Position numbers and translations under genes: made by a program
Shown here: positions 1 through 64,000 of the stretch, piece after piece
Position numbering within the stretch: the first letter of the stretch is position 1
Layout of the letters: each line of letters begins with the position of its first letter
The notes under the pieces: model-generated
The model's input: only the letters and a program-made list of their open reading frames with translations
What the model was told of the DNA's origin: nothing
Databases searched by the model: none
IMG/VR virus record: IMGVR_UViG_3300044878_000051
Coordinates: 30,031-94,030 of that record
DNA: 64,000 nt
Origin: a virus
Direction: 5' to 3' (one strand)

Positions 1-594
1 TTCCAGGATGGCCGACTCAGGCGGAGTCTTGAAGCTCAGCCAGATACCGGTGTGCCACAGAGGCACTTGAACCAGAGAACCCAGGCCAGTAGCCGCAGCC
101 ACACGCAGTACAGCACGTTCACCAGTCAGGACCGAACCGCCGTCACCGAACTTAGGACGGGAAGCACCGATCTTCTCGCCTTCGAAGTCGACGAACTGTT
201 GCCAGTCAGAACCAACCCGTTCCAACGAGGCCGCCAGTGGGTTGCCACGCAACAGGGTTGCTTGAGCCAGCTTCAGCTCTTGCGCCCACAGGCGCATCTT
301 GGCATCACCGGAAGCATTGAGGTTCGGGTAGTTGTCGATCAACTCGTTCAAGTCGAAAGCGTCACCACCGAGCAACGACAGGTGTTCGTTGTCAGCATCG
401 AAGTCGTACTTGGCAACGTCTTTCTCCGGCACCGGTTTCGAGTGCGGGAAGGTCTGCGTGACGTTGGCGTTGGTACGCTTGGTTTCGAAACCAGTCGGCG
501 GAGTTGGTTCCTCCGGCTTCTGTGCTGGCTTCAGTTCAGGCGCAGGAACTACTTCCTTTTCTACGCCTTCCTTGTTTTGGTCTTCAGTGGACAT
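1..594 (-). CDS. Partial CDS (runs off the window edge), probable virion structural/baseplate protein
   Basis: Not in the ORF track. ATG at 594 with GGAG upstream; frame is open to position 1 (MSTEDQNKEG...GLGSLVQVPLWHTGIWLSFKTPPESAILE). The function is inferred. Confidence 0.6.
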   Translation of the reverse strand, partial: MSTEDQNKEGVEKEVVPAPELKPAQKPEEPTPPTGFETKRTNANVTQTFPHSKPVPEKDVAKYDFDADNEHLSLLGGDAFDLNELIDNYPNLNASGDAKMRLWAQELKLAQATLLRGNPLAASLERVGSDWQQFVDFEGEKIGASRPKFGDGGSVLTGERAVLRVAAATGLGSLVQVPLWHTGIWLSFKTPPESAILE

Positions 595-603
595 CTATAA
601 CTC

Positions 604-1083
604 CTAGATGCTGGCGGCTGGGGCATCAGGCAGCGGCTGGATCTGACCCAGGACTGGCTGTGCGTCTTGTGAGAAAAACGAGGTGACTTGGAACGCCGAC
701 GGAATCACGACCAATTGATATGACGTGATCCAATTGCTGTACTCTTCACCGATGGCCATCAGGTTGGCCAGTACGTCCGGATCGAGAGTCGGGTCGCCTT
801 TGCGATCTTTCGCGATCTGTTCGTGCTTGACGTGAATAGCAGCGAGCTTGTCACCGTACTCTTTAACGTCTTTGGCCAACACACGAGCAGCGTCGAGCAG
901 ACCTTGTTTGTCGGTCACTGCACGATCAACCAGATCTTGGTTCTTGATCAGCAGCAGCGCATGGGATGGACTGGTACGCAGCGCGTGACATTCACGCAGC
1001 AGAGTATCCATACTGTTCCACATCTCCATGGAGCGTTGGGTCTGAACCATTTGTGCAACGTTATTGAATTGACGCTTTGCCAT
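604..1083 (-). CDS. Hypothetical protein
   Basis: ORF with AAGGA SD before MAKRQ (1083); abuts the downstream gene. Confidence 0.7.
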   Translation of the reverse strand: MAKRQFNNVAQMVQTQRSMEMWNSMDTLLRECHALRTSPSHALLLIKNQDLVDRAVTDKQGLLDAARVLAKDVKEYGDKLAAIHVKHEQIAKDRKGDPTLDPDVLANLMAIGEEYSNWITSYQLVVIPSAFQVTSFFSQDAQPVLGQIQPLPDAPAASI

Positions 1084-1189
1084 GATTGGGTTCCTTAAAG
1101 CCGAAATAGGTGACGTGCCGGGAAATGAGTAAAGAAAGGGCACTTTTCCTATAATGAGAAAGTTGTGTATTTATTAACAGGGCGGTACT

Positions 1190-2041
1190 ATGACTATTGA
1201 TGAACTGGAGAAATACCTCCTACAGCGGGTCTCCCCCGAAGCAACAGAGTTAATGGTTGATACCGCTCGAGTGTTGTGTGAGTCAGGACTCACCAGTCAC
1301 TTAGACGATCTCGACGACATGATTGCCTCTGAAGATCAGATCGGTCGTGACATCACCATGTACCAAATGCGTCAGTATCTGACGTCCACGTTGGAAGCGT
1401 GTGTTAACCAATTCGGGATCGAGTTGTTGGAAGACGCTGAGATCAACTTGCGACACCTGACTGGGTTGCAACGTGGTATCAACATGATCACCAACTACGA
1501 AGACGTAGAGACTATCGAAGCTCTGTGTCTGGCCGAGACTGATCCTGAACAGCGCCTCATTGACATACTGGAGTTGCTGACCGAATATACATGGGCTGAC
1601 TACAGCCTGTTGATTGACACGGTGAGTACTTCCCTCTTCGATCGTATTCTGGAACAGTTGGTCAAGCCTGATCAGTTGGAAGAGTCGACGCACATCGGTA
1701 ACGCTGTACTGATCCGGGTTAAGTCGTTGATTCGTCAAGTAGAGTCACCGTGGTTGCTCGATGAGATCCAAGACGGGTGCGAGTTGGGGTTGCCGGTTGC
1801 CGCAATGGTAGAGCGCTTCAAGACCCGTTACGACAGCGTACTGACGGTCTCCAATGAACTGCACCGCAAGCCACAGTTGCTGGCTGAGCAATTCCTTCTT
1901 TATATACTCGCTTCGAGTTGTCCTGACGCCGAACTGTTGGCTACAGCCCAAGATCAATTGGAAGCTGTGGTGATGCACGTTCCTACGTTGTCGGCTGCCT
2001 CCAAGTGTATCCAACAACTGTTGAGTCAGGTGACGCAATGA
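1190..2041 (+). CDS. Conserved hypothetical protein (phiKZ gp79-like by position)
   Basis: 283-aa acidic helical ORF with an ATGA overlap to the vRNAP subunit gene. Confidence 0.7.
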   Translation: MTIDELEKYLLQRVSPEATELMVDTARVLCESGLTSHLDDLDDMIASEDQIGRDITMYQMRQYLTSTLEACVNQFGIELLEDAEINLRHLTGLQRGINMITNYEDVETIEALCLAETDPEQRLIDILELLTEYTWADYSLLIDTVSTSLFDRILEQLVKPDQLEESTHIGNAVLIRVKSLIRQVESPWLLDEIQDGCELGLPVAAMVERFKTRYDSVLTVSNELHRKPQLLAEQFLLYILASSCPDAELLATAQDQLEAVVMHVPTLSAASKCIQQLLSQVTQ

Positions 2042-3351
2042 AAACTGCTGACTACTACTTGATGGCCCTGAACGGTGGCGCTTATAAAAAGAAGCGTTGG
2101 GTTCTGTCCATCTTCAGTGTGCTGATCGACTCCAAGCCTCAGGGCTGGCCGTTCGAGATCGTGCGGACTGAAAAGAACGTATTCTTCCGTGACCCTACGG
2201 ACTTGAACGTTCTGATCTCCCTTGACGACGCTGACGTGAATAAGCCAGTCTTGAGTTTCAAAGACAAGATCGCGGTAACGCCTGAACAGGTTCTGAACCT
2301 CGACAAGCCGATCACGACCACCGCAGGCAACCTGCTCTTCAACTACTACGCATTGATCTACGCGTTGGGCAAGAAGATTCCGTACATGGAAGGGCGTATC
2401 ACTGCGACTCAAGTGGAAAAGATCATCGAGCCTCGGTTGACGTCTAACCCGGTGGACAATGGGGCGAACTATGACCCTAATGATCTGAACCCAATCTACG
2501 TGAGCGAGTACAAGAAGTTCAACAAAGCCATGTTCGGCTTGATGGGCTTCACACAACTGTGTGTACCGTCCGCTACGCCACGTACGATGTCAACCGACCC
2601 ACGTATCCCCGAGTTGCGTAATCGGCTCGTAGAGAAGCACAAGGACCGTCTGAACGACCCTGCCATCATCTCCATGATCGACCAAGAGTTGATCAAGATG
2701 GACAAAGAGTGGATGGCTAACGATCCTGACGGCGGCGCCGGCTTCTATGTGAACGAAGCCAAGTCTTACGACGTTGTGCGTAAGAAAGTGTTCCTGATGC
2801 ACGGTGCTGAGTCGGGCTTTAAAGACGGCACTGATGTGGACTTCATCAAGAACTCCTTGAACGAAGGTTGGGACATCGAGAAACTCCCGAGCATGGTTAA
2901 CTCCTTGCGGGAAGGTTCTTACAACCGTGGTCGAGACACGGCACTCGGTGGTGAGGCTGTGAAGTTCTTGGGTCGAGTGTTCCAGAACACTGTGATCGCT
3001 GAGAAGGACTGTGGGTCTACTCTCGGGTGGATGAAAGACTTTACCGAGGCCAACTACCAGAAGTTCGTCGGCTTCTACCGAATCACTCCACAAGGCCCTG
3101 TGTTGATGGATGAGGCTTACACTAAGTCTCAGATCGGTAAACAAGTTCACGTTCGTTCACCAATGTTGTGTAGGACTCCAAAAACAGCGTTCTGCGAATG
3201 CTGTATGGGTGCCAAGAACGCATTGAATCCAACCTCGTTGGGTCTGATGGCGGCTGACGTAGGATCGCAGATCATGGGTATCTTCATGGGTGCGATGCAC
3301 GGTAAGTCCCTGAAGACTGAACGGTACGATTTCAAGAAGGCTATCTTCTAA
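2038..3351 (+). CDS. Virion RNA polymerase beta'-middle subunit (phiKZ gp80-like)
   Basis: TTAGNLLFNY motif, bridge-helix-like SLREGSYNRGRDTALGG, and beta' zinc-site cysteines (EKDCG...RSPMLC...FCECCMG). Confidence 0.85.
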   Translation: MKTADYYLMALNGGAYKKKRWVLSIFSVLIDSKPQGWPFEIVRTEKNVFFRDPTDLNVLISLDDADVNKPVLSFKDKIAVTPEQVLNLDKPITTTAGNLLFNYYALIYALGKKIPYMEGRITATQVEKIIEPRLTSNPVDNGANYDPNDLNPIYVSEYKKFNKAMFGLMGFTQLCVPSATPRTMSTDPRIPELRNRLVEKHKDRLNDPAIISMIDQELIKMDKEWMANDPDGGAGFYVNEAKSYDVVRKKVFLMHGAESGFKDGTDVDFIKNSLNEGWDIEKLPSMVNSLREGSYNRGRDTALGGEAVKFLGRVFQNTVIAEKDCGSTLGWMKDFTEANYQKFVGFYRITPQGPVLMDEAYTKSQIGKQVHVRSPMLCRTPKTAFCECCMGAKNALNPTSLGLMAADVGSQIMGIFMGAMHGKSLKTERYDFKKAIF

Positions 3352-3372
3352 TCACTGTAAGGAATGCTACAC

Positions 3373-4293
3373 ATGGCTAAGCAACAAAAGACTCAGGCGG
3401 CTCCACAACAAGCGCCGAAAGATCCTGCTCTGGAACAAGAGCAACTTGACCAAGCCAACCTCGAAGAAGGTGCAACCGATGAGAATGAGTCGGGGAATGA
3501 ATCTGCTGGCGTTGATGCTCCGACGGGCGACAGCACCGGGGGCGAAGGTTCGGAAGAGGGCGAAGCGGACGCTGGAGCTGGATCGGATTCCGAGTCATCC
3601 GACACAAGCCTGGAGCAAGGTACTGGTGAAGCAGCCGATACCTCCGAAGCAGACCAACTGGCAGCAGCACTGGCGGCGGCAGCTTCCGCGTCACAACAAC
3701 CGCCGGTACCGGTAAACGACGCTCCTGCTCCGGTGGAGCCCGTAGCCCCGGTCGAGCCAGAAGGTTCCGACATCCCTGACGCCGAACCCGTTGCTGCTCC
3801 GAGCGAGCGTGCACCTTCGGTTTCCGTTCAACGCAATGTCCCAGTGAGCGTCAATGTGAAAGAGCAACAAGCCTCCATCAAGTTCCAACTGATCATCGAC
3901 CGCCTGTCCGAGTTCGCCAAGGCCATGGCCCCGAACGCCCCGATCAACGAAACCGACGGCAAGGCCCAGCAACTGGCCCTGTGGAAAGTGATCGACCAGG
4001 TCCTGAAACTGGAAGGCGCCGAGTTCATCCGTGGCTTCAGCCTGCTGCTGGACTTCATCGCTGAACACCGCACCGCCCACTTCAGCGAGAAATACGCTTA
4101 CCGTTTCTTCGGTCCTCTGAACCTGAGTGCCGGCGACAAGCGTAACTTCAACCGCCTGCTCAACCTGTTCATCGCCACTGCCGACCGCGCAACTCGTCGC
4201 ATGGGCCTGGAACAAGTTGGTCTGGAAGCAAGCGTAGCTGGTATCCGCGACACCGCTGTTCAACAGCGCATCGTTGAGTTCTACCAGATCTAA
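3373..4293 (+). CDS. Hypothetical protein with a long acidic, disordered N-terminus
   Basis: ORF with SD; E/A/P/G-rich first half, helical C-terminal domain; followed by a terminator. Confidence 0.75.
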   Translation: MAKQQKTQAAPQQAPKDPALEQEQLDQANLEEGATDENESGNESAGVDAPTGDSTGGEGSEEGEADAGAGSDSESSDTSLEQGTGEAADTSEADQLAAALAAAASASQQPPVPVNDAPAPVEPVAPVEPEGSDIPDAEPVAAPSERAPSVSVQRNVPVSVNVKEQQASIKFQLIIDRLSEFAKAMAPNAPINETDGKAQQLALWKVIDQVLKLEGAEFIRGFSLLLDFIAEHRTAHFSEKYAYRFFGPLNLSAGDKRNFNRLLNLFIATADRATRRMGLEQVGLEASVAGIRDTAVQQRIVEFYQI

Positions 4294-4294
4294 G

Positions 4295-4346
4295 CGGCAT
4301 AAAGCCAAAAAAAAAAGCAGGGGTGCGAGCCCCTGCTTTTATGCCG
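4295..4346. terminator. Bidirectional intrinsic terminator flanked by CGGCATAA / TTATGCCG
   Basis: AAAAGCAGGGG-tgcgag-CCCCTGCTTTT hairpin between convergent genes. Confidence 0.85.
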
Positions 4347-4350
4347 TCTG

Positions 4351-4965
4351 TTAATGGAAGGTGAAGTCCATCTTAGGACGACCGGTTACTTGCTTGACGC
4401 GTCTAGTCACGGCGATGACTTCCTCCAGACTTAGTTGCAGGCGACGGCACAGTTCAGGTGCCATTACCCCGGAGACGTTTGGTGGGTAATGCATTTCCAA
4501 CTGTCCGATCAGTACCGAAAGGTAGAACGGTTTGAAGTCGTAAGGCTTGATCCTAGCGGCTGCATCATCGGTCTTGAAGCTCTTCTGATAGAAGCCTACG
4601 TCGATCTGGTAGAACGTTTCAGCCATCAGGAAAGCGCCGATCAGCGAACCGAACAGCTTCAGCACTTCATGGACAAACTGTTCACCCATGGAGCGATGAG
4701 CCAGCGCCATACCTTTCATGACCTGCTCACGTAGAGCTTGGTCGGAGATCTGATCCACAGTCGTACTGTAGACGTTATGTTTGCCATCAGTGAGTACCCA
4801 ACGTGGGGACAACATGGCTTTGGTGTAGCGGCTTTCGCACACACCCATAATCACCTCACGGTAATTCACCAGATGAAACGGTGTATTGACAATGAAGTCC
4901 ACGGGGAAGTCGAAGAACTGTTCAACTGCGACGCGAGGGGAGTTCTGGAAATAACGACTTGGCAT
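4351..4965 (-). CDS. Hypothetical protein
   Basis: 204-aa ORF with an AAGG SD. Confidence 0.7.
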   Translation of the reverse strand: MPSRYFQNSPRVAVEQFFDFPVDFIVNTPFHLVNYREVIMGVCESRYTKAMLSPRWVLTDGKHNVYSTTVDQISDQALREQVMKGMALAHRSMGEQFVHEVLKLFGSLIGAFLMAETFYQIDVGFYQKSFKTDDAAARIKPYDFKPFYLSVLIGQLEMHYPPNVSGVMAPELCRRLQLSLEEVIAVTRRVKQVTGRPKMDFTFH

Positions 4966-5019
4966 ACTGGACCTTACTTAAGGCTGGCATAAAAAGTGGG
5001 GCCTTGCGACCCCACGAGA

Positions 5020-6591
5020 TTAAATTACATAATCGGTTGTCAAGTACTTGTGACCCACGACCCTACCCGCAAAGTTCTCGACCTTGCGTTCGTGATACTC
5101 GATATGCTTGTCGATGTCGATACACACGAAGTAGTAGAAGGTTGGCTTAGCATCGGGCCAAATCTTAATGATCGTGTCACGTAGACGCCCCATCGCTTGC
5201 AAGTTACCTTGTTTGGAACCCAAGGCATCTGTCATCAACACATGAAGCAACTTAGGGATGTCCTGAGCTGTCCCGAGGGATTTCAGTGTCGACACGATGA
5301 GATCTGCTTCGAGCATTTCGTCGAAGTCGTCATCTGCCGTATACCGCATCACAGTGATGTCACTGTTCCGTGGTTTCAGGTAGTTCGTGACAATGGTGCA
5401 CATCTCAACCGTAGCACAATAGATCAACAGCTTTTGGTCATCCACACGAATCTTGCGAAAGTTGTGGGTAACGAAATCGGAGATCATCTCAAGGTAAGCC
5501 TTGAGGCACTGCTTGTTCTTCATCAACGATTGCTCGAAGATGACGTGACTGTACGACTTACGCGCCTTGTTGATCCACTTAAGGACGTTGTGGTGCCTGA
5601 GCCGGTACTGCAATGCTTCTACTGCGGTGAAGATCACACGCTCACCGTTGTCAATCCGTTCGTCTCGCGGGAACATGATTGCCGTACGGTTAATCAAGAA
5701 CTCGTCGTCACCTTCCAATGTACCGGAGAGTGAGATGGTCTTGTGAACGTGCGTGTACAAGTCTTGCCGATAGTTGAGGTGGATGTCCTGGTGGACTTCG
5801 TCAATCAACCGAATCCCAATCCCACACGTTTGGTAGAAGTTGGGAGGAGTGCAACCGTACCCGAGCTGTAACAAGCCGTCTTTAAACTTCTCGTAGTCCT
5901 TCAGGTAGTTGAAGTACGTCATGTTCGAACAGATGATGATCTTGGCTGTCAACTCGCCTGCAATTGCAAGCTGCGTCACGAGTGCCAGTTGTGCTGACCC
6001 CCGAACAACCATGATGTCACCTTTCTTACACTTGAACGCTGCCTCAATGTCGCCAATCCACTTTTCAATGTACATGGCCTTGATGCAGATGAAAACCCGA
6101 CGCCCAATAGCTGCGATACCACTCAGCGCCATGAATGTCTTACCGCGACCGGGGTCTACGGTGAGGATCTTCGTCTTACCCGGAGCAATCAGGTAAGCGA
6201 TCTTTTCAACTTGGTCATCTCGCGGTGTACGCTTGTCGATTACTTCGAAGTTAACTTCAACCCCGAGGTTCTCAGGCAAGTGCTCGTACACAATGGCGCT
6301 CTCATGAACGCCCCACATTTTCAAGCACCGAAGTAACGCGTCCAGTTCATTCCGATGGAAGTGAAAGTCTGTACGGTCATTCGTAACGCCCACAAAGACC
6401 CGCAGCATGGCTTTTCTGAAACGACCATCAGGCCCCTTCTCAAAGCCGTACTGAGCCAGTGACTTACAGAAGTCAAGCAACGCAGCTTTAACCCGAGGGG
6501 TGAACTGCGTTGCTCTTACGTGGTGACTGGCTACTCTAAGAGTCAGTTCTGGTGCTCTAGCGGTAGGCGGATTCTGGACTTCACTAGACAC
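5020..6591 (-). CDS. SF2 (DExH) helicase (phiKZ gp75-like)
   Basis: Walker A PGRGKT, DEVH, motif III SGT, motif VI QAMGRLR; syntenic with nvRNAP beta'C. Confidence 0.9.
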   Translation of the reverse strand: MSSEVQNPPTARAPELTLRVASHHVRATQFTPRVKAALLDFCKSLAQYGFEKGPDGRFRKAMLRVFVGVTNDRTDFHFHRNELDALLRCLKMWGVHESAIVYEHLPENLGVEVNFEVIDKRTPRDDQVEKIAYLIAPGKTKILTVDPGRGKTFMALSGIAAIGRRVFICIKAMYIEKWIGDIEAAFKCKKGDIMVVRGSAQLALVTQLAIAGELTAKIIICSNMTYFNYLKDYEKFKDGLLQLGYGCTPPNFYQTCGIGIRLIDEVHQDIHLNYRQDLYTHVHKTISLSGTLEGDDEFLINRTAIMFPRDERIDNGERVIFTAVEALQYRLRHHNVLKWINKARKSYSHVIFEQSLMKNKQCLKAYLEMISDFVTHNFRKIRVDDQKLLIYCATVEMCTIVTNYLKPRNSDITVMRYTADDDFDEMLEADLIVSTLKSLGTAQDIPKLLHVLMTDALGSKQGNLQAMGRLRDTIIKIWPDAKPTFYYFVCIDIDKHIEYHERKVENFAGRVVGHKYLTTDYVI

Positions 6592-6611
6592 AGACCTACC
6601 TCCTTACTCCA

Positions 6612-8588
6612 TTACTGTTTGGTGAGATCCCCCATCATTAGAGGATCTAGCGGATGGTCAGGACGTTGCTTCAAGATGAAGGTCTTGATGTCCTGCAACG
6701 TGGCCCCTTGACGCTCGTACGCCATACTGGCCGACAAGCTACGGAAGTCCATGTTGTCCTCGTAGTAACCCACTTCCCCGTTCACCCGATCCAGCGGCAG
6801 TCGGTGATCCCGACCTTCGATGCTCTCAACCATGGTCGAAAGGATGATGTTCTCAAGGTGAGCAATGTTGACGTTCAACTTGGAACTGATCAGATCGTAG
6901 AAAGCAAACAGCGCTTCCTCGGTGTTGGTGTAGGCGTTCGACGATTTAACCTTCGAACGTTTGCCACGTTGTTTCCCAGACTTCGTAGGGGCAGCCTTGA
7001 TGAAACGCTCGATGTCGCCCATGTACTCCACCATGTTGGTGTGCTTCATTGGCAACTTGAACATTGTGTCAGAGTAGTCCCAACCCGACAGGTCGATGAT
7101 GTAATCACCACGAGGGGTGAGTTCCCAACCTACACGTTTGATGTAGATCAGGGCATCTTCTGTCAGGAAGCTCAACCGGCTACCCATGGACACCGACAGG
7201 TTGACTTTATCCAAGTTCCCGTCATCAGCCACAATCTCCAGCGTGATGTCAATGATCTCGGAGAGTTTCTCCAGAGGCAGGTTACGAATCGTGCGAACCC
7301 GATTGATGTCAGGTAGGCGCGGTGCGTAGTCTGCCGAGATCACCATCTTCACGGAGGAACGCTCAGCCAAGTCAGCACTGAGTTTGATTTCTGCCCCGGT
7401 ATTCCCCTGTCTGAGATACACAGCATCGTGCTCACAGATATAGAAGTCATCTACGACCGAACTACCGTCCAAGTGTTTGGTCGACAGAACGTTCTGGGAC
7501 ACCAGCTCACATAGAGTTGTGGCACTTACGTGACCCAATACAGTGTGCGGTGGAATCGAGAAGCTGATCTCACCCAAGCAAGTGGAGCAAACACCGTAGC
7601 GATCTGGGTGGCGGCACTTGAGCACTGAACGAACTTCAATCTCTTCGCCGATCAGTTCACGCGACGACTTCAGGATTGGCTTCAACCCGTGAGGCGTCTT
7701 GTAGTACTTGCCTTCCAGTGCTTGGAAGTTCCCTGCTGTGACTTTCCACAGGATGGTGTCCTGCGTACCACAGTCTTCGTAGTGGACGTGCTGCAACGTT
7801 GCACAGCCCAACTGCATCTTCCGGTTGAAGTACTCGGAATCCGCTACTGGATCTTTAGCAGCCCACAGCGCCTTGGAGGCCGAGCGGGATTCTACCAGTG
7901 CATCGTACAGGCTGACCAAGCCCTGGGTGTAGTTACGCATCACCGGATCGTGGAAGATCCGTGAGTCGATGTCCGTCAGGAAGCCCCGCAAGGAAACTAC
8001 CTGCAACACCTGACCGAGGCTCACCAGTTTGGACTTTACCGCTTTACCGATAGGATTGCCCTGGAGTTCGTTGGGGTCCTTCAGTACTGCTGTCACACCG
8101 CGATAGGTATCGTCGATGCTGTTCTGCGTTGGCTTGGCCGCAGCATTCAGCGCAGCGATCTTCGGGTGACGGATTACGTCAACGAAGTCCGTGATGCAGA
8201 TGCTGGCCACTTCCTCTTCCAGCCCAGTCACGGTGTCGTTGTAGATGTCTTGCTCCACGTCGTAGATCCAACCTGACCACTCAGTGTTGTCGAAAGCCGT
8301 GTGGGTACTGTTACAGTAGTCCAACGCCAAGCTACGACCAAACGCCAACAGGTTGTTGAACGTCTCCTTCGTCAAGCGCTCGTCACACATGTGCGATTTC
8401 TTCAGACACGGAATCTGAGGATACGCACGGTTGAAGATGGCGCAGTACCACGAGAAGATAGTAGCTTCGCGCTCTACTACCTGATCGCCATCATCGAACA
8501 CCATGATGAACTTCGCCTCTGGGGATTCCAAGTCCCAGATTTGTTTCTTGGTGAGCTGGTAAATGTCACGGGCATTGTAACGATTCAT
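6612..8588 (-). CDS. rpoC: Non-virion RNA polymerase beta' C-terminal subunit (phiKZ gp74-like)
   Basis: SEYFNRKMQL bridge helix, EDCGT, RSVLKC...VCSTCLG zinc site, trigger loop QNVLSTKH. Confidence 0.9.
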   Translation of the reverse strand: MNRYNARDIYQLTKKQIWDLESPEAKFIMVFDDGDQVVEREATIFSWYCAIFNRAYPQIPCLKKSHMCDERLTKETFNNLLAFGRSLALDYCNSTHTAFDNTEWSGWIYDVEQDIYNDTVTGLEEEVASICITDFVDVIRHPKIAALNAAAKPTQNSIDDTYRGVTAVLKDPNELQGNPIGKAVKSKLVSLGQVLQVVSLRGFLTDIDSRIFHDPVMRNYTQGLVSLYDALVESRSASKALWAAKDPVADSEYFNRKMQLGCATLQHVHYEDCGTQDTILWKVTAGNFQALEGKYYKTPHGLKPILKSSRELIGEEIEVRSVLKCRHPDRYGVCSTCLGEISFSIPPHTVLGHVSATTLCELVSQNVLSTKHLDGSSVVDDFYICEHDAVYLRQGNTGAEIKLSADLAERSSVKMVISADYAPRLPDINRVRTIRNLPLEKLSEIIDITLEIVADDGNLDKVNLSVSMGSRLSFLTEDALIYIKRVGWELTPRGDYIIDLSGWDYSDTMFKLPMKHTNMVEYMGDIERFIKAAPTKSGKQRGKRSKVKSSNAYTNTEEALFAFYDLISSKLNVNIAHLENIILSTMVESIEGRDHRLPLDRVNGEVGYYEDNMDFRSLSASMAYERQGATLQDIKTFILKQRPDHPLDPLMMGDLTKQ

Positions 8589-8597
8589 AGTTCCTCC

Positions 8598-10799
8598 TCA
8601 GGACTGTTTCTTATAGACGAAGCGAATACCGGCACATTCAAGGATATGTCGCACGAACAAGTTGTTACGACCGTTACCTACAGGGTGAACCTTACGGTCG
8701 ATTACTTGCTGAATGTCGGTAGGCTTATCAGCCCGCAAGAGATTTGCCAAGATCTCTTTACCCACGGTTGGGTTGTTCGACTGGTCGATGATGTCTGCCC
8801 AGACTTCACCGCCACACGTAGCCGCACCCAAACGCACTTCTGCTTCACCAGTCATCCGTACAGGCTGAGCAGCCCCAGGATAACTGTTCTTGTCACCTTT
8901 GGTAATCTTGGCTGGAATCCCGTGGTGTTGTAGCTTCGGTGCAGAAACACCTGACCAATCGCCACCGGTTTTCTCCAACACAATGATGTCAGCACCACCA
9001 ATCAGGATTGGCTCCTTCGTGGTGATCCGATTACCATTGATCCCGCCAAACGTAACCGGACCGTACACAGGAGGGTATTCCGCCCGCAGTTGGTCGATCA
9101 TCGTTGGGTAATCCACTGGGGAGTTGTTAGGCATCCACAGGTAGATCCCGTCCCGCAGTACAGTCAGAACATGAGGTTCCCCTTTGTTGAGGTACTCAGG
9201 CTCCGACATCACCTGCACCATCCACGGCGACACGATGTGGTAGAAGCGCAGCAGACGTTCCCACGCCGACTGGACTTTCACTGGATCGAGCCGTGGTCCC
9301 GAGTTCACCACTTGGGCCTTGAACAGCGAAGGCTTGGCATCTTTAGGGATGTCCGAACCATCGTTGGCAAAACCAAACTCACGGCGGAGCTGCTTGGTGA
9401 GGCGATCAGCACAGGCGTTGATGTAGGGTTCGTACAGACAGCCCAGGTTCATACGCTTGATCACGGAATACGGTTCCATGATGATGTCCGCACGGTTGCC
9501 TTCAGCATCGACTGGCATCCGGTGGGCTGGCCACACTTGACAGATTACGCCTTTGTTGCCGTGGAACCCCGACAGCTTCGCACCATCAGTCGGTTGGGTT
9601 TCGAACTCGATGGTGATCTCAACACGCCAATCGTCCAGAGGCTGACGACGGTGAGTCTTGTTCACCTGAACACTTTGAGCACCGTGTGGACGGTTCACGT
9701 AACCCAAGGCTTCAAAGATCAAGCGATGGAACTCGTGACTCAGGTTCAAGTTCGGACCGTATTCCTTCTTGAGCTGCTTGTGGACTTCCAGTACCCGGTT
9801 GTAGAACCGCAGGGCTGCCTGATGATACTTGCTCATCTGACGTTCCATGCCCACCGGAGTCGGAGGGTTACGGTTGGTGTCGTCGTGGTGTACCACAATG
9901 TCCACTACGCGCGCCCGTGGCGTTACGTAGGTGAGACGGTCGTAGACGTAGTCCACTTCCTTCAGTGCAGCCACCGACATCTCCACAGGAGCCAGCAGGG
10001 GGTTGTACGGACGGGTCGCAAACAACAGACCATCAGCACGCACGTAGTCCCCAATGTCTGGGAACGGCTTGTACTCATCGGGTTTGTTCGGATCAGCATA
10101 CAGGTTCAGGAACATGTGGTTCTTGCCTGCGGACTCCACATACTTCTTGAAGCCCTTGGCGGTGATTCTCGGTAGCACGTCATCGGCTACAATCACCCCG
10201 TCTTCAATCACGCCTGCAAGTGACATGTATGCCACCTTCAGTTCCAGCGATGGTGTGTAGTTACCGTGCTCGTCAATGTTCGGCGAGTCAGCTACTACAG
10301 AACCGGCTGGGATACGACTGCCAGCATACAGCTTGGTGGACAGCTCCTTGTTGAACTTGTACTTAAAGCCGAAGTACTGGTGGTTACAGTTGAAACGTGG
10401 GACCGACATCATCCCGACTTCTTTTGTTTCTGCATCTTCGTAGATGTAAATCGTTTCAGGGTTCTCTACAATGGAGTCGCCACCCATCGTTTGTGGATAG
10501 CGTTCAATCTCTGCGATGATCGTTACATTGCTGTCGAACTTCTTCGCAAAGGTAAACTTACCAAACTCACGTTCCGTACCAGTCTGCTGGCGACGTGGTG
10601 AGGCCCCTTTAATAACAAGCGCCTGCCCAAGCTGGGAGTTAACCATCTGCACACGAGAAGCAGAGTTACCACGAATGTGAGTAATCATGCTGCCCATACC
10701 GCTGACCTCTGGGAACAGTTGGTATTCTGTTGCCATTGGGTCTTGGTTCATGTAGTGCGGAATTGGGTTACCGCTTGCATCGACGGGTGTTTCGTTCAT
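8598..10799 (-). CDS. rpoB: Non-virion RNA polymerase beta C-terminal subunit (phiKZ gp71-73-like), uninterrupted
   Basis: NSASRVQM, IEDG, GAKLSGFHGNKGVI, RMNLG and QPVRMTGEAE motifs of RNAP beta. Confidence 0.92.
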   Translation of the reverse strand: MNETPVDASGNPIPHYMNQDPMATEYQLFPEVSGMGSMITHIRGNSASRVQMVNSQLGQALVIKGASPRRQQTGTEREFGKFTFAKKFDSNVTIIAEIERYPQTMGGDSIVENPETIYIYEDAETKEVGMMSVPRFNCNHQYFGFKYKFNKELSTKLYAGSRIPAGSVVADSPNIDEHGNYTPSLELKVAYMSLAGVIEDGVIVADDVLPRITAKGFKKYVESAGKNHMFLNLYADPNKPDEYKPFPDIGDYVRADGLLFATRPYNPLLAPVEMSVAALKEVDYVYDRLTYVTPRARVVDIVVHHDDTNRNPPTPVGMERQMSKYHQAALRFYNRVLEVHKQLKKEYGPNLNLSHEFHRLIFEALGYVNRPHGAQSVQVNKTHRRQPLDDWRVEITIEFETQPTDGAKLSGFHGNKGVICQVWPAHRMPVDAEGNRADIIMEPYSVIKRMNLGCLYEPYINACADRLTKQLRREFGFANDGSDIPKDAKPSLFKAQVVNSGPRLDPVKVQSAWERLLRFYHIVSPWMVQVMSEPEYLNKGEPHVLTVLRDGIYLWMPNNSPVDYPTMIDQLRAEYPPVYGPVTFGGINGNRITTKEPILIGGADIIVLEKTGGDWSGVSAPKLQHHGIPAKITKGDKNSYPGAAQPVRMTGEAEVRLGAATCGGEVWADIIDQSNNPTVGKEILANLLRADKPTDIQQVIDRKVHPVGNGRNNLFVRHILECAGIRFVYKKQS

Positions 10800-10865
10800 A
10801 AAGCGCTCCTAACAGGGTGGAGTTAATACAGGAGATCTTGGATGCACGTACCCTTGATCCCAATA

Positions 10866-10883
10866 ATAATATAGGTTTCAAAA
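10866..10883 (-). promoter_or_regulatory. Early (vRNAP)-type promoter motif
   Basis: Minus strand TTTGAAACCTATATTATT matches a recurrent TTT(G/C/A)A-N4-YATATTAY motif resembling the phiKZ early TATATTAC; lies upstream of nvRNAP betaC. Confidence 0.6.
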
Positions 10884-10911
10884 GCTTTTTAATGAACGTG
10901 AGGTTCAGACC

Positions 10912-11256
10912 ATGGCAATGCCAATTGAATCGTTGTTGGTTAATTCGGGAGCAGCTATCTATTACGACGCTGGCTTCCGACGCGTTCTTGAAACCCACAT
11001 GGGTCTTCTACGCAACCTAGCCTCAACACAGCTAATACAGATCGAAGCACAACTGGCGTACAAGTACGAGTTCGACTTCTACGGCCTGTTGCAGGAAAGG
11101 GGTGTGGCTGAACATCTCCACTGGGTTATCCTTCGTGTGAACGACATGGTTGACCCGCGAGAGTTCAGAGCGACGATGGATCGGTTGTATGTTCCTTCGG
11201 CGGAAGTTGTTGATGCCATCCGAAAGCTCCACATGACCAGCGCCACCAAGATTTAA
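10912..11256 (+). CDS. Small conserved protein, possibly LysM/T4 gp53-like baseplate wedge protein
   Basis: FYGLL...HWVILRVNDMVDP resembles the gp53/LysM pattern. The function is inferred. Confidence 0.6.
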   Translation: MAMPIESLLVNSGAAIYYDAGFRRVLETHMGLLRNLASTQLIQIEAQLAYKYEFDFYGLLQERGVAEHLHWVILRVNDMVDPREFRATMDRLYVPSAEVVDAIRKLHMTSATKI

Positions 11257-11264
11257 ACCACGAC

Positions 11265-11304
11265 AAAAAAAGAAAGGGAGCGTGAGCCCCCTTTCTTTAT
11301 GCCG
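11265..11304. terminator. Bidirectional terminator followed by TTATGCCG
   Basis: AAAGAAAGGG...CCCTTTCTTT hairpin between convergent genes. Confidence 0.8.
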
Positions 11305-11305
11305 C

Positions 11306-12640
11306 TTAGATCCCGTTCGGGAACATTACCGCAGGCTGGTTAAAGCCTTGGGGTTGCTGATTGAAGAACCCCTGCGGTTGTGCCGGTTGAACGTAGCCAC
11401 CACGAGTCACTTGTACTTGTGGTTGCGCGAACTGTTGCGGTTGGTTACGGAACAGCGATGGTTGTTGGAACTGCTGTTGCTGCTGGAACATCGCTTGTTG
11501 CTGTTGCAGAGCTGGGTTGTGCGAGACAACCGAGTTCCACGACAGGCCGGCGCCGGTTTTGGCCACAGGGGCTGCTACTGGTGCAGGTTGCTGGGTGAAG
11601 CCAGTCGGAGCAGGAGCAGGTTGCTCGTTCCACGGTGGAATGAAACCAGTCGGTGCAGCGGCTGCCGCAGGTTTGGCTTCAGACTCACGGTCGATCACAG
11701 CTTGTGCGAACTTGCTGGTATCAACTTGTGGGTGCTGGTGCGGTTTGGCTGGAGCGCTGGATTCAGCACTGTCACCCAAGTCGCCTTCGTTACCAGTCAG
11801 CGACGGGATCAGATCCCGGTACTGAGCCAGATCGCCGATGTGCTTCTCGAAGCCCAGCTCGATGTGCAGGTCCTGCGGATTGTCCAGGTGTTTCTTGAAC
11901 AGGTTGGTCACCTTGTTCAGTTTGCCGGCAATCTTCGCGTAGCTGGTCAGTAGGGCGTGCAGGTTCGGAGCAGCCAAGCTGTTGCTACCGAAGGAGTAGG
12001 TTTCACCCTCGGCATCAGGCAGCACGTAGTTGAACAAGGCGGTGATGGCCTTCTTGTTCTTCAGGCTGTTCAGGTTTACGCCACAAGCGTAAGTCCCTTC
12101 CGACTTCAGTTCCTGGATCAGCGGGAAGTCCACTACGCACACGCGCTGGAACTTCTTGCCCTTGAACTCGCCACCACGCTTGATGTACATGTTGAACAGA
12201 CGGTGATCACCATCAATCGACACGACGTCCAGCAGCTTTTCCAGCTTGGTCAGAGTTTCTTCCTTGACGTTCGGGATCAGGTCAAGGAATTCGTTCTGGG
12301 TGGGCGACAACTTCTTGTGGTAGTCGTGGTCCACCGCGATGCCCATCAGTTCAGTAACCAAGCAAGTGGCTACCGAGGTCAGGCGGTTCAGGCAGGCGAT
12401 CTTCAGCTTACGGAAGACTGGGGATTCCCCACGGATGATCGCTTCGGACAACGGGTGGAATGCCACGGTGTTTGCCCAGTCCGGGTTTGCCAGTACGTCA
12501 TGTACCGGCAGCACCAGACGTTTACCACTAACTTGCACCGGCACTTTGTGGTTGCCGATCACGAAGCTGATCAAGTGGTTTTCATCGACCTCGAAGTTGA
12601 TGGACTTCAGAATCGACTGATACAACTCGATGATAGTCAT
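11306..12640 (-). CDS. Chimallivirus core protein (phiKZ gp70-like) with a Q/P-rich disordered tail
   Basis: Synteny between the PicA-like gene and nvRNAP betaC; ATGA overlap with the upstream gene. Confidence 0.7.
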   Translation of the reverse strand: MTIIELYQSILKSINFEVDENHLISFVIGNHKVPVQVSGKRLVLPVHDVLANPDWANTVAFHPLSEAIIRGESPVFRKLKIACLNRLTSVATCLVTELMGIAVDHDYHKKLSPTQNEFLDLIPNVKEETLTKLEKLLDVVSIDGDHRLFNMYIKRGGEFKGKKFQRVCVVDFPLIQELKSEGTYACGVNLNSLKNKKAITALFNYVLPDAEGETYSFGSNSLAAPNLHALLTSYAKIAGKLNKVTNLFKKHLDNPQDLHIELGFEKHIGDLAQYRDLIPSLTGNEGDLGDSAESSAPAKPHQHPQVDTSKFAQAVIDRESEAKPAAAAAPTGFIPPWNEQPAPAPTGFTQQPAPVAAPVAKTGAGLSWNSVVSHNPALQQQQAMFQQQQQFQQPSLFRNQPQQFAQPQVQVTRGGYVQPAQPQGFFNQQPQGFNQPAVMFPNGI

Positions 12641-14163
12641 AGTTGACCTTCCCAAGGGTTATGGATATTGCCGCCAGCAGGTGGGACGACGAGATTATTG
12701 GACTGTGCGTGCTGGTGGTGTTGAGCCATACCTTGCGCAGCAGAGTGTTTGATGTCCAGGTTGTTGGCCACGGTGTCGAAGTCTTTCACCAAGCCGAATA
12801 CTGCTTCTTGGTTATACGACATCACCGGAGCTGTCAGGGCATCAGCGAAACCAGTGAAGCAATGAGGAGTCATTGGTCCGCCGTTCAGCGACATGCTGAC
12901 GTAGGTTTCACCGAACATATCCACTTGTACCGACATGCTGAACTTGGTCATGCGGTTGTTGGACAGACCCACCAACACACTGCCGATCAGACGCTGACGG
13001 AATGTCTCGATATAACGAGTCATGTCCATCTGTGCAAACGACAGGTAGTTCGGTGCGATGTCTACCACGTACTCGCCACCGATGGTGTCGTTGGTCGCAG
13101 TGAACATCAGGCCAGTCAACATCAGTTCCGACATCAGTGCAGGAACTTCACGGGCCACTGTGGTAGCCGCCATGCACTCAGGCGTAGCTGCTGCGAGGTT
13201 AGCCGTGGAACCAGCGTGGTGCAATTGCTGGGTGTACTTGGATTCGCCGCCCGTTACACCGGCAACGCTATCCAGCCCAGGACTGACCTGACACAGCGAA
13301 CCGTACGTGATGCTACCGTCTTCGTTGAAGTTCAACGTCCGACAGATCGCATGGAACAGTGGGTCTTCGTTGATCACCGACTCAGCCACGTTACCGATGG
13401 CGTAAGACATGGCGTCCGCAGGAGTAGCCACGCCACCCATTGCGTTAGTGACCGAATCCCGATAGTTGCTCAGGATCGACGACATGTAGACGTTGGTCAG
13501 TTCGTTGGAACGGCGAGACTTCTTCGGCAGCAAGTCAGCGAACAACAGACGACCATCGGCGTACGGCTCATTGCCAGATTGCATCGACACTTCCAGCACG
13601 CTGAAGATGTCTTCCGGGCGAGTAGCGTAAGCCACTTGCGACTGGTCTTGGTTGAAGCTCGGGTTGTACTTACCGAACAGCAGGTGACTGGAATCAATCA
13701 CCGAGGAACGGACAGCATTGCCGTGGCCAGCATCGTACGTGCTGTGTTGCAGCGTAACGGTGTTGTTGAAGTACAGCTTCATGTTCTTGTCGAACACCAC
13801 TTGGTTGCCGGCGATCCGGGTGTAGCCGGGATAGTCGGTGTAACCCGTGACGTAGCTGGTCAGGTTGGCACCCATCGCCTGACTTTGCACTTCCATCATG
13901 AAACGCAGGCGCTGTTCGCCCCAGCCGTTTGCAATCTGGATGCCAGTCATGATGTCCGCTTTAGGACGCAGCAGTTGACCAGAGAATGGAGCCAACACAC
14001 CCGCGTTGATGTTACGACCACCTTTGGTCACTTCTTGCAGGATCGACATCGACTGGTAGTCAACGTTGTCACCCAGGTAAAACGGGCGGAGGAACTGATC
14101 GCCGTACGTACCAGTAGGGCAGAACAGCAACTTGGTAATCTGGAAGCTAGAGCGAGGGTTCAT
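12637..14163 (-). CDS. picA: Phage-nucleus protein import factor PicA/Imp1 (phiKZ gp69-like)
   Basis: 508 aa, immediately downstream of the gp68-like gene in the conserved gp67-gp70 block. Assigned mainly by synteny. Confidence 0.7.
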   Translation of the reverse strand: MNPRSSFQITKLLFCPTGTYGDQFLRPFYLGDNVDYQSMSILQEVTKGGRNINAGVLAPFSGQLLRPKADIMTGIQIANGWGEQRLRFMMEVQSQAMGANLTSYVTGYTDYPGYTRIAGNQVVFDKNMKLYFNNTVTLQHSTYDAGHGNAVRSSVIDSSHLLFGKYNPSFNQDQSQVAYATRPEDIFSVLEVSMQSGNEPYADGRLLFADLLPKKSRRSNELTNVYMSSILSNYRDSVTNAMGGVATPADAMSYAIGNVAESVINEDPLFHAICRTLNFNEDGSITYGSLCQVSPGLDSVAGVTGGESKYTQQLHHAGSTANLAAATPECMAATTVAREVPALMSELMLTGLMFTATNDTIGGEYVVDIAPNYLSFAQMDMTRYIETFRQRLIGSVLVGLSNNRMTKFSMSVQVDMFGETYVSMSLNGGPMTPHCFTGFADALTAPVMSYNQEAVFGLVKDFDTVANNLDIKHSAAQGMAQHHQHAQSNNLVVPPAGGNIHNPWEGQL

Positions 14164-14193
14164 CTTTTCTTCGACCTTCTTTAGTCAGGGAGA

Positions 14194-15714
14194 TTAGGTT
14201 GGGACGCGTTCGAGGATCAGGCGAGCCAACTGGTTCTTGATTTCAGCCGGTACTACCATGTCGCCGTTCACAACGTGCTTCGCTACATCTGGCAGCAACT
14301 GTGGAGGCAAGTTCAACGACCAATAGCACTTGGACATTTCACTGGTCAACAGGTTGATTGCACGGATGGCGACGTTGTTCTGACGATCCGACTGTGGCTT
14401 ACCACCAACACGCTGGGCGTATGGGTAGCGTTCCATCAACTGTGCGATGTACTCTTTGGAGACGCGTGCACGGAAATCACCCGTAGCCAGTGCGTACTCT
14501 TCATCATAGATCGCAGGTTGAGCAGTCATCAGCGCTGCCAACTCTTTGTAGCCCCAGTGCCACAGCAACGCTTGAGTCACCCCAATCGTACGCAACAGTG
14601 CTGGTTTGCTCAGGCTTGGGATAGCCCGTGCGGACAGCGAACGAGCCATTACCCACTGACACAGAGTCATGTGGTGCTGGTCAATCCGCATGTTGGTCAT
14701 CTGTGTAGCAATCCCCACGAACCCTTCGACTAACTCGACTGGTACGGTTGGATCGACCTTCACCGCCATAGCAGTGTAGTTCTCTGTATAAACAGACAGC
14801 ATGATGATGTCGCCGTTGGACACCTCTTGCTTGATCTTGTAGTTCTCAGCCGAAGACATGTTGTCCTCTTCAGCTTTCTCCGCAGCATTGCGCTTCGGAA
14901 TGATGCTACCCGCTTTCCAGAAGTTCCGGTCGAGCGAGTTCAAACTGGTGTCGATGGTGTGGAATACGTTGGAGATCACGCTGGAGTTGTTATCCTCCAC
15001 GGTCACTTCACCGATACTCACCTTCCGTACGATTACCTTTGCCAACAACCAGTCTGGCAATTCGGTAGACCCCAACGACTTGAAGACGGCCCCGTTAGAG
15101 ACTTTCTCCAGTTGTGCGTAGGAATCAATGTACACCCGCAGACGATCCATGGGTGGACAATCGTACAACCACGATTCGCTGATCAGCGACATCGCGTACC
15201 ATTCCTTGTAGTTGTTGCCAACTTCGCGGAAGATCTGTTCCACGTATTCGCCGAAGATGGGAACCATCGGGCGCATCGCTACCGACATCACACCAAGCTG
15301 GTAGTAGTCGTCGCGCAAATACGTTTTGTTCTGCGGCTTGTCATCGTACTCGGTTTTGGTAGTCGTCGGGATAACCACCTTACCGTGCATCCGCATCCAG
15401 CTAGTGAGATCGTCACTAGGAATGCAGCCGTACATTTCACGAACCAGCTTGATCAGACGTTTCTTCATCCGATCTTTATCCGCTACAGTCTTGATGACTT
15501 CGTGGATTGCGACGTAGTGCGCCCAGATCGCATCCTGCTGGTGCGAAGGGAGAGATGCAAAGAATGCGTTGCACTGTGTGAACAGGTTCGGCAAGTCTTT
15601 GAAATTGTTCCGACGGTAGATAATCGAAACGCCCCAGTCTAGAAACTCATCGCCGTGCACGGTACGGAGTGTGGTGAGTTCGCTAGCCTTTTCACTGATG
15701 TTATCAATACGCAT
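14194..15714 (-). CDS. nvRNAP sigma-like subunit (phiKZ gp68-like)
   Basis: 506 aa; synteny in the core block; TYLRDDYYQL...RPMVPIFGEY segment as recalled for this family. Confidence 0.75.
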   Translation of the reverse strand: MRIDNISEKASELTTLRTVHGDEFLDWGVSIIYRRNNFKDLPNLFTQCNAFFASLPSHQQDAIWAHYVAIHEVIKTVADKDRMKKRLIKLVREMYGCIPSDDLTSWMRMHGKVVIPTTTKTEYDDKPQNKTYLRDDYYQLGVMSVAMRPMVPIFGEYVEQIFREVGNNYKEWYAMSLISESWLYDCPPMDRLRVYIDSYAQLEKVSNGAVFKSLGSTELPDWLLAKVIVRKVSIGEVTVEDNNSSVISNVFHTIDTSLNSLDRNFWKAGSIIPKRNAAEKAEEDNMSSAENYKIKQEVSNGDIIMLSVYTENYTAMAVKVDPTVPVELVEGFVGIATQMTNMRIDQHHMTLCQWVMARSLSARAIPSLSKPALLRTIGVTQALLWHWGYKELAALMTAQPAIYDEEYALATGDFRARVSKEYIAQLMERYPYAQRVGGKPQSDRQNNVAIRAINLLTSEMSKCYWSLNLPPQLLPDVAKHVVNGDMVVPAEIKNQLARLILERVPT

Positions 15715-15743
15715 ACTGGCTTCCTAGTGGAGTACTGCAACTA

Positions 15744-15762
15744 GATGATATATACTTCAAAT
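15744..15762 (-). promoter_or_regulatory. Early-type promoter motif (degenerate)
   Basis: Minus strand ATTTGAAGTATATATCATC upstream of the gp68-like gene. Confidence 0.5.
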
Positions 15763-15863
15763 ATCTTTGTATGGCATAGAGCCAACAGAGAGTCCGGCTA
15801 TGGGGGATAGTGGACTTAGAGTCGGGCCAGGTCGTATTGACCCAGCCCTCCTCTCATCAGTAG

Positions 15864-16580
15864 TTACATCGGGAAGTCGTCGTCATCGAAACCGCCAGCG
15901 GACTGGTTGCTCGATTCGTTACGTTGTTTCCAGCCACCGCCACCGCCGCCTTGTTGGCCACCGCCACCACCTTGACGCTGTTGTTGACCGCCACCACCGT
16001 TGAAGTCTTTCTTCACCGGTTCAACGTATTCCTTCACGGCCACGGCAGCCATCATGCTTTGCAGCATTGCGCGGTAGCCACGCAGGAAGTAGTTGGAGGC
16101 CGCACGCTTGTCCAGCGGGTTGCCGTCGGTGCCGATCATGGCGTGGTAGTTCGAAGGCAGCAGGTTGAACTTCAGGTACGGACGATCTTTCGCCACGACC
16201 GCGATGAACAGGCAGCCTTCTTTGTCGCGACCGACGCAGGTGGTCGAGATCAGTTTCGGCTGTTCCGAACGCTTGCCTTCGAAGAAGGTGTGGTTCAGGT
16301 TCTGGATCTTCAGCACCATGCCGTCTTCCAGGGTCAGCGCGTCTTGCATCGCTTCGAGCAACATGTAGAACGTTGGCATGTCCATCGCAGCGCGGATGTT
16401 ACCGTTCTGCTTGTCGTTCGGGACGTTGGTGTAAACGTCGATACGTGGGTTGTTGCTTACCAGCGAGATCGCGAACGAGCCAGGCTTTTGTGCGCCCTGA
16501 ACTGGTGGGCAAGACAGACGCAGTTTGAATTCGTCCAATGCGTTCTTGGCGCGAGGTGGTGCTTGAAAGTTACCGGCCAT
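15864..16580 (-). CDS. chmC: Nucleus-associated nucleic-acid-binding protein, ChmC-like (phiKZ gp67-like)
   Basis: Directly upstream of the gp68-like gene; folded N-domain plus a G/Q-rich tail ending DDDDFPM. Confidence 0.7.
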   Translation of the reverse strand: MAGNFQAPPRAKNALDEFKLRLSCPPVQGAQKPGSFAISLVSNNPRIDVYTNVPNDKQNGNIRAAMDMPTFYMLLEAMQDALTLEDGMVLKIQNLNHTFFEGKRSEQPKLISTTCVGRDKEGCLFIAVVAKDRPYLKFNLLPSNYHAMIGTDGNPLDKRAASNYFLRGYRAMLQSMMAAVAVKEYVEPVKKDFNGGGGQQQRQGGGGGQQGGGGGGWKQRNESSNQSAGGFDDDDFPM

Positions 16581-16650
16581 TTTTGAATCTCCAGGCTTTT
16601 TTGTTTCGTACAAATTATGGGAGTTCCCCGTATTTCAATACAGGGAGTCG

Positions 16651-17499
16651 TTAAAACATCGAGAGAATGATACCTTTAAAGACTGGATGTAACGGCTCAG
16701 CTTTAATGTCCGATCGCATCTTGTCCAGCGACGTCGTCGGATTCCAACGGCGTGCTTCGGCTAACTCAATGATTTGTTTCTTTTCCTTTGCAGGAAAGGT
16801 GCCAAAATGAACCCCGTCACCAAAGAACTGTAACGTTACATGGTTGAAGGGCATTCTCGCAAGGTCCTTGCCTCCGGTCAGCTTGCTGTTCCAGGAAGTG
16901 TAGGACTTCACCTTGCCTGTGTGTGACTCTAACAGGCGAAGTTTGGTGAAGTTGTAGCGGGACAACAAATCCACAGGCATGTGGGTGATGATCAAAGCAT
17001 CGGCGTTGTTCCCAGCCAATTTGAGGTCTGACATCAGGATCGGTTCGAACACTGCGTCAGTCATCTTGGTAATCGCGGTGTCTTCCAAACCACGGAAGAA
17101 CTGTTGCTTCTCTGTCTTCAACTCCCTATGAAAGCAGTGTGGGTATTCCCGCATGATGCTTTTATAAGACTGACAGTAGAACACCACCTTGCAGCCACCG
17201 TGCGTGTAACGATCCACAGCGGCTTGGATGATCTGCATTTCTGAGGTTATCGCATCCACCAGAGGATCGGGGAACACCTTGCTTTGGTCAGCGGACGGGA
17301 TCGCGCCAAGGATGTTCCTTATTAATGTACGCACGTTGATCCACAGCGCATTCGCTGAAAGGATCGGGGGTTTGTTCTTATGCTCCGGGTGGTCTTCCGA
17401 AATACCCAAAGCACTTTCAATCGCTAAAGCCGTAGCAATGGAAACGGGGACTTGCGTCCCCACCTCACGATCAGCTAGGACTTGGTAGTACTTGTCCAT
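16651..17499 (-). CDS. Conserved core protein (phiKZ gp66-like), possibly PIN/FEN-like fold
   Basis: Synteny with SbcD; LWINVRTLIRN and LIITHMPVDLL segments. The fold is inferred. Confidence 0.65.
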   Translation of the reverse strand: MDKYYQVLADREVGTQVPVSIATALAIESALGISEDHPEHKNKPPILSANALWINVRTLIRNILGAIPSADQSKVFPDPLVDAITSEMQIIQAAVDRYTHGGCKVVFYCQSYKSIMREYPHCFHRELKTEKQQFFRGLEDTAITKMTDAVFEPILMSDLKLAGNNADALIITHMPVDLLSRYNFTKLRLLESHTGKVKSYTSWNSKLTGGKDLARMPFNHVTLQFFGDGVHFGTFPAKEKKQIIELAEARRWNPTTSLDKMRSDIKAEPLHPVFKGIILSMF

Positions 17500-18607
17500 T
17501 CAACAACTCCTGAGTGGCTGCGATCAGCACGGGATCGTCAGTACGCTCCCGAACGCGTTTCATGACCATCTCAACAATATTGTCGGGAGTGATGGCAGCA
17601 GGAGTAAACGGAGTGATGATTGCGGAAACGGCTTCCCGGTTGATCTTCTCCCCGCCTACAGTTTTCTGAGTGAGCCAATGTAGCCTGTAACGATCCGTGA
17701 CTTCCTTGAAGCCCACCAGTATCGGTGCACCCTTCTCGGCAATGACCCGCACATGACTGTCAATCGGCATGGTGTTGATCAAGTTGTCGATCTTGGTGAG
17801 AGAGTCCTCAAGGTTCAGACCAGTGCAGTCCACAGACTTGTACAGCTTCGACCCTTCGTTCACGATGAAGCGAATCTCGTGGTCTAGGTTGTCCCGGTCT
17901 ACAGCTACCCGGTAATGACCTTTGTCTTCTTCTTCACCATGGGTCAGTCGATCGAAAGAACCCGCAGCCAGAATGTTACCGTACTGCGAACGCTTGTGGA
18001 TGTGGCCACCGAATACAAAGTACTTGGTGATCTCCATGTAACGCTCAGGAATATGCGTTGGCACTGGAACGTGGGCTGGAAGCTGGTAGTTGAACGCACC
18101 GTGCAAGACAGTGAAGTCTACCTGTGTCAAACCCTTCTCATGCAATTCCTTACACACGTCTTTCCAAACGTCGTCGGTCTCGTGTTTCCATTCGTCTGGG
18201 ACGTACAGAACATTGATACCGAAACGTTCGATGTGTTCAATCGACAACGACTCTACCCACTTGATGTCGCAGCCGATCCCGGCCACTTCATTCTCAGTGA
18301 CAAAGTGCACCGATTGCTTCCAGTCGTGTGAAGGCGTGCCCTCCAGTATCCGCACCACAATGTCGCGGCGCTTACACATATTCAGGAACATGAACATCCA
18401 GCGACGAATCAGCGCGATGTTGGTGTCCGGGTATGTGGTCAGGCGGTCAAACAGATCGCCAGCAATAATGATCAGATCCAGCTCACCGGTCTCAGCGTTA
18501 TCGGGAAACGCTTTGTACAGGTTCTTCAGGATGTGTTCAGTGGAGGTTTTGTTGTGCAATAGGTGAACGTCCCCCAGCTCACCTATACGCAGCTTACGCC
18601 AGGTCAT
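17471..18607 (-). CDS. sbcD: SbcD/Mre11-like metallophosphoesterase nuclease
   Basis: GDVH, AGDLFD, GTPSHD, LHG and GHIH calcineurin-like motifs. Confidence 0.9.
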   Translation of the reverse strand: MTWRKLRIGELGDVHLLHNKTSTEHILKNLYKAFPDNAETGELDLIIIAGDLFDRLTTYPDTNIALIRRWMFMFLNMCKRRDIVVRILEGTPSHDWKQSVHFVTENEVAGIGCDIKWVESLSIEHIERFGINVLYVPDEWKHETDDVWKDVCKELHEKGLTQVDFTVLHGAFNYQLPAHVPVPTHIPERYMEITKYFVFGGHIHKRSQYGNILAAGSFDRLTHGEEEDKGHYRVAVDRDNLDHEIRFIVNEGSKLYKSVDCTGLNLEDSLTKIDNLINTMPIDSHVRVIAEKGAPILVGFKEVTDRYRLHWLTQKTVGGEKINREAVSAIITPFTPAAITPDNIVEMVMKRVRERTDDPVLIAATQELLNGQVLPSPS

Positions 18608-19154
18608 ATTCGTCCGAAAGGAAATTACCTGTGTCCAACGCCGGAGTAACTGGAGCAGCCTTAGCCGCTTCAATCTCTTCAGGAGTGTCTGTGAAGGCCG
18701 TCACGTTGTAGAACGCAAAGACCTTACGCCACTCTGCGATCTCCTTCGGATCGAGCACACCGTCCTTCATACGGCCATTCAGCACGTTCTTCAGGTAACG
18801 CTGACCGAGCTTAGGTAGGACTTCGTCTTTCTGTACTGCTTTGGAAATGTGCTCGAACATCGAGTCACGAGGACCGTGGGCTTTGTGCAGGTTCATTGGG
18901 CGACCAATCGCCGGACACTTGAACAGGAACTCGTTACCACGCCACACAGTCAGGGGACGCTGGACCGAGTCCGACCAGCGGAGCCACGGACCGTAGTCCT
19001 TAACAGGTTCCTTGCTGATAATCATCGGGAGAATCGTGGTACGGAAGACGTCTTCCTGTACTCGGGGTAAATCTTCTTCGAATGCTTTTGCCAATACTTC
19101 GAACGCGTTTTTAACTTCGTCTGTATTGGGTACCGGTGCGCTTAGTGGGTTCAT
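18594..19154 (-). CDS. Conserved hypothetical protein
   Basis: 186-aa ORF with AGGAG SD; overlaps the sbcD start. Confidence 0.75.
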   Translation of the reverse strand: MNPLSAPVPNTDEVKNAFEVLAKAFEEDLPRVQEDVFRTTILPMIISKEPVKDYGPWLRWSDSVQRPLTVWRGNEFLFKCPAIGRPMNLHKAHGPRDSMFEHISKAVQKDEVLPKLGQRYLKNVLNGRMKDGVLDPKEIAEWRKVFAFYNVTAFTDTPEEIEAAKAAPVTPALDTGNFLSDEYDLA

Positions 19155-19238
19155 TAGTTATTTCTCCTACAAAACTCCTAGGGCTGTTATACCCTAGGAG
19201 TTTTGTATAAAGAGTTACGTTTGATTGATGGCGGTACT

Positions 19239-19769
19239 TTATTCAGACTGCTCGACGACGGCTACGGACGTTTCGTCCACAGGCTCGTCAGTCAAGCGGT
19301 GTACTTCAACGAAGTACACTTTGTTCGGCACTTGACCGACTTGTGCAGCGAATTCACGGGTGAGCAGTTCAACCATGATCGGTTCAACCGGCGCCGAGTC
19401 AAACACGTCTTCGCCGTCACGGCGAGTGTGAATGTTGAGCTGGTTCGGGCAGATCGGATGGTCAGGACCGTCCAGGTATACGCGGTACATACTATTAACA
19501 GACAGCGCTTCCAGGAAGGTGAACATGATCTGCGGGGCCGGTGGCGCTTGGTGATCGTGGTCGTGGTTGAGATGACCGAGCGCGCTCAACTGCGTGCGGT
19601 GCATCTGGTTCACGTTCACGGACAGGTCACGAATGGCCGACATGATGGTGTTTTCCAGGAAGTCAAGGCGCTTCTCCAGGAATTCCACTCGCTCCTGAGT
19701 TGTAGGCTTGGCTGGCTGACGTGGGTCTGGAGTGTGCAGGTTATGCAGGTCTTGGTCTTTAGGTAGCAT
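19239..19769 (-). CDS. Hypothetical protein
   Basis: 176-aa ORF with SD. Confidence 0.7.
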   Translation of the reverse strand: MLPKDQDLHNLHTPDPRQPAKPTTQERVEFLEKRLDFLENTIMSAIRDLSVNVNQMHRTQLSALGHLNHDHDHQAPPAPQIMFTFLEALSVNSMYRVYLDGPDHPICPNQLNIHTRRDGEDVFDSAPVEPIMVELLTREFAAQVGQVPNKVYFVEVHRLTDEPVDETSVAVVEQSE

Positions 19770-19778
19770 TCTCTTTCC

Positions 19779-20183
19779 TTATTTACCGTTGTTTGCATCG
19801 AAGATCGCTACAACCTTCGAATTGATGATTTGAAGTTGCTTACCCACGCTGTACGAGACACCGTCTTGGCCAACCGTTGCATCCACCATGAGATTTAACT
19901 CCCCCGGTTTGTTGGGGTCATCAACCGTAACTGTCACGTCCACTTGGACTCGGTCAAAGTATGGTCTTAGCAAGTTGGTCAGAGCCTTGTTGGTTTCTGA
20001 CAGCAATAGGCTTTGGTTTTCCGTAGTGATCTTGATGATGTACGGAAGCGAAGCAATGTTGCCACGGTACAGGTGGCTCTGGGAGTAATCACTTACAAAG
20101 AAGTAACCTACCAGCTTGTCGAGTTTCTCTGAAATGTTCCCTACCCAACCGGAAGCACTCAGACTAGGTACTTGCACTGCCAT
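19779..20183 (-). CDS. Conserved core protein, possibly T4 gp25-like sheath initiator (phiKZ gp62-like)
   Basis: PSLSASGWV...FFVSDYSQS motif; GGAGG SD and a TATG upstream. The function is inferred. Confidence 0.6.
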   Translation of the reverse strand: MAVQVPSLSASGWVGNISEKLDKLVGYFFVSDYSQSHLYRGNIASLPYIIKITTENQSLLLSETNKALTNLLRPYFDRVQVDVTVTVDDPNKPGELNLMVDATVGQDGVSYSVGKQLQIINSKVVAIFDANNGK

Positions 20184-20233
20184 GAGATGGCCCTCCTATG
20201 AGATCATAGAATGGCTCAACTCTTGCAGCCCAA

Positions 20234-20270
20234 CAAAAAAAGAAGGGGAGCCGAAGCCCCCTTTCAATTT
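20234..20270. terminator. Intrinsic terminator
   Basis: AAAAAAAGAAGGGGAGC-cgaa-GCCCCCTTTC hairpin with a minus-strand U tract. Confidence 0.75.
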
Positions 20271-20886
20271 ACAGTGAGGCGTTGTACTTACTGGTCGGGT
20301 CATCCCGACGCTTACGGATTTCTCGGATGATGTTCAGGCAGGAGTCTTTCAAGTCCATCTGTTCATCGAACCGGAGTTCGTGGTCGCCTTCCAACAACTC
20401 GTCGAAGAAGGTCCACGCTACCCAGCCACCATCTTCGGTCTCTTCGATGATACCGTTGTTGAGACGGTGGTAGTCGTAGTGACCGTGGCCAATCGCATTA
20501 CCGTGGATGTTCTGATAGGTATCAGAGTAGCCATCAATCTGCTGGGCCAAGAACATTTTGCGGATTGTCGGGTCAGCCATGATGTACCGCTGCATGACTA
20601 TTGGAGCATGTTGCATTTGCGCAATCGTTGTCAGATGCTTGATTACGTCAGCATCCCACATCGTCTGGACTGTACGCACCGCTGCACGCGCAGCACGTAA
20701 AGCGTTGTCCCCGAAGAAATGTGCCCACTTCTCCCGAGCTGTGTCCATGAACATCCTACCCGTGTCTGTCAGGTTCTGCGACAGGTTCATCGCTTGGTCT
20801 TTCAGATACTCAATGGTATTCTGGTCACGCGGTGCATACGCCAACTCGTTAAAAGCTAGGGTACCACCTTCAATGTACATCGCCAT
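20269..20886 (-). CDS. Conserved core protein (possibly phiKZ gp59/Imp3-like)
   Basis: MQRYIMADP...GYSDTY...HYDY motif; lies downstream of beta'N. The orthology is uncertain. Confidence 0.55.
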   Translation of the reverse strand: MAMYIEGGTLAFNELAYAPRDQNTIEYLKDQAMNLSQNLTDTGRMFMDTAREKWAHFFGDNALRAARAAVRTVQTMWDADVIKHLTTIAQMQHAPIVMQRYIMADPTIRKMFLAQQIDGYSDTYQNIHGNAIGHGHYDYHRLNNGIIEETEDGGWVAWTFFDELLEGDHELRFDEQMDLKDSCLNIIREIRKRRDDPTSKYNASL

Positions 20887-20929
20887 GGTTACGCTCCTTC
20901 CTCACATACCTTACGGACGGGATGTAAAG

Positions 20930-21208
20930 TTAAACAAGGGAGAAGCCCCGCTGTTCCAGCCATTCTGCCGAAGAGTTAGAAGCCACCAGTGCCATCGAGT
21001 CATCGTCACCGGTTACGAGGTACAGGTCGTACTGGATCTTGCCTTCAGTTTCGCGCTTGCGAGTGGTGAAGGAGATCTTGCGTTCCTCCAGTTCATCACG
21101 CATCTTGGCGAAGTCTTCAGGGGTTTGCTTTACCAGGGTAAGGTACATTGCGGGCGTACTACTCTGCCCGGTTTTCACCATCTCCACTATTTTATCAACA
21201 TTACACAT
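20930..21208 (-). CDS. Hypothetical protein
   Basis: 92-aa ORF with AAGGA SD. Confidence 0.65.
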   Translation of the reverse strand: MCNVDKIVEMVKTGQSSTPAMYLTLVKQTPEDFAKMRDELEERKISFTTRKRETEGKIQYDLYLVTGDDDSMALVASNSSAEWLEQRGFSLV

Positions 21209-21261
21209 AATCGACTTTTCCTTAAAAGCGTGGGGGCACTAAGACCCCCACAGATTCGGGG

Positions 21262-22683
21262 TTACCTGCCGTGATGGATAAAGTTGGCGATCGTGGCGAT
21301 CATTGTGGAGGAGAGACTCACGTGTCCCGAGATTGCTCTAGGGGTACGCAGGTCCAACACACCGTTCTTGGGCGCCAGCGGGTCCAGCTTTTCCAGGGTA
21401 GTATGATCCAGAATCACAATGCCGTTCAGGGCATCGCCGTCAAAGTCAGCGTTCATCCCGGAAAGGATGTTCACAGACGGGCTGATGGTGTTGATTGCTG
21501 GATTCGTTTTAACACGTTTCACGTAGAGCCGTTGCGCTGACAGACGAGTCAGGGTCGGGTTCCGCTGGAAGATCACTGGAATACCGCCACGAGGCGCTTC
21601 AGCAATCAGTTCCTTGAACAGCTCATCAAGGAGCGGGTGGTAGCACAGGGTGTTCTCGAACAGAAACTTGTTAGCTTCGTTCGGGGTGTAGCCGCGTTTC
21701 AGTAGTTTGTTGGTCAGGTGAATCTTGAACGTCATCACCGACAGAGACCATGGAAGTTCCAAGTCTTCGTAGTGGTGAGGATCAGACAGCGAGGAAATCA
21801 CTGCACGGAAGGAGAAGCTATCCCGTGATCCAAAGATGTGCTTACGGTACCAACCAGGTTTACCGCCCAACTGTGTGGAGATAAACGGGGCATAATAAGC
21901 TACCAACATGTTCAACGCTTTGATCGTACGCAACTCGATCTCACGCTGACGCAGGGGTGTAGGTGAGTTCTCAATACTGCTGAACGCTCGCATGGCGTTT
22001 ACCGCTGGAGTCATCCCGGTGTCGGCGTAAGTGCCGGTAGCGGTGTTCTCCGTGATAAACGTGATACGACTCGGACAAGGCAGATACTTACAGAAGATCT
22101 CCTTACGGTACATCTCAATGAACGTGAGAGTGTCGTCCATTTGTTGCTGGTTCTTGTTGTTCGGAAGGATCTCCCGCAAGAACAGGTTCATCAACTGGTC
22201 AAAGTGACGGTAGAAGGTATTGATCCCTCGACCGAGCTGCAACGACTTGATGTAGTCCAAGACGTTGTTGGCGTCTTGGTTGGGCGGTTGATAGCCTGGG
22301 TTTGTAATCCAGTCCAGCAGGTTCACCCCTTTGTACAGGAAGATCGGTTTCAGTACGTGGAAGGCCCACGGGTTGATCAGTGTGTCCACGCCACGGGGTG
22401 TGGTGATCCACAGGAGCGATTCTAGCGGTCGTTCCGTAACAGACATACAGGTGAACCCGCAGTCGTCGCAGACAACCCCTACGTTGTGCTCGTACTTAAC
22501 CTTCTTGCACTCACATGACGGGATCACGTCCAAGGTATCACCCTCGTAACGTGACATGATCATGCGGTTGAGCTTCTCCCGGTCTTCTTCGGTAGTGACA
22601 TCGAAGTCGTTGATAATCACTGGAGCTGACGTCAAGCTATTGAACAACTCGTCGTGATCAACAATAACTGCTTCTACACCCAT
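21262..22683 (-). CDS. rpoC: Non-virion RNA polymerase beta' N-terminal catalytic subunit (phiKZ gp55-56.1-like), uninterrupted
   Basis: N-terminal zinc finger (CEC...CDDC), FQRNPTL and the catalytic NADFDGD motif; adjacent to chimallin. Confidence 0.93.
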   Translation of the reverse strand: MGVEAVIVDHDELFNSLTSAPVIINDFDVTTEEDREKLNRMIMSRYEGDTLDVIPSCECKKVKYEHNVGVVCDDCGFTCMSVTERPLESLLWITTPRGVDTLINPWAFHVLKPIFLYKGVNLLDWITNPGYQPPNQDANNVLDYIKSLQLGRGINTFYRHFDQLMNLFLREILPNNKNQQQMDDTLTFIEMYRKEIFCKYLPCPSRITFITENTATGTYADTGMTPAVNAMRAFSSIENSPTPLRQREIELRTIKALNMLVAYYAPFISTQLGGKPGWYRKHIFGSRDSFSFRAVISSLSDPHHYEDLELPWSLSVMTFKIHLTNKLLKRGYTPNEANKFLFENTLCYHPLLDELFKELIAEAPRGGIPVIFQRNPTLTRLSAQRLYVKRVKTNPAINTISPSVNILSGMNADFDGDALNGIVILDHTTLEKLDPLAPKNGVLDLRTPRAISGHVSLSSTMIATIANFIHHGR

Positions 22684-22759
22684 GGGAGGTTCTCCTAAAA
22701 ATACCGGACATAAAAAGAAAAGGGGCGCGAACGCCCCTTTCATTACCGCTTAGCCGAAC

Positions 22760-24769
22760 TTAGTTACGACCCCAGTTGCCGGTGAACGGCGAGCTGAAGA
22801 GGCGGGAGTTCTGCTGGGTAGCGGTGCCGTAGTTGAAGAAGTCACCCACGTTCTGGTTGACGACCAGGTGATCCAGAGCGTAACCACCGCGCTGTACCAG
22901 GTTGGCGTTGTCATCCAGACCTTTGGCAGGACGGACGTTCAGGCCGGACTTCACGATGGCTGCCGACAGTGCGTCCAAGAACGCGTTGTCGAAGCTGACG
23001 CGACGAGCGAAGCCTTTGATCACGATGTCGCCAGAGATCAGTTGACGCAGGATCGCCTTGCGCTGATCCAGACGGACTTCCAGTGCGATGTTGGTGTTGC
23101 GGTGGGTATCTTCCCACGCTTCAACCAGCTTCGGATTGGTTTTGCCGGCCAGGTTCAGGATTGCAACGTAGTCCAGTTCACGCAGGTCACGACGATTGCC
23201 TTCGCGATCGTAGTAGTAGCCCAGGTGAATACGGTCTTGGTCGTCGTAGCAAACCGGCGCGTTGGCGTTGAACAGGGTCTGGAAGTGACCCATGGTCAGG
23301 TTGTTGGCTGCTTGCAGGATCGCCAGGCGAGCATCTTCGTTGCCGTTGGCGGCAGCGATGAAGGTCTGGTGAATCCAGGACAGCTCACCGGCTTCTTCGA
23401 TGTCCAGGGTGTAGATCAGCTTCGGAGCGATCAGCATGTTGATCAGTTGGCGCATTTCGTTGTCGCCGAATTCAGCGGAACGAGTGTCCAGACGATCAGG
23501 TTTTGCTTGCGGATCACCAGTCAGGTTGATCTCGTAGCCCAGGGCGCCGAGGTCCTTCAGGTCAACGTCGTTGCCTTTGCCCTTGTGAGTACGGAAAGTA
23601 CCCGACCAGTGCATGTTGCGGTTCAGGCCGAGTGCAGTCGACAGAGCCAGCAGTTGCAGTTCCATGGTGACGGCGTCAGTCATGGTGTCGATGGTGGTCA
23701 TGACCAGACGAGGCTGGTACATTTGAGTAGCCATCGGCTGCTGCTGTTGGAACATGTTGCCCATTTGCTGAGCAGGCTGGAAGCCGGCTGCGGCAGGTTG
23801 GTACATCAGGTCAACGTACGCGGTCACGCGGGTCAGTTGACGGGACTGTTGCAGGCCGAATTGCGCATCGGTCTGGGTCTGTGCGCTCATGCCGACGATG
23901 ATGTCGCCACGAACTGGCAGGCCGACGATGTTCTCTTCATGCTGACGGGTGAAGTCAACACGAGCGATCATCTGGTCGTTGGCGCCAACTTCGCCGAGGG
24001 TGAACGGTTCTTCAACCGAACCCAGCTTGTTGTCCATGATGGTGTACACCGCCTGGGTGGCGTTGTGCAACAGACGGTTGAAGCGCTGCTCGGTGAAGTC
24101 TTCGGTTTCGCTGTTGACGATCACGCAGCCGCCGTCGTGAACCAGGGCGTTGATGCCGTAGCTGTCGATGACGAACTTTTCCAGCACCGACCAGTAGGAC
24201 TTGTGCAGGTAGATGTCGCCGGCAACGACGTCGACTTCAACTTGCTGACCGTTCAGGTTGACGGTGGAGCTTTCCAGCGGAGAACCCGAGGATTCAACCA
24301 TCAGGCTGTAAACCGCGATGTGGTTCTGACCGCCGACGGCTTCCTTGTAGCAGACCAGGATCGAGCTGTAGGTGACCGGGGTAGCGTTGTTGTCCAGAAC
24401 CAGGAGACGGAAGTCAGCTTTCTGCTGTTCGTTCATGGTTTTGGCGATGCGGTCTTTCAGGCCTTGAAAGATTACGCTTACGTCTTCGCCGGCCATGTTA
24501 CGGCCAACGGGACGACGGTGGTTGGCGTTGATGTCGAGGACCGAACGGCCACGGCTACCAACACGAGAGGACGGCTGATTCACGTTTGCACCTGCTTGAG
24601 CGAAAGACTGTTGTTGGGATTGGGTTTGTTGCTGTTGAGCTTGCGCCTGTGGCTGCTCAGCCTGTGGAGCCGACTGAGAGGCCTGGGGATTCAAACCTGC
24701 CGTACGCATGGCTTCGGCCATTGCATTGTTCGGAGGAGTTTGGTTGTCGCGGTTTTTCTGGACGGCCAT
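22760..24769 (-). CDS. chmA: Chimallin, major phage nucleus shell protein (phiKZ gp54-like)
   Basis: 669 aa with high-expression codon bias, directly upstream of nvRNAP beta'N; RIHLGYY...RDLRELDY segment; own terminator and early promoter. Confidence 0.88.
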   Translation of the reverse strand: MAVQKNRDNQTPPNNAMAEAMRTAGLNPQASQSAPQAEQPQAQAQQQQTQSQQQSFAQAGANVNQPSSRVGSRGRSVLDINANHRRPVGRNMAGEDVSVIFQGLKDRIAKTMNEQQKADFRLLVLDNNATPVTYSSILVCYKEAVGGQNHIAVYSLMVESSGSPLESSTVNLNGQQVEVDVVAGDIYLHKSYWSVLEKFVIDSYGINALVHDGGCVIVNSETEDFTEQRFNRLLHNATQAVYTIMDNKLGSVEEPFTLGEVGANDQMIARVDFTRQHEENIVGLPVRGDIIVGMSAQTQTDAQFGLQQSRQLTRVTAYVDLMYQPAAAGFQPAQQMGNMFQQQQPMATQMYQPRLVMTTIDTMTDAVTMELQLLALSTALGLNRNMHWSGTFRTHKGKGNDVDLKDLGALGYEINLTGDPQAKPDRLDTRSAEFGDNEMRQLINMLIAPKLIYTLDIEEAGELSWIHQTFIAAANGNEDARLAILQAANNLTMGHFQTLFNANAPVCYDDQDRIHLGYYYDREGNRRDLRELDYVAILNLAGKTNPKLVEAWEDTHRNTNIALEVRLDQRKAILRQLISGDIVIKGFARRVSFDNAFLDALSAAIVKSGLNVRPAKGLDDNANLVQRGGYALDHLVVNQNVGDFFNYGTATQQNSRLFSSPFTGNWGRN

Positions 24770-24861
24770 CTCTGGTTCCTTTCTTTTCGATTTCGAGGGT
24801 TACTAGCACAACATTAGCCAATGCACTATTCTAATACATTTACTGCTAAGTGTTCATGTTG

Positions 24862-24878
24862 GTAATATGTGGCTCAAA
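24862..24878 (-). promoter_or_regulatory. Early-type promoter for chmA
   Basis: Minus strand TTTGAGCCACATATTAC. Confidence 0.7.
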
Positions 24879-24992
24879 TTGGTTTGAATCAACTATTACC
24901 GATTCTTCGGATCATGCGCCCATATTCACTAAGTGCTCATCGCACCCAGAAGGATCATTTTCCTTATAAGATATAGTAGCGTATGTATTCTT

Positions 24993-25283
24993 TTACTTAA
25001 TCAGGGTATTGCTCAGCACACAGTGGACGTAGTGCCCTGCCGCTTTAGCTGCTTTGCGAGCATCTTGCTCAGCCAACGATTCCAGCAATTGCTTGGAGTC
25101 GTGAGGGAACTCGGTGATAGTGTGGCCCCGATCCTTGGAGATACCCAAGACAACGTGACGTTCGTAGACTCTACGCTTAGCCTTCTTAGGCTTGTCTGGG
25201 ACTTCCACCACAGGAGCGCTTCCAGTAGCACGAGCAATGTCGAGGCGCAGTTGGGATTCCCAGTCTTTCAATTCTTTGGTCAT
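24993..25283 (-). CDS. Hypothetical protein
   Basis: 96-aa ORF with GGAG SD, downstream of an early promoter motif. Confidence 0.65.
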   Translation of the reverse strand: MTKELKDWESQLRLDIARATGSAPVVEVPDKPKKAKRRVYERHVVLGISKDRGHTITEFPHDSKQLLESLAEQDARKAAKAAGHYVHCVLSNTLIK

Positions 25284-25344
25284 AGCGATTCAACTCCACA
25301 GTTGAGATAGATTAGTGATAGCTTTAGGTGTGGTCTATCACGAG

Positions 25345-25362
25345 GATAATATGTATTTCAAA
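25345..25362 (-). promoter_or_regulatory. Early-type promoter motif
   Basis: Minus strand TTTGAAATACATATTATC. Confidence 0.6.
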
Positions 25363-25393
25363 TTCCTTTGAATCCAGTTTAAGGGCGCCTACC

Positions 25394-26494
25394 ATGTACA
25401 CCCTCTTTAATGAAACAATCTGGGGTTCGAGCGGTGTTACTATTACTTACCCCAAATACGAGCAAGCCCTCAAAGGTCTACGTTTGAATTTGGAGCGAGT
25501 GGTTGACTACAACCGTCAATACCCCAGAGCTACCAACAGTAATCACTTCCTCGTGAAATTGCTGCAATCCCTTAACGTACCATTAAGCATGGACGTCAAC
25601 ATTTACAGGGACCGAGTCGCCGAGGTGGCTGAAGGTGTGGGGATGGCCTTGAACCTGACCTCTTCCTTATATAGAGGCCGAGTGTTCAGTCCCGGTGTGT
25701 TCTACGGGAAAGGGTCTTACGAGATCATCATTGCCCACTCTGAAGATTGGGACATTAGCAACATTGAGGACGAGTGGGAGAACTATCGCCCAGTTACCTT
25801 CCTGACTCATCCCAAGACTGACTTGGACATTGATCTACCAGAAGGACTACAGAACAGTTCAGAGACTGGGTTGTCGGTGATTCTGGTGAACGTACCGATG
25901 TTGGCCTGTCAGTACAAGATGTGGCGGATGCGGGAGTGGTCACAGAACTCTGAGGCCCAGCGCACCAAGATGCAGTTCGTGGCGTCTTACCCGTTGACCA
26001 ACATGTTGCACTCCCAGTTGGACTTGGCGATCCTGAATCGCTTCCAGCACATCTACCGGGGTGAGCCTTGTGCACGTTCCCTACTGCGTCGTCCGTTTGC
26101 TTTGACTGACTGGTATCCGAATGTGGACTTTGCTCTGGATCAGATGTCGGTGGACTTCCGTAAAAGGAAGATGTCGTTCGACCAAGCGCTGATGTGGATC
26201 AAGGGTGTGTCTAACTGGACGCTGCGTGATGCTGTACGTATTCCGTCAATGGCACCTACCCGACAAGTGGTGTGGGCTTTGGGGATGGCTCGAGCTTCTC
26301 TGGTCAAGTTCTTATTGGACTGGACTGTGGAAACCGGGAACGACCGTAATAAACAGTACGCGAACATCATCCAGTTGGAAACTAGTCGACTGATGAATGA
26401 CAGTGCACTGCGTGGTGCGTTACCCCCAGTGGCCACTAAGCTCTGGGAAGACATCTTCAAAGCAATCGTCATAAAAGCTAAATCGGTACGGTAA
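25394..26494 (+). CDS. Conserved core protein (phiKZ gp52-like)
   Basis: Lies between DNA polymerase and chimallin in the opposite orientation, as recalled for phiKZ-like phages. Confidence 0.65.
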   Translation: MYTLFNETIWGSSGVTITYPKYEQALKGLRLNLERVVDYNRQYPRATNSNHFLVKLLQSLNVPLSMDVNIYRDRVAEVAEGVGMALNLTSSLYRGRVFSPGVFYGKGSYEIIIAHSEDWDISNIEDEWENYRPVTFLTHPKTDLDIDLPEGLQNSSETGLSVILVNVPMLACQYKMWRMREWSQNSEAQRTKMQFVASYPLTNMLHSQLDLAILNRFQHIYRGEPCARSLLRRPFALTDWYPNVDFALDQMSVDFRKRKMSFDQALMWIKGVSNWTLRDAVRIPSMAPTRQVVWALGMARASLVKFLLDWTVETGNDRNKQYANIIQLETSRLMNDSALRGALPPVATKLWEDIFKAIVIKAKSVR

Positions 26495-26533
26495 GCTAAA
26501 CAGCCAGGGCTCGACGCCCTGGCTGTTTAGCCT

Positions 26534-28762
26534 TTATGCCGCTGGTGAGGCTTCGAGGAAGTCCGATACAAGCTTGGTGTTATTGTCGTTAGACAGGAAA
26601 ACGCCGAGTGATTCCAAAATCAAATAGAACGGACGTACAGTCGAGTACACGAGTTTACGGATGTTCATTGCAGACAGTACTTCAGTTGGCAGGCCGGTCA
26701 GCTCTACCACGTCTTTCGGCAGGAGCAAGGTAGTCGCGTTAGGTTTCCCCTCGTACTGCCTCATCAGGCCTTCACGGATGTGTTGGTCTTGAATACCTTC
26801 AATCCAACCGGCTAGGGCTGTCTTGTTCGGTACATCCAGCGAAACCTTGATCGCAGCGTACGGTGGCTTTGGGGCCTCGCCGTATTTCTCACGGAACACA
26901 CGTTCCCACAACAGGTAGTGTTGGTACGGAGACTGCCCAGGGTTGACGTAAGCACCAGCATCTTTGACAGAAGCCCGAGCAAGGTACTTGGACTCAGCTC
27001 TCATCACCGAACTGATAATACCGTGTTCGATGTCAGCGACTTTCTGCATGATGTCAGTGATCTTGATTTTCTCCCCAGCCATCACGTTGTCCATGATCCC
27101 ACACATGGTGGCTGTCACTTCCTTCATGATGTTCGGCGGACAGTTCGAGTCTTTGAGGTAAACCCCTTTGATCTCTTCTTCCAGCTCGGAGAACACGTTA
27201 CCTTCTTTGGCTGCCTTGTAGGCGTAGTAATGCTTAGCCATCGAAGTCAAACTGAAGACAGAGAATGCAAACTCGTTCTTCATAGCCAGAACGTTGAGCT
27301 TCTCTGGAACCACACCCATCGTGGTCGACAGTTGTGCCAGTACGTGGATGATCGACTGAGTAGCCAGATACACCATCGTGTAGTCCACAGCAAACGCTTC
27401 AGGACTGAAGTCAACCTTACCGCAATACCACTGCACCCAGTTCTGCACGGTGAAGATCGTGGAGTCGGTGTCAGAGGTAATAGCCACCTGACGCACAGAG
27501 TCACGAATCCATGCTACCGAAGCAGGCATGTTGTCCGTTACCCAGAACGCATTGATCAGGTAGACGTAATCGTTCAGCACTTGGTGAATGTTCTTCACTG
27601 TCGCACCGATGATGCAGTAGTCAGCAGGGCGCTGTTCCAACAACTTACCCAGACCCAGACCACCTAGCTCGTCAGAACACAGCAGGCTCACGAACGCTTT
27701 GAGGTCGTTGTCCATACCCTTGATGTAGGTCTTGGCTTCTTCCAGCTCAATACCGACTGTAGCCTTGCTGGACAGACGTGCCATGAACAGACGCATCGGA
27801 GCGTTGTTGAACTTGGACAGGTGCCACATATCGCCAACGTAGGCAAATGCGGAACGTTCCAGATCATTCAACCCTTCGACCAAGCAACGGATCTCAGCCA
27901 CTTGACGCTTGTTCACCCAGTAGTGCTGAGTGGAGTACAGGATCAACTCCATGACTTCATCAACAGTAGGTGCCCGGAATCCGTAGAGTTCCATGGCCTT
28001 AGCGATCAGGTCGTAATCAACGTGACCGATGATGCTGACGATGTTTGCCTTCACAACGTCTGGCGACCAGTAGTGACGGTTGCCTGCCAAGAACTTCTCG
28101 TTGTTGGCGTTACCCAGCGAAGTCGCAACCCGGCAGGTAGAAGTCAGGCTCGAGTGTGCCGACTTGTTGTGCAGGATCGTAGAAGCCGACGCTTGACCAC
28201 CGGACAGACTGTTGTTCGCAATCTTGTACGTGGTCTGTTCGTTTTCTTTCAGGTCTTCCAGTTCTTGCATAGTCGCCGCTTGACGACTCATGACACGAGC
28301 TTGAACGGTGTCACCTGCTTTCAGGAACTCTTCAGCTTTGAGTTTGAACTCCTGGCCAGCCATCTTGGCTTCCAGACCTTCGTGCTTCACCTTACCACGA
28401 CCGACGATGTTACCGGTGATGTATTCGGAGAGCAGGGAAGGCAAGACATCCGGGTGTTCGTAGACAGTCATGCTCGGTGCAAAGAGCCAACGGTTCTGGA
28501 TGATGTCTTTCAGGTACTGCGTGAAAGTGGTTTCATGTTGACCACGATCACCTTTATCGTCGCGATGTAAGCAAAGTAGCGCAGGGTCGACTATCTCAAA
28601 CTTGCCACCGGGGCCTGTCTGACGCTGTACGTAAGCCACACAGTCTTCAATCGGTTTACCTGTACGTTTGCTTAGGAAAATCGCCATGTCCCGTCGGTAG
28701 TTCCCCACGACGTCCAGATCGCGCTTGTACGCGGTAGCTGGCTTAACAAAATGGTTCTCCAT
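26534..28762 (-). CDS. Family B DNA polymerase, palm/C-terminal part (phiKZ gp50-like)
   Basis: Motif B KIANNSLSG, motif C SDTDS, then KHY and EIKG; no obvious exonuclease motifs, consistent with the split polymerase of this family. Confidence 0.9.
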   Translation of the reverse strand: MENHFVKPATAYKRDLDVVGNYRRDMAIFLSKRTGKPIEDCVAYVQRQTGPGGKFEIVDPALLCLHRDDKGDRGQHETTFTQYLKDIIQNRWLFAPSMTVYEHPDVLPSLLSEYITGNIVGRGKVKHEGLEAKMAGQEFKLKAEEFLKAGDTVQARVMSRQAATMQELEDLKENEQTTYKIANNSLSGGQASASTILHNKSAHSSLTSTCRVATSLGNANNEKFLAGNRHYWSPDVVKANIVSIIGHVDYDLIAKAMELYGFRAPTVDEVMELILYSTQHYWVNKRQVAEIRCLVEGLNDLERSAFAYVGDMWHLSKFNNAPMRLFMARLSSKATVGIELEEAKTYIKGMDNDLKAFVSLLCSDELGGLGLGKLLEQRPADYCIIGATVKNIHQVLNDYVYLINAFWVTDNMPASVAWIRDSVRQVAITSDTDSTIFTVQNWVQWYCGKVDFSPEAFAVDYTMVYLATQSIIHVLAQLSTTMGVVPEKLNVLAMKNEFAFSVFSLTSMAKHYYAYKAAKEGNVFSELEEEIKGVYLKDSNCPPNIMKEVTATMCGIMDNVMAGEKIKITDIMQKVADIEHGIISSVMRAESKYLARASVKDAGAYVNPGQSPYQHYLLWERVFREKYGEAPKPPYAAIKVSLDVPNKTALAGWIEGIQDQHIREGLMRQYEGKPNATTLLLPKDVVELTGLPTEVLSAMNIRKLVYSTVRPFYLILESLGVFLSNDNNTKLVSDFLEASPAA

Positions 28763-28854
28763 TACAACTCCTAAGCTGAGGTCTCTTCATTCTATTGGTC
28801 GGGTACGGATTTTAATACGCACGGCATAATGAGGGAGGTTTCCCTCCCCCACTA

Positions 28855-29472
28855 TTAATCAGCAATAGCTTCGACCGGTTCGGACTTCAGGGATTCCACC
28901 TTGATAGTCCATTCCTCAAAGAGGCTACTGATCTTGGCCTTCTCTTCGTCCGTACGCTGAGCAGGCTGGTTAACAATCACCTCCTTCAGCGGGAACGGGA
29001 ACTTAGGCAGCTCGGTCTCTTTGGACTTCACTTCCAAGTCGATCTTGATCCACGGGTGACGCTCACCAGCTTGTGTGGTGTAAACGTCGACTTCCCATTT
29101 CAGGTCAGTCCCTTCGATCTCGAAGATGTAGCGAGTCTTGTTCAGACCCTTGTCGGCGAAGAAACGGAATTGCTCGAAGAAATCCTTGGAGCAGATCTGT
29201 TCTACTTCTTTCTTGCCCAATTCCCCAGGGGTCTTGGTCTTGACGCACATCTCGTACGTCTTGTCGTCAGTAGCTCGTACGCGACATTGAGCAAAGGCAC
29301 CTTCACTGCGTTCGCGGTAAGATTCCCACTGCTCCTGCTTCTCCTGACGGGTCGCTTGTTCCAACCACTCCCAGGACTCTACCCGAGCGAAGAAGGCGTA
29401 TTCGATCTCTTGCTGTACCGTTCCATCAGCACCGTCTTCCAGTGAGATGTTCAGGCGTCGTAAAGACGTCAT
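28855..29472 (-). CDS. CYTH-like (triphosphate tunnel metalloenzyme) protein
   Basis: EIEY, RVR, KKEVE, KTRY, WEVD and IDLEV pattern; N-terminal SLE. Confidence 0.75.
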   Translation of the reverse strand: MTSLRRLNISLEDGADGTVQQEIEYAFFARVESWEWLEQATRQEKQEQWESYRERSEGAFAQCRVRATDDKTYEMCVKTKTPGELGKKEVEQICSKDFFEQFRFFADKGLNKTRYIFEIEGTDLKWEVDVYTTQAGERHPWIKIDLEVKSKETELPKFPFPLKEVIVNQPAQRTDEEKAKISSLFEEWTIKVESLKSEPVEAIAD

Positions 29473-29609
29473 AAAAAACTCCAATTGGGACAAAGAAAAA
29501 AGATAGGGGCCGAAGCCCCGTATCTAATCCCACCAACCAGGAACCAACAGCCCATGCTAGTCCTAATGGCGACACGGCCCAACGTGTCATAGATTAATGG
29601 GTTGTGTAT

Positions 29610-30020
29610 TTAATTACCGGCGGTGAGTTCTACTTGGTTGTAACCGTTCGCACCCAACAGGGCCAGGATCTGATCCCAGTCCGAAGGTTTGACCCCGGAG
29701 ATCTTGGCGTTGATCACCGTGTAGTCAGACAACACGATGCTCGATTCCTTGATCCACGGCAAACCTAGGATCTGGCGTTGGCCAGAAGGGAACTCGATCC
29801 GCACGTACAGGTAAGCGTCAGGATCATTCGGCGTACCGCTAGGTAGTGAACCGAACACGTTGGCGTGGATCTCATCCACCCCAGTACCCAAGTCACGGGC
29901 AGTGGTGGAATCAATAACACCGAGAACCTTGACGTTCTTGAACTGGGAGTTCAGTACGGCAGTTGGCCAGACCGAGAAACTCACAACAGACTTTTGAACC
30001 AGTTTGTCTTGTGTAGCCAT
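29610..30020 (-). CDS. Conserved chimallivirus small beta-rich protein
   Basis: HANVFGSLPSGTPNDP...ILGLPWI motif, as recalled for phiKZ-like phages. Confidence 0.7.
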   Translation of the reverse strand: MATQDKLVQKSVVSFSVWPTAVLNSQFKNVKVLGVIDSTTARDLGTGVDEIHANVFGSLPSGTPNDPDAYLYVRIEFPSGQRQILGLPWIKESSIVLSDYTVINAKISGVKPSDWDQILALLGANGYNQVELTAGN

Positions 30021-30352
30021 GGGTGTTGAAACTCCTGAAACTCAACCATAACTAGCCCGCTATGGTTAATCAGTTTAATAGAAGAAAGAGTACCCCTAAC
30101 AAGCCGCCGGTAGAGTAGTTCCTCACGTATTCTCTCGACTGTCTCCCAGAACAAGTCTAGGAGGTCGTGGTCTAACGTTTCGGTATCGAGATCGTAAGGA
30201 TCTTCTAAACCTAGGACCGTACTCACCAACAGATCAAAATCCTGTGTCCGGTCTTCCGTTTCACCCAAAGGATCGACGTTGACAGGGCAGATCATCTTGA
30301 AGATTGCTAGGGCCTCTAATAAGTTGGTGGACACGAAAGCAGCACGACCCAC
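29981..30352 (-). CDS. Hypothetical protein (small-ORF array)
   Basis: 123-aa ORF with GTG start and GAGG SD. Confidence 0.65.
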   Translation of the reverse strand: MGRAAFVSTNLLEALAIFKMICPVNVDPLGETEDRTQDFDLLVSTVLGLEDPYDLDTETLDHDLLDLFWETVERIREELLYRRLVRGTLSSIKLINHSGLVMVEFQEFQHPWLHKTNWFKSLL

Positions 30353-30364
30353 GATAAACCTCGC

Positions 30365-30718
30365 TTAGCCAATGAACTCCAGTATAACCGTGGAACTCAC
30401 CAGCGACTGGAAACGGTACATCAGTTGACCGTCAGGCCTGTAGAGCATCATCTGTGACATACACTTCAGAAGATCCACCCCGTAGCGTTTCAAGGCGTTA
30501 CACATAATTTCACCATCCTCAGTGAACTTACCGTCTTTCGCCATGTGTTTCAGTACGGACAGGCAGTAACGATCTAACTCGCTCATGTTATTACCGTCAG
30601 ACAAGTGAGTAATTACATTTCGCGTCTCTTGCACAAGGTCATACTGCACCACTTCCATCATTGCCAGTGAGGCACGGAACTGCTTTATAGCGGCTGCGCT
30701 GTTCAATGCGACATTCAT
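30365..30718 (-). CDS. Hypothetical protein (small-ORF array)
   Basis: 117-aa ORF in a tight operon. Confidence 0.7.
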   Translation of the reverse strand: MNVALNSAAAIKQFRASLAMMEVVQYDLVQETRNVITHLSDGNNMSELDRYCLSVLKHMAKDGKFTEDGEIMCNALKRYGVDLLKCMSQMMLYRPDGQLMYRFQSLVSSTVILEFIG

Positions 30719-30754
30719 AATTCACTCGTCATAAAGAGGAGCGCACAGCACTCC

Positions 30755-31171
30755 TCAGATATAAGACTCAACCAAGACGTTCCCACCGATCCATTGACGG
30801 GTCAAGCGGTAGCCGAAGCTTGGGGTTTTGAAGTACTGACTGGTCATGTCTGAGATCAGCATGTGGATCTCGAGCGCAAGGTTCGTCAGGTTGTGCAAGG
30901 CGATGGCTTCATCGTCACTCAGTTCGCTGGGGTCTGATTGCCCCTTGACATTACACAGGAAGTGATCCTCTATAATGCCCATCACAGTCCACGTCTTATC
31001 GTACCGGATGTGGAGGTCAGTGATGCTGAAGGAGAGTTCGGCTAACCCTTTAAGGCTCACCTGATGCTCCAACAGATAGGGTTCCAGATGCCAGTAGTCC
31101 CGGAGGATTCGACTCACCGGGATCAGGATGGGATTAGAACGCACCACTTTTAAATCGCTCATGATAGTCAC
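30755..31171 (-). CDS. Hypothetical protein (small-ORF array)
   Basis: 138-aa ORF in a tight operon. Confidence 0.7.
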   Translation of the reverse strand: MTIMSDLKVVRSNPILIPVSRILRDYWHLEPYLLEHQVSLKGLAELSFSITDLHIRYDKTWTVMGIIEDHFLCNVKGQSDPSELSDDEAIALHNLTNLALEIHMLISDMTSQYFKTPSFGYRLTRQWIGGNVLVESYI

Positions 31172-31183
31172 TCACTCGAGTGC

Positions 31184-31555
31184 TTAGCAGCGGATTAGAT
31201 CTACGTAATGCCCGTGGTTAGGATTCACCCGGAGATCGAAGTCGTAGTTCCCGTGTTTGAGGATCGGCTTCAGGTAACGGGCTACCGCTATCTGGGCACG
31301 GATGTAGTTCTCCTCGTATGCCATCAGTTGTGCTTTGTGAACCATGAAGTACGCGTACTCCATCTCCGTCAGGTGCTGCACCAAGAAGTCGTCCATGGAG
31401 CAGATCACGCTGGCCTCGTAATCCAAGGGGTCTCGTGTGAGTTCCCCGTAGAGCACGTTGTTGAAGAACTCGTCTCGATCCACCCCGAGCTGGTCCAGGA
31501 TGTCCTTATCCACAGGGGGCAATAAGGTATCCCGGATGTACAAACGCATGGACAT
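31184..31555 (-). CDS. Hypothetical protein (small-ORF array)
   Basis: 123-aa ORF with AGGAG SD. Confidence 0.7.
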   Translation of the reverse strand: MSMRLYIRDTLLPPVDKDILDQLGVDRDEFFNNVLYGELTRDPLDYEASVICSMDDFLVQHLTEMEYAYFMVHKAQLMAYEENYIRAQIAVARYLKPILKHGNYDFDLRVNPNHGHYVDLIRC

Positions 31556-31556
31556 G

Positions 31557-32051
31557 TCAGACTCCTAGATATTCTCGCAAGCCTGATGCTACCCAGTCAC
31601 CGTTCTCCAAACTGCTCTCGACGTCCTTCCTCAGGAGGTCGATGTGGTTCTGGGGGTTGTGTGGGCGACACCGTGCCAATTGCAACAGCTTGATGTCACC
31701 TCGAGGCGTCAGGTCAAAGTGCCAACTCCAATCGTCAGCATTCTCTTTGATCATTCGCCAGATGTAACGTTTGATGAAATCAATAGCTTCTTCAACCATG
31801 TCCTCAACTTCTGCCTGAGGAATCTTGTCGGAGTAGCTACGGATCTGATTCACCACAATCTCGCGGGCTGCAATCACGTTGCCGTAAAAGCAGTTCTCCA
31901 CAGTACCAGAGAGAATCCCTATCAGGTTCAGGTAGTTAGCGCCGATGCCCAAGTATGGACGTAGGCGGCCTTCTAGCTGCTTAATGATGGGAGTCCCAGG
32001 TATGACGTATGTCGCCGCGAGCGTAATGCCAATCCCAAATTCGGTAGTCAC
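31557..32051 (-). CDS. Hypothetical protein (small-ORF array)
   Basis: 164-aa ORF with GTG start; overlaps the upstream gene by 71 nt, so the start is uncertain. Confidence 0.65.
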   Translation of the reverse strand: MTTEFGIGITLAATYVIPGTPIIKQLEGRLRPYLGIGANYLNLIGILSGTVENCFYGNVIAAREIVVNQIRSYSDKIPQAEVEDMVEEAIDFIKRYIWRMIKENADDWSWHFDLTPRGDIKLLQLARCRPHNPQNHIDLLRKDVESSLENGDWVASGLREYLGV

Positions 32052-32520
32052 CTTTGAACTCCAACATCAAGTTATTGCCTAGGGGCTTGATCGCACAGAC
32101 TTTCCACGTAGGTTCAGTCAGCAACTTCTGCATGATCTGGTTCACACCGCCTGCGATTGGATCGAGGACTTGGTTATCCAGTTCAGAGAAGAAACCATCA
32201 CCATCATTCTGGTACTGTCTCCCCACGGTCTGTTCGTAGCCGGGCATCAGTCGTGCCAGTGCTCCAGCGATAAACCCTACTTCAAAGAATTCACGAGGGT
32301 AGTTGCCAAATACACGCGACAGCTTCCGATCGTGCTTTTCCAGCTCGTACCAGTTGAACCATTGTTGCAGTTCCCGGCAGACAATTGCTTGTGCCAACAG
32401 CCGACACTTATTGACGGTGATGTTAGCCACCATCTCAGGATGGCCGATGTTTACCAAGAAGTTATCAAAATGATACTTCAAGCTTAGCGCTGTAGCATCA
32501 ACAGGGAATAGGAAATTCAT
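31981..32520 (-). CDS. Hypothetical protein (small-ORF array)
   Basis: 179-aa ORF with a C-terminal EFKGDYRIWDW. Confidence 0.7.
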   Translation of the reverse strand: MNFLFPVDATALSLKYHFDNFLVNIGHPEMVANITVNKCRLLAQAIVCRELQQWFNWYELEKHDRKLSRVFGNYPREFFEVGFIAGALARLMPGYEQTVGRQYQNDGDGFFSELDNQVLDPIAGGVNQIMQKLLTEPTWKVCAIKPLGNNLMLEFKGDYRIWDWHYARGDIRHTWDSHH

Positions 32521-32530
32521 GAGGCAGCCT

Positions 32531-32887
32531 TTAAAGGTACAGATACAAACCCGTGGGTCTGATCATCAACGTCAATTCACCTTCTGGGATCAAGTGGTGG
32601 TTACACGCCTTGATCTTCCGGTAAAGCTGGGTGCGTAACAAGTTTTGCTTGTCAATCAGGTGGATTAGTTTGTACACGTCAGTGTGAGCTTGATCCTCTC
32701 GGAACACTAACAACAACGTGCTTTCGATGCAGTCTTTCAACCACGTCGTCTCAATCATGATCATCAGGTACTGAATGTCGTACAGCCCTAATAGATGTTG
32801 AAACTGCGGGGTACTCAGTGCATCCCGTATCTCACAGTGGAGCATCACCTGTAAGTTACGGTAGTCAGTCACCAATTGAATATCCAT
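32531..32887 (-). CDS. Hypothetical protein, paralog of 32898..33254
   Basis: 118 aa; shares WL(K/R), LR and IRPTGLYLY with its neighbour. Confidence 0.75.
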   Translation of the reverse strand: MDIQLVTDYRNLQVMLHCEIRDALSTPQFQHLLGLYDIQYLMIMIETTWLKDCIESTLLLVFREDQAHTDVYKLIHLIDKQNLLRTQLYRKIKACNHHLIPEGELTLMIRPTGLYLYL

Positions 32888-32897
32888 CGGTGTCTCC

Positions 32898-33254
32898 TTA
32901 ACTGTACAGGTACAAACCTGTGGGACGTATATAAAGGATGAGGTTCTCGTTGAACTTTCTAGGGATCAAGAGTTTCGCTATGCGGTTACGCAGAACGTGG
33001 TCTCGATCTAGGAAGCACAACACCCCATGAAGTACAGTGACAAAGTGTGACGGGTATTGTTGCTGAACTATCCTACCAGTCAACTCTTCCACAGTCTCCC
33101 TTAGCCAAAGGTATTCAATCAACCCAACCAATTCCTCGTAGTCTCCGAAGGCTTGTGTCAGGTACTGAAACTTGAGCATCCCCAAGGCTACATCTATATC
33201 GTCTCGCAGGTGTACTTGAATCTGGCGAAACCCTATAACGAATTGGAGCCGCAT
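32898..33254 (-). CDS. Hypothetical protein, paralog of 32531..32887
   Basis: 118 aa; first gene after an early promoter. Confidence 0.75.
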   Translation of the reverse strand: MRLQFVIGFRQIQVHLRDDIDVALGMLKFQYLTQAFGDYEELVGLIEYLWLRETVEELTGRIVQQQYPSHFVTVLHGVLCFLDRDHVLRNRIAKLLIPRKFNENLILYIRPTGLYLYS

Positions 33255-33286
33255 GGTTCTAACCTTTCTGAAGGTTTGTTCAATTG

Positions 33287-33304
33287 GATAATATAGGTCT
33301 CAAA
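33287..33304 (-). promoter_or_regulatory. Early-type promoter motif
   Basis: Minus strand TTTGAGACCTATATTATC. Confidence 0.65.
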
Positions 33305-33393
33305 CTTCTTCGGATGGCCTGTATGCTCTTTACTCTATATCATCAGGGGTTTGTGTGAACTTATACACGCAGTCGCTCCTGTGAGCTTACAGA

Positions 33394-33435
33394 CGGCATA
33401 AAGCCCAACCACCCTCAGTTGGACTGGGCTTTATG
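33394..33435 (-). terminator. Terminator at the end of the RNA island
   Basis: CATAAAGCCCA...TGGGCTTTATG hairpin; reads ...TTTATGCCG on the minus strand. Confidence 0.75.
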
Positions 33436-33439
33436 TTTT

Positions 33440-34235
33440 ACGCTGGCTTCGGTCGGCTATCCGTGAGTGGAGTCAGGTCCCCTCTCGGCCAACCTAGTGG
33501 GGTCGGAGTAGCCAGGCATGTTTTCCCACCGAGTACCCCTGACGGCACAAGGATTGCGGCTAGAACTTACGCACCCCTCCAATTGCCCGGCTCGGCTGGT
33601 AAAGGTAGGATTCCAATGCGTAAGCGAAGTGCCGAAACACTTCCCCAAGACTATTCAGATCGAACCCGGCCTAGGCACATCCGAATACTCTTGAGGCTGC
33701 GTTCAAGCGTAGGCCCCAACCACTATAGGTGCAGAGGGGGCGGGCTATCGTACAACTTGAACCCTTCGCGGGGGTCCCGTACCCTTTGCCTTACCGGTCG
33801 AGTGCGAGTCAACTTTATAGGGCTTCCTGTAGTACGTCTGCTTATCCAGGGTGAGGTTGCAAACGCCCAACCCTTGCCGGGCTGAGATACGTGACCCCTC
33901 GGGTTCAACCGAGCAGCGACGATTTAAGACCCCCGAACCCACCGGCTCTCTGGACAGAGTAGTCACTAGGTTTTGACCGTGGTCGGGGGAATCAAGCTAC
34001 CCTCTCTCTTTGAGTCGTCTACACTTACGCAATTCCTCGAAAGGCAGCGATTTGGGGTTTGGTCCTAAAAGTAGTAACCATTCCTACGACGTCAGGGGAT
34101 TAGCCTGTGAGGGTACAACTAGGGGTGAGCGGGAAAGCCGAAACCTTCCAGACAGTTAGATGCCCGACGGGGAGGGGCCTGTCCAAGAGTTGGGTAGATA
34201 AAGTCCAACTCAAGACTTACGATACGCTCACTTCT
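33440..34235 (-). ncRNA. Large (~800 nt) highly structured non-coding RNA of unknown class
   Basis: Nested long-range helices and three UUCG hairpins; most G-U pairs favour the minus strand; no credible ORF. Boundaries are approximate. Confidence 0.75.
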
Positions 34236-34238
34236 GGT

Positions 34239-34691
34239 TTAACGACCGCACCAAGAGCGCTTGGTGCCACCGTCGTACGCAACTGCAAGACCATTCTTGA
34301 TCAGCACTTGCGCGATGTCTATATCGTCTACCATGACTTTGGACACGATTCTGAAATACTTGTCACGCTCAGGGGCCACCAGTCTAATAGTGGACGAGGC
34401 GTCGACGTACTTCTTCAGGAGTACCCGAGCTTGACGTGCCTTTGCTTTCTCAGCTTCTTGGTCAGCGACTGCTTTACAAGTGCTGTGCATCTCAGGCGCA
34501 TCAATGCCCGCAAGGCGAATCCCTACGTTCTTTCCGAAGAGGTCAGGAACCTCAGGGATGTTTACGTAGATCGTGTCGCCATCGTAAACTCTCACTACCT
34601 GTTTCGGAGACAACGTCAGATCGCTATAAGCGTAGACGCTGAATGAAGCCAGAGTAAGAATCAGCATTGCAAAGATATTGCGGAAGTTCAT
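34239..34691 (-). CDS. Thermonuclease (SNase-like) with a signal peptide
   Basis: VYDGDT, IRLAGIDAPE, DKYFR and LIKNGLA motifs; N-terminal hydrophobic segment ending VYA. Confidence 0.9.
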   Translation of the reverse strand: MNFRNIFAMLILTLASFSVYAYSDLTLSPKQVVRVYDGDTIYVNIPEVPDLFGKNVGIRLAGIDAPEMHSTCKAVADQEAEKAKARQARVLLKKYVDASSTIRLVAPERDKYFRIVSKVMVDDIDIAQVLIKNGLAVAYDGGTKRSWCGR

Positions 34692-34801
34692 AGTTACGCT
34701 CCAAGGGATATACAACATACTATCACTTGGGTATTCGTGTAGGCACCTGCTTCAGTCCCGCCTTCACCACGCTCTCGGGTGTGCGTCAAACTTAGTCAGG
34801 A

Positions 34802-34872
34802 GGCTCTCTTGTTGGAATCGAACCAACGACGGCGTTCGCGAGTCGCTACTCTACCATTGAGCTAAAGAGAAC
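34802..34872 (-). ncRNA. Degenerate tRNA / tRNA-like RNA with a shortened anticodon arm
   Basis: Canonical D arm (TAGCTCAATGGTAGAG) and T arm (GTTGG-TTCGATT-CCAAC); only a 3-bp anticodon stem. Confidence 0.6.
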
Positions 34873-35084
34873 ACTATTTGAAAGGGTGCCTTCTCTCAGT
34901 GTCGGGATGGGTTCTTTGTTTCCAGCGCAGATCCAAAACTACATTGAGAGAGAAGACATAACTCATTTACCCCATTAGTTCCCCTAGTTCTGATTACCCT
35001 GCGCGTCAGGTCGTTCGTAACTAGGGTAGGCGCGTACTGTCGCCTCGTTTTACTTCTGTTCCCTAAGGAACCTTCTAATGAGCA

Positions 35085-35211
35085 TCCCCGTGCCAAGATT
35101 CGAACTTGGGACCTCCACCGGACCCTCGAGTTAAACCCCCTTCATTACCTAAGTAACTAATGGTGGAACTCAAAGGCCCGACAGTGTTCTAACCGACTGA
35201 ACTAAACGGGG
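35085..35211 (-). ncRNA. tRNA-like RNA with the anticodon arm extended into a long stem
   Basis: Acceptor CCCCGT/ACGGGG, D arm TAGTTCAGTCGGTTAGAAC, T arm CCAAG-TTCGAAT-CTTGG; about 50 extra nt in the anticodon arm. Confidence 0.75.
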
Positions 35212-35220
35212 TTTACAAAT

Positions 35221-35308
35221 TGGCGGAAGCGCAGAGATTCGAACTCTGGGGGCTGTTACACCCGACGGTTTTCAAGACCGTTGCCTTAAACCACTCGGCC
35301 ACGCTTCC
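35221..35308 (-). tRNA. tRNA-Ser(TGA)
   Basis: Full cloverleaf with a long variable arm and encoded CCA. Confidence 0.95.
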
Positions 35309-35641
35309 TAAAACAAGCCCCAGTCCTATTCACCGGGGTAGTCACCATACAGCCAAGGCGTTAGCTGTAGTCCATTGGGAACTGAGCAGGAGTCGAATAG
35401 ACCTCGAATCAGCAAGCTCACCCCATCCACCTAGGACGGAGCAACACGCCACTCTAAGCGCATCGAGGGACATCTCGAACGCAGTGGGTGTGGTTGGGTC
35501 GACACCAGCAGGGCAGGCAGCAGGTGTTCGGGGGTCAGGCTTTCGCCCGATGCAACAGTTTCAGCAATCCCTTAGGGAGTTGCTTAGTCTTCGCCTTACG
35601 ACGAGGGCTAGAGAATGGGAAACCAGGCATGGCTCTCTCCT

Positions 35642-36535
35642 TTACGGCGTGTATTGCCACAGCGCAGCGAGCATTGGTGTATTGCTGCCACCGTGGACGT
35701 AGACCTTCCCGTTGTATGATACGGCAACTGCTTGGAACTGACGCGGGGTATGGGCTTTTAGCTTAATCCACACATTGCTGTCTGGATCGTACTTATAGAT
35801 GTCAGTGTTAGTCTGCGAGTTACCGCCACCGACATACATTTTACCGTCCACGACGCCGGCCCAGTGATCGGAGCGGGCGTTGCCGGTACCCGTGTTAGGC
35901 GCCAATACGCCCCAGGTGTCGGCTACAGTATCGTAGACCCACAGCATGTTGTTGTCAGCACTGGCAAACCCACCATGTAGGTAAATCAGTGTACCGATGG
36001 CAACTACTGTAGCGTCATAGCGAATCTGGGACATCGACGCCTTAGCTGTCCAAGTTCCGGCCACAGGATCGTAACATTGAACTGGTTGTGCAAGAGGCTC
36101 CGTAGTCGATCGACCACCCACCAAGTAAAGCAGACCGCCCACTTCAACCAATGATCCACGTTCGCGTGGGTTGGGTCCGTTAGGCAATTGCGTCCACTGA
36201 TTAGTAGCGGGATCGTACTTCCAGAGATCTTGTGTTCTTTGGCCAGTTGCGGGTAATCCACCATAAAGGTAAATCAACCCATTGACCGAAGCCATCTGTG
36301 ATGCATTTCGCGGTGGCGGACCTACCGCCAATTGCTCTACCAGTCGGGTGTCAAAGTTATACCGTATAAAGCTATCGGTCTTTACGTTCCCGTCCAAAAC
36401 ACCGCCATGGATATATAGCCAACCATCCAGCACTGTACCCGAGTGATCCCGGCGTCCTAAGTCTACATCCCCTAGGCTCACCCAAGAGTCGGTGACGACT
36501 GTGCGACCGCTCACATTTAACATAGCTTCCAGCAT
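35642..36535 (-). CDS. Kelch-repeat beta-propeller protein
   Basis: Six repeats of the (I/L/M/V)YxxGG...Y(D/N)...W pattern; MLEAML start has a GGAG SD. Confidence 0.9.
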   Translation of the reverse strand: MLEAMLNVSGRTVVTDSWVSLGDVDLGRRDHSGTVLDGWLYIHGGVLDGNVKTDSFIRYNFDTRLVEQLAVGPPPRNASQMASVNGLIYLYGGLPATGQRTQDLWKYDPATNQWTQLPNGPNPRERGSLVEVGGLLYLVGGRSTTEPLAQPVQCYDPVAGTWTAKASMSQIRYDATVVAIGTLIYLHGGFASADNNMLWVYDTVADTWGVLAPNTGTGNARSDHWAGVVDGKMYVGGGNSQTNTDIYKYDPDSNVWIKLKAHTPRQFQAVAVSYNGKVYVHGGSNTPMLAALWQYTP

Positions 36536-36626
36536 GAGCGTACTCTCCATATAGACATATCCATACCATGTCTACCTAGAGAGTGCTTACAAAGGACAGT
36601 CAACGATGACTACCCTCTTTAGAATG

Positions 36627-36715
36627 TGGCAGTAGATGAGAGATTCGAACTCTCGAGGCTGTTACACCTACACCCTTAGCAGGGGCGCTCCTTAATCCAT
36701 CTCAGACAATCTACT
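36627..36715 (-). tRNA. tRNA-Ser(GCT)
   Basis: Cloverleaf with anticodon loop CTGCTAA, long variable arm and GCCA end. Confidence 0.9.
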
Positions 36716-36724
36716 GTAAAGTTT

Positions 36725-36872
36725 GATCAATACCCGGTGTGTGGTATGTTTTTTGGTTTGTGTCTTGGCCGCCCAGCCAGGATTTCGGGTTGTACCTGGA
36801 ATGCTACCTCGGAGGGTAGAGTTATACCTTTCGGCGTTTTTAACTATTGGGCTTTGTACCACACCACTGATC
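36725..36872 (-). ncRNA. Putative structured RNA (terminal stem plus four-way junction)
   Basis: Terminal helix, A-rich internal loop, and a closing helix carrying three hairpins. Confidence 0.5.
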
Positions 36873-36898
36873 GTGCTTGAGTTGTTCCCTTTGGTCTG

Positions 36899-37058
36899 TG
36901 CTCTCTGAGGTCGGATTTGAACCGACAATGGCGAACGCTCAAGCCATTACGCTGCACGTTTTGCCGCACCCACAGACAGGCGGCCCTACTAATGGGACCA
37001 GGGCCATTTTGCCAGAAGGCTCAACCCAGGGTATACCAATTCCCCCACTCGAGGGAAC
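36899..37058 (-). ncRNA. tRNA-Leu-like RNA with an expanded central region
   Basis: D arm GTGGGGGAATTGGTATACCC and T arm GTCGG-TTCAAAT-CCGAC, separated by about 105 nt. Confidence 0.6.
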
Positions 37059-37069
37059 AACTCATTGCT

Positions 37070-37144
37070 TGGCTCCGAGACCTGGGTTCGAACCAGGGAC
37101 CCAACGGTTAACAGCCGTTTGCTCTACCACTGAGCTATCTCGGA
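37070..37144 (-). tRNA. tRNA-Asn(GTT)
   Basis: Canonical cloverleaf with encoded CCA. Confidence 0.95.
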
Positions 37145-37152
37145 ATGAAACT

Positions 37153-37335
37153 TTAGGACGCCTTCAGAACTTCAGCGACCTTGATCTCGCGATCGTCGTA
37201 GACAACGCGCCGAGCTTGCTCACCGTCTTGTAGGGTGAACGTCTCGTACACTTCGCCTGTGACGCGATTCACGACCATCACATGGACTTCTTTATCGGAG
37301 GCGCAATGGGCTTCCGTAATAACGGTGGTAGTCAT
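37153..37335 (-). CDS. Small hypothetical protein
   Basis: 60 aa with an AAGGAG SD. Confidence 0.7.
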   Translation of the reverse strand: MTTTVITEAHCASDKEVHVMVVNRVTGEVYETFTLQDGEQARRVVYDDREIKVAEVLKAS

Positions 37336-37344
37336 GATGACTCC

Positions 37345-38169
37345 TTAACGACGGTTGCGGTTCATAACCTTGGCTTCGAGTTCAACGAACAACTCCATCG
37401 GGTAATCTTCCGGAAGGTTCACCGACACCGAAGTGTTGAAGGTTTCCGGGTTGATACCGATGCTGAACGGAGCTGCGGCTTGGCTACCGAGCGTACCGTT
37501 GATGATCCACTCGCCTTTGTGGCGAATAGGTCGTGAGTGGTTGATCGCAACTTCCACACCGTCACGGGTGACGATACGGATCAGCTTGATGGACTCGAGG
37601 GAGTCAGTGAGGTCCAGATCAACCCCAGTGCCACGGATCAAGACGAACAAGCTCTTGCGGTCACCATCCTTCAGCGGGATGCGAACCACGTCAGAACCGG
37701 GAGCTTCCACAACCTCTTCCAGGATCTGCCAGTCGTCAGCCAATTGATCCGACTGAGCCGGAATCCACGGGGTGAACATGTTCTGCGCAGTGCGCATGCC
37801 GATCCACGGAGCGAGTGTCGGACACTCGTTCTGACCGGGCTTGTAACCGATGGTCGCGCAACCCACGTCGTAATGACCAGGGGCAACGTAGACCAGCCAC
37901 ATGTTCTTACCGTTCCACGAAGGACGGGTAACACGCTTGCCTTGCTTCAGGGCTTCGATAGCCAGGCCGAAGTTCAAAGCATCGCTAGGACGATAGCTGT
38001 CCTCGAACACGGCTTTCGGCGACCAAGACTGGTGACCGTTGTCGTATTCAACCAGGTAGCCTTCGTCGGCACCATTTTCGTCAGCAGGGAGTTCCCAGCC
38101 TTTGAGTTGATTGTAATCCAACCGAGACATGGGTGTTCCGGTAACGCGCTTGGTACCGATGTAGTTCAT
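37345..38169 (-). CDS. tad2: Multidomain protein containing a Tad2/DUF2829 signal-sponge domain
   Basis: FGLAIEALKQGKRVTRPSWNGKNMW...PWIPAQSDQLADDW is the DUF2829 signature; extra N- and C-terminal domains. Confidence 0.8.
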   Translation of the reverse strand: MNYIGTKRVTGTPMSRLDYNQLKGWELPADENGADEGYLVEYDNGHQSWSPKAVFEDSYRPSDALNFGLAIEALKQGKRVTRPSWNGKNMWLVYVAPGHYDVGCATIGYKPGQNECPTLAPWIGMRTAQNMFTPWIPAQSDQLADDWQILEEVVEAPGSDVVRIPLKDGDRKSLFVLIRGTGVDLDLTDSLESIKLIRIVTRDGVEVAINHSRPIRHKGEWIINGTLGSQAAAPFSIGINPETFNTSVSVNLPEDYPMELFVELEAKVMNRNRR

Positions 38170-38178
38170 GGTCAATCC

Positions 38179-38340
38179 TTAACAGATCATGATAGGCACT
38201 GGTATGCCCTGTTCTTTGCAAACACGCTCGAGGTTCTCCTGAGCTGCTCGCCATTGTTCTAGCCTTGCGAGGGTTTCCTCACGAGACTTCGGATTGATCT
38301 TGGAACGATCCAGATCACTTAAGCGAAATGTACGTACCAT
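38179..38340 (-). CDS. Small hypothetical protein
   Basis: MVRTF start with an AAGGAG SD; 53 aa. Confidence 0.65.
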   Translation of the reverse strand: MVRTFRLSDLDRSKINPKSREETLARLEQWRAAQENLERVCKEQGIPVPIMIC

Positions 38341-38432
38341 GATCGACTCCTTGAATTTGGTGGTCAGTACCGGGCTCTTAACCGGCTGCATCGACAAGCC
38401 ACGACTGCCCCGACTCGTAAGCAGTGAAGGTT

Positions 38433-38527
38433 TCTAACGTAGAGCGCTTTAACCTGACTAAGCTATCAGCCCTGTTAGGCGGACCGTCCGAGACAAGGGA
38501 TCTGAACCCAAGTTCTCTCTACGTTGA
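38433..38527 (-). ncRNA. Circularly permuted tRNA-like element (YrlA Y-RNA topology)
   Basis: Order is 5' stem, T arm, loop-closed acceptor stem, D arm, 3' stem; 9-bp AACGTAGAG/CTCTACGTT closing helix. Confidence 0.6.
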
Positions 38528-38665
38528 TTTTCTGAAGTTGACAAGGGAGAAAGGCGGCTCGTTTTATCTCCCGACTTGTACCCATGCACCTTAATGAACC
38601 ACTGGGCGGCTCCTTTGAGTGCGGTTCGGTCTGTACCCTACCGTCTGTCAATCAACTTCAAAAAG

Positions 38666-38742
38666 TGGCGCCTCCGAACGGACTCGAACCGTCGACCCCT
38701 AGCGTGACAGGCTAGTGCTCTAACCAACTGAGCTACGGAAGC
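38666..38742 (-). tRNA. tRNA-Asp(GTC)
   Basis: Canonical cloverleaf with encoded CCA. Confidence 0.95.
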
Positions 38743-38817
38743 GTAAAAGGTCCCACTGGGCTTGCATCGAGCTAACGGCGAACCGTTTGGTGCAAGAGCT
38801 GATCCAGCAGGATGTAG

Positions 38818-38899
38818 GGTGGAACCACCGGGAATCAAACCCGATTAGCCCGATCGACCTTTCAGCCTATCAGTCGCTTTAACATTAAGCTATAGTCCC
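38818..38899 (-). ncRNA. tRNA-like RNA with a G3:U70 acceptor and a GAAA-capped anticodon arm
   Basis: Acceptor GGGACTA/TGGTTCC+A; D and T arms present; anticodon loop replaced by GGCT-GAAA-GGTC. Confidence 0.65.
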
Positions 38900-39164
38900 G
38901 GAAATGGCTCCGGCTTGCTCCCCACCGCTATCGTGGTTCACTAAACTCATGTGTAGCCAGACGACCCGCCGGAGAGGTCTTTAACTAGATGTACCAGTAA
39001 TCCTGAGGTTCCGAAGAAGGCAGGCACACGATGCAACTCCACTGGACTACGAGTAGGGTGATCCTTCCCCGCATTCGACGCGGGAATTAATGCTGAGGCG
39101 CGCCCGTCACCGACATTCGCTCAAAAGGCAAGTCTAATTAGGCGCACAGCAAAGGATCGTGAAA

Positions 39165-39250
39165 TGGTGGGTGAGGTAGGATTCGAACCTACGAAGCACA
39201 CGGCGTCAGATTTACAATCTGATAACTTTGAACCACTTGTATACTCACCC
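39165..39250 (-). tRNA. tRNA-Tyr(GTA)
   Basis: Cloverleaf with a variable arm and ACCA end. Confidence 0.93.
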
Positions 39251-39256
39251 GTTAAA

Positions 39257-39376
39257 GCAGCCGGTGTCGTGCATCGAAGCACTGCTAGTTCCCGGACCGC
39301 ACTAGCTTTCCATTAACGAAGGCTGACGCGTTGTCAGCTATGGCCCTCGTTAATGACCTCCCAGAGGTACACCTGC
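39257..39376 (-). ncRNA. Putative multi-hairpin structured RNA
   Basis: Closing helix plus four hairpins fill the whole inter-tRNA spacer. Confidence 0.5.
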
Positions 39377-39382
39377 ACAAAC

Positions 39383-39543
39383 TGGCCCCGAGGGGTGGAC
39401 TCAAACCACCGACCTATCCGTTCAACCGACTCCGTTTCACGGGAGAGTTTAGGTTGCACTGGCACTGCCGACCCCACGCATTAGCGTTCATGTCGTGATT
39501 ACCAGTGGTCTCGGACTGTTCTATCAACTGAACTACCCAGGGG
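39383..39543 (-). ncRNA. tRNA-like RNA with an ~90-nt two-hairpin insertion in the anticodon loop
   Basis: D arm TAGTTCAGTTGATAGAAC, stem GTCCG/CGGAT, AGGTC variable loop, T arm GGTGG-TTTGAGT-CCACC, GCCA end. Confidence 0.75.
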
Positions 39544-39551
39544 ATAAACCT

Positions 39552-39704
39552 TTAGAACTCACCCCGTTCCGGACGAGGTTGAGTAACAGCGGCCCCTAAG
39601 AGGAACACGGCACCAAAGACAATGGCACCGACCTTAGGATCAAACGCTGCTGGAACAGCCGCAACAATGAGGGCCGGTACAGCAATGAACACAGCTCGCA
39701 TCAT
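39552..39704 (-). CDS. 50-aa protein with two predicted membrane segments
   Basis: Absent from the ORF track. AAGGAG SD; MMRAVFIAVPALIVAAVPAAFDPKVGAIVFGAVFLLGAAVTQPRPERGEF. Confidence 0.7.
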   Translation of the reverse strand: MMRAVFIAVPALIVAAVPAAFDPKVGAIVFGAVFLLGAAVTQPRPERGEF

Positions 39705-40016
39705 GGCGACTCTCCTTGAAATTAACCGCTACCCCGTCCTACGGAATGCAATACAACAAGTGTGTCCCAAAAGGAAAAGAAAGAAAACCTCTGGGGATGC
39801 GGTATGCAAGCGCATCATGGTACACACTGTTGCCGGGTCACGTTCGACTAAACCGTAGTTACACTGGTACCCGTCATGCCAGTGTATCCCTGTAAAGGGA
39901 AATCCCCCCAAAGCCGCGAAGCTCTGGGTCGTGCTGGAATCACTACTATCAGTCGGTTACGCGTCAGTCTCTCAATAGATGCGTGGGCTATGTAAAATAA
40001 TACGTAATATCCAGCC

Positions 40017-40044
40017 AAAAAAAAAGGGTTCTCGAAAGAACCCC
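40017..40044 (-). terminator. Intrinsic terminator
   Basis: GGGTTCT-cgaa-AGAACCC hairpin with an A9 tract (U tract on the minus strand). Confidence 0.8.
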
Positions 40045-40058
40045 TAAGTTTTGAGGTG

Positions 40059-40469
40059 TTACGGGATCGCAGGGAAGCCTACGATCTTGAGGATCAAGTT
40101 ACGCTTACGACGGTACCAACCAGCAGACTTCGCAGGGAAGCCTCTCTCGGTGCTCTGCTTGCGGATCTGAGGATCGTCTTCGAACAACAGGGGTACTGGG
40201 AAGTAACGCCAGTGTTTCGGTTCCCCAGAGCGCACCAGAGCGTGCAGGGTGCGTTTGCTCCACTTGCTGGTAGTGATACCAGCGATCAGTTCTTGGCGGA
40301 TCTCTTCGTGGTCTTGCTCGGTTGGGTAAACGGCGAAGATGTTCTTGTAGTGGGCAATCGTGGTCTTGTCTTCATTGGTGGTCTTCTCCATTATAAACAG
40401 GACGCCACCGATGTCGTGGAGGGAGACGTTGCCATTCTCGTATTTGTGTGTTACGAATTCTGCGGACAT
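40059..40469 (-). CDS. Hypothetical early protein
   Basis: 136 aa between an early promoter and a terminator. Confidence 0.7.
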   Translation of the reverse strand: MSAEFVTHKYENGNVSLHDIGGVLFIMEKTTNEDKTTIAHYKNIFAVYPTEQDHEEIRQELIAGITTSKWSKRTLHALVRSGEPKHWRYFPVPLLFEDDPQIRKQSTERGFPAKSAGWYRRKRNLILKIVGFPAIP

Positions 40470-40522
40470 GATTCGGGCCTTCTAAGGTATGGGGGGATTA
40501 AAGGTATTTCCTATTCACTTGG

Positions 40523-40539
40523 GTAATATAGATCTGAAA
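40523..40539 (-). promoter_or_regulatory. Early promoter (TATATTAC)
   Basis: Minus strand TTTCAGATCTATATTAC contains the exact phiKZ early core. Confidence 0.75.
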
Positions 40540-40597
40540 CTTATTTGCTTCAACCCAAATAGAATGAAGGTGTTATCTTTAATCACGGGGTGTCCAC

Positions 40598-41215
40598 ATG
40601 GGGCGTTTAGTAAATCTGCTCGAGGAAGCTGAGCTTACCTTGACGTACAGTGCAGAAGGAATCGCTTTGCTGGATGCCAGCAAAGAGGAAGTTCCTACCA
40701 AGGATATTTATATCCTGTTAACCGACACCAAGACCTTAGTGAGTAAGGTGAGTCGTATGGTGACTGGTGATCCGTACAACCATGTGTCGCTGATGTTGTC
40801 TGAGGACTTCGATGAGGGTATCTATACCTTCAGTCTCTCGAACGGCCTTAACGGCATCTTTGGGGGCTTCATGGTGGAGGATCGTAAGAACCTGAAAGGG
40901 TCTCACTACTCCATGTATCGTGTCGCGGTCACTAACAGCGTCTACGACAAGATTAAGCTTAAGGTGACTGACTACATTAACGCGGTAGACAAAACCTCCT
41001 ACAACCACTTGGGGTTGTTTAATGCGATCTTCAAGAAAGGCATCTTCAAGTCTGAAGACGGCCAAACTTCGATCTGTTCTGAATTCGTGGTGGAAGTGTT
41101 AAAATTTGCTGGCGTAGAACTCTTCGCCAAAAGATTAGCGAGCACTGTAAGACCTTACGAGTTGGTCAAATCCAAGCTGCTGAAGTTCCACAAGCGTGGC
41201 GTCATAAAAGGCTGA
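40598..41215 (+). CDS. Permuted papain-like NlpC/P60 (YiiX/YaeF-type) enzyme
   Basis: His precedes Cys: PYNHVSL ... SYN ... ICSEFV. Confidence 0.8.
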   Translation: MGRLVNLLEEAELTLTYSAEGIALLDASKEEVPTKDIYILLTDTKTLVSKVSRMVTGDPYNHVSLMLSEDFDEGIYTFSLSNGLNGIFGGFMVEDRKNLKGSHYSMYRVAVTNSVYDKIKLKVTDYINAVDKTSYNHLGLFNAIFKKGIFKSEDGQTSICSEFVVEVLKFAGVELFAKRLASTVRPYELVKSKLLKFHKRGVIKG

Positions 41216-41552
41216 ATCCCCGGCTCTCTTCGGAGGGCCGGTTTATGACGGCATAAAAGCTTGGCTCGAGGGAATCTCAACCTACTCCAGAACTTTCCCA
41301 CCATCTGAGGCGTGGGGACGTCTGTTTCGCGCGGAATCCCTGCGGCTTTGCTTTTATGCTTTCTTACTGTCAAGTAGAACTGGCTTGTCGTACCCGTGAT
41401 CGTCTTCCTCCCAAGGCCTTGGGAAGTACTGGCTCAATAGAGCACTACCTTAGATCCACACTGTTTTTGTGCTTACACCCTCGAACTACTCCGGCCCCAA
41501 ACTGAGGCTCTATCAACATGTGAATGCTCGTGAACCTCTAAGCTCTATAAGT

Positions 41553-41780
41553 TTATGGCCAAGAGGTATGCTTACCCGGCCCCTTGCCGAGTGCATTACC
41601 ACCGAACCACTTATTGAGGGTCTTAGAAAGGCGCAAGGCTATTGATTGTGGTTTGCCGGAATCTCTCCCTATGTCGGGTATCAAACTGAACACGAGCATG
41701 TGCGTCAGTCTGAAAAGTGCGAACACTCTAACCCAACTAGAAATCCCCAACCAAAGCCAGTTCTTCAACTCTTCTGTCAC
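41553..41780 (-). CDS. Possible small membrane protein
   Basis: 75-aa ORF, hydrophobic N-terminal half, weak SD. Confidence 0.35.
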   Translation of the reverse strand: MTEELKNWLWLGISSWVRVFALFRLTHMLVFSLIPDIGRDSGKPQSIALRLSKTLNKWFGGNALGKGPGKHTSWP

Positions 41781-41817
41781 GGTGTGCGCGTTAACCGTTG
41801 GCTTCAGGCTCTGATAT

Positions 41818-42168
41818 TCAAGAGAAGTCCTCTATGCCAGAACACGTACCTCGAACGTGCGGCTGTCGGTGCTCCTCCCAGTTACTACGCAGTAACTCGG
41901 GCCTGTGGTACGCGTGCCATCGCCGCTCTGATTCAACGGGTGGCTCATAGTCTAAGACCATGGCTGCCGTGATCGAGGGCCTAACGACCGCATGATCCAA
42001 GTGAGTGAAAATATCGGGAAGACCAACGCCAACGTAAGTCCGTCGAGCGTTTCTGGATTCCTCCCGATATTCGTCTTCAGTAACCACATCAAAGTTGTGG
42101 CTAGCTAGAAGTCTCGCTAAGCCTAGTGCGCAACCGCCGATGATCAAGATCCGTCGTGCGGTACCCAA
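41818..42168 (-). CDS. Hypothetical protein
   Basis: TTG start with an AAGGA SD, within the phuZ operon. Confidence 0.5.
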   Translation of the reverse strand: MGTARRILIIGGCALGLARLLASHNFDVVTEDEYREESRNARRTYVGVGLPDIFTHLDHAVVRPSITAAMVLDYEPPVESERRWHAYHRPELLRSNWEEHRQPHVRGTCSGIEDFS

Positions 42169-42180
42169 TAGACATCCTTA

Positions 42181-42372
42181 TCAGCCCATCCCGACACCAG
42201 AAGGACGGTTCTCGACCTGATGTTTCGCAGGATCGTAAACCACCTTCTCGTAGCAGTTGTGCCAAGGTTTTCCCAAACAGCAAGTGCAATGAAACGGTGA
42301 CGCCGCTGGTTTGCTCAGGAGTTCAATGACTCCGCACTTGTCGCAAGCGTATTCCAGCAGCGTGCCGCTCAT
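42181..42372 (-). CDS. Small Cys-rich putative zinc-binding protein
   Basis: CDKC...CTCC...WH; start overlaps the phuZ stop codon. Confidence 0.7.
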   Translation of the reverse strand: MSGTLLEYACDKCGVIELLSKPAASPFHCTCCLGKPWHNCYEKVVYDPAKHQVENRPSGVGMG

Positions 42373-43334
42373 TACAACACCAGGCCGTCGTCAGTAGTGG
42401 CAGCGTTGCCCACCAGATCGACAGCAGCAGCACGGCCATCACGGCGCAGGATGAAGTTGTCCAGAGTGGTCTGAAGACGCTCGTAAGTTTCGTTCAGGTT
42501 CTCGGTGGACACCACGAGGTGGACTTCGCTGACGCCTTCGATAGCGGTCTTGAAGTAACCGGTGCACGGATATTCCGGGATCGGCTCTTCCAGATGCTTC
42601 TGATCACGGTCGCTGTACAGCGAAGCGATGGTGATCGGGTCCTTGATGGCCTTGACGGCTTCAGGGTTGTAGAAGATGTCCAACATGGCCAGTTGTGCCG
42701 GCACGCTGGTCGAGTGGTTGAAACGCAGCCAGTTGGCAACGTCTTTGGTATCCAGCTCATCGTTCTGACGCGAGGTCAGGTAGCACAGGCTGGAGATGGC
42801 CAGGTGGAGTTGACCGTCGACTACCGAACGAGTGCAGTCGCCGCCGTTGTGGCGGTAGTGCATGACGATCGGGGTATCGACTTGCTTGGAGATGGCTGCC
42901 AGCGACTTGATGGTGTTCAGGCTGTTCTGTGCCGTGATGGTCGATTCCGAAGAACCCGCCAGCAGGACAACAACCGAGTGACCACGGGACGCCAGCTCTT
43001 TTGCCAGCAACGGGCCGATGACCGAACCCGAACCGCCGGATGCCGAGAAGACCACGATGTTGAAGTCTTCAGGAACTTGTTGCAGAAGGATCTGCTTGAC
43101 CGCTGCGGAGATCTGCGCGTGGTTCTCTTTACGCACTTTACCGGAGCCGTCGGTTTTGTCCAGGACGTAGATCGAGCTTTCGTCTTCGATGCCGGCCAAG
43201 TTGGAACGGCTGGTATCTACGAAGCTGACCAACGGTGTAGCGAAGCCAGGAGCTGGCGGACGACCGATGTAGGTTTTGACAATGTTCGTGCCAAGGCCAC
43301 CACAGCCGTACAGACGCACTTTACCTTGTTCCAT
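42372..43334 (-). CDS. phuZ: Tubulin-like spindle protein PhuZ
   Basis: GCGGLG, DTS, DGSGK, SASGGSGS tubulin signature and ELDTKD T7 loop. Confidence 0.95.
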   Translation of the reverse strand: MEQGKVRLYGCGGLGTNIVKTYIGRPPAPGFATPLVSFVDTSRSNLAGIEDESSIYVLDKTDGSGKVRKENHAQISAAVKQILLQQVPEDFNIVVFSASGGSGSVIGPLLAKELASRGHSVVVLLAGSSESTITAQNSLNTIKSLAAISKQVDTPIVMHYRHNGGDCTRSVVDGQLHLAISSLCYLTSRQNDELDTKDVANWLRFNHSTSVPAQLAMLDIFYNPEAVKAIKDPITIASLYSDRDQKHLEEPIPEYPCTGYFKTAIEGVSEVHLVVSTENLNETYERLQTTLDNFILRRDGRAAAVDLVGNAATTDDGLVL

Positions 43335-43492
43335 GTTTTTAACTTCCTAGCTCTAAAGATTAAGACGGGAGGTACTACGAGAGCGCATTACTCTCAATAG
43401 ATACATCCCATATATCTTTTTTTACAGACGTACGCGTTATGGTGCGTTATTGAATGACCGCAGGGTCTTCTTTATCAACTGGAGACGCTATC

Positions 43493-44308
43493 GTGAATCC
43501 CATTCAGAAAGCAATCTCGGACGTGAAGTCAGCGATCCCTCGGGAGGTCCTTGAAAGAACGTTCATGAAACCTGATAACGTGGCTTACGGTCAACGACAG
43601 GGTTTCACACCACAAAGCCTCGACTTCCATATTCGTACGGTCGTCATTGAAGGTAACGTATTGCCTGACTGTAATCTGGTCGGCGGTACAGAAGTAACGA
43701 TCCCGCTGGTAGAAGTTCTGCCACAGTGGATCTCTGACTACAACGTGTTGTACCGTGTGCCGAAACACTTGACTCAGAACCGCAGCATCTTGCGCCTGAT
43801 TCACTTGACCTTCGGCGACGGTGGTGTAGTCGGCAGTATGAACCTCGCAATCCAAGGGCGCTCGGCGCTGATGGACGGGGCTCAAGGTGTACTGCAAGCT
43901 CACTTGCCGATTCCAATCGTCTCTACGGCGAACATGGAACTGGTGGGTGAGAACACGGTATTGGTTAAAGACAACATCACGATGCCGGGCAACCCGTATC
44001 TACGCTGTGTGATTGAGGGTGACACTGAACTCAACCACTTGCAACCTACCTCCTACCGCCACTTCAGTAAGCTGGTGATCTTAGCGACTAAGCGACACAT
44101 CTTCAACAACATGGCGGTCATCACAGACCAAGCTGCGTTGTCGGGTGGTATGGCGTTGGGTCGTATTCGTGAAATCATTGACGGCTACTCCGATGCCTAC
44201 GAACAGTACGAGGAATACTTCGATACTGTCTGGCGTAAGGTTGCGCTGTTCAACGATCCTGAAGCGAACAAGCGTCATCTGAAGTACATCACCGGGGGTC
44301 GCTGGTAA
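43493..44308 (+). CDS. Conserved chimallivirus protein, probably virion structural
   Basis: GTG start with a GGAG SD and an upstream TATG. The function is inferred. Confidence 0.65.
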   Translation: MNPIQKAISDVKSAIPREVLERTFMKPDNVAYGQRQGFTPQSLDFHIRTVVIEGNVLPDCNLVGGTEVTIPLVEVLPQWISDYNVLYRVPKHLTQNRSILRLIHLTFGDGGVVGSMNLAIQGRSALMDGAQGVLQAHLPIPIVSTANMELVGENTVLVKDNITMPGNPYLRCVIEGDTELNHLQPTSYRHFSKLVILATKRHIFNNMAVITDQAALSGGMALGRIREIIDGYSDAYEQYEEYFDTVWRKVALFNDPEANKRHLKYITGGRW

Positions 44309-45060
44309 TGACCTACCAAGAGGGTAAGTACAGTACGTTCACCCACAATGGGAAAGAGTACCCACTCGATCCCTTTCTGAAGCGTGCTGAGAAGCTCCGT
44401 GCTAAGCCTGTATCTATGGCGAAGCTGGAGTGGAACGTGAAGACAGCCCACCCAGATCCCAAGCGGGTGAAGACTGCTGACATCAATTACCCGATCCTGT
44501 ACACGATTGACCCGAAGTGGGGTTACGTAGTATTGGATGGTCTCCACCGTTTGACCAAAGCTTACCAGATGGGCAAGCGGGAGATCCTAGGTAAAGAAAT
44601 ACCGCAGTCGTGGTTCGATGAAATAGGTACGATCTCAATGGAAGACGAAAGCAACCCATCCTACACCGTGGGTCAAGTCACTCGTGAGCAAGCGTTTGAA
44701 TGGCTCGCACAGAACCGCCAGCAACGTCCAGAGCCCCTGCTTCAGGATTCCTACTCAGCGGGTGGGACTGGTGTGGATCGTGTGTACGCCTTTGCTTATC
44801 ACGGGGACGAAATCGTTGGGTACGCTAGCCTGTTGAATGGTCAGCGTTATCTGATTGACATGTATGTCCCTGAGTCACTGCGGGGACAAGGTGTCGGTCG
44901 GCAACTGATTGACTCTCTGTTGGTGGATCTAGTGGTAGTCCGTAAAGATCAGGAAGACATCATTGCTTTCCTGAAGGCTACAGGCTTTTCACTGGAGAAT
45001 GACTTTGTTAACACCAAGGTCTATCGAAAGTATCACGGGGCTAAGGTCCACGCTTACTGA
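44308..45060 (+). CDS. ParB/Srx-like domain fused to a GNAT acetyltransferase
   Basis: PIL...VVLDGLHRL in the N-terminal half; MYVPESLRGQGVG...FLKATGF in the C-terminal half. Confidence 0.75.
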   Translation: MTYQEGKYSTFTHNGKEYPLDPFLKRAEKLRAKPVSMAKLEWNVKTAHPDPKRVKTADINYPILYTIDPKWGYVVLDGLHRLTKAYQMGKREILGKEIPQSWFDEIGTISMEDESNPSYTVGQVTREQAFEWLAQNRQQRPEPLLQDSYSAGGTGVDRVYAFAYHGDEIVGYASLLNGQRYLIDMYVPESLRGQGVGRQLIDSLLVDLVVVRKDQEDIIAFLKATGFSLENDFVNTKVYRKYHGAKVHAY

Positions 45061-45099
45061 CGGCATAGAGAGAGGCTTCGCGCCTCTCTCTTTATGCGC
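45061..45099. terminator. Bidirectional terminator
   Basis: GCATAGAGAGAGGC-ttcgc-GCCTCTCTCTTTATGC between convergent genes. Confidence 0.8.
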
Positions 45100-45456
45100 T
45101 TACCAGAAGCGTTGGTTCTTCTGGGCTTTCGGATCACGCGAGTCGTCGGTGAAGTAGAAAGCACCCACACTGGTGAACACTTCGATCTTGTCGAGGTTGT
45201 TGGAGTTGAACATCCAGGTGATACGACGGGTAGGGTTGTCGTACACACGGGTCAGCTCGCGCCAATGCTTACGGAACAGCTCCATGATCTCACCCACGTA
45301 CTTTAAACGCTCTGGGGTGGTCAGTGGGTAGGTAATCAGGTTACGCTCTGTGTTGCGCCCTATGAACCCTGTCAGGTTAGCAATGGCGTTAGCCAGCTTC
45401 CAGTCCAGTGTCCGGGTACGTTCTAGTTGTTCTTCGGTGGGTTGTGTTGGAGTCAT
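45100..45456 (-). CDS. Hypothetical protein
   Basis: 118-aa ORF. Confidence 0.65.
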   Translation of the reverse strand: MTPTQPTEEQLERTRTLDWKLANAIANLTGFIGRNTERNLITYPLTTPERLKYVGEIMELFRKHWRELTRVYDNPTRRITWMFNSNNLDKIEVFTSVGAFYFTDDSRDPKAQKNQRFW

Positions 45457-45854
45457 TCTTGATCTTCTCAGATGGGTTAGAGTTCTACATATCCATACCC
45501 CAACAGTAGATAAGTATATATCTTACCTAATTGAATTTTCCGGGAATTTTTTATTTTTGCTCTTAAAGCTCACTGGTAGTAGTTGACATGTGGGTCTGGT
45601 CGTACTCGCGTACTAGCCCCACTGTACTCTACGGTATAGCGTAAACTCCCTGCGGGAGAAAAAGGCTAGGATAGACTATGGAGTAGGCTATGCTAACGCA
45701 GCCACTCACAAGACTATTTAGATAAAGCTTCGCTTTGTTTCTATGAAACCCCCTAAATCCCCCTTTACCTTTCAACCGAGAACAAACTTTTTACTACAAA
45801 AGATAGGTTAACGAAACTATTCTTTTACGTACAGCAGGGGCTAAACCCCTGCGT

Positions 45855-46259
45855 TTACGTGTAGAAGTAGTCAGTGGTGTCAACATCCAAGAATGTAACC
45901 CGTACTTGGAACAGTAAAGCCTTGAAGACCTGAGGAGTAACTTCAACCAGTACATCACTCTCCACGACAAAGTAACGATCGTAGAACAACCGCTTTAGCT
46001 GAGTACAGATCTCACTACGAGCCAGAAAGACATTCGGACGAACCTTAATGTCATCTTGCATCCGCACACGCTTCAAGTGATCGTAGATATACAGGTGGAT
46101 ATTCTTACGCCCTACAGCTTCATCAACCCCCACTTCCCGCAAAGCTACAAATCCATCCACAGTGCCTTCTAGGAAGCTCTCTACCGAACGTTCTGCCTGA
46201 TTGAGTGCAACGCCCAAGCATTCAGCCAGCACGACCCCTGCGTCTCTACAATCGTCCAT
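45855..46259 (-). CDS. Hypothetical protein
   Basis: 134-aa ORF. Confidence 0.65.
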   Translation of the reverse strand: MDDCRDAGVVLAECLGVALNQAERSVESFLEGTVDGFVALREVGVDEAVGRKNIHLYIYDHLKRVRMQDDIKVRPNVFLARSEICTQLKRLFYDRYFVVESDVLVEVTPQVFKALLFQVRVTFLDVDTTDYFYT

Positions 46260-46310
46260 CCCCTACCCCCGAGCATAATGAGGCCACCGGGAGGGCAGCC
46301 TCAGAATGAA

Positions 46311-46799
46311 TTACACAGCACACGCAATGTAGAGCGCAGCATCTTCCATGGTCGCTACAACCACAGCACCGGAGTCGGTAAGCTGAGTATGCAAGCGAGA
46401 ATGGTCAGGACGACCCTCAGGCAACACCACCAGAGTGTCCTCAGGGCTAGCCATTGCCGCAGCAGCCAGTTCTTCGTAACCCGAGAAGCCAGTCTGCTCT
46501 TCTGGCAACACAAACACCTTGGTAGCAGCCGAGAGCTGACTCAGGACATCGGCAACAGCCGCTTCCTGTAGCTGTACGGTCTCCAAGGAAGGTTGAGCAC
46601 CAGCGCTAACGTTCCAGACTTTAACTTCCTTGTGGCACTCCATGAGCACCGCTTCCCATTCGCCGGACTGGACGCCACCGTAAATGATAACGTTGCGTTC
46701 GTTCTTGATCCCGTCAACGTCTGCCAACTCGTCATTAGGAGTGGCAACGTGATCTGGACCTTCGCCTGCATCTTCGTCGAAGTAATCACTGAGAGACAT
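46311..46799 (-). CDS. Hypothetical acidic protein
   Basis: MSLSDY start with an AAGGAG SD and an upstream TATG. Confidence 0.7.
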   Translation of the reverse strand: MSLSDYFDEDAGEGPDHVATPNDELADVDGIKNERNVIIYGGVQSGEWEAVLMECHKEVKVWNVSAGAQPSLETVQLQEAAVADVLSQLSAATKVFVLPEEQTGFSGYEELAAAAMASPEDTLVVLPEGRPDHSRLHTQLTDSGAVVVATMEDAALYIACAV

Positions 46800-46890
46800 C
46801 TTTAACTCCTTAAGTACAGTTGGTCTCATAACCTATATCGGAACAAAAAAAGAAAGGGAGTACAAACCCCCTTTTCTCTTTGGTACCACC

Positions 46891-47493
46891 TTACACCTTT
46901 TGGCGTAAGGCAGCTTTACCACGCACCACTTGCACGAACCCGTTATCGAGGGTCACGGACATGTGGGCTTCTTCACAACGGCGGACGTTCTCAGCATTGA
47001 GCGAGCCGTCTTGGTTGATCAGGCAACGGTGGATGCGTTCACCCAACAGCTTCAGCTCTTTGAGCGTAGGCTGTGCTTCTTTCGGGTAACCTTCAAGCAG
47101 GTATACGTGTTCGTAGAAAATACCGAAGTGGCGAATCATCACACCACATGGATCTTCCACAATCGTCTTTGGATCTGGCATGGTGGGTTTCCCTACGTGA
47201 GCCCAACGGTCCCGGAGTTCTTGCATAGCAAGCTTGGTGTTCTCTGGTCCCATCGCTTCAGCCAGCGCACGAGCCATCCCGTTCATGACACTCTCTTGAG
47301 TGAAGGTCACGTCAGGGTGGTCGGCCAGGTACTGTTCGAAGAACGATTTTGGTCGTTCATAGGTATCAGGGATCATCACACCACGAACTGGTTCATCACC
47401 AGTGAAGTTTGGAATCACGGACATACCGCAATCCATGATGCTGCTGAAATCGCAGGTGCTGCCGTCTTCTAAGACTTGGGTAGGATTATTCAT
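46891..47493 (-). CDS. Hypothetical protein
   Basis: 200 aa with a GGAG SD, flanked by terminators. Confidence 0.75.
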   Translation of the reverse strand: MNNPTQVLEDGSTCDFSSIMDCGMSVIPNFTGDEPVRGVMIPDTYERPKSFFEQYLADHPDVTFTQESVMNGMARALAEAMGPENTKLAMQELRDRWAHVGKPTMPDPKTIVEDPCGVMIRHFGIFYEHVYLLEGYPKEAQPTLKELKLLGERIHRCLINQDGSLNAENVRRCEEAHMSVTLDNGFVQVVRGKAALRQKV

Positions 47494-47568
47494 GCTGTGT
47501 CGCTCCAGTAAAAAAAGAAAACCACGAGAGCCCCGAAGGACTCCCGTAGCTATTAAGAACCAGTCCAG

Positions 47569-48180
47569 TTAGATGGATGATTCTTGGTTGTTGGCCAACT
47601 CGGACATGGCACGGTTGACGATGTCGTCAGGGCTTTCTACCACTGGCGCTTCAGCCGCAGGAACCGGCGTGGCGATTTGGTACAATGCTTGACGCAGCTC
47701 GTCAGTCAACTCAGCACCCAGTGTTCCGGGTACGTTGGTGCCGTGAACCACTTTCAGCAGGTCTTTGTCTACCGGCCCATGCGCTTTACCGCTGGCGGTG
47801 ACTTCATCGACTTGCTCCCAGACACGCTGGGTAAAGCCGGATTCTTTCAACTCGTGCTGCTCACACAGCCCGGCGACTTTGGCGATCTCACGATCCACAA
47901 CTTCCAGCGCCAGCGAGTCGTTGTCGTGATCGGCCATTTCACGGGCGGCGCTCAGCGAAACGATCTCAGCAACGATCCGGGACTTTGGCCAGTTCTTCAA
48001 CATGGTTTCCAGGACCGGACCTGGTTGGCTGCGAGGTACCACAGCCTGACGCCGAACGGCCACAGGGACTTTCGAAGGCCGCGAGGTCGGAGGGTTGTTG
48101 GTTGCGAAGATCGCTGCGACGATGGAGGCGTTAGCCGCGTACATGTTGGCGATGAGGTTGGTAGCGCGTACTGCTGTCAT
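47569..48180 (-). CDS. Hypothetical early protein
   Basis: 203 aa with an AAGGAG SD. Confidence 0.75.
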   Translation of the reverse strand: MTAVRATNLIANMYAANASIVAAIFATNNPPTSRPSKVPVAVRRQAVVPRSQPGPVLETMLKNWPKSRIVAEIVSLSAAREMADHDNDSLALEVVDREIAKVAGLCEQHELKESGFTQRVWEQVDEVTASGKAHGPVDKDLLKVVHGTNVPGTLGAELTDELRQALYQIATPVPAAEAPVVESPDDIVNRAMSELANNQESSI

Positions 48181-48251
48181 GGTGTCTCTCCTTAGAGAAG
48201 AAGGTTAGTAGGTAGAGCCAGCACCATTGCCGGCCCTACTATTGCGGGGTA

Positions 48252-49238
48252 TTACTTACCGTCTACGCGAACAAGGCACCACAGGGTGTTCTTGTCGAAA
48301 TCGCTGTAGTCGGCGATGCGGTCAGCCATGTCGTCTTCTTTGTTCATGATGTTACCGCCGACCGAGCAGGTGCTCAGTTCAACGCTACCATCTTCGTTCA
48401 GCTCAACTGGGTTGAGGCAGAACAGCTTACCGTCCATCAGAGCGACGACGTGCTCTTTGTGACCTGGCTTACCAAAGATCGCAACGTGCGACAGTTGGGT
48501 CATGTCACGACCATTGTTGTGGCCGTCTTTGATCAGGCCTTTAGCCGCCAGAACAGCTTCAAGCACTTTGCCATTGCGCGCACGGATCTTTTCGATCAGT
48601 GGGTTCATTGGCTTTTCTTCCTGGACAACAACCGGCTCGGTCAGCGAGATCATGTCAGCGATGAAGTCTTCTTGCTTGACCAGTTGACCCAGGGTTGGGT
48701 AGTTCCACTCGGTAACAACCGACTGGTAGTTCAGGCTGAACACGGCGTACATGCCATTGTGGCGAACTAGGACGTGAGTGGAACCATCATTGTGCAGGAA
48801 CGCCTTGTAAGCATCACCGGGAATCTTGTCCAGCAGAATTGCTTCCACAACAGCGTCAACCACAGCTTGGTTGATAACAGGTTGAGCGACTTCCATTTCA
48901 GCCTCCAGTGTTTCGAAAGGGATTACACCGATGATCTTGCCACCGAAAGAATCCCAGTAGGCAGCAGCGGCTTCTTCGATGTACGCATGCTTGTGACCAT
49001 CAACGTGACCAGCGAAGTGAGGGCTGGCTACACGATAGCCGCCTTCTTCACGAGCCTTGATTTCACGCAGCGGTGCTTCTTTACCGTCTTCCAGGTAAAC
49101 CAAAGTCAGTTGACCATCGGCAGCTTTGTAGATGCCCATGAAACCTTTGGTGACCAGTTCACCAGCGAAGTACACACCGTTGTTCTTGATGAACTGGGTG
49201 GCAACGCGTACAGCAACAACAGAATTAGTGGAGTTCAT
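48252..49238 (-). CDS. Hypothetical early protein
   Basis: 328 aa downstream of an early promoter. Confidence 0.8.
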   Translation of the reverse strand: MNSTNSVVAVRVATQFIKNNGVYFAGELVTKGFMGIYKAADGQLTLVYLEDGKEAPLREIKAREEGGYRVASPHFAGHVDGHKHAYIEEAAAAYWDSFGGKIIGVIPFETLEAEMEVAQPVINQAVVDAVVEAILLDKIPGDAYKAFLHNDGSTHVLVRHNGMYAVFSLNYQSVVTEWNYPTLGQLVKQEDFIADMISLTEPVVVQEEKPMNPLIEKIRARNGKVLEAVLAAKGLIKDGHNNGRDMTQLSHVAIFGKPGHKEHVVALMDGKLFCLNPVELNEDGSVELSTCSVGGNIMNKEDDMADRIADYSDFDKNTLWCLVRVDGK

Positions 49239-49298
49239 AGCGGTATTCCTTCTGAGGATAATAGATTGTGAACAAGATTTTCTATCCTATTCACCTGA

Positions 49299-49315
49299 GT
49301 AATATGTATCTGAGA
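49299..49315 (-). promoter_or_regulatory. Early-type promoter motif
   Basis: Minus strand TCTCAGATACATATTAC; flanks resemble the 40523 promoter. Confidence 0.65.
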
Positions 49316-49325
49316 TTTTTTTAAT

Positions 49326-49685
49326 TCAAGTTCTAGGCTTGTAGTACAAATCCAGTACAACCTTCACCGGATCGTTCACACAGCCAGCTTTGAGCATTAA
49401 GTAAAAGTCGGGGGTTTGTTCCAACCCTTCTTTCACTAGGTTTCGTAACAGTAGGCGCCGTAAGGCATACCCACCTAATGTCTCTGGCTCACAAAGCTGT
49501 AAGGCCAGATTGTACTTCCTCTCGAATTCTTCAATCTCTAATACCACTTTAACGGCGACTGGATCTACGTAACTACGACCTAACGTCCGTAATAGGCCAA
49601 GACGGATCTGTACATCTTCGTCAGCGTCAGCGATAACTGCAAGGGAATTAAACAACTGGCGAGTCTTTTCCTTTTGAGCGACCAT
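49326..49685 (-). CDS. Hypothetical early protein
   Basis: 119 aa with a GAGG SD. Confidence 0.7.
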   Translation of the reverse strand: MVAQKEKTRQLFNSLAVIADADEDVQIRLGLLRTLGRSYVDPVAVKVVLEIEEFERKYNLALQLCEPETLGGYALRRLLLRNLVKEGLEQTPDFYLMLKAGCVNDPVKVVLDLYYKPRT

Positions 49686-49728
49686 GATGTAACCTCACTT
49701 TAAGTGAAGAGGTAATTCTTGCACCATG

Positions 49729-49745
49729 GTAATATAGGTCTTAAA
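49729..49745 (-). promoter_or_regulatory. Early promoter (TATATTAC)
   Basis: Minus strand TTTAAGACCTATATTAC. Confidence 0.75.
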
Positions 49746-49799
49746 TACTTTTAAATGAGCGGTATTTTGTGACTACAGTTACTCCTGAGGAACGACGGC

Positions 49800-51026
49800 A
49801 TGTCTTCTAGTATTAAGGAGGTCTTCAAGCGTCAGCTCTCAGACCTCGAGCTTGACAGCAAGCTCGTTAAACGTTTGTCCCACTTCAAGCACGCCTTCAT
49901 CAACAAGAACGACGATCACATCAAGTTCTTCGGCGGTAACTTGCTGGGTGTGGAAGTAGTACGGTACCTGCAAGCTGACCGTGACGAATGGTTCAGCGAA
50001 GTCCTCGACGTGGATGACGTATCCTTGACTGAGGCCCTCTATTCGTTGGAGGTGATCAACGAGGAATACAAGCGGACTTCGGATGTGGTGAACTTGACCA
50101 GCATCTGGTTGCTCCACGCTCTCCACAACTCGAGCAAGCTTAGCTCTGCCGAGAAAGAGAAAGCGATGATCGACGTGGTGTACATGCTACAGGTGAAGTT
50201 TATCACCAGTATCTTTGCCCACTACTTTAAGTTCCCTGCGGACAAAGAGATTGCTCAGGCAGTCTACGAGTCCTTGAGCCGTAAGTACGCCCTCAAGCAA
50301 GCCGGTAGCTGGAACGCTTTGTTTACCGAACGTTCCAAAGACGTGATCGGACACAACAGCATTCACTTGAAGACCATCCAGCGGTTCGATGACGATGACG
50401 CGATCTTGTACATGATCACCGACATCCAAGGTCGTATCCGTGAAGTGGTCAAGAAGATGTACGCGGTGCTGATTCAGATGCGGGACAACAAAGACCGTAT
50501 CTCGAGTACCTCCAGTGTGGGTCTCACGACTGACGGTGAAGCGATCCTCAAAGACCGCCAGCGTAGCTTCTCGACGTACAAGCGTTACATCCACAGCATC
50601 ATCCCCGACCGACAGACGTTTATCCGGGATGAAGTGGTGTCTGTTATTACAGATGCCATGCACACTATGTCCCCGAAGTTATTTATCGACGTGCTGGAAC
50701 ATTGTAGTGCAAACTACGGTAAAGCTGCGCACGCTGAGATCGGCGACCTCTGTGATGAAACGCTACTCCATGCTTTTGAGTTCTTGTCTACCAACCGTTC
50801 GCTGTTGCGTAACCAAGGTGACTTGAGCAAACTGTTGACCCGTCTGCGTTCGCTGTATATGGCGTCCCGAATGGTTGACCCTGTCTTGCTGAAGATGCGT
50901 GACCTAGCTGACTCTATTGTGGCGAAGTCTTCGATCAGTAAGAACAAAGCTATGCAAGCCAGTCTACGGACGGGTCTGGAGTTGTACATCGTCCTGCGCA
51001 CCTTTACCATGAACTTCTACTCGTGA
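49800..51026 (+). CDS. Conserved virion structural protein (possibly phiKZ gp32-like)
   Basis: NKNDDHIKFFGGNLLGV motif, as recalled for the family; located near the terminase. Confidence 0.65.
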   Translation: MSSSIKEVFKRQLSDLELDSKLVKRLSHFKHAFINKNDDHIKFFGGNLLGVEVVRYLQADRDEWFSEVLDVDDVSLTEALYSLEVINEEYKRTSDVVNLTSIWLLHALHNSSKLSSAEKEKAMIDVVYMLQVKFITSIFAHYFKFPADKEIAQAVYESLSRKYALKQAGSWNALFTERSKDVIGHNSIHLKTIQRFDDDDAILYMITDIQGRIREVVKKMYAVLIQMRDNKDRISSTSSVGLTTDGEAILKDRQRSFSTYKRYIHSIIPDRQTFIRDEVVSVITDAMHTMSPKLFIDVLEHCSANYGKAAHAEIGDLCDETLLHAFEFLSTNRSLLRNQGDLSKLLTRLRSLYMASRMVDPVLLKMRDLADSIVAKSSISKNKAMQASLRTGLELYIVLRTFTMNFYS

Positions 51027-51033
51027 GGCCGTA

Positions 51034-51399
51034 ATGTTGGGAATCGTCAAGGCACTTGGAACCCAGTTCAATTCTGAAACGACAGAAACGATGCTCCTTA
51101 TGGAACGTCTTCCGCATGGTGCAGAGCTTCGCCGTATGGTCAAGTACACCAGGTTGGTAATCAAACGTCGTCGTAAGACTGAAGAAGTCTCGTTGTTCTG
51201 GTTCAATAAAGTTAAGGTGTCTTGGCATATCGACTACTTCGTGGTTCACTACCTCAAAGATGGTCGATTCCTAAGTTACTCTAAACGAGAACACGATGCT
51301 CCGATGTCCCTCGACACAATGGAATCGCTGTATCAGGACTCCTTGGTGGTCGTCAAGAGGCAACTGGAATCGGAAGGGGTGTGGCCTTCCATTTGTTAA
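51034..51399 (+). CDS. Hypothetical protein
   Basis: 121 aa with a GAGG SD. Confidence 0.65.
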   Translation: MLGIVKALGTQFNSETTETMLLMERLPHGAELRRMVKYTRLVIKRRRKTEEVSLFWFNKVKVSWHIDYFVVHYLKDGRFLSYSKREHDAPMSLDTMESLYQDSLVVVKRQLESEGVWPSIC

Positions 51400-51439
51400 G
51401 CGCATAACGAGGGAGGCCCTAGGCCTCCCTCTATGCCGT

Positions 51440-53650
51440 CTATCGACGCATCAGTGCTTGCCAGTGACTGGTATCTCGTTTGGTCGAGTTACCGCCCCAG
51501 TTGATTCCCTTCTGGAAGAAATCGCTTTGGGTAAGTCGCTGTGACTTCTGGTTACGAGCCATCCGTTCATCAGCAGCACGTTTGATCAAGGAGTCCATGT
51601 TAGTGATCTCCTCCGTGTCTTCCACGATCCGTGTACTCAAGAACCGTAGACGTGCCTCACACTTAGTTACCGTGAAGGTGTCGTTGGCATCCGTGAGTTG
51701 TTGATACAGATCGTCGATTTCCTTGCGGAACAACTTCTGTACCTGTCGTTCGTAGATCTCTTCCTGAGTCATCTGCTTGCTGTTGTCACTAACCCCAATC
51801 ATGACCTGACTGCGGTCGATACCGTAGAACTCGAGGTTCTTCCCGATCGTGAGCAACCAGTTCGCCAACAGCCACGCGACTACCGTGTCGTCGTGCCCAG
51901 AAGCTTCGTGGTCAATCCGCCCCCGTTTCACTACCAACGCTCGGATCTCTCCTGACAGCACCTTGTCCCTCACCAAGTGACCTGCCTTCTTCGCCGCGTT
52001 CTGCAACACAGTGGAGTAGAGGGTCATCCGGGATTCAGCCGAGGTGTTGAAACCAAAGTACTTCTTGGTCGTGTCGTAGAACGACGTCGTCCGAGCAGAA
52101 GCCGGTTTGGAGATCTCTTTAAACAGATCAGGCTTCTCGTTCGCTTCATCCACGATACGGTTGAAGATACGACGGAATGGGTCGATACCGTGTTTCGGCA
52201 GAATCATCAACAGGGCGTCAACGATCATCTGGCCAGTCGACTTCTTCTCTGGGATCAAGGTCATGTTTGGATACTTAACCAAGATCTCAGCCAGCGCATT
52301 CGAGAACCGAATCAAGTTGGTTTCGTTCACAGTGAACGCACCGACCACCGAGAGATCCCGTGCAGAGATAATCACCCCTGCAATGGCGTCTCGTCCCACG
52401 GCTTCTGAAGTATCGAGACCGAGGATAAACTGATCGTTGCGTTTGGCCGCTTCGAGTTCCTGCTCGTCCAAGTACCAACGGATGCAGTACAGCTCTTTCG
52501 TGATCTCGGTGTACTTCACGTCTCGAATCGAGTCGCGGATCTTTTCGTTGAGTGCTGGAGTGAGTGGAGAACTCTGTGTACCAGAAGTCCATACGTTGAA
52601 GAAGTCACGGTCAGCCGCCTCACCAAACGAGGAAGCCTGTGCCATCGCTTCGTATAGCCATTCATCCGTGTAACCCAATTGTCGATGACTGAAGGTGGCG
52701 TTGATCATCAACTTACGTCCAGCGCAGTTGACTTTAACCATTTGCTTCAGAGCGTCAATGTCCACACAGTCGTAGAACAGTTCTGTCCACGAAGCCGCAC
52801 CGTGGATCATGTCGTACATGAACTTACCGTCACGGTCGTCCTTCTTACCGGCGGTTGTGGTAAAGATGTTGCCGTGTGGTCGACCGTATTGCTTGGCCTC
52901 AGCACGAGCAGTGGTAGCAGCAGCCAGTGCAGCAGGCAGCGTAGTACCGATGTGGTTAATGAAGGGACCTTCGTCGATGTGGGTGATCGGAGCAGTCAAA
53001 CCCCGACCCAAGTTGTTTGCAGTGGACTCAGAGTTTTGTGCCACACCGGTGGTGTACTGGTTATCGTGAGTCTTACAAGTCACCTCGAATTGGTTGTCCG
53101 AGTCGTCGCGATGTTTCGGTACCAAGTACTGCGGTAGAAGGTCACGCAGCTTCTTGATACGCTCCACGTTCTTCTTACGCAGACCGTCGTCCTTCGTGAT
53201 CATGTTGATGATGGAGTTACCAGCACCAATGAACAGCAGCCACAACATCACACAGTCAGTAGATACCGATTTACCAGTCTGACGTGGTTGGATCAACGCG
53301 ATGTCGATGCTATTAAGGAACGCCCAGGTAATCGCAATGTTACCCCGGTTAGCTTTGTACTGGATCGGGTTAGGACCAGACACCGGAGGAATCCGTACGA
53401 CTTCACGCAGGAAGTACCAGATGTTGTACCGACACTCAATACCGATAGCGATCTTGGTCGCATCAGAGAGAATGGCGGAATGTGGATCGACCCCTTTGAG
53501 GTCTTGGTTAATCAGTGCTAGTGGAAAAAACCGGTTCTGAATCTTCATTTCCCCATAGAGGGAAACCAGTCTCAGGAAGGACTCGTTCTTCGTATCGAAG
53601 TCCGGTCGAGCTGTTGTAAACCGATTCCAATCTTTGGCAAATAGAATCAT
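51440..53650 (-). CDS. terL: Terminase large subunit (phiKZ gp25-like)
   Basis: Walker A PRQTGKS, Walker B THIDE, coupling motif TTT, nuclease LGLDTS and HDD. Confidence 0.95.
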   Translation of the reverse strand: MILFAKDWNRFTTARPDFDTKNESFLRLVSLYGEMKIQNRFFPLALINQDLKGVDPHSAILSDATKIAIGIECRYNIWYFLREVVRIPPVSGPNPIQYKANRGNIAITWAFLNSIDIALIQPRQTGKSVSTDCVMLWLLFIGAGNSIINMITKDDGLRKKNVERIKKLRDLLPQYLVPKHRDDSDNQFEVTCKTHDNQYTTGVAQNSESTANNLGRGLTAPITHIDEGPFINHIGTTLPAALAAATTARAEAKQYGRPHGNIFTTTAGKKDDRDGKFMYDMIHGAASWTELFYDCVDIDALKQMVKVNCAGRKLMINATFSHRQLGYTDEWLYEAMAQASSFGEAADRDFFNVWTSGTQSSPLTPALNEKIRDSIRDVKYTEITKELYCIRWYLDEQELEAAKRNDQFILGLDTSEAVGRDAIAGVIISARDLSVVGAFTVNETNLIRFSNALAEILVKYPNMTLIPEKKSTGQMIVDALLMILPKHGIDPFRRIFNRIVDEANEKPDLFKEISKPASARTTSFYDTTKKYFGFNTSAESRMTLYSTVLQNAAKKAGHLVRDKVLSGEIRALVVKRGRIDHEASGHDDTVVAWLLANWLLTIGKNLEFYGIDRSQVMIGVSDNSKQMTQEEIYERQVQKLFRKEIDDLYQQLTDANDTFTVTKCEARLRFLSTRIVEDTEEITNMDSLIKRAADERMARNQKSQRLTQSDFFQKGINWGGNSTKRDTSHWQALMRR

Positions 53651-53735
53651 GGGAGAACCCTTGGGTAGAGGGAGATAATCATAGGTATATCCCAAGGGGC
53701 ATAAACGGGAGCCGAAGCCCCCGCCTATGTTGACC

Positions 53736-55424
53736 TTACGCTGACGCGTCTACTTGCAGGGTAATCATACCACCCATGCCCAACTGAAGATCGCCTTCAG
53801 CCAACCGACGGATGAAGCGAATGAACAACGGTTCGCCATCTTTCGGGACATCAGGTACCAACAGTTGTGTGTTCCAACGGTCGATCGGGAACGTGTACTC
53901 GTGAGTACCGATCATCAACACGAAGTGGTTAGGCTCCGGTGCTTGAATCTCAGACTGAGTATTGATCAACGGTTCCGCGTTGTAGAACACTTTCTTCAAC
54001 CAGGTCGATTGCAGGTCAATCCCGCAGTCGATTTTCAGCTTCCAGTTGTTGACGTTCACGAACGTAGAGATAGCCCGCAGACCACGACCGTACAGTTCCG
54101 GCTGGCTTTCCGAGTACTCGATGTTCCAGCCGTTACTGATCTCGTTGCCCGGTGCGAGCAGTGCGATACCAACACGCTGAGAGTGACGCCAGTTGCTGTA
54201 GCCGGAGTCGATGTCGTTCATGTTCAGACCGACGTCCACCCGTTGAATCGGACCGTAAGCAGTCGGATCGAATGGGGCGGAGTTCACACCGAACGTCACC
54301 AGTGAAGTGACCTCGAGGAAGTCGGAACGGTTCAGGTTGAACAGGAACCAGCGCAGCTTGTAGCCCAAGACTGCATCCACCCACTGAGGGAAGCAGAACA
54401 GCTTGACCGAGTACGCACCATCGAGACGAGTAGTGGTTGCCCAATACGGTTGCGACAGGTGCTTCTGCAAGTTCGCTGAAGAGCCGTAGACGTACTCATC
54501 CGGAGAGAGCTTGTACGACAAGGCCAACTCGATCTTCTGCCCCACAATCGACGCAATGAAGTTCTGGAGGCCATACAGGTTGAACTTAGTGCCATCAACC
54601 GGCATGATCTTCTTCGAACCGTCACTGTAGGTCACAACACCCCGAGCGTTGAGTGCTTCGACTGGCATGTTGATAGCGAACTTCAACAGACTGTCGTCGC
54701 CTTCCGAGATAAACGGAGACTCGAGGTGAATGCTGGTGATGAACCGCTTCGACGCGTCCGTGGTACGGATGAACGCCGTGTTCATAACCAACAGCTTGGC
54801 CAGAGACGTTACGTTGCCGACATCGTCGTACATCACGACGGTTACGACTTCGTTGTCTGGAAGCTTCTGACTGGTGTAACCAACCATCGGGGTTTTCACC
54901 GCGTAGTTGATTGCCGACGGAACGCCCGACTGTGGGTTGTTCGGCATCTGTACCAGTTCGAGTGGGATGTTCTCCCCGAGCAAAGTACCACCTTGGTCAT
55001 ACATCGCCGAGATGACTTTGGACTCGTCACTGATGTCAGTGCCCCAGAACACTTTGATCTGGCTCACAGTCGTACCGTAAACCCGCAGACGCGAGTCGAT
55101 GGCCAGAACGTGAGGAACCACAGAAGTGTCCAGATACACCCGGTAGGATTCCGACTGGTAGCCAGGACCCACACCCAACAGGATGTCTTCCTCGGATACA
55201 GACTCACCGACGTTCGGTGGAATGTACTGAACCAGTTGACTCAGACCAGTTTGCAGGTTGGCGCCTACACAACGCCACAGACCTGTGTCCCAGTCCCAGA
55301 CTTCGTCGTTGATGTTCGGTACATAACGACCGGTACCGTTAGGCCCCGTGTAAATTTCATGCTTTTGCCACCGCGTGGGACCCCGGTTGGGATCGCTAAC
55401 GGGGATAATAGCCACATCACTCAT
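53736..55424 (-). CDS. Virion structural protein (phiKZ gp26-like, probably baseplate)
   Basis: Synteny between the terminase and the sheath gene. Confidence 0.75.
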   Translation of the reverse strand: MSDVAIIPVSDPNRGPTRWQKHEIYTGPNGTGRYVPNINDEVWDWDTGLWRCVGANLQTGLSQLVQYIPPNVGESVSEEDILLGVGPGYQSESYRVYLDTSVVPHVLAIDSRLRVYGTTVSQIKVFWGTDISDESKVISAMYDQGGTLLGENIPLELVQMPNNPQSGVPSAINYAVKTPMVGYTSQKLPDNEVVTVVMYDDVGNVTSLAKLLVMNTAFIRTTDASKRFITSIHLESPFISEGDDSLLKFAINMPVEALNARGVVTYSDGSKKIMPVDGTKFNLYGLQNFIASIVGQKIELALSYKLSPDEYVYGSSANLQKHLSQPYWATTTRLDGAYSVKLFCFPQWVDAVLGYKLRWFLFNLNRSDFLEVTSLVTFGVNSAPFDPTAYGPIQRVDVGLNMNDIDSGYSNWRHSQRVGIALLAPGNEISNGWNIEYSESQPELYGRGLRAISTFVNVNNWKLKIDCGIDLQSTWLKKVFYNAEPLINTQSEIQAPEPNHFVLMIGTHEYTFPIDRWNTQLLVPDVPKDGEPLFIRFIRRLAEGDLQLGMGGMITLQVDASA

Positions 55425-55426
55425 GG

Positions 55427-57997
55427 TTAGACCCATCCGTCTTTGATAGAGATAAAGTGACTGATGTCAACTTTAGACTCAAGGTAGTAGGCAATGGCCC
55501 GGTTCAGGAAGTTGTACTGGTAGATGTTCAACTCCACTTCGTACGACAGGTGGTGAGGGTGGATACTCACGTAGCGCTCGTCAACGTCCCGCTTACACGG
55601 ATCAAATGGCAACAGGTACTCGTAACTGGCCAACCAGCGTCTGATGTCGACGTCACCGTAGTAACCCGTCATCTGCTCGTCCCAGATCGCACCATTGATC
55701 AAGTCAAACATCACCTTGCACGCAAACGGGCTGAACACCTCGTAACGCTCTGGGATGATATTCGGAACAGTGATCACCGGCTCTGGTAACTTCAGCGTCA
55801 TGTAGTCGGAGAGGGCTTGGTCGATGACCTGAGACTTCTTCCGTAACGAGTAGGTGTTCTCGTTGACCAGATTACGCAGTGGAACCACCACGTCATCAAT
55901 CACGTACGGACTGCCGTTCTTCACGACTTCCGTTAGATACACACCACTGTGATCCTCAGCGAACTTGAGGTTGTCACGAGCCAAGGTCTTACCACGCACC
56001 ACCATCCGCATGACTTTGTCGTCACGAATGTCGAAGCGTTTGTTACGACTGAGCAAACCGTTTTCCACAAACCCGAACTCAGCAGCCGGCTCCATCGACA
56101 TGTCGTCATCAGGGAAGCCAGTCACGCGAACCACGATGTTCTGGGTCGGTCCGTCCACTAGGAACTCGCGGTTCACCAGTGTCACAAAGGGCCAGTTCAA
56201 GTAGTAGTCCAACCCTTCGATCAGGGCGTGACGATTCAAGAACAGTTCCAGTTTACCCATCCGCAGGTTCATGTCCTGCTTGTAGAAGTTACCGTCCGAA
56301 CGCTTCTCGGTCACCTTGATCGGGAAGTAGTACAACCCATCCGATGCCGTGATGTCCTGACTGTAGGTCACGAACTTACGGTCGTTACGCACAGCCGTGT
56401 ACCAGCTCACACGGTTCAACAGCCAGATCACCTTGCCATCAACGAAGGTGTAGTCTGTGCCCTCAATTGCCGACACCCAGTTATACGACGGCGTACCAGC
56501 CACCATCGTGCACTTGTAGTACCGGTAGTTGTAGACCGGGTCGATCGTGGACTGAGCAACGTTGTAGATGGTGTCCAGGCTATCTGAAGCAATCCCCACC
56601 AGCCCTTCAATCAACCGGCAGTTGTCGTTTCGAGGATTGTAATACACCCCCGAGACGTGTGGGTAGTAACCGAGCAGCAACCCGTCTTCGTCGAACTCGT
56701 AGCAAGTCGCGTCGTACTGCAAAGCGTAAGGCATCATCGCAAAGCGGTCATCGTTCAAGATGGTTACTTTCTGCGGTGTGTCGGCCACCAGTTTACTGAT
56801 AGCGTTATAGCCGTACGCGTTCTGCACCAACTCACGAGTGATCCCAGGACCCAAGTCGCGCATGATCTTCGGATACATTGCTGCTTCCAAGTTATCAGCA
56901 CGCCACACGTCCACGGTCGACTCCACACCCAGCATGGCTTTGGTGATGTCAGCAGGCTTGAGTTTGTACAACTCTTTAATGCGGGAGTTCTCGTTCACCA
57001 GCGGTCGTTTCCAACCAGACTCACGAATGCACAACCGAACCGTGATGTCGCCCACGTTGGTCCAGCCAGGCTTAGCCGCCACGAAACCAGCCACGTACGG
57101 AACTACAATGGAGTAGTCCTTGTGCGTAACCATGCGCATCGAGTCTTCCTGATTCTTGTGGTGATACACACCCTCGAAGCGACCGTTGGTCTCTTTCTTG
57201 ATCAGGTAGATGTCGATGTCATCGCGGTAATCAATCGTGTCTTGCTGCGTGTCGGTGTAGTGAAGCAGGTACTTGTACTTCGTGTCCACCAGACTGTTGA
57301 ACGTACTGAGGTCACTGATCTTCAAGTCGACCACACGACGAATCGTGGAATCGTAGACGTATTCAACCACGTCCCCTACCGCAAAGCGATCAGGCTGGAA
57401 GTCGTCGATCAGATACCCGTTCTTGTAAGCAAAGGTGTGTCCGATCTTGGCTTGCCACTTCTTGAAGTCCCGCTGGAAGTTCAGCAGCTTAGCCCGGTCG
57501 CCATCGTAGGTGTAACCGTCAATGGAGACGGTGTTCTCGATGTTGTACGAACGGTCAGAAGCGAAGTAGGCGTTGGAGTAGACCCGGAAGAACACGGGCT
57601 TGTTGTACAGGCTATCAAATTGCCCGTTACGCTTAATGGCGATCACGAGGTTACGATCACCCATCACTTGGAGATACGCCAAGTGGCGAGGAATCTGAAC
57701 ACCGTCGACGTTGTACAGATCCACCATCATCTTCGCCTTGTTGCAGACGGTAGAGAATGGCGTCCAGGTCTTCCACGAGTTGATCAACCCGAGGAGCTTA
57801 GGATGGATCTGTCCAATCCAGTAAACGTTGTACAAGTTGGTGCGGTCTGGCAACACGATGGTCTGCCATTCCACATCAACCAAACGAGCTTGACCATAAG
57901 GCCCAGTGATGTGAGCCAAACGGTAGATGTATTGATAGTCCTGATCGGGAGTGCACCAGACATTGTCCAGCGCGTGCTCAATCAAGAAATCAGACAT
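55427..57997 (-). CDS. Virion structural protein (phiKZ gp27-like, probably baseplate)
   Basis: 856 aa, N-terminal NVWCTPDQD; synteny. Confidence 0.75.
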   Translation of the reverse strand: MSDFLIEHALDNVWCTPDQDYQYIYRLAHITGPYGQARLVDVEWQTIVLPDRTNLYNVYWIGQIHPKLLGLINSWKTWTPFSTVCNKAKMMVDLYNVDGVQIPRHLAYLQVMGDRNLVIAIKRNGQFDSLYNKPVFFRVYSNAYFASDRSYNIENTVSIDGYTYDGDRAKLLNFQRDFKKWQAKIGHTFAYKNGYLIDDFQPDRFAVGDVVEYVYDSTIRRVVDLKISDLSTFNSLVDTKYKYLLHYTDTQQDTIDYRDDIDIYLIKKETNGRFEGVYHHKNQEDSMRMVTHKDYSIVVPYVAGFVAAKPGWTNVGDITVRLCIRESGWKRPLVNENSRIKELYKLKPADITKAMLGVESTVDVWRADNLEAAMYPKIMRDLGPGITRELVQNAYGYNAISKLVADTPQKVTILNDDRFAMMPYALQYDATCYEFDEDGLLLGYYPHVSGVYYNPRNDNCRLIEGLVGIASDSLDTIYNVAQSTIDPVYNYRYYKCTMVAGTPSYNWVSAIEGTDYTFVDGKVIWLLNRVSWYTAVRNDRKFVTYSQDITASDGLYYFPIKVTEKRSDGNFYKQDMNLRMGKLELFLNRHALIEGLDYYLNWPFVTLVNREFLVDGPTQNIVVRVTGFPDDDMSMEPAAEFGFVENGLLSRNKRFDIRDDKVMRMVVRGKTLARDNLKFAEDHSGVYLTEVVKNGSPYVIDDVVVPLRNLVNENTYSLRKKSQVIDQALSDYMTLKLPEPVITVPNIIPERYEVFSPFACKVMFDLINGAIWDEQMTGYYGDVDIRRWLASYEYLLPFDPCKRDVDERYVSIHPHHLSYEVELNIYQYNFLNRAIAYYLESKVDISHFISIKDGWV

Positions 57998-58901
57998 TCA
58001 GAGCCTCGATAAGACGTGAAGTGTTCAGGAGGAAACTCTTCCCGGCGTTGTTACGATCGGACGCTTGAACGATCTTGGCAATACCCGAGTTCCGGTAGCT
58101 GCGGTCGAGCAACGACATGTAAACCATCCCGAGGAAAGTCGGGAGGTGTTCCAGTGCCACGGCCATGGTTTCTTTCTGGTTCAGACCGAACCAACCACCG
58201 CCGACAATAGCGAACAGCAGAGGCACGTTGAGGTTCTCGGCGCGCTTGTTATTCAGCACTTCCTTAACCACGTCCACGAAGTCTTGTGGACCGTCCATGT
58301 AACGCAAGGTGGCCGCATGGTCGAATACCACGTCCGCTGGAATGCGAGTCGCTCGTGCTACTTTCAACGCGATCTTTTGCAGTTCACGTTCGTCGATCTC
58401 ACCGGCTGGCCGGAACATGCAGGCGTAATAAACAGCCGCTACCATGGTGATCAACATTTGTTCTTGTGGAGAGAACGCCAGTCGCTTGGTGATGTTCTCA
58501 CCGATGTAACGAGCGAACACAGTCATCGGCAAGTCACCGAGACCGGCCATGTCTTCCACGCCGTGACGCTGGGCATAAACAGTCAACGCAGCTCGCACGA
58601 CGTTGAAGTTGTATTCACCCATGTTGCTGATGCTCAACTCTTCGCCCTTGCGACCACGAGTGTAACCCCGAACATCGAGGATCACCAGTTCACCGCCATC
58701 ACGCGCTTTGAAGAACAGCGGGTGGGCAAAGCCTGGGATCTCTTTGTTTTCTGGACTCACACCCCAAACAGAATTGACATACTTGCCATTCATCTTCAGA
58801 GGTTGGATCTCGCCTTCAATTTCAGCGAGGGCCAGAGCCTTTTTGATGCTGTCCATTTGGTACCCAGAACAGGGTTTTGTTTCATACGGAGAAATCTTCA
58901 T
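57990..58901 (-). CDS. Conserved protein (phiKZ gp28-like)
   Basis: Synteny; divergent from the sheath gene. Confidence 0.7.
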   Translation of the reverse strand: MKISPYETKPCSGYQMDSIKKALALAEIEGEIQPLKMNGKYVNSVWGVSPENKEIPGFAHPLFFKARDGGELVILDVRGYTRGRKGEELSISNMGEYNFNVVRAALTVYAQRHGVEDMAGLGDLPMTVFARYIGENITKRLAFSPQEQMLITMVAAVYYACMFRPAGEIDERELQKIALKVARATRIPADVVFDHAATLRYMDGPQDFVDVVKEVLNNKRAENLNVPLLFAIVGGGWFGLNQKETMAVALEHLPTFLGMVYMSLLDRSYRNSGIAKIVQASDRNNAGKSFLLNTSRLIEALNV

Positions 58902-59113
58902 TCGCTCAGGTCCCCAGTGGATTGTAGGTGTAAAAGTTTACAAAACCGACATATATACATTTTAACTTAGAATAGTATGATGTATTACATCGGTACGGTA
59001 ACTATACCATTCAAGTCAATTCTCTCTACTAAAGGACCATGGCTTTTTTTAGATGAGAGACTGGAGTGGGTTCCCACAGCGGTAACTTAGATAGATCTAT
59101 CACAGGAGCTGTT

Positions 59114-61186
59114 ATGATCAATATCAGAAACGCTGCTCCTCGTGCAATCCTGAAGGGCTTTAAAGATGAGAGCGGTCGTGCTCCGGTTGTAGAACCGGAA
59201 CAGCTTCCTTCTCACTTGGCGCACTCGTTCATCTTTGCTGAACGCGGTCCGCTCTTGCCCCAATTGGTTGTCGGGGACAGCCTGACCACTACTTACGGTG
59301 CGAAATCCTTCGACTACCGTTCGAAGTATGCCAACCACCAAACCGTGCTGGTAAACACGATCAACGGCGAGGCCAACTCGCAGATCGTACAACGTTTGGT
59401 TCCCGCTGATGCCAAGACCGCTACACTGGTTCTCTGGCTGGACGTGGTGGCTGACGAAATTCCTCAATTCGAGCGTAACGCCGACGAGACGTTCAAACTC
59501 TCGCAACTCGGCGAACGCATTGCTGTAGCTCTCGGTTCGCCGGTAGTGAACGGCTATCGTGTCCGTTGGGCTGTTGAAGCTCTGCCAGACGATAAAGAGC
59601 TGGGCGAGCTGGATCAGAAAGTCGGTTCGCTGACCTCGATCAAAACCGGCCAACAGTCGCAGATGTACCCAATCCACGCGTTCACCGTCGCCTCCCCAGG
59701 TGAGTACGGTAACCTGGTTGGTATCCGTCTGTCGGCGCCGACCACTGAATCGTCTTCGCCAGTTGATGACACCACCGCAGAAGAGTCGAAAGCTTATCTG
59801 TACCGGATGTCGTTGGTTGAGCGTCCAGACGCGTTCTCCACTCCGAATGTGAAAGAAACCATTCAGGGTGAGCAGTCGGTCGACTTCGCTTACAAAGAAG
59901 GCGTGATCAACTCCCGTACCGACAAACTGGTATCGGTAGACGACATCCTGCTGCAATCGTGGAACGCTCCGGCGGTCAACGGTATCCCAGCAACTGTCGG
60001 CGTGATCAATGCTCAACACGTTTACCACGAGAACATCGCCACTCTGTTGGAAATGTTCCAAGCAGCCGAAGCCCTGAAGGCCAATCTGATCAGCGACGCT
60101 GAAGAAGATATGCACCTGTTCAACTTCGTCGGTGGTACCTCGATCAACAACGTTCCGTACTACACGTACGTCGTTGAAGGCCCTGCTTCTGGCGGCGTGC
60201 TGTTGACCGAAACCTCGAGCCACTATGCAAAAGGTGGTGCTGACGGTACGCTGGACTTCGCTTCGTTCGACGCACTCGTTGCCAACGCAGTCTCCAATTA
60301 CGGTGACCTGCCAGGCTTCGACTTCCTCGACACCGCCGTCTACCCGCAAAGCTGCATCTACGACACCGGTTTTACTCTGCCGACGAAGAAGAAGCTGCTG
60401 ACGGTACTGGGCAAGCGTAAAGACATGTACGTTGTACTGTCGACCCAGGACGTGTCTGCCAAGCAGAACACCCCGTCGGAAGAATCCAGCATCGCCGTCG
60501 CTCTGCGTACTGCTGCTCGGATGTTCCCGGAATCGGAAATCTACGGTACCTCGGTTTGCCGTGCTATCGTGATCGGCCACTCCGGCTACCTGATCAACTC
60601 CCAATGGACTAAACTGACCCCGCTGACCATCGAGTTCGCGGCCAAGTCGGCTCGTTACATGGGTGCTGGCAACGGTGTCTGGAAATCGGCTCAGTCGTTC
60701 TCGATTTCTCCGGCCAACCAAGTCACCATGTTCCGCGACGTAAACGCCAGCTTCAAGAAAGTTGACGTCCGTTCGCAAGACTGGGAAAACGGCCTGGTGT
60801 GGGTACAGAACTACGATCGCCGTAGCCTGTTCTTCCCTGCGTTCCAAACCGTCTACGATGACGACTCCTCGATCCTGAACAGCTTCTTCAACATGGCTGT
60901 AGGTGTTGAGCTGGAGAAGATCGCAGACCGCGCCTGGCGTGATCTGGTAGGTATCGACTCGTTGACGCCGGATCAGTTCATTGCACGTTCCAACCGCTTG
61001 ATCAGTCAAGCCGCTGCTGGCCGTTTCGACGGTCGTGTAGTGATTGAGGTCGAAACCGTCTTGACGGCTGCCGATACTCAACGCGGCTACTCCTGGTCTT
61101 GCAACATCATCATGTACGGTAACAACATGATGACCGTTGGCGCGTTCACCATCGTTGCCCGTCGTCGTGAGGACCTCGCACAATGA
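59114..61186 (+). CDS. Contractile tail sheath protein (phiKZ gp29-like)
   Basis: About 690 aa, INIRNAAP start, YDTGF and TVYDDDSS segments; followed by the tube gene. Confidence 0.9.
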   Translation: MINIRNAAPRAILKGFKDESGRAPVVEPEQLPSHLAHSFIFAERGPLLPQLVVGDSLTTTYGAKSFDYRSKYANHQTVLVNTINGEANSQIVQRLVPADAKTATLVLWLDVVADEIPQFERNADETFKLSQLGERIAVALGSPVVNGYRVRWAVEALPDDKELGELDQKVGSLTSIKTGQQSQMYPIHAFTVASPGEYGNLVGIRLSAPTTESSSPVDDTTAEESKAYLYRMSLVERPDAFSTPNVKETIQGEQSVDFAYKEGVINSRTDKLVSVDDILLQSWNAPAVNGIPATVGVINAQHVYHENIATLLEMFQAAEALKANLISDAEEDMHLFNFVGGTSINNVPYYTYVVEGPASGGVLLTETSSHYAKGGADGTLDFASFDALVANAVSNYGDLPGFDFLDTAVYPQSCIYDTGFTLPTKKKLLTVLGKRKDMYVVLSTQDVSAKQNTPSEESSIAVALRTAARMFPESEIYGTSVCRAIVIGHSGYLINSQWTKLTPLTIEFAAKSARYMGAGNGVWKSAQSFSISPANQVTMFRDVNASFKKVDVRSQDWENGLVWVQNYDRRSLFFPAFQTVYDDDSSILNSFFNMAVGVELEKIADRAWRDLVGIDSLTPDQFIARSNRLISQAAAGRFDGRVVIEVETVLTAADTQRGYSWSCNIIMYGNNMMTVGAFTIVARRREDLAQ

Positions 61187-62043
61187 GCCGCTTAGCCGAT
61201 ACGATCCTCGACAACAAGGCGTACAACCAGTACGGGCGGCAGGCCATGGTTGACATCCGCAAGGGTGGTCAGAACGGTCCTGCTCCAGATTTCTCGACGT
61301 ATATCAGCAACGCTGCGTACGTTCGCCGGAACCTGATCGCCATTCTGATTGAAGCTCCGCGTGGCTTCCAAGATCTCGAGAACCCAGATTACTGGGTATC
61401 GACTCTGAAGAACCTCGTTGAGCTGGCGCCGAAATCCATCGAAGGTCTCCAGCAGACCCTCAGCGTTGAGCACATCGAAAACCCATTCGGTGGCGCTGGT
61501 GAAGTTCAACAGGACATCTCCAACGTTACCCGTGCCCGTTCGGCACCGTCGTTCACCTGGACCGAGAAATACGGTAAGGCGATCGCGGCGTTCCTGAACG
61601 GCTGGGTGCTCAACCTGATCATGGACCCAGAAACCAAATACCCTCGTGTGGTCAACAACGCTGACAAGCCGACTGACCTGCTGCCGGACTACACCGGCAT
61701 GACGGTATTGTTCCTGGAGCCAGATCCAACTGGCACCAAGGTGATCACTGCCTGGCTGTCCACCAACATGCGTCCAAACAGCAACGTAGCTGAAATCACG
61801 GGTAACCGTGACGTCACTGCTGCGCTTCAGGGCCAGGACTACAGCGTAGAGTTCACTGCTCTGACTCAGGTCGGTGAAGGCGTAAACACCTTCGCTCAAG
61901 AGCTGCTGGACAACATGACGCTGACCGGTGCTAACCCTAACCTGCAAGAAGCGTTCGTTCGAGAAATCGACGCCGACGTTAAAGCGGGCGAAAGCGGTTA
62001 CGCTGAGCAGATCGCGAAGATGGCCTCCTCGGCTATCTCGTAA
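61183..62043 (+). CDS. Tail tube protein (phiKZ gp30-like)
   Basis: ATGA-coupled to the sheath gene; WTEKYG and FLEPDP segments. Confidence 0.85.
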   Translation: MSRLADTILDNKAYNQYGRQAMVDIRKGGQNGPAPDFSTYISNAAYVRRNLIAILIEAPRGFQDLENPDYWVSTLKNLVELAPKSIEGLQQTLSVEHIENPFGGAGEVQQDISNVTRARSAPSFTWTEKYGKAIAAFLNGWVLNLIMDPETKYPRVVNNADKPTDLLPDYTGMTVLFLEPDPTGTKVITAWLSTNMRPNSNVAEITGNRDVTAALQGQDYSVEFTALTQVGEGVNTFAQELLDNMTLTGANPNLQEAFVREIDADVKAGESGYAEQIAKMASSAIS

Positions 62044-62055
62044 GTCTGTGGCTGG

Positions 62056-62087
62056 AACGGGAGCCTTCGGGCTTCCGTTTTATGCCG
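62056..62087 (+). terminator. Intrinsic terminator ending in TTATGCCG
   Basis: AACGGGAGCC-ttcg-GGCTTCCGTT-TTATGCCG. Confidence 0.85.
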
Positions 62088-62144
62088 TATTTAATGAGGA
62101 CTTTACAGTCTAACCTTTCCTATCACCAATAAGGATTTTGTTAC

Positions 62145-63422
62145 ATGGCCCTTAGTGAATATTTCGAGCAGCTTCCGAAAAGCAAGCTGACTGTGTCCTT
62201 CGAGAACTTCGACGCCTTGAAAGCCGTTGCTCGTGACCGAGTGGAAGACCCGCTACAAGGTGACGAAACTCTGGACGCCCTGTCTGACGACGTGGACACC
62301 TTTGTGTGCTCCCTGGAGTCGATCATTGATTCCGGCCAGTGCACTATGGGTACTGCTACCATGGTCTGGGCATCGCTGGAAAGCATTTCTGCCCGTATGG
62401 GCGTTCCGCTGGTTGTGCCGTCGTTGGAAGACGTTGGCACCGATCCTGAGCAGATCCACAACATCGCCATGGAAGCCTTCGGCGACATCATCGGTCGTGT
62501 GATCCAGGCTTACGTGAACAAGTACAAAACTATGTTCGCGGCTCTGATCATGCTGTTCCAAGGTCGTGCGAAACTGGCACAGCGCCACAAGCGCCGTATC
62601 GGTGAGTACCGCCAGGAGTGGAAAGAGAAAGAACAAGACCTGTACAAGATCAAGCAAACCGGTAGCTCGGTCGGCATGATGACTGCGCAGATGTTCTACC
62701 GCAACAACAAGGTGGAAACTGACCCAGCAGCAGCCATGGCTTCTGACATGGCGTTCTACCGCTGGTTCTTCGGTCCGTACTCGCGTTCCCTGGAGCAACT
62801 GGCCAAGACCGCCGGTGCTACGGTTAAGTCGGTCAAGATCAACAACGACGGTGACGTAGACACCTTGGTGGGTAAAGTCTCCAAGCTCAAGCGTCCTCAC
62901 GAGTTGTTCGACACCAAGTACCTGAACAAAGGTCCGATCCTGATGGGTAACTGCGGCTTCACGCTGCGTACCTCCAAGGCACCGAAACCAGCAGGCCGTA
63001 CTCCAGAGTACGAGAAGCTGGCCGAGATGTCCGGTAAGGCGATGGTCTACCCAGTGCTCAAGGTACTGAAGAAAGCCTTCGACCCAAGCATGGTCTGGAA
63101 AGACGTCAACATCAAGAACGCTGACGTACTCAACTACCTCGACCTGCTGGAAGAGTCCTGCGACATCATCATCGACTATGTTGAACGTATGAAGATCCAC
63201 ACTGCTCCGTACTGGGCAATGGTGGACGACATCAAACACGCAGCCGGTTCGGTAGATGCTCTGGGCGGTCCTCAGAAGCGTGCGATCAAGCAGGTCGTGG
63301 GCTACTGCGACTCGATCCGTTACCAGCACTTCTTCCTCGTGAAGCAGATGTCTCTGGTCATCAACGACATGTCGACTGCGGGTACGTACTTCATCTCGCG
63401 TCTGATTGCTCGGGCCAAGTGA
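62145..63422 (+). CDS. Head (internal/ejection) protein with an acidic propeptide
   Basis: Several S/A-x-E prohead-protease-type sites (SFE, SLE x3, AME) in an acidic N-terminus, followed by a basic mature part. Confidence 0.75.
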   Translation: MALSEYFEQLPKSKLTVSFENFDALKAVARDRVEDPLQGDETLDALSDDVDTFVCSLESIIDSGQCTMGTATMVWASLESISARMGVPLVVPSLEDVGTDPEQIHNIAMEAFGDIIGRVIQAYVNKYKTMFAALIMLFQGRAKLAQRHKRRIGEYRQEWKEKEQDLYKIKQTGSSVGMMTAQMFYRNNKVETDPAAAMASDMAFYRWFFGPYSRSLEQLAKTAGATVKSVKINNDGDVDTLVGKVSKLKRPHELFDTKYLNKGPILMGNCGFTLRTSKAPKPAGRTPEYEKLAEMSGKAMVYPVLKVLKKAFDPSMVWKDVNIKNADVLNYLDLLEESCDIIIDYVERMKIHTAPYWAMVDDIKHAAGSVDALGGPQKRAIKQVVGYCDSIRYQHFFLVKQMSLVINDMSTAGTYFISRLIARAK

Positions 63423-63476
63423 CGGCATAAAGGCAAAAAAAAAAGAGGGGGCCCGAAAGCCCTCTCTTTTATGCCG
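63423..63476. terminator. Bidirectional terminator flanked by CGGCATAA / TTATGCCG
   Basis: AAAAGAGGGGGC-ccgaaa-GCCCTCTCTTTT. Confidence 0.85.
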
Positions 63477-63852
63477 CTTGTTTCTGCCGATACTGCAACA
63501 CCAAGTCGTGTACCGTATTGAACAGCTCTAACTCATTGAGGTAGTTCTTGTCCAAGGAAAACGGATTGATGTAACCGTTCTTCAACGCGTAGTCGTAGAA
63601 CTGTTTATAGCACTGCGTCTTCTCAGACCAACGATCGCTGAATGCCAAACACCACTGGAAGTAGAACACCACCAAGGAGTTATTGCCACACACTTGATGC
63701 ACACGCATGGGTCGCAGCTCTTTAGCGAATTCCTTCGTTAGAGCTTCGTACTCATTGCGTTCAGTGATGGACTTCCCCCGAAGTTCCACCGCTTCATAAC
63801 TCAAGCCAATCATTACCGCTAACAACAATGTCCTATAACGTTCTACGTCCAC
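63469..63852 (-). CDS. Hypothetical protein
   Basis: 127-aa ORF with a GTG start. Confidence 0.65.
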   Translation of the reverse strand: MDVERYRTLLLAVMIGLSYEAVELRGKSITERNEYEALTKEFAKELRPMRVHQVCGNNSLVVFYFQWCLAFSDRWSEKTQCYKQFYDYALKNGYINPFSLDKNYLNELELFNTVHDLVLQYRQKQAA

Positions 63853-63889
63853 GGTCTTGCCCCTAAGGTAACTTCTTCATACGGTAGGT

Positions 63890-64000
63890 TTAGATCTCAC
63901 CCATGTACACACAAGGCAACCCATGTTCTTCTGCATAGGCTAGGATCTTGTCTTTACACAGATGACGATGACAGAACACACCAGCGCGACACATACACCC
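63890..64000 (-). CDS. Partial CDS (C-terminus), DUF488-like
   Basis: GCMCRAGVFCHRHL...MGEI* carries the C...CHR motif. Confidence 0.55.
   Translation of the reverse strand, partial: GCMCRAGVFCHRHLCKDKILAYAEEHGLPCVYMGEI

Follow-up and report, generated by a model that had tools for sequence, protein, structure and literature searches.

Structured RNAs of very large size whose function is unknown are rare. The closest described systems to the RNA reported here are GOLLD and ROOL, phage RNAs that occur near tRNA islands (downstream of a tRNA in the case of GOLLD env-38) and that both form RNA-only cages (PMC12286853). The 3′ region of GOLLD is universally conserved and its 5′ region less so (PMC12286853). 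Candidate structured RNAs were also listed from IMG/VR in 2023, as motifs of 30–151 nt only.

Here, we analyzed a 64,000-nt stretch of viral DNA, referred to throughout as the window. A first-pass annotation had proposed that a nucleus-forming phage encodes a giant structured RNA, non-coding and co-oriented with the tRNAs; this proposal is supported by covariation, by a bias toward G-U pairs, and by matches of the phage to PHROGs for a nuclear shell protein and for split subunits of RNA polymerase. Comparison of homologues shows that positions 33399–34236 of the minus strand correspond to a predicted gene for one large (~830 nt), multi-domain, base-paired non-coding RNA. The family is not catalogued in Rfam 15, and we found no published description of it in the literature. 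The current study defined the two forms of the RNA, its abutment on tRNA-Leu, and its absence from sister phages that lack tRNAs. In the reading that best explains the whole, to which we assign a probability of roughly 0.6, a minus-strand gene forms the last element of a tRNA island and encodes one large RNA, which is probably freed by tRNA processing and may act in trans as a particle.

Results

Host phage and genomic setting

The window derives from a 94-kb IMG/VR virus record that is ~34% complete. The host phage is an uncultured chimallivirus that encodes a nuclear shell protein, or chimallin (PHROG 4795, E = 5e-112), and split RNA polymerase β subunits (PHROGs 3015 and 3295). The combination of chimallin with split multisubunit RNA polymerases places the phage in the Chimalliviridae. 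The phage also encodes a family-B DNA polymerase and a tail sheath, and its chimallin is ~31% identical to that of the closest cultured relative, Xanthomonas phage LucasX.

The tRNA island occupies 34802–39250 on the minus strand, where ARAGORN and Rfam each detect six tRNAs with five in common. As the first-pass annotation had proposed, the large RNA stands at the end of this island; it is the last (3′) element on the same strand, following six to seven minus-strand tRNAs. Between tRNA genes of the island lie genes for a protein with a Tad2-like (anti-Thoeris) domain and for a Kelch-repeat protein (37345–38175 and 35642–36550, respectively, minus strand). The element at 38820–38899 (minus strand), which scores 36.6 bits with the Rfam tRNA model and receives no ARAGORN call, may be a non-canonical tRNA-like element. 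At two homologous loci (L003, 5484–5562; L023, 14209–14287), ARAGORN reports a tRNA of unassigned identity with a two-base “anticodon” (tc).

Directly upstream of the RNA lies a gene for an SNase-family nuclease (34239–34718, minus strand; Pfam PF00565, E = 2.8e-11). The RNA gene (33399–34236, minus strand) spans from a few nucleotides before helix P1, with an uncertainty of ~10 nt at its 5′ end, to the end of a terminator hairpin. The first-pass annotation had noted about 800 nt with no credible ORF between the SNase stop codon and a terminator, and this is borne out by the ~830 nt that separate the SNase gene from the hairpin terminator at 33400–33433. The terminator hairpin (AAAGCCCA..UGGGCUUU) is followed by a short U tract, and its stem becomes AAAGCCCCU..GAGGGGCUUU in L002, L021, and L024. 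A consensus scan found the terminator on the plus strand only, where the T tract is longer.

Beyond the terminator and outside the folded RNA is a conserved motif, UUAUGCCGUCUGUAAG (33386–33401, minus strand), which is present in 8/8 loci and in a more distant locus, L066. In L066, the motif (U)UAUGCCG(U) also follows the tRNA-island terminator (5570–5580 and 6140–6150) and no large RNA is present. The motif UUAUGCCGUCUGUAAG is possibly the start signal of the next transcription unit, and we take (U)UAUGCCG(U), as a guess, to be a TATG-type phage polymerase promoter. Every locus has the same succession of hairpin, UUAUGCCGUCU, promoter-like site, and array of small genes. The promoter-like sequence in the window, TTCACA-16-TAGAGT at 33332–33359 (minus strand), carries a conserved ACCCCUGAU..UAUAGAG block, is also found in genomes G002 and G003, and precedes an array of small paralogous genes (32898–33254 and leftwards).

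Homologues and two forms of the RNA

Seven homologues of the window RNA were identified in five IMG/VR records and two metagenome contigs, giving eight sequences with the window. Searches with the SNase protein and exact conserved words yielded three of the IMG/VR records and the two contigs; BLAST of records found through chimallin yielded the two others. Three loci (L002, L021, and L024) are homologous to the RNA gene over its full length and, together with the window, constitute type A (~830 nt). Four loci share homology in the core and constitute type B (~640 nt): L003, L023, L031 (the complete 244-kb genome G002), and L032 (genome G003). The two forms have in common a 240-nt 5′ domain and a central domain, to which type A adds an internal module of ~100 nt and a 3′ domain of ~180 nt. 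The order and spacing of modules are fixed in 8/8 copies.

Each related genome that extends over the locus retains the RNA. The carriers are all uncultured; the relatives were found in sediment, wastewater, and other metagenomes. Contigs of 3.7 kb that span the RNA and its flanks occur in runs X6 and X7, whose label “RNA-Seq cDNA” is a guess and in which DNA may be present; no RNA dataset is listed as containing the RNA stretch. Logan and ENA contigs exist with DNA polymerases that are 87–92% identical. A scan of chimallin alignments revealed no new records, and a search with the downstream 118-aa ORF revealed no relatives of that ORF.

Distribution across chimalliviruses and other genomes

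A covariance model of the 5′ core, designated R1 (168 positions), scores 175–201 bits on the known copies. R1 found no match in five cultured chimalliviruses (Xanthomonas phages LucasX, RTH11, and Xoo-sp14; Erwinia phage AH06; and KpGz_1) or in the sister-clade records G006–G010. The sister genomes G006, G007 (100% complete), and G008, which are the records behind L061–L063, are ~222 kb in length, contain zero tRNA genes, and encode DNA polymerases with identities of 61–64%. The RNA-bearing genomes G002 and G003 contain 12 and 9 tRNAs, respectively, all within one island whose 3′ end is formed by the RNA. Since the tRNA-less sisters lack the RNA and the RNA-bearing clade has 9–12 tRNAs, the island and the large RNA appear together. 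In a more distant pair, L066 and L067, a two-tRNA island ends in a plain terminator and the conserved motif, and the large RNA is absent. The absence of the RNA from the sister genomes and from L066 and L067 indicates that it is a lineage-specific addition to the tRNA island.

The failure of R1 to match G001 is uninformative in that the contig stops 3.7 kb past chimallin and the RNA lies ~9 kb from chimallin. A pattern scan of 185,579 prokaryote genomes returned 5 matches, all attributable to chance (~8 were expected from the size of the pattern, and R1 was negative there). Comparison with 50,697 GenBank phages by blastn, using the whole region or the 5′ domain (E ≤ 1), gave no match. Every phage in which the RNA family was found belongs to one small, uncultured group of nucleus-forming phages, to which the family appears to be confined.

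Coding status and strand

The eight copies contain no conserved ORF: most frames in most copies have 8–17 stops, and no ORF is common to the copies. Substitutions in the RNA region number 52/43/50 over positions modulo 3, compared with 24/7/48 in the SNase gene, and the RNA region lacks codon periodicity. Indels are many and mostly 1–2 nt in length. The G+C content of the RNA region is 0.55–0.58, compared with ~0.46 in the genes to its left.

We considered whether the region might encode a protein, in the standard or an altered code, or might simply be a structured 3′ UTR of great length or an insulator that sets the tRNA operon apart from the promoter that follows. The region does lie between two transcription units, and the plus strand contains an ORF of 150 aa (33433–33885). 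However, this ORF has no Pfam match and is kept in no homologue, and the stops, the missing periodicity, and the frequent frameshifting indels argue against translation. Invariant 27-nt blocks and at least 40 covarying pairs far exceed the needs of a spacer or terminator, and in L066 a simple terminator closes the same island. We regard this as the least likely of the explanations considered. Two smaller candidates were also dropped: a small ORF in the 5′ domain, which has no start codon in type B, and a CCCCAA motif reminiscent of a telomerase template, the context of which lends it no support.

Assignment of the RNA to the minus strand follows from the pairing itself, because G-U cells exceed A-C cells by 80 to 13. 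The first-pass annotation had placed the RNA in the same orientation as the tRNAs, and this ratio agrees.

Covariation and folding energy

Evidence for structure comes from the eight sequences, which represent three lineages. Standard pairs account for 96.9% of cells in the 5′ domain, where 21/61 pairs are changed on both sides. Control alignments in which partners were slid by 1–3 columns are 34–46% paired with 0–5 doubly changed pairs, and 0/500 shuffles reach the observed score. The central domain has 22/43 predicted pairs changed on both sides in the same eight sequences. Analyzed alone, the 640-nt form has 49/155 doubly changed pairs and a covariation term of −18.9 kcal/mol. The covariation among homologues that the first-pass annotation had named as a check is therefore present in both conserved domains. 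Compensatory pairs together with the absence of a coding signal place the RNA among structured non-coding RNAs.

Folding energy, which had been suggested as a further check, is no better for the window RNA than for shuffled sequences (z = −1.31 over its full length and −0.40 in the 5′ domain; neither is significant). Because folding energy is unremarkable, the evidence for structure is comparative rather than thermodynamic. The single-sequence minimum free energy (MFE) fold of the 5′ domain yields the same helices as covariation.

Architecture of the conserved 5′ domain

The conserved 5′ domain (33992–34231, minus strand; ~240 nt) was delineated by alignments, covariation, and the MFE fold. 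Among the six closer copies, it contains blocks as long as 27 nt that do not vary, and segments such as GUCGUAGGAA, AACCCCAAAUC, and AAGUGUAGAC are invariant in 8/8 copies. The blocks that are invariant in all eight copies measure 10–11 nt, although chimallin is just 70–75% identical between lineages.

The first sub-domain (34125–34231) is closed by helix P1, in which GUGAGCG (34225–34231) pairs with CGCUCAC (34125–34131); one P1 pair is C-G in three sequences and U-A in four. Within this sub-domain are three hairpins: 34188–34210; 34162–34178, which is enclosed by GGACAG/CUGUCU; and a UUCG hairpin at 34132–34149. The second sub-domain (33998–34115) is closed by UACCCUC/GAGGGUA (34109–34115 with 33998–34004), a helix in which 4/7 pairs are changed on both sides. 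Its hairpins are CAGG/CCUG, UGGUU..GACCA, and one of variable length with its tip at 34035–34044, and UGG/CCA in four sequences is replaced by CUG/CAG in the other four.

The long invariant blocks of the 5′ domain are unpaired, which would suit an RNA that acts as a decoy or sponge for a host RNA-binding protein, ribonuclease, or RNA-sensing defence and thereby protects phage tRNAs and mRNAs outside the phage nucleus. Chimalliviruses shield their DNA but not their RNA, and the Tad2-like anti-Thoeris gene of the island (PF11195, E = 4e-23) would fit the same picture. On the other side, a search for motifs of known protein-binding RNAs found none, and features at the level of sequence do not separate a decoy from our preferred explanation. 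We consider the decoy improbable, placing it below the proposal of separate small RNAs discussed below.

Architecture of the central and 3′ regions

The 830-nt form carries an insertion at 33896–33991 that is present in the window, L002, L021, and L024. It includes a hairpin whose loop contains ACCUAGU (33965–33971); the 640-nt form has a different hairpin at this place. The loop sequence is complementary to ACUAGGU at 33492–33498, ~470 nt away in the 830-nt form, and both elements are invariant. Another loop-loop complementarity, UGCGAG/CUCGCA, occurs in 5/8 copies and is absent from the window; its bases are also invariant. Covariation in eight sequences is silent on these loop-loop pairs because their bases do not vary.

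The central domain (33621–33895, minus strand), in which the 22/43 doubly changed pairs reside, is common to both forms. It comprises hairpins at 33866–33886, 33835–33865, 33778–33823 (with an invariant loop, CUCGCA, at 33803–33808), and 33759–33777 (with a GCGAA loop), and its invariant segments are CAAGUUGU and GCAGCCU. An 18-position local helix, 33643–33660 with 33679–33696, had been proposed from the window and proves to be well founded; 9 of its pairs are changed on both sides among four sequences. The tip of this long hairpin (33643–33696) bears GGCC (33668–33671), which is kept in 8/8 copies, while the closing stem varies freely. Adjacent to it is the hairpin GAAGUG-UUUCGG-CACUUC (33626–33643), the stem of which reads UUUAC/GUAAA in L021; in the 640-nt form, it is GAAGCA/UGCUUC or GAAGCG/CGCUUC. 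The latter hairpin is one of three that the first-pass annotation had recognized by their UUCG loops. The stems at 33626–33643 and 34132–34149 covary, and 34035–34044 is the tip of the variable-length hairpin, the stem of which covaries as well; the UUCG loop itself is not conserved.

The 3′ domain (33441–33620, minus strand) is specific to the 830-nt form and nearly invariant among its four copies. Its local helices include CGCUUACGCA with UGCGUAAG, in which a U-A pair becomes G-C in L021 and L024, and the hairpin at 33529–33553, in which U-A stands in place of C-G and A-U in place of G-C, both in L024 and in the contigs of runs X6 and X7.

Long-range pairing and the unity of the RNA

The first-pass annotation had envisaged a nested long-range “zipper” of six helices that joins the two ends of the molecule. 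All six complementarities exist in the window, yet 0 of their pairs are doubly changed in the four full-length homologues. In helices 1, 2, 4, and 6, pairing is lost as one arm changes without the other. Helices 3 and 4 compete with covarying local hairpins, in which CAGG/CCUG is replaced by CCGG/CCGG and CUGG/CCAG, and GCC..GGU by GCU..AGC. Helix 6 competes with the covarying local helix CGCUUACGCA/UGCGUAAG (~33565). In the 640-nt form, the 3′ partners of the zipper are all missing and the 5′ arms are unchanged. Comparison thus does not uphold the zipper, and four of its six helices are contradicted.

All helices that covariation supports are local, the largest closing 118 nt, and none that spans the whole molecule gains support from covariation in the eight sequences. 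The case for one RNA therefore relies on the contiguity of the modules, on their fixed order, and on the absence of terminators between them. A candidate 12-bp pairing between the 5′ and 3′ parts of the 830-nt form (34149–34155 with 33457–33463 and 34164–34168 with 33452–33456) has undergone two changes only, each one-sided and wobble-compatible.

Since no domain-spanning helix is proven, the main competing explanation stands: the region may encode a string of separate small structured RNAs, corresponding to the two 5′ sub-domains, the central hairpins, and the 3′ module, that are cut from the tRNA-island transcript in the manner of tRNAs. The local character of the supported helices, the gain and loss of modules between the 830-nt and 640-nt forms, and the collapse of the long-range helices all favor this alternative. 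Weighing against it, the modules are joined without unconserved spacers, internal terminators, or tRNA-like cleavage signals, and their order and spacing are the same in 8/8 copies. The 12-bp complementarity and the loop-loop complementarity across 470 nt, both in the 830-nt form, likewise suggest a single molecule. We consider separate RNAs unlikely, although this is the most serious competitor to a single large RNA.

The junction with the tRNA island

In three relatives, the RNA abuts a tRNA. The tRNA-Leu(UAA) gene ends at position 1752 in L031, 1688 in L032, and 281 in L024, and the RNA starts at 1748, 1684, and 285, respectively, such that the RNA and helix P1 begin 4–5 nt after the encoded CCA. 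An SNase gene is present between the last tRNA and the RNA in five loci and absent in L024, L031, and L032; it is an insertion between tRNA and RNA. The sequence ACCAGAAG is kept at the junction both with and without the SNase gene. In the window, a perfect hairpin, CACCAAG-CGCU-CUUGGUG, is formed by the last codons of the SNase gene (34245–34275, minus strand), immediately ahead of its stop codon and of the 5′ end of the RNA.

This arrangement suggests a model in which the RNA has no promoter of its own, is transcribed together with the tRNAs, and ends at its own hairpin terminator, and in which its 5′ end would be cut free by the normal 3′-end processing of the preceding tRNA. We regard this origin of the RNA as probable. 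Such tRNA-linked processing cannot be the whole story in the window, because the SNase gene lies between the RNA and the nearest tRNA.

Comparison with catalogued RNA families

Searches of Rfam 15 with cmscan, covering the RNA region of the window (E ≤ 10), 11 kb around it (E ≤ 1), and four homologous loci (E ≤ 1), returned tRNAs and noise only. The RNA is thus a new class rather than a catalogued one and, as judged by the Rfam models, is neither GOLLD nor ROOL. Matches to OLE, HEARO, RNase P, tmRNA, group I and II introns, and raiA were likewise absent in searches with the Rfam models or the tmRNA search of ARAGORN.

The size of the RNA, its multi-helix junctions, and the invariant sequences of these junctions are typical of large ribozymes, raising the idea that it might process the island transcript or itself. 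The Rfam ribozyme, RNase P, and intron models remain unmatched even at E ≤ 10. The flanks contain no split gene that would accommodate an intron, and in L031 the RNA lies between a tRNA and a terminator. A ribozyme is therefore, in our judgment, very unlikely.

Discussion

The invariant unpaired blocks, the invariant GGCC tip, and the loop-loop complementarities hint at conserved contacts. In the single-RNA reading that we favor, the long blocks of the 5′ domain that are both invariant and unpaired may be surfaces for partner binding or tertiary contacts. By analogy with GOLLD and ROOL, the mature RNA may be a stable folded particle that acts in trans and possibly self-associates, and it would serve the purpose of the tRNA island, namely the takeover or protection of translation during infection. 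We offer this role tentatively and hold it as considerably more doubtful than the processing model. The scaffold, cage, or ribozyme suggested by the first-pass annotation is speculative. It is tempting to speculate further that the RNA is a third, sequence-unrelated class of self-assembling RNA-only particle besides GOLLD and ROOL, specific to nucleus-forming phages. Such a particle would be made from the tRNA-island transcript and work with phage tRNAs, for instance as their escort or shield on the way between phage nucleus and cytoplasm, and the GGCC tip and complementary loops would provide contacts between copies. This extended version is quite unlikely as a whole, more so than the existence of separate small RNAs and slightly less so than the decoy.

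If the proposed reading is true, a further class of RNA with no sequence relationship to the known ones shares their genomic habit as the last gene of a phage tRNA island, and tRNA-adjacent giant RNAs would be a recurrent phage invention. It would also provide a second setting in which to ask what giant RNAs do, in phages that separate transcription from translation by a protein nucleus. The natural 830-nt and 640-nt forms would then constitute a ready-made deletion series.

Three known systems bear comparison with the RNA. The first is tRNA-punctuated processing, in which tRNA-processing enzymes define the ends of neighboring RNAs. The position of the RNA 4–5 nt after the tRNA CCA in three relatives resembles this arrangement, with ends that are predicted from the genes; the window differs in that the SNase gene intervenes.

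The second system, GOLLD, shares with the window RNA a length of more than 800 nt, an ornate multi-domain fold, phage encoding at or beside tRNA islands, and the division into a conserved and a variable half. The first-pass annotation had entertained membership in GOLLD or ROOL. One may still imagine a GOLLD or ROOL so diverged that it escapes the Rfam models, given the same size class, the phage location, and the place beside tRNAs. Against this, the models are unmatched by the window RNA at E ≤ 10 and by four other copies at E ≤ 1, no shared sequence motifs with GOLLD were detected, and the halves are reversed: the window RNA is conserved in its 5′ part (240 nt) and varies between forms in its 3′ part, whereas GOLLD is conserved in its 3′ region. 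We judge such divergence to be slightly less credible even than a ribozyme. GOLLD differs further in that the hosts of the window RNA are nucleus-forming chimalliviruses.

ROOL, the third system, is similarly a large RNA of phages and prophages that often lies near tRNA islands and has no known protein partner, and the 640-nt form is close to it in length. The differences are that the Rfam model is unmatched and that the family of the window RNA is limited to one phage clade. ROOL is defined by multiple pseudoknots; in the family of the window RNA, the candidates for such contacts are loop-loop complementarities between invariant bases. The likeness of the window RNA, known from sequence alone, to the cages formed by GOLLD and ROOL is one of size and setting.

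Follow-up and report, generated by a model that had tools for sequence, protein, structure and literature searches.

A tRNA-shaped element without an anticodon loop as the probable 5' module of a bipartite RNA in a phage tRNA array

Introduction

In engineered tRNA scaffolds, a cargo is carried in the anticodon stem while the tRNA body provides correct processing and stability in bacteria. YrlA-type Y RNAs, whose partner is Ro60, are reportedly circularly permuted: a loop closes the acceptor, and both ends of the molecule lie in the anticodon-side stem. These bacterial and phage Y RNAs (RF02553) join an anticodon-less tRNA-like module to a second conserved module, as described by Chen et al. 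2014 (PMC4201824). Theta ribozymes, which are HDV-like, lie directly downstream of phage tRNAs (PMC10879173).

Here we describe an element of a phage tRNA array that has the frame of a tRNA, lacks an anticodon loop, and runs at its acceptor end into a conserved structured domain. As in YrlA, an anticodon-less tRNA-like module is combined with a second conserved module, but here the first module has the normal tRNA order with an open acceptor end, and the second is a different, four-helix domain placed at that end. Rfam searches returned no RF02553 match around the element, and a search of five related phage records for a TROVE/Ro60 gene (PF05731), in which the positive controls gave matches, returned none; Ro60 could still be encoded by the host. 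Like the engineered scaffolds, the element is a tRNA body with a foreign hairpin instead of an anticodon loop, although it is natural, its anticodon-arm cargo is clade-specific, and a universally conserved partner is fused to its 3' side. It also recalls the tRNA-like domain of tmRNA, another non-decoding acceptor/T-arm module with a long helix leaving the anticodon side, but it has no G3-U70 (its 3:70 pair is C-G), no tag reading frame and no CCA end, and no pseudoknots were predicted for it, by methods that are unable to show pseudoknots. ARAGORN reported no tmRNA.

Results

Genomic context

The window, by which we mean the whole 64,000-nt stretch of DNA that was analyzed, comes from an IMG/VR virus contig of 94 kb whose completeness is estimated at 34%. 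Since the window encodes a PhuZ-type tubulin, we read it as part of the genome of a nucleus-forming jumbo phage. The element belongs to a minus-strand RNA island extending from about 39600 to 34800, in which ARAGORN found six ordinary tRNAs (Tyr, Asp, Asn, Ser-gct, Ser-tga and Ala) and with which several protein genes are interleaved. It starts nine bases after tRNA-Ser(tga), and tRNA-Ala is the next tRNA after the 3' domain and a spacer. A scan for promoters and terminators gave nothing beyond chance. The genes of the setting that are referred to here are as follows.

42372-43334: PhuZ-type tubulin, encoded in the window
37345-38175, minus strand: 276-aa protein with a central Tad2-like (Thoeris anti-defense) domain, interleaved with the RNA island
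35642-36550, minus strand: Kelch-repeat beta-propeller gene, interleaved with the RNA island
34802-34871, minus strand: tRNA-Ala, the next tRNA after the 3' domain and spacer
34239-34718, minus strand: staphylococcal-nuclease homolog, interleaved with the RNA island

The island holds other unusual RNAs as well. Directly after tRNA-Asp, at 38533-38663 on the minus strand, is a second conserved structured RNA with a 12-bp closing helix that shows compensatory changes and a hairpin loop holding AUAAAACGAGCCGCC. It is also found in phages D6 and Psa21 and in four IMG/VR contigs, has no Rfam match, and has the string UAAAACGAG in common with the main 3' domain described below, with a different order of parts. 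At 39383-39542 (minus strand) lies a second tRNA frame, 160 nt long, whose D arm is nearly that of the element and whose variable loop is likewise AGGTC, but which has a different insert of ~95 nt and an encoded GCCA end; it is 76-81% conserved in three related contigs, the 3' half of the insert being near-invariant. An 80-nt tRNA-like gene at 38820-38899 (minus strand), missed by default ARAGORN, scores 36.6 bits on the Rfam tRNA model and has an 'anticodon loop' of 16 nt.

Fold of the element

The original prediction, made from the sequence of the window, placed at 35085-35211 on the minus strand a tRNA frame whose anticodon arm is an extended stem of ~18 bp. Coordinates, strand and stem were all correct, and the MFE fold of the 127 nt is exactly a cloverleaf plus this rod (-49.4 kcal/mol; z = -3.3 relative to 200 shuffles). 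The parts of the module are listed in the order of the RNA.

35085-35211, minus strand: tRNA-shaped module, 127 nt (MFE fold, RF00005 match, covariation in four orthologs)
35205-35211, minus strand: acceptor stem, 5' strand (read from the sequence)
35186-35202, minus strand: D arm, a 4-bp stem with a 9-nt loop containing a GG dinucleotide
35115-35184, minus strand: extended anticodon arm ('rod'), 70 nt between D arm and variable loop
35167-35184 paired with 35115-35132, minus strand: basal helix of the rod, 18 contiguous bp, six of them G-U
35133-35166, minus strand: apical domain of the rod, mean identity 78% in the four genomes that have it
35110-35114, minus strand: variable loop AGGTC, 5 nt
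35093-35109, minus strand: T arm, a 5-bp stem with the loop TTCGAAT
35086-35092, minus strand: acceptor stem, 3' strand (read from the sequence)
35085, minus strand: discriminator A (read from the sequence)

The D arm, AGGTC variable loop and T arm that had been predicted are present in the sequence and in a match to the Rfam tRNA model RF00005 (36.1 bits, E = 3.8e-6, in a search of 366 nt). Default ARAGORN and the whole-window Rfam scan missed the module because the RF00005 match, although above the gathering score of 29, appears only under lax filters and only if the alignment skips 68 nt locally at the anticodon arm. The acceptor, which had been called normal, is only partly so, with six good pairs among its seven positions and a U7-C66 mismatch. 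The nucleotides that make tertiary contacts in tRNA (U8, A9, A14, G15-C48 and G18G19) were all found in the sequence. Compared with canonical tRNAs, the module thus has the acceptor stem, the D arm with GG, the 5-nt variable loop, the TTCGAAT T loop, the tertiary nucleotides, and the location in a phage tRNA array; it departs from them in having no 5-bp stem with a 7-nt loop, no consistent anticodon, an acceptor sequence that is not conserved, and, instead of CCA, a 3' end fused to a structured domain. When the element was compared by BLAST with 50,697 phage records, the only matches were to the T-arm regions of ordinary tRNAs.

In place of the anticodon arm, the predicted continuous, G-U-rich helix with a further apical region is indeed found: its 18 pairs are uninterrupted, and the MFE fold confirms that a 5-bp stem closing a 7-nt loop is absent at the anticodon position. 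Because its G-U pairs correspond to C-A mismatches on the opposite strand, the helix exists only in the minus-strand RNA. Above the 18 bp, a UUU bulge leads to a 5-bp CCACC/GGGGG stem with one mismatch, and the apex consists of an AUUA/GAA internal loop followed by a 5-bp hairpin. Compared by eye with the kink-turn, loop E/sarcin-ricin and UAA/GAN motifs, the AUUA/GAA loop gave no convincing match.

Sequence variation among orthologs

Three related contigs were fetched with PhuZ as the marker (PhuZ identity 86-96%), and each has an ortholog of the element at the same place, 74-82% identical. In the alignment of the four orthologs, 95.9% of the cells of paired columns are paired and 13 of the 37 pairs have changes on both sides. 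None of 500 shuffles matched this level of pairing and covariation, and sliding the structure by 1-3 columns left at most three such pairs; for the rod, the covariation comes from these four sequences only. Mean identity over the four is 0.95 in the D arm, 0.89 in the variable loop and T arm, and 0.78 in the apical rod, compared with 0.54 in the acceptor stem and 0.49 in the basal rod, which nevertheless stays paired. This pattern indicates that the elbow and the apical motif are constrained as sequence, whereas in the acceptor and basal rod only helix formation is under constraint. An acceptor stem that varies this freely is unlike that of a tRNA charged by one particular synthetase.

The apical rod has compensatory changes in its GYU/ARC, CCAYC/GRUGG and apical hairpin stems, and a scan of IMG/VR with a pattern of the apical motif matched only the same three related contigs. 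Retention of this motif, with compensation in three stems, suggests an extra binding site, which is probably lineage-specific. A sister contig of 112 kb (L021) shares the D arm, variable loop and T arm of the element and has almost the same stem at the base of the rod, but after nine pairs that stem is capped by a UUCG tetraloop in place of the rod. We infer from this hairpin that the ancestral state was already anticodon-less and that the rod is an insertion of ~49 nt at that tetraloop; on these sequence comparisons, the long rod is best seen as a clade-specific insertion, and as the least general feature of the element.

These comparisons bear on two readings in which the element would be a damaged or interrupted tRNA gene. 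An intron of ~50 nt, removed to give a decoding tRNA, is what ARAGORN proposes when introns are allowed ('tRNA-Ser(cga), intron 49 nt'), yet applied to the three orthologs the same option returns Phe-gaa, Ser-aga and 'Stop'-tta with differing intron positions, and the module lacks the long variable arm that a bacterial tRNA-Ser would have. We rejected an intron-containing tRNA because the ARAGORN -i isotypes are inconsistent across the four orthologs. Nor is a splicing route apparent. A group I intron had been ruled out beforehand because the insert is too short, which holds, and there are in addition no Rfam intron matches at E <= 10; the helix is continuous, so there is no bulge-helix-bulge, and 3-nt bulges are absent; an EndA-type (archaeal-type) splicing endonuclease was not found in five related genomes; and RtcB is absent from two near-complete (86%-complete) relatives of the window phage. 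With a UUCG tetraloop at the anticodon position, the sister contig has no anticodon to restore. All this leaves the intron reading barely credible. Full-length RtcB RNA ligases are encoded by D6 (21570-22721) and Psa21 (284881-286032), and since RtcB occurs only in these two it is not a constant partner of the RNA.

The other such reading, a tRNA gene that was inactivated by a palindromic insertion and now drifts without a function, would account for an insert that is a near-perfect hairpin and for the mismatched acceptor stem. Drift does not, however, explain why compensatory changes hold 95.9% of cells paired while the basal rod is down to 49% identity, why the elbow nucleotides remain 89-95% identical, or why the helix contains G-U pairs, which imply selection at the RNA level on one strand; the module is also conserved, together with the 3' domain, across distant phages. 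We regard a pseudogene as highly improbable, and both readings as effectively excluded.

The conserved 3' domain

The module does not end as a tRNA does. Its discriminator is followed, at the spot where CCA would be, by a two-base junction and then by a structured domain that is more widely conserved than the module itself, with 76-79% matches to Pseudomonas phages D6 and Psa21. The original prediction of a non-decoding tRNA mimic was therefore partly supported: the lack of an anticodon loop and the inconsistent ARAGORN calls agree with a non-decoding RNA, but the evidence does not favor a free-standing RNA of 127 nt, since the element runs into helix P1 of this domain.

35083-35084, minus strand: junction after the discriminator, a T followed by an invariant G with which the 3' domain begins
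34970-35083, minus strand: conserved 3' domain (R1), 114 nt (alignment of 28 sequences; model R1, 121 bits)
34872-34969, minus strand: spacer from the 3' domain to tRNA-Ala, with a long-range pairing of UCUUCUCUC with GAGAGAAGG

Twenty-eight distinct sequences of the 3' domain were collected by scanning IMG/VR twice with exact patterns and searching GenBank phages once; the pattern scans catch only those family members in which the core is nearly unchanged. Their alignment has 49 invariant columns, and compensatory changes occur in 19 of 29 pairs. The domain is closed by P1 (8 bp) and continues with the hairpin P2, a conserved 12-nt joiner (AGAAsUAAAACG), the 5-bp hairpin P3, and P4 (8 bp), which encloses an internal loop and P5 (CCUG-RCGCG-CAGG); its helices are connected by long invariant joiners. 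The NCGA/GUAA loop, compared by eye with known motifs, loosely resembles the bulged-G motif, and we make no claim from this. A covariance model, R1, gives every member 100-124 bits, with 121 bits for the copy at 34970-35083; these scores are high partly by construction because the model was built from the pattern-found sequences, and its E-values are rough.

Around the element, Rfam matched only tRNA, whether the whole window was searched at the gathering score or 6 kb and 366 nt were searched at E <= 10. The same was true of seven family loci, where there was no match to a ribozyme, riboswitch, Y RNA or tmRNA, or to the 3' domain. In the literature, searched with the conserved strings among the queries, we found no description of the 3' domain or of the two-part RNA.

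The family-wide pattern at the junction is acceptor-N73-G-C(P1). The window copy has one extra linker base. Its 3' domain starts 2 nt after N73, and within the window clade the spacing from N73 to P1 differs by plus or minus 1 nt. CCA follows none of the 28 family modules, as compared with 90 of the 106 canonical tRNAs of the same loci. In the single-sequence MFE fold of a 246-nt composite, the 5' end pairs alternatively with the 3' strand of P1, and we treat this pairing as due to chance because it cannot form in the orthologs. Beyond the domain, the pairing of UCUUCUCUC with GAGAGAAGG in the spacer is kept in four close relatives only and is invariant there, so it has no covariation support; going by the sequence, the spacer may be a third domain of the same transcript.

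Strong conservation of junctions and loops is typical of catalytic or ligand-binding RNAs, and the junction and loop nucleotides of the 3' domain are conserved very strongly. Could the domain be a self-cleaving ribozyme that would cut at its own 5' edge and so release the tRNA-shaped RNA? It occupies the same position as the theta ribozymes (PMC10879173), being likewise a conserved structured RNA directly 3' of a tRNA-type element in phage genomes, and its 5' boundary has an invariant G and C. Its covariation-supported fold, however, is a fully nested four-helix junction rather than an HDV-like double pseudoknot, and the HDV, hatchet, twister-sister, hairpin, pistol and hammerhead models gave no match even at E <= 10 in 366 nt. 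Unlike theta ribozymes, moreover, the domain follows only anticodon-less modules and not decoding tRNAs, the canonical tRNAs of the same arrays being without it. On this evidence, a self-cleaving 3' domain would seem very unlikely.

Distribution among phages

Directly upstream of the 3' domain, an acceptor-type helix of 7 bp and a hairpin of T-arm type could be traced in 27 of the 28 copies. In all 28, the parts come in one and the same order. The upstream modules were traced automatically, or by reading the sequence where that failed, and those traced end one base before the invariant G and the first C-G pair of P1. The interior between D arm and T arm is where they differ. One contig has a nearly canonical anticodon arm, Psa21 has an 8-bp stem with a 7-nt loop, and others have irregular inserts of 40-110 nt; the hairpins include one of 5 bp with a 3-nt loop and elsewhere have 6-9 bp with loops of 4-14 nt. 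In Psa21 and D6 the module is shorter than in the window phage, and the copy in D6 is annotated 'tRNA-OTHER'. The features that stay constant across the family are the stacked acceptor and T arm together with their elbow partner, the junction of two bases, and the 3' domain; the anticodon side is left free, and we accordingly read the element as the front half of a larger RNA and not as an independent mimic.

There is usually one R1 copy per genome, and one genome has two. In this jumbo-phage genome, a 310-kb IMG/VR contig with terminal repeats (L012:3247-3358), the two 3' domains are ~600 nt apart. They score 122 and 96 bits, and each is preceded by a tRNA-shaped module of its own, that of the second copy having been traced by eye only.

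Carriers of the family include jumbo phages (nucleus-forming, Pseudomonas) and phages of ~45 kb, including Vibrio phages. The exact core of the 3' domain was absent from 185,579 prokaryote genomes, and a looser core pattern matched those genomes once, in a 47-kb MAG contig that agrees letter for letter, over its element and the 260 nt before it, with a 455-kb IMG/VR viral contig (L032). As far as sampled, then, the family occurs only in phage sequence. When 1,268 ORFs taken from 29 loci were compared all-versus-all by BLASTP, distant members had no protein family in common, and the two largest 'families' returned were spurious ORFs overlying the RNA itself; the lack of a common protein family among distant members points to a conserved host partner.

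Two variants of the upstream module were observed. Six ~45-kb phages (L010, L011, L014, L020, L027, which is phage TPWB-08, and L030) have a distinct module in the ~110 nt before R1, with an acceptor stem, a short GG-containing hairpin instead of a D arm, the T loop UUCGAUA, and an interior of ~55 nt containing ACGAAC and GUAAUUACCC, strings that recall the internal loop of the 3' domain. In Vibrio phage 1.106.O (L028, 1866-2774), the 3' domain sits in a gene-free gap of 900 nt between divergent operons, and the helix and hairpin that precede it have a non-canonical 'T loop' of 11 nt.

The family also allows us to weigh the idea that the module acts alone. A cut after the discriminator, by RNase Z/BN or by RNase E and exonucleases, would free a 127-nt look-alike that could serve as a sponge or inhibitor for tRNA-binding proteins, for example host anti-phage anticodon-arm nucleases, and in that case the 3' domain would form an RNA of its own or would serve only in processing. 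RNase Z-type enzymes accept a non-CCA sequence after N73, such as is found here, and the tRNA core and elbow of the module are fully canonical. Genes of anti-defense type surround the locus (e.g., the Tad2-like protein at 37345-38175), and a double-stranded rod without a loop would presumably resist nucleases that cleave anticodon loops. Against this, 28 sequences share a strict 2-nt junction, its G invariant, and a P1 that opens with a C-G pair, which speaks for a single folded unit; the anticodon region is so variable in the family that it fits mimicry of one specific target poorly; and a pure processing element would not need 49 invariant positions. We therefore think a released decoy unlikely.

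Discussion

We prefer to read the element as the tRNA-shaped 5' module of a bipartite, non-coding phage RNA of ~243 nt (35211 to ~34970, minus strand) with the roles proposed below, and we consider this somewhat more probable than not. We are much more confident that the element is the non-decoding module of a bipartite RNA than we are of those roles.

The bipartite RNA would be transcribed within the phage tRNA array, and its two modules would stay joined. RNase P needs no more of its substrate than the acceptor/T-arm minihelix, and it grips a tRNA at the elbow, as do several other tRNA-binding machines. RNase P would cut on the 5' side of the module, as for the neighboring tRNAs, to leave a defined 5' end. 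The module appears to have kept the features by which a tRNA is folded and handled (the acceptor/T-arm minihelix, the D-loop/T-loop elbow and the core tertiary nucleotides) and to have lost those used in decoding and charging (the anticodon loop, a conserved acceptor identity and the CCA end). What is left could act as a compact, nuclease-resistant handle that the tRNA-binding machinery of the host may recognize.

Since the acceptor/P1 junction brings together the 5' end of the RNA and the 3' end of P1, one helix could stack on the other; one strand would then be nicked, and the opposite strand would bulge by two bases, N73 and the invariant G. Stacked in this way, the 3' domain would sit where the aminoacyl end of a tRNA would be. 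We propose that it is the effector part and acts on or with a conserved host component, a role suggested by its conservation: it is near-invariant across very different phages and is accompanied by no protein gene, as would be expected of an RNA that engages such a component. The anticodon arm would point away from the end that carries the 3' domain and would be free to vary, and in the window phage and its close relatives it would have grown into a rod.

A more far-reaching version of this proposal, which we hold to be doubtful, is that the RNA represents a new class of phage effector RNA or else a new class of ribozyme. As an effector, its tRNA handle would put the 3' domain, at the site of the aminoacyl-CCA, into a host tRNA machine; the ribosome, RNase P, a synthetase or a tRNA-targeting defense nuclease would be candidates, to be blocked or redirected, and the rod would be a clade-specific second binding site. 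As a ribozyme, the 3' domain could act on the 3' end of tRNA.

Phage tRNA arrays are usually read as a codon supply or as anti-defense spare parts. Our findings indicate that a conserved RNA with no decoding function is encoded in part of such an array, and that it combines a tRNA chassis with a domain absent from catalogs. Genes of this kind are missed by tRNA finders or are assigned arbitrary isotypes, as with the 'tRNA-OTHER' of D6, and this distorts phage tRNA counts and inferences about suppressor tRNAs or recoding. The near-invariance of the 3' domain from Pseudomonas jumbo phages to phages of ~45 kb, including Vibrio phages, together with the lack of a conserved protein neighbor, points to a universal host target. 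Because the RNA is carried by cultured phages, namely Psa21 and D6, both of Pseudomonas syringae, and Vibrio phage 1.106.O, its role is directly testable.

Follow-up and report, generated by a model that had tools for sequence, protein, structure and literature searches.

tmRNA is a non-canonical RNA that is charged by AlaRS via G3:U70 without an anticodon. Its tRNA-like domain is formed from distant 5′ and 3′ ends, without a full D stem, and a tag reading frame and pseudoknots lie enclosed between them. The YrlA-type Y RNAs (RF02553) are non-decoding RNAs that keep the acceptor, D, and T parts of a tRNA and carry tRNA-type modifications, and the YrlA of M. smegmatis is cut by RNase P and receives CCA (PMC4201824). 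YrlA is circularly permuted, its two ends forming part of a Ro60-binding stem, and its gene lies beside a Ro60/TROVE gene. Among viral structured RNAs catalogued in 2023 are tRNA-like candidates, with anticodons not mentioned in the text of that study (PMC10690425). Phage T4 has stable RNAs in its tRNA cluster, species 1 and species 2 (rnaC and rnaD), to which the element described here may bear a resemblance. In this study, we describe a phage element, here called (b), whose distinctive points are an identifiable alanine parent and a minimal anticodon arm sealed by a GAAA cap.

The window analyzed, 64,000 nucleotides in length, comprises bases 30031–94030 of a 94-kb IMG/VR viral record (G000) with a CheckV completeness of 34%. 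It was compared with a relative that is 86% complete (G001), with the IMG/VR loci L003, L012, L013, and L014, and with contigs from the Logan runs X2, X3, and X4. A phage tubulin of the PhuZ type is encoded at 42372–43334, and the tRNA region of the window has distant nucleotide similarity to the ~300-kb Pseudomonas jumbo phages Psa21, D6, and RVTF4. The source is a nucleus-forming (PhuZ-encoding) jumbo phage, a relative of Pseudomonas phage Psa21. ARAGORN found five ordinary tRNAs on the minus strand at ~34800–39250 (Tyr, Asp, Asn, Ser-GCU, and Ser-UGA), and among them lie several tRNA-shaped elements that it missed or called oddly. Element (b) is inside this co-oriented cluster, also on the minus strand, and a Tad2-like anti-Thoeris protein is encoded within the same island at 37345–38175. 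The element and its immediate neighbors are as follows.

38666–38742, minus strand: ordinary tRNA-Asp(GUC) with an encoded CCA (ARAGORN and Rfam, 68 bits), downstream of (b)
38748–38815, minus strand: structured spacer between (b) and tRNA-Asp, a separate module that occurs in L012 and X4 without (b) and is absent from L003
38818–38899, minus strand: element (b), whole, 82 nt including the CC past the discriminator (Rfam RF00005 hit at 38820–38899)
38905–39156, minus strand: non-coding stretch Z, the directly upstream neighbor of (b) and not part of it

Stretch Z (~250 nt) is 90% identical to L003 4911–5173, partly conserved in L014, and diverged in L012, and it has no Rfam match. In L003 and L014 it leads into the ribosome-binding site of a small reading frame. 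Another non-coding stretch, X (38545–38660, minus strand, ~115 nt), is 83% identical to Psa21 (L001 4001–4134), where it stands after tRNA-Pro, and it is also matched in HPP-Temi, beside a tRNA-Phe. A scan for sigma-70 promoters and terminators gave a result no better than shuffled sequence.

A sequence-only reading had described an anticodon-less tRNA at this position with G3:U70, A73, and a following CC, and every one of these details is present. The Rfam tRNA model matches the element over positions 1–71 with 36.6 bits (threshold 29; E = 4.7e-4 for the 64-kb window), taking in a cloverleaf with a 7-bp acceptor and D, anticodon, and T arms. For a tRNA this is a low score, the neighbors reaching 55–70 bits, and ARAGORN made no call on the element. 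The cloverleaf is also the RNAfold optimum, at −26.6 kcal/mol (z = −2.2), whereas the opposite strand folds like shuffled sequence (−14.3 kcal/mol, z = −0.1). The parts of the molecule are listed below.

38893–38899, minus strand: acceptor 5′ strand GGGACUA, with G3 at 38897, pairing with 38821–38827 along its whole length with wobbles at the third and sixth pairs (G3.U70 and U6.G67)
38876–38890, minus strand: D arm GCUU-AAUGUUA-AAGC (Rfam alignment), with A14, G18, and A21 kept and U at the G19 site
38849–38874, minus strand: anticodon arm as a closed hairpin, with stem ACUGA/UCGGG and a GAAA cap at 38863–38860
38828–38848, minus strand: variable loop CUAA and T arm UCGGG-UUUGAUU-CCCGG (Rfam alignment), with U at the C56 site
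38821–38827, minus strand: acceptor 3′ strand UGGUUCC, with U70 at 38823, the same strand as in several viral tRNA-Ala genes
38817–38820, minus strand: discriminator A73 (38820), C74–C75 (38819–38818), and C (38817) at the A76 site, read from the sequence

Outside the arms, U8, A9, and G26 are present. The main departure from a decoding tRNA is in the anticodon arm, where, by the Rfam alignment and the fold, 16 nt occupy the place of the 7-nt anticodon loop. These 16 nt pair as U:A, A.G, G:C, G.U, C:G, and U.G around the GAAA tetraloop, so that the whole arm is a closed hairpin of ~10 bp. The earlier description of a CUGAU/AUCGG stem running on into GGCU-GAAA-GGUC was correct, the continuation passing through an A.G mismatch. 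The inserted bases thus extend the anticodon stem by five pairs and close it with a GNRA tetraloop and do not merely disrupt the loop. U33 and a purine at 37 are lacking, the register of the model giving A at 33 and U at 37. Judged from tRNA geometry, an RNA with such a hairpin instead of an anticodon loop would be unable to pair with a codon. The elbow pair G19:C56 is also absent, with U19 in the D loop AAUGUUA and U56 in the T loop UUUGAUU, and the encoded 3′ tail is A-CC-C and not A-CCA, a detail absent from the sequence-only reading. The molecule has 25 pairs, six of them G.U, and no A.C mismatch; the acceptor, D, and T stems keep every one of their 16 pairs, and the two mismatches, both A.G, are within the remodeled anticodon arm. 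Neutral transitions should yield A.C about as often as G.U, so the count of six to zero leans toward selection on pairing, a leaning that rests on one sequence.

The YrlA-type tRNA mimics are the closest described functional relatives of element (b), but it does not have their defining features: it is a linear cloverleaf whose ends form the acceptor stem, and it has no Ro60-binding stem. RF02553 gave no match at E ≤ 1 in 33000–41000. Ro60/TROVE (PF05731) is absent from both G000 (34% complete) and G001 (86% complete), which is weak evidence because both records are incomplete. The YrlA-like permuted topology belongs to a neighbor at 38437–38530 and not to (b). That neighbor (minus strand) is a circularly permuted tRNA-like RNA, in the order closing-stem strand, variable loop, T arm, acceptor 3′ strand with G-CC-UA, loop, acceptor 5′ strand, D arm, and closing-stem strand. 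Seven phages from four groups share its core at ~85% identity (Psa21 and RVTF4; pf16; the T5-like Salmonella phage GSW6; and the Seunavirus phages GAP31 and FENT2), each time in a tRNA cluster and either unannotated or beneath tiny 'hypothetical' CDSs. Its closing helix of 8–13 bp differs in sequence from lineage to lineage, that is, it covaries. The permuted RNA has no Rfam match, and no TROVE gene turned up in G000 or G001.

The analogy with tmRNA that the sequence-only reading had drawn did not hold. ARAGORN reported no tmRNA in the window, nor did Rfam, and neither a tag reading frame nor pseudoknots were found; the element is a contiguous 80-nt cloverleaf. Intron-bearing archaeal tRNA-Ala genes (Hadarchaeota) share with it the alanine acceptor signature and extra anticodon-loop bases after position 37, but in those genes a normal anticodon loop sequence (e.g., UUCGCA) flanks the intron. 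Excising 9 nt at 37/38 of the element would leave UAGGCUA, without U33 and purine 37. There is also no bulge-helix-bulge, since the 4-bp helix is capped by the tetraloop and has below it a lone 1x1 A.G mismatch and not two 3-nt bulges, and a Pseudomonas-type phage host range gives no reason to expect a splicing endonuclease. A frameshift suppressor with an 8-nt loop was likewise rejected, as it would need an 8-bp anticodon stem, which we take from ribosomal geometry to be incompatible with the ribosome.

To trace the ancestry of the element, the pattern GGGNCYATAGCT ... TGGNTCCACC was taken from its acceptor region and searched in IMG/VR at normal tRNA spacing. At canonical length the signature occurs at at least 120 IMG/VR loci, and ARAGORN calls tRNA-Ala in 120 of the 120 matches listed. 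Some of these tRNA-Ala genes share with the element the exact 3′ strand UGGUUCC together with the D stem GCUU/AAGC. The acceptor and 8–12 region common to them fits GGGNCYAUAGCU...UGGNUCC-A-CC, which among the matches listed is found in tRNA-Ala only, and bacterial and viral tRNA-Ala further share with the element G3.U70, A73, G1:C72, G2:C71, and a cloverleaf with D, T, and variable regions. Apart from its GAAA-capped closed 16-nt helix in place of a 7-nt anticodon loop, the element is unlike tRNA-Ala in having U19/U56 for G19:C56, A4:U69 for G4:C69, no G20, and the tail CCC and not CCA. In a panel of 37 labeled tRNAs (28 from XacN1 and nine from this phage group), the best score for the 3′ half was that of the XacN1 tRNA-Ala; the panel gave no clear whole-molecule nearest relative, alanine being indicated by the 3′ half only. 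The triplet at positions 34–36 in the register of the model is GGC, an alanine anticodon, which is a hint only because any of the four alanine anticodons would appear there by chance in one case in 16. On this sequence signature, element (b) is a gene derived from an alanine tRNA. Since the acceptor signature is that of tRNA-Ala, G3:U70, A73, G1:C72, and G2:C71 are most simply inherited, and the observation of G3:U70 is accounted for without a new function.

The bacterial alanine identity set consists of A73, G2:C71, G3.U70, G4:C69, and G20; G3.U70 gives other tRNAs alanine acceptance, and the anticodon is not read by AlaRS (PMC9976931). The element has G3.U70 (38897/38823), A73, and G2:C71, and its G1:C72 is not replaced by G1.U72, but it has A4:U69 instead of G4:C69 and a U at position 20. 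We surveyed the 3′ ends of the 45 tRNA hits, without exception, that Rfam gave across the window and six related loci. CCA is encoded by 36 of the 36 ordinary tRNAs of the phage group and is missing in eight of the nine odd frames, (b) included, while G3:U70 occurs in (b) only among the 45. Where the tRNA genes of a host encode CCA, 3′ maturation proceeds by trimming to that CCA (PMC2777011). The CCC tail of the element would have to be trimmed to ACC before the host CCA-adding enzyme could repair it, a possible route but one that differs from the design of the phage's decoding tRNAs. No AlaRS, CCA-adding enzyme, FemAB, or LPG-synthase-C-type transferase was found in the incomplete records G000 and G001, and no RNA ligase or RtcB in the same two records. 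Because both are incomplete, these absences mean just that nothing in the two records speaks positively for a Y-RNA-type particle, for a repair pathway, or for a dedicated Ala-RNA user. Of the proposed chargeable, non-decoding Ala-RNA, the lack of an anticodon and the main identity elements stand, whereas the ancestry, the CCC tail, and the missing G4:C69 and G20 do not support a design for charging. On the sequence, alanylation of the element is possible but unsupported.

The element is absent from the four nearest IMG/VR relatives (L003, L012, L013, and L014) and from run X4. In L012, a 239-kb IMG/VR contig, the order is Z, 8 nt, and the spacer (from 3190 onward), compared with Z, (b), and the spacer in the window, so the element is a discrete, cleanly bounded insertion or deletion. 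A small reading frame occupies its site in L003 and L014, and in X4 the bases 38816–39164 are replaced by 668 others. A second copy was found in X3, a soil metagenome, where a 2476-nt contig, which extends over window 37715–39160 in all, covers 38347–38900 with 28 substitutions and nine gap positions (~94% identity over 554 nt) and has 209 extra bases between Z and the element; a rhizosphere contig of 518 nt (X2) extends to 38884 and covers the element in part. The X3 copy and the absence from near relatives together indicate that the element is present in at least one independent sample, yet dispensable among close relatives.

Searches for further homologues were negative. Blastn of the element against 50,697 phage genomes gave a 25-nt chance match only, BLAST against the whole records of G000, G001, Psa21, and RVTF4 returned the element itself only, and small-word blastn against all related loci compared found no homologue. 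Neither the exact T-arm-plus-acceptor pattern in IMG/VR nor the D-arm...T-arm pattern in the JGI metagenomes revealed one, and the spacer pattern found nothing in the JGI metagenomes. A protein search with a spurious reading frame that overlaps the 3′ part of the element recovered unrelated tRNA-Asp artefacts only. The alanine signature with at least four extra bases was also sought in IMG/VR and in GTDB, the latter at one genome per species. No such long frame with a closed hairpin was found in IMG/VR, which gave two chance coding hits, or in GTDB, which gave archaeal intron-bearing tRNA-Ala, chance hits, and the loci L161 and L164. L161 4850–4928 (a Sinobacteraceae MAG) is tRNA-Ala-like and of abnormal length, with a 6-bp anticodon stem, a 9-nt loop, and no closed hairpin; L164 410–500 (Franzmannia), also tRNA-Ala-like and of abnormal length, has its extra bases ahead of the T arm and no closed hairpin.

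Comparison of the window with L003, L012, L013, L014, and runs X2–X4 revealed that the island at 33300–40000 evolves by swaps of modules of 100–700 nt, comprising tRNAs, tRNA-like genes, small reading frames, and a Kelch gene (35642–36550). Swap junctions fall at the ends of tRNA-like elements, for example at 38815/38816 and 38900–38904.

Element (b) is not the only anticodon-less tRNA frame of the island. Two sister families have the following copies.

Family (i), tRNA frame: window 35085–35211, minus strand; L003 8118–8268; L013 6281–6425; L014 5760–5852
Family (k), tRNA frame: window 39383–39543, minus strand; L003 4255–4440; L012 2139–2320; L014 2859–3000

The sister frames (in the window and in the copies of L003, L013, and L014) share with the element a full tRNA frame in which the anticodon loop is replaced by an extended helix, and they mostly have no encoded CCA. 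They are unlike it in having a different parent frame, with the D arm GUUC.../GAAC, the variable loop AGGUC, and C:G or A:U at 3:70, and in being kept across relatives with compensatory changes. All copies of family (i) contain the D-arm word TAGTTCAGTCGGTTAGAAC and an identical variable loop AGGUC, while the acceptor is CCCCGU/ACGGGG in the window, CCACCG/CGGUGG in L003 and L013, and GCCCUCG/CGAGGGC in L014. The window and L003 thus differ by three double compensatory changes in the acceptor stem, and L014 adds a third acceptor sequence. The 'cargo' that replaces the anticodon loop in this family ranges from a ~60-nt domain down to 9 bp and UUCG: the window, L003, and L013 have a long helix with an apical domain as their anticodon arm, and the arm of L014 consists of just the 9 bp with a UUCG cap and matches the element in its minimal design. 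A conserved non-coding stretch, Y (window 34967–35088), always follows family (i) directly and is also present in Psa21. In family (k), ~90 nt replace the anticodon loop. Where L003 has the elbow pair G19:C56, the window has A19:U56, and CCA is encoded in the window and L014 and not in L003. Selection on a sister frame is directly visible here, and the sequences compared indicate that anticodon-less tRNA frames are under selection in this phage lineage, which raises the prior that the element is more than debris. Since position 3:70 of the sister frames is C:G or A:U, the class as such is not marked by alanine identity.

The island also contains short tRNA-like genes of 69–71 nt (window 34802–34871, minus strand; L003 7099–7169; L014 5091–5161) with truncated anticodon arms and no CCA, which ARAGORN calls 'Ala(cgc)' or 'Val(cac)'; the copy at 34802–34871 is a cassette missing from L003.

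Taken together, element (b) is most likely a tRNA-shaped RNA that does not decode and is largely uncharged, whether as a mimic or as a relic. We tentatively favor, with somewhat less than even confidence, a maintained mimic of the tRNA body that is largely uncharged. For this reading speak the fold with its strand asymmetry, the preserved base pairing, the CCA pattern, the compensated sister frames, and the Tad2-like gene in the same island. In this scheme, a descendant of tRNA-Ala has become an accessory cassette in a jumbo-phage tRNA island, with its anticodon loop turned into a closed hairpin of ~10 bp with a GAAA cap, by which codon pairing would be lost; the acceptor, D, and T helices are kept, and several positions on which ordinary tRNA work depends (G19 and C56 of the elbow, G20, and A76) are altered. 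The RNA would be produced as part of the minus-strand cluster transcript, RNase P cutting its 5′ end, and, because it ends in CCC and not CCA, it would stay mostly uncharged. If it acts at all, its stable tRNA-shaped body may occupy a tRNA-recognizing protein, and the conserved anticodon-less frames nearby probably have the same role. The sequences show the tRNA-Ala descent, the fold, and the cassette nature of the element, and its expression, processing, and decoy role are what we infer.

The main competitor of the maintained mimic is a decaying tRNA-Ala pseudogene, perhaps once tRNA-Ala(GGC), that received a 9-nt insertion in its anticodon loop and is drifting to loss, maybe still transcribed and cut but with no function of its own. 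The alterations of the anticodon loop, G19, C56, G20, and A76 are equally expected of a decaying tRNA gene, and U33 and purine 37 changed together with them; the retained GGC at 34–36 and the low tRNA score (36.6 bits against 55–70) point the same way. So does the distribution, as all four IMG/VR relatives and X4 have lost the element or lack it, and it is unique in every collection searched, which also counts against a maintained mimic. However, a drifting gene would be expected to show A.C mismatches beside its six G.U pairs, and its 16 acceptor, D, and T pairs are all intact; nor does decay readily account for an insertion that adds five stem pairs and a GNRA tetraloop, for the conservation with covariation of a closed-hairpin design in the neighboring family (i), or for the persistence of the element in a second sample, with the aligned stretch ~94% identical. 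We therefore regard the pseudogene as unlikely, if far from negligible. The spoiled CCA end and the patchy presence in relatives argue for caution about both charging and function.

Other readings give the RNA a different role or none. tRNA-shaped cut sites are known elsewhere, in mitochondrial tRNA punctuation and at MALAT1-mascRNA, and the element might be a processing signal only, that is, an RNase P/RNase Z site that sets the 3′ end of Z and the 5′ end of the spacer-tRNA-Asp precursor, the excised RNA being a by-product. It begins 5 nt past the conserved end of Z, it has an intact acceptor and T arm (the minimal RNase P substrate), and stretch Y always follows family (i) directly. But Z occurs without the element in L012, L003, and L014, the X3 copy is separated from Z by its 209 other bases, punctuation does not need an intact D arm, and a tRNA-Asp lies just 75 nt downstream, all of which make this role improbable. 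We assign a similarly low probability to an alanylated RNA that is trimmed to ACC, CCA-repaired, and charged by host AlaRS, to act without decoding as the donor that a transferase uses, to titrate AlaRS or EF-Tu, or to be a decoy for toxins aimed at tRNA-Ala. The presence of G3.U70, A73, G2:C71, and G1:C72 in the sole G3:U70 carrier of the 45 tRNA-model hits speaks for it, as does the alanine acceptance that G3.U70 confers with an AlaRS that ignores the anticodon (PMC9976931), and the M. smegmatis YrlA, itself a tRNA mimic, receives CCA in vivo (PMC4201824). On the other hand, ancestry accounts for these identity elements, the RNA lacks G4:C69 and G20, the tail is CCC where all 36 decoders have CCA, no AlaRS, CCA-adding enzyme, or FemAB/LPG-synthase-type transferase of the phage was found in the incomplete G000 and G001, and the 3:70 pairs of the sister frames argue against alanine charging as a class property. 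A related reading, which we hold to be very improbable, is a repurposed tRNA-Ala that is CCA-repaired and recognized by AlaRS via G3:U70 and acts as a decoy for an acceptor-end toxin or as a ribosome-independent alanine carrier; its closed GAAA hairpin would bar both ribosome entry and attack by anticodon nucleases.

In summary, if the element is functional, it would be the smallest example of a full tRNA body with a sealed anticodon, a recurrent design in jumbo-phage tRNA islands, and here the parent tRNA, alanine, can be named. If it is merely a decaying gene, it documents a fast gain, disabling, and loss of tRNA cassettes in such islands. The question that it poses is whether the retained AlaRS identity leads to charging, or whether the phage has spoiled the CCA end to keep the RNA out of translation. 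Either answer would help to explain what tRNA-shaped RNAs are for, be it as decoys against tRNA-targeting defenses, as stable scaffolds, or as processing signals.

Follow-up and report, generated by a model that had tools for sequence, protein, structure and literature searches.

What is made from a gene that keeps the arms of a tRNA and carries a structured domain of some 90 nt in place of its anticodon loop? The question is raised by a 161-nt element at 39383-39543 on the minus strand of the window, that is, the 64,000-nt stretch of DNA analysed here (positions 30,031-94,030 of IMGVR_UViG_3300044878_000051, a 94-kb IMG/VR record estimated to be 34% complete). The window encodes a PhuZ tubulin (42372-43334), and its source is therefore a nucleus-forming jumbo phage; identity of this PhuZ to those of the nearest cultured phages, Xanthomonas phages RTH11 and LucasX, is only about 40%. 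The element forms the upstream end of a minus-strand RNA island spanning 34.8-39.6 kb. It is co-oriented with the tRNAs of the island and sits between a terminator-like site and a tRNA-Tyr gene. At this site (40024-40045, minus strand), some 480 nt upstream of the element, stands a strong hairpin accompanied by a T run; the preceding unit may end here and transcription of the RNA island begin. Neither ARAGORN with default settings nor the Rfam tRNA model, even at E<=10, makes any call on the element, and across the island and the corresponding loci of its relatives Rfam yields tRNA matches only (E<=10). No description of the element or of its domain was found in the literature searched.

The first-pass annotation had read the locus as a tRNA frame with a structured two-hairpin insert, and all parts of the frame were found where it had placed them. 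The acceptor 5′ strand CCCCUGGG (C-1 plus positions 1-7; 39536-39543) pairs with the 3′ strand CCUCGGGG (39386-39393), which is followed by an encoded CCA (39383-39385); the stem contains a U.C mismatch at 4:69 and may gain an extra pair, C-1:G73. The dinucleotide UA links the acceptor to the D arm GUUC-AGUUGAUA-GAAC (39518-39533), whose stem is invariant in an alignment of four homologues, and a single A links the D arm to GUCCG (39512-39516), the 5′ strand of the closing stem in anticodon position. Its partner is CGGAU (39416-39420), and homologue comparison supports the pairing. The variable loop AGGUC (39411-39415) is conserved in close relatives, and the T arm GGUGG-UUUGAGU-CCACC (39394-39410) is seen both in the sequence and by comparison. 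Between GUCCG and CGGAU, in place of the anticodon loop, stand 91 nt. They comprise hairpin H1 (39457-39507), built of helices P1 (39501-39507/39457-39463), P2 (39492-39495/39469-39472) and P3 (39485-39487/39476-39478), hairpin H2 (39424-39449), in which AACU-CUCC and GGAG-UC-GGUU flank an 8-nt loop, and the junction GAA (39421-39423), both A residues of which are invariant in seven out of seven sequences. The MFE fold of the single sequence is a cloverleaf with the two insert hairpins; its z-score (-1.6) is not significant alone, and support for the fold comes from comparison rather than from this prediction. The acceptor, D and T arms and the elbow pair 19:56 of a canonical tRNA are all present, as judged by MFE and covariation. 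The elbow pair, G19:C56 in the relatives, is replaced by A19:U56 in the window element, so that the elbow is kept and with it the ability of the frame to fold as a tRNA.

Through the neighbouring proteins we identified three related IMG/VR contigs (loci L002/L004, L005 and L006), whose islands are syntenic with that of the window at about 80% DNA identity. When the four close homologues, the window element included, were aligned to the tRNA plus two-hairpin model, 97.8% of cells were paired, and none of 500 shuffles was as good. Six pairs had changed on both sides, two of them in the acceptor and one each in P1, P2, P3 and the T arm; the second pair of the T arm reads G-C, U-G, U-A or A-U across the four sequences. 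At its 3′ end the insert holds a block of some 45 nt with almost no variation among the four. A covariance model of the whole element (R1) recovered one full-length copy per related record (173-194 bits), its other matches being limited to ordinary tRNAs and a second element of the island, at 35085. Constraints on the frame nevertheless look uneven, because L002 and L005 encode no CCA and the L002 acceptor has two mismatches at the stem base. The D arm, anticodon stem, T arm and encoded GCCA end had been described as intact; this is accurate for the window, but the encoded CCA does not extend to all relatives, of which five in seven have it.

Other searches covered IMG/VR, the JGI metagenomes and cultured phages. 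When IMG/VR was scanned for exact matches to the pattern of the invariant 3′ block, no contig beyond the three known ones came up, the same type of scan over the JGI metagenomes gave 11 loci, all chance matches in coding regions and none a model match, and blastn against cultured phages produced just one 35-nt, T-arm-like match. The 3′ end of an L005-type copy and the spacer downstream of it are present on one contig from a soil metatranscriptome, with DNA carry-over as a possible source. Among the assembled contigs of sequencing runs, none joined across the insert; a '190 letters between' joint in one DNA contig was set aside, since an arrangement like that of L005, in which a further tRNA-like gene lies upstream, explains it. 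In L005 itself this gene (L005:13793-13885, plus strand) lies just upstream of the element; its anticodon arm is lengthened to about 16 bp and ends in a 9-nt loop, and both its leader and its 5′ end are similar to those of the element.

ARAGORN with default settings calls six tRNAs in the island. The Rfam set differs, comprising five of these six and one more at 38820-38899 (minus strand; 36.6 bits), on which default ARAGORN makes no call. A tRNA-like stretch at 39057-39158 (minus strand; acceptor GAUCCUU/AAGGAUC, T arm CCCGC/GCGGG) is called by ARAGORN at a lowered threshold only, as a tRNA-Gln with an 8-nt insert. In L002 a bona fide tRNA-Gln(UUG) is found immediately past the tRNA-Tyr gene (L002:8654-8732), a stretch without counterpart in the window. 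The spacer between the element and tRNA-Tyr (39251-39382, minus strand) contains several predicted hairpins (fold z -2.75), among them a 9-bp stem CAUUAACGA/UCGUUAAUG around GCUGAC-AACGC-GUCAGC. It is 84-95% identical in L002, L005, L006, G004 and G006, which exceeds the conservation of the domain, and is probably another structured RNA.

At 35085-35211 (minus strand) the island holds a second insert-bearing tRNA frame, with orthologues in records G001 and G003; when introns are allowed, ARAGORN reads it as tRNA-Ser(CGA) with a 49-nt intron. The resemblance to the element that had been reported for this frame is borne out in the 5′ half, where 22 of 29 positions are identical as against 14-19 for the other island tRNAs, but not in the 3′ half. 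A shared ancestor with different cargo, as had been proposed, is accordingly plausible for the 5′ half alone. A tRNA frame with an unrelated two-hairpin cargo is also present in RTH11 (L022:1501-1643, corresponding to OQ790161.1 75698-75840), whose record has no RNA annotation there, and in a related IMG/VR locus (L064:342-481). This cargo, GGGG-UUCRACU-CCCC plus a GNRA-capped hairpin, is conserved and folds with a z-score of -3.56. Cargo-bearing tRNA frames are therefore a recurrent feature of this phage family.

The comparison was widened to 19 IMG/VR loci taken from the PhuZ alignment, R1 being run on the 16 records not yet searched. A diverged copy of the insert was found in records G004, G005 and G006 (PhuZ identity 63-66%). 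In G004 and G005 the insert part alone was matched (model positions 29-126), and in G006 the match was full-length with most frame positions deleted in the alignment. The domains of the window clade and of G004-G006 share 56-67% pairwise identity. In the resulting alignment of seven sequences and 102 columns, 95.8% of cells are paired, a value reached by none of 500 shuffles and to be compared with 27-40% in slid controls, and 11 of 27 pairs have changed on both sides, with about three independent lineages behind this covariation. The absence from homologues and the lack of covariation that would have told against a structured insert are thus the opposite of what we observed, the insert being present and covarying in seven out of seven records.

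The domain is a three-way junction of a 5-bp closing stem, the long hairpin H1 and hairpin H2. In the closing stem a C-G pair becomes U-A in G004 and G005 (GUCUG/CAGAU). The first hairpin of the first-pass annotation, CACUGGU/GCCAGUG, proved correct and corresponds to P1 (7 bp, three double-change pairs), beyond which H1 continues through two further covarying helices, P2 (4 bp, all four with double changes) and P3 (one double change). The internal loop of H1, RUGA/GGR, is conserved, and the apical loop on P3 is variable (GNRA, UUCG or UAAU). A second hairpin does exist as had been claimed, but in another register: the proposed CAACC/GGUUG with CCGU-GAA-ACGG is 84.5% paired in the alignment, against 96.4% for the eight pairs of H2, two of which show double changes around a loop whose sequence varies across the clade. 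The short junctions of the domain carry invariant A and G residues. One column in the 3′ strand of the closing stem (column 98) covaries both with its stem partner and with a base of the H2 loop, and this double covariation, in three lineages, could reflect an alternative pairing. Of the alternatives considered, CCGU/ACGG is 89% paired, with one column covarying with two partners, and GAGAG/CUCUC is weak (77% paired).

A domain-only covariance model (R2) found exactly one copy in each of the seven records (91-107 bits), which form one clade of uncultured PhuZ-encoding jumbo phages. It found none in 15 other PhuZ-phage records (13 from IMG/VR plus RTH11 and LucasX), a set including three IMG/VR records estimated to be 100% complete and two complete cultured genomes. 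The domain matches no Rfam family at E<=10, and matches to the conserved junction sequence as an antisense within the window were no more frequent than expected by chance.

The domain of G004, G005 and G006 sits in a minimal frame, formed by a 6-bp acceptor to which the domain is joined directly, a hairpin of 4-5 bp and then A-CCA. The acceptors are GUCCUG/CGGGGC or CCUCUG/CGGAGG and covary (G-C to C-G, C-G to U-A). The hairpins (UCCC-GUAAUA-GGGA, ACUC-GUAAUA-GAGU and GUCGG-UAGAU-CCGAC) have no T loop of the canonical kind, and there is no D arm. In the same three records a full tRNA frame with one long hairpin in anticodon position lies 14 nt upstream of the domain (L072:1617-1752, L063:1501-1638 and L056:1501-1635, all on the minus strand). 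These upstream frames reach the Rfam tRNA threshold (36-45 bits), and their hairpin resembles H1 and has a loop-E-like NNUA/GAK internal loop; excising it would leave the loop UAGACCA, with A33. The 3′ half of the window element is identical to the G006 upstream gene at 32 of 33 positions, which makes this frame a far closer relative than the one at 35085, and the window element can therefore be described as that frame plus the complete domain. Two histories are possible: either a window-type ancestor was duplicated in tandem and the copies then divided the labour, or the cargo was swapped. Judging from the aligned sequences, the domain is the conserved unit and the frame is exchangeable. What has been retained around the domain in every case is an acceptor helix stacked on a T-type hairpin, usually with NCCA.

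We consider it probable that the element is a non-decoding small RNA gene, a natural tRNA scaffold for a stable RNA. It would be transcribed together with the co-oriented tRNA island. Host RNase P would recognise the acceptor/T-arm stack and cut the 5′ end, host tRNA 3′-end enzymes would trim or repair the 3′ end to NCCA, and the product would be a compact RNA of about 160 nt, resistant to exonucleases. In such a molecule the frame would provide defined ends and stability, and the three-way-junction domain of about 90 nt that replaces the anticodon loop would be the functional part, its conserved internal-loop and junction nucleotides most likely offering a binding surface to a protein or another RNA. 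Since the domain persists in related viruses whose tRNA part has been reduced or exchanged, that part most likely has the task of excising and protecting the small RNA. The stack of the T-stem loop on the acceptor is what RNase P measures (PMC4919913), and the retention of this stack and of NCCA hence supports the scaffold. The minimal frames stack about 10-11 bp only, compared with 12 in a tRNA, and for them processing by RNase P is an assumption.

The scaffold has to be weighed against the possibility that the gene does decode, as an intron-containing tRNA-Gln(UUG) whose insert is removed by a cut-and-rejoin pathway of undescribed kind, such as is suspected for the 'enigmatic' tRNA introns of Lak megaphages. 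ARAGORN with introns allowed makes precisely this call and gives the intron a length of 84 nt; a standard tRNA-Gln, such as stands beside tRNA-Tyr in L002, is missing from the window, and phage tRNA introns of unexplained mechanism are on record (PMC6784885). The rebuilt anticodon loop, however, would be A32-G33-UUG-AA. Any 7-nt loop obtained by removing one continuous insert has G33 in place of U33, because the 5′ flank starts with AG (AGAG...) and the 3′ flank ends with GGUUGAA. U33 is near-universal in tRNA anticodon loops. The UUG itself is not conserved, being UCG or UCU in G004 and G005, and L002 carries a normal tRNA-Gln next to the element. Rfam finds no Intron_gpI match at E<=10, and group I introns measure about 200 nt or more, far above the 84-91 nt of the insert. 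No bulge-helix-bulge motif is seen at the junctions, as judged from the covariation-supported fold. RtcB, an Rnl2-family ligase and a splicing endonuclease were not found in relatives estimated to be 86-100% complete, and PF01974, PF01139 and PF09414 gave no match in G000-G006, to the extent that each was searched, with the 100% complete G004 among these records. Above all, the domain also occurs in the G004-G006 frames, which cannot yield a tRNA upon excision, and it is therefore the product and not an intron. Taken together, these observations make an intron very improbable.

Readings in which the tRNA shape itself acts fare somewhat differently. The whole molecule could be a tRNA mimic or decoy, its L-shaped frame and enlarged 'anticodon' domain titrating or blocking a tRNA-binding enzyme, such as an anticodon nuclease of host defence, a modification enzyme or a synthetase. 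The complete cloverleaf of the window clade, with its elbow pair maintained, fits this idea, as do the other anticodon-altered frames (the 35085 element and the extra L005 gene with its arm of about 16 bp) and the upstream full-frame genes of G004-G006 that pass the Rfam tRNA threshold. Yet in three of the seven genomes the domain persists without a D arm or a canonical T loop, so the conserved activity needs no tRNA shape, and the seven-sequence alignment of the domain shows no conserved 7-nt loop of the anticodon type at any place. A decoy could thus apply to the window clade, which has kept the elbow, but would not account for the minimal frames; overall we regard it as distinctly unlikely. 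More improbable still is that the element acts in cis within the polycistronic transcript of the tRNA island, as a processing, stability or timing signal rather than as an RNA of its own. The location of the element, co-oriented between the terminator-like site and tRNA-Tyr, would suit such a role, and the downstream spacer is structured too and even better conserved, but the acceptor-type terminal helix and the NCCA encoded in five of seven copies mark the ends of a separate molecule, and a signal would not require so elaborate and strongly covarying a domain. A miniature tmRNA, to which the first-pass annotation had likened the element and which would be an aminoacylated RNA acting on ribosomes, is hardly credible. 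It would account for the acceptor stem, the T arm and the CCA end, and there is a superficial likeness between the minimal frames and the tRNA-like domain of tmRNA. A tmRNA, however, needs G3:U70 and a tag reading frame; the 3:70 pair is C:G in the window and in the minimal frames, the small size and near-complete pairing of the domain leave no room for the tag frame, the tmRNA mode of ARAGORN (-m) finds no gene, and Rfam gives no tmRNA match at E<=10. As for a decaying tRNA pseudogene broken up by junk DNA, the acceptor mismatch and the two further mismatches and missing CCA of L002 could be signs of decay, but covariation contradicts this reading: every helix shows compensatory changes, the domain is present in single copy in all seven clade members, and the close relatives show hardly any variation in the 3′ block of about 45 nt. 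We give it next to no weight.

If the element is a tRNA scaffold for a stable RNA, it is conceivable, although on balance unlikely, that its domain represents a new class of phage effector RNA. The interchangeable tRNA module would borrow host tRNA maturation, and possibly also the tRNA exit route from the phage nucleus, and would deliver the three-way-junction RNA to the cytoplasm, where the domain would bind and neutralise some factor of the host, perhaps a protein of RNA-directed defence or of translation control. Were this the case, the tRNA-like stable RNAs of T4 and T5 would belong to one general strategy. The occurrence of the same covarying domain in full and in stripped frames separates a 'delivery' module from a 'cargo' module, and from the comparison of full and minimal frames one can predict the parts required for processing as distinct from those required for function. 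Nucleus-forming jumbo phages hold islands of such RNAs with differing cargos; genes of this class are either overlooked in standard tRNA and Rfam annotation or mislabelled there as intron-containing tRNAs.

Stable tRNA-like RNAs were recognised in the tRNA clusters of phages as early as the 1970s, and the family described here provides a clean comparative handle on them. T4 rnaC/rnaD (NC_000866.4 70908-71171), annotated in the record as 'small, stable RNA', and T5 RNA1 (NC_005859.1 30501-30644), annotated as 'tRNA-like stable RNA with unknown functions', lie like the element among co-oriented phage tRNA genes. T5 RNA1 and T4 rnaC also fold, as the element does, with a T arm and an acceptor-like terminal helix around a body that is not a tRNA. 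Their bodies, however, have a different fold, and homology to rnaC is not detectable with R1 (filters off, 9.2 bits, E 0.11). T4 rnaC/rnaD and T5 RNA1 are hence analogues in design class, not homologues. The element further differs from them in belonging to a nucleus-forming jumbo phage and in that one body is seen both in a full and in a minimal frame.

YrlA and tmRNA offer a further parallel, being modular like the element, with a tRNA-like part joined to a second structured module. The YrlA RNA ends in the Ro-binding stem, its acceptor being closed, whereas the ends of the element are at the acceptor stem, which is the opposite topology; no Rfam match to YrlA, bacterial Y RNA or tmRNA was obtained at E<=10. 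In the Lak megaphages, 'enigmatic' tRNA introns have been described, large inserts of conserved sequence and of no recognised intron class (PMC6784885); they are the other case in print of phage tRNA inserts that lack an explanation. Those inserts interrupt otherwise typable tRNAs of which intron-less versions exist (PMC6784885), whereas the element has no restorable anticodon loop and, unlike them, its insert survives without a tRNA.

The parallel in design that had been drawn for the element, an engineered tRNA-scaffolded aptamer, held up well: the arms are kept, the insert is closed by a helix, the insert is conserved and the frame is exchangeable. In the engineered scaffold of Ponchon and Dardel, foreign RNAs become stable in E. 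coli by being treated as tRNAs; the scaffold is meant to be recognised by the tRNA enzymes of the cell and to shield its cargo from degradation (PMC3753655). Like that published design, the element retains acceptor, T and D arms and has a helix-closed insert replacing the anticodon stem-loop. Unlike the engineered scaffold, it is natural and under selection, and its relatives dispense with the D arm.
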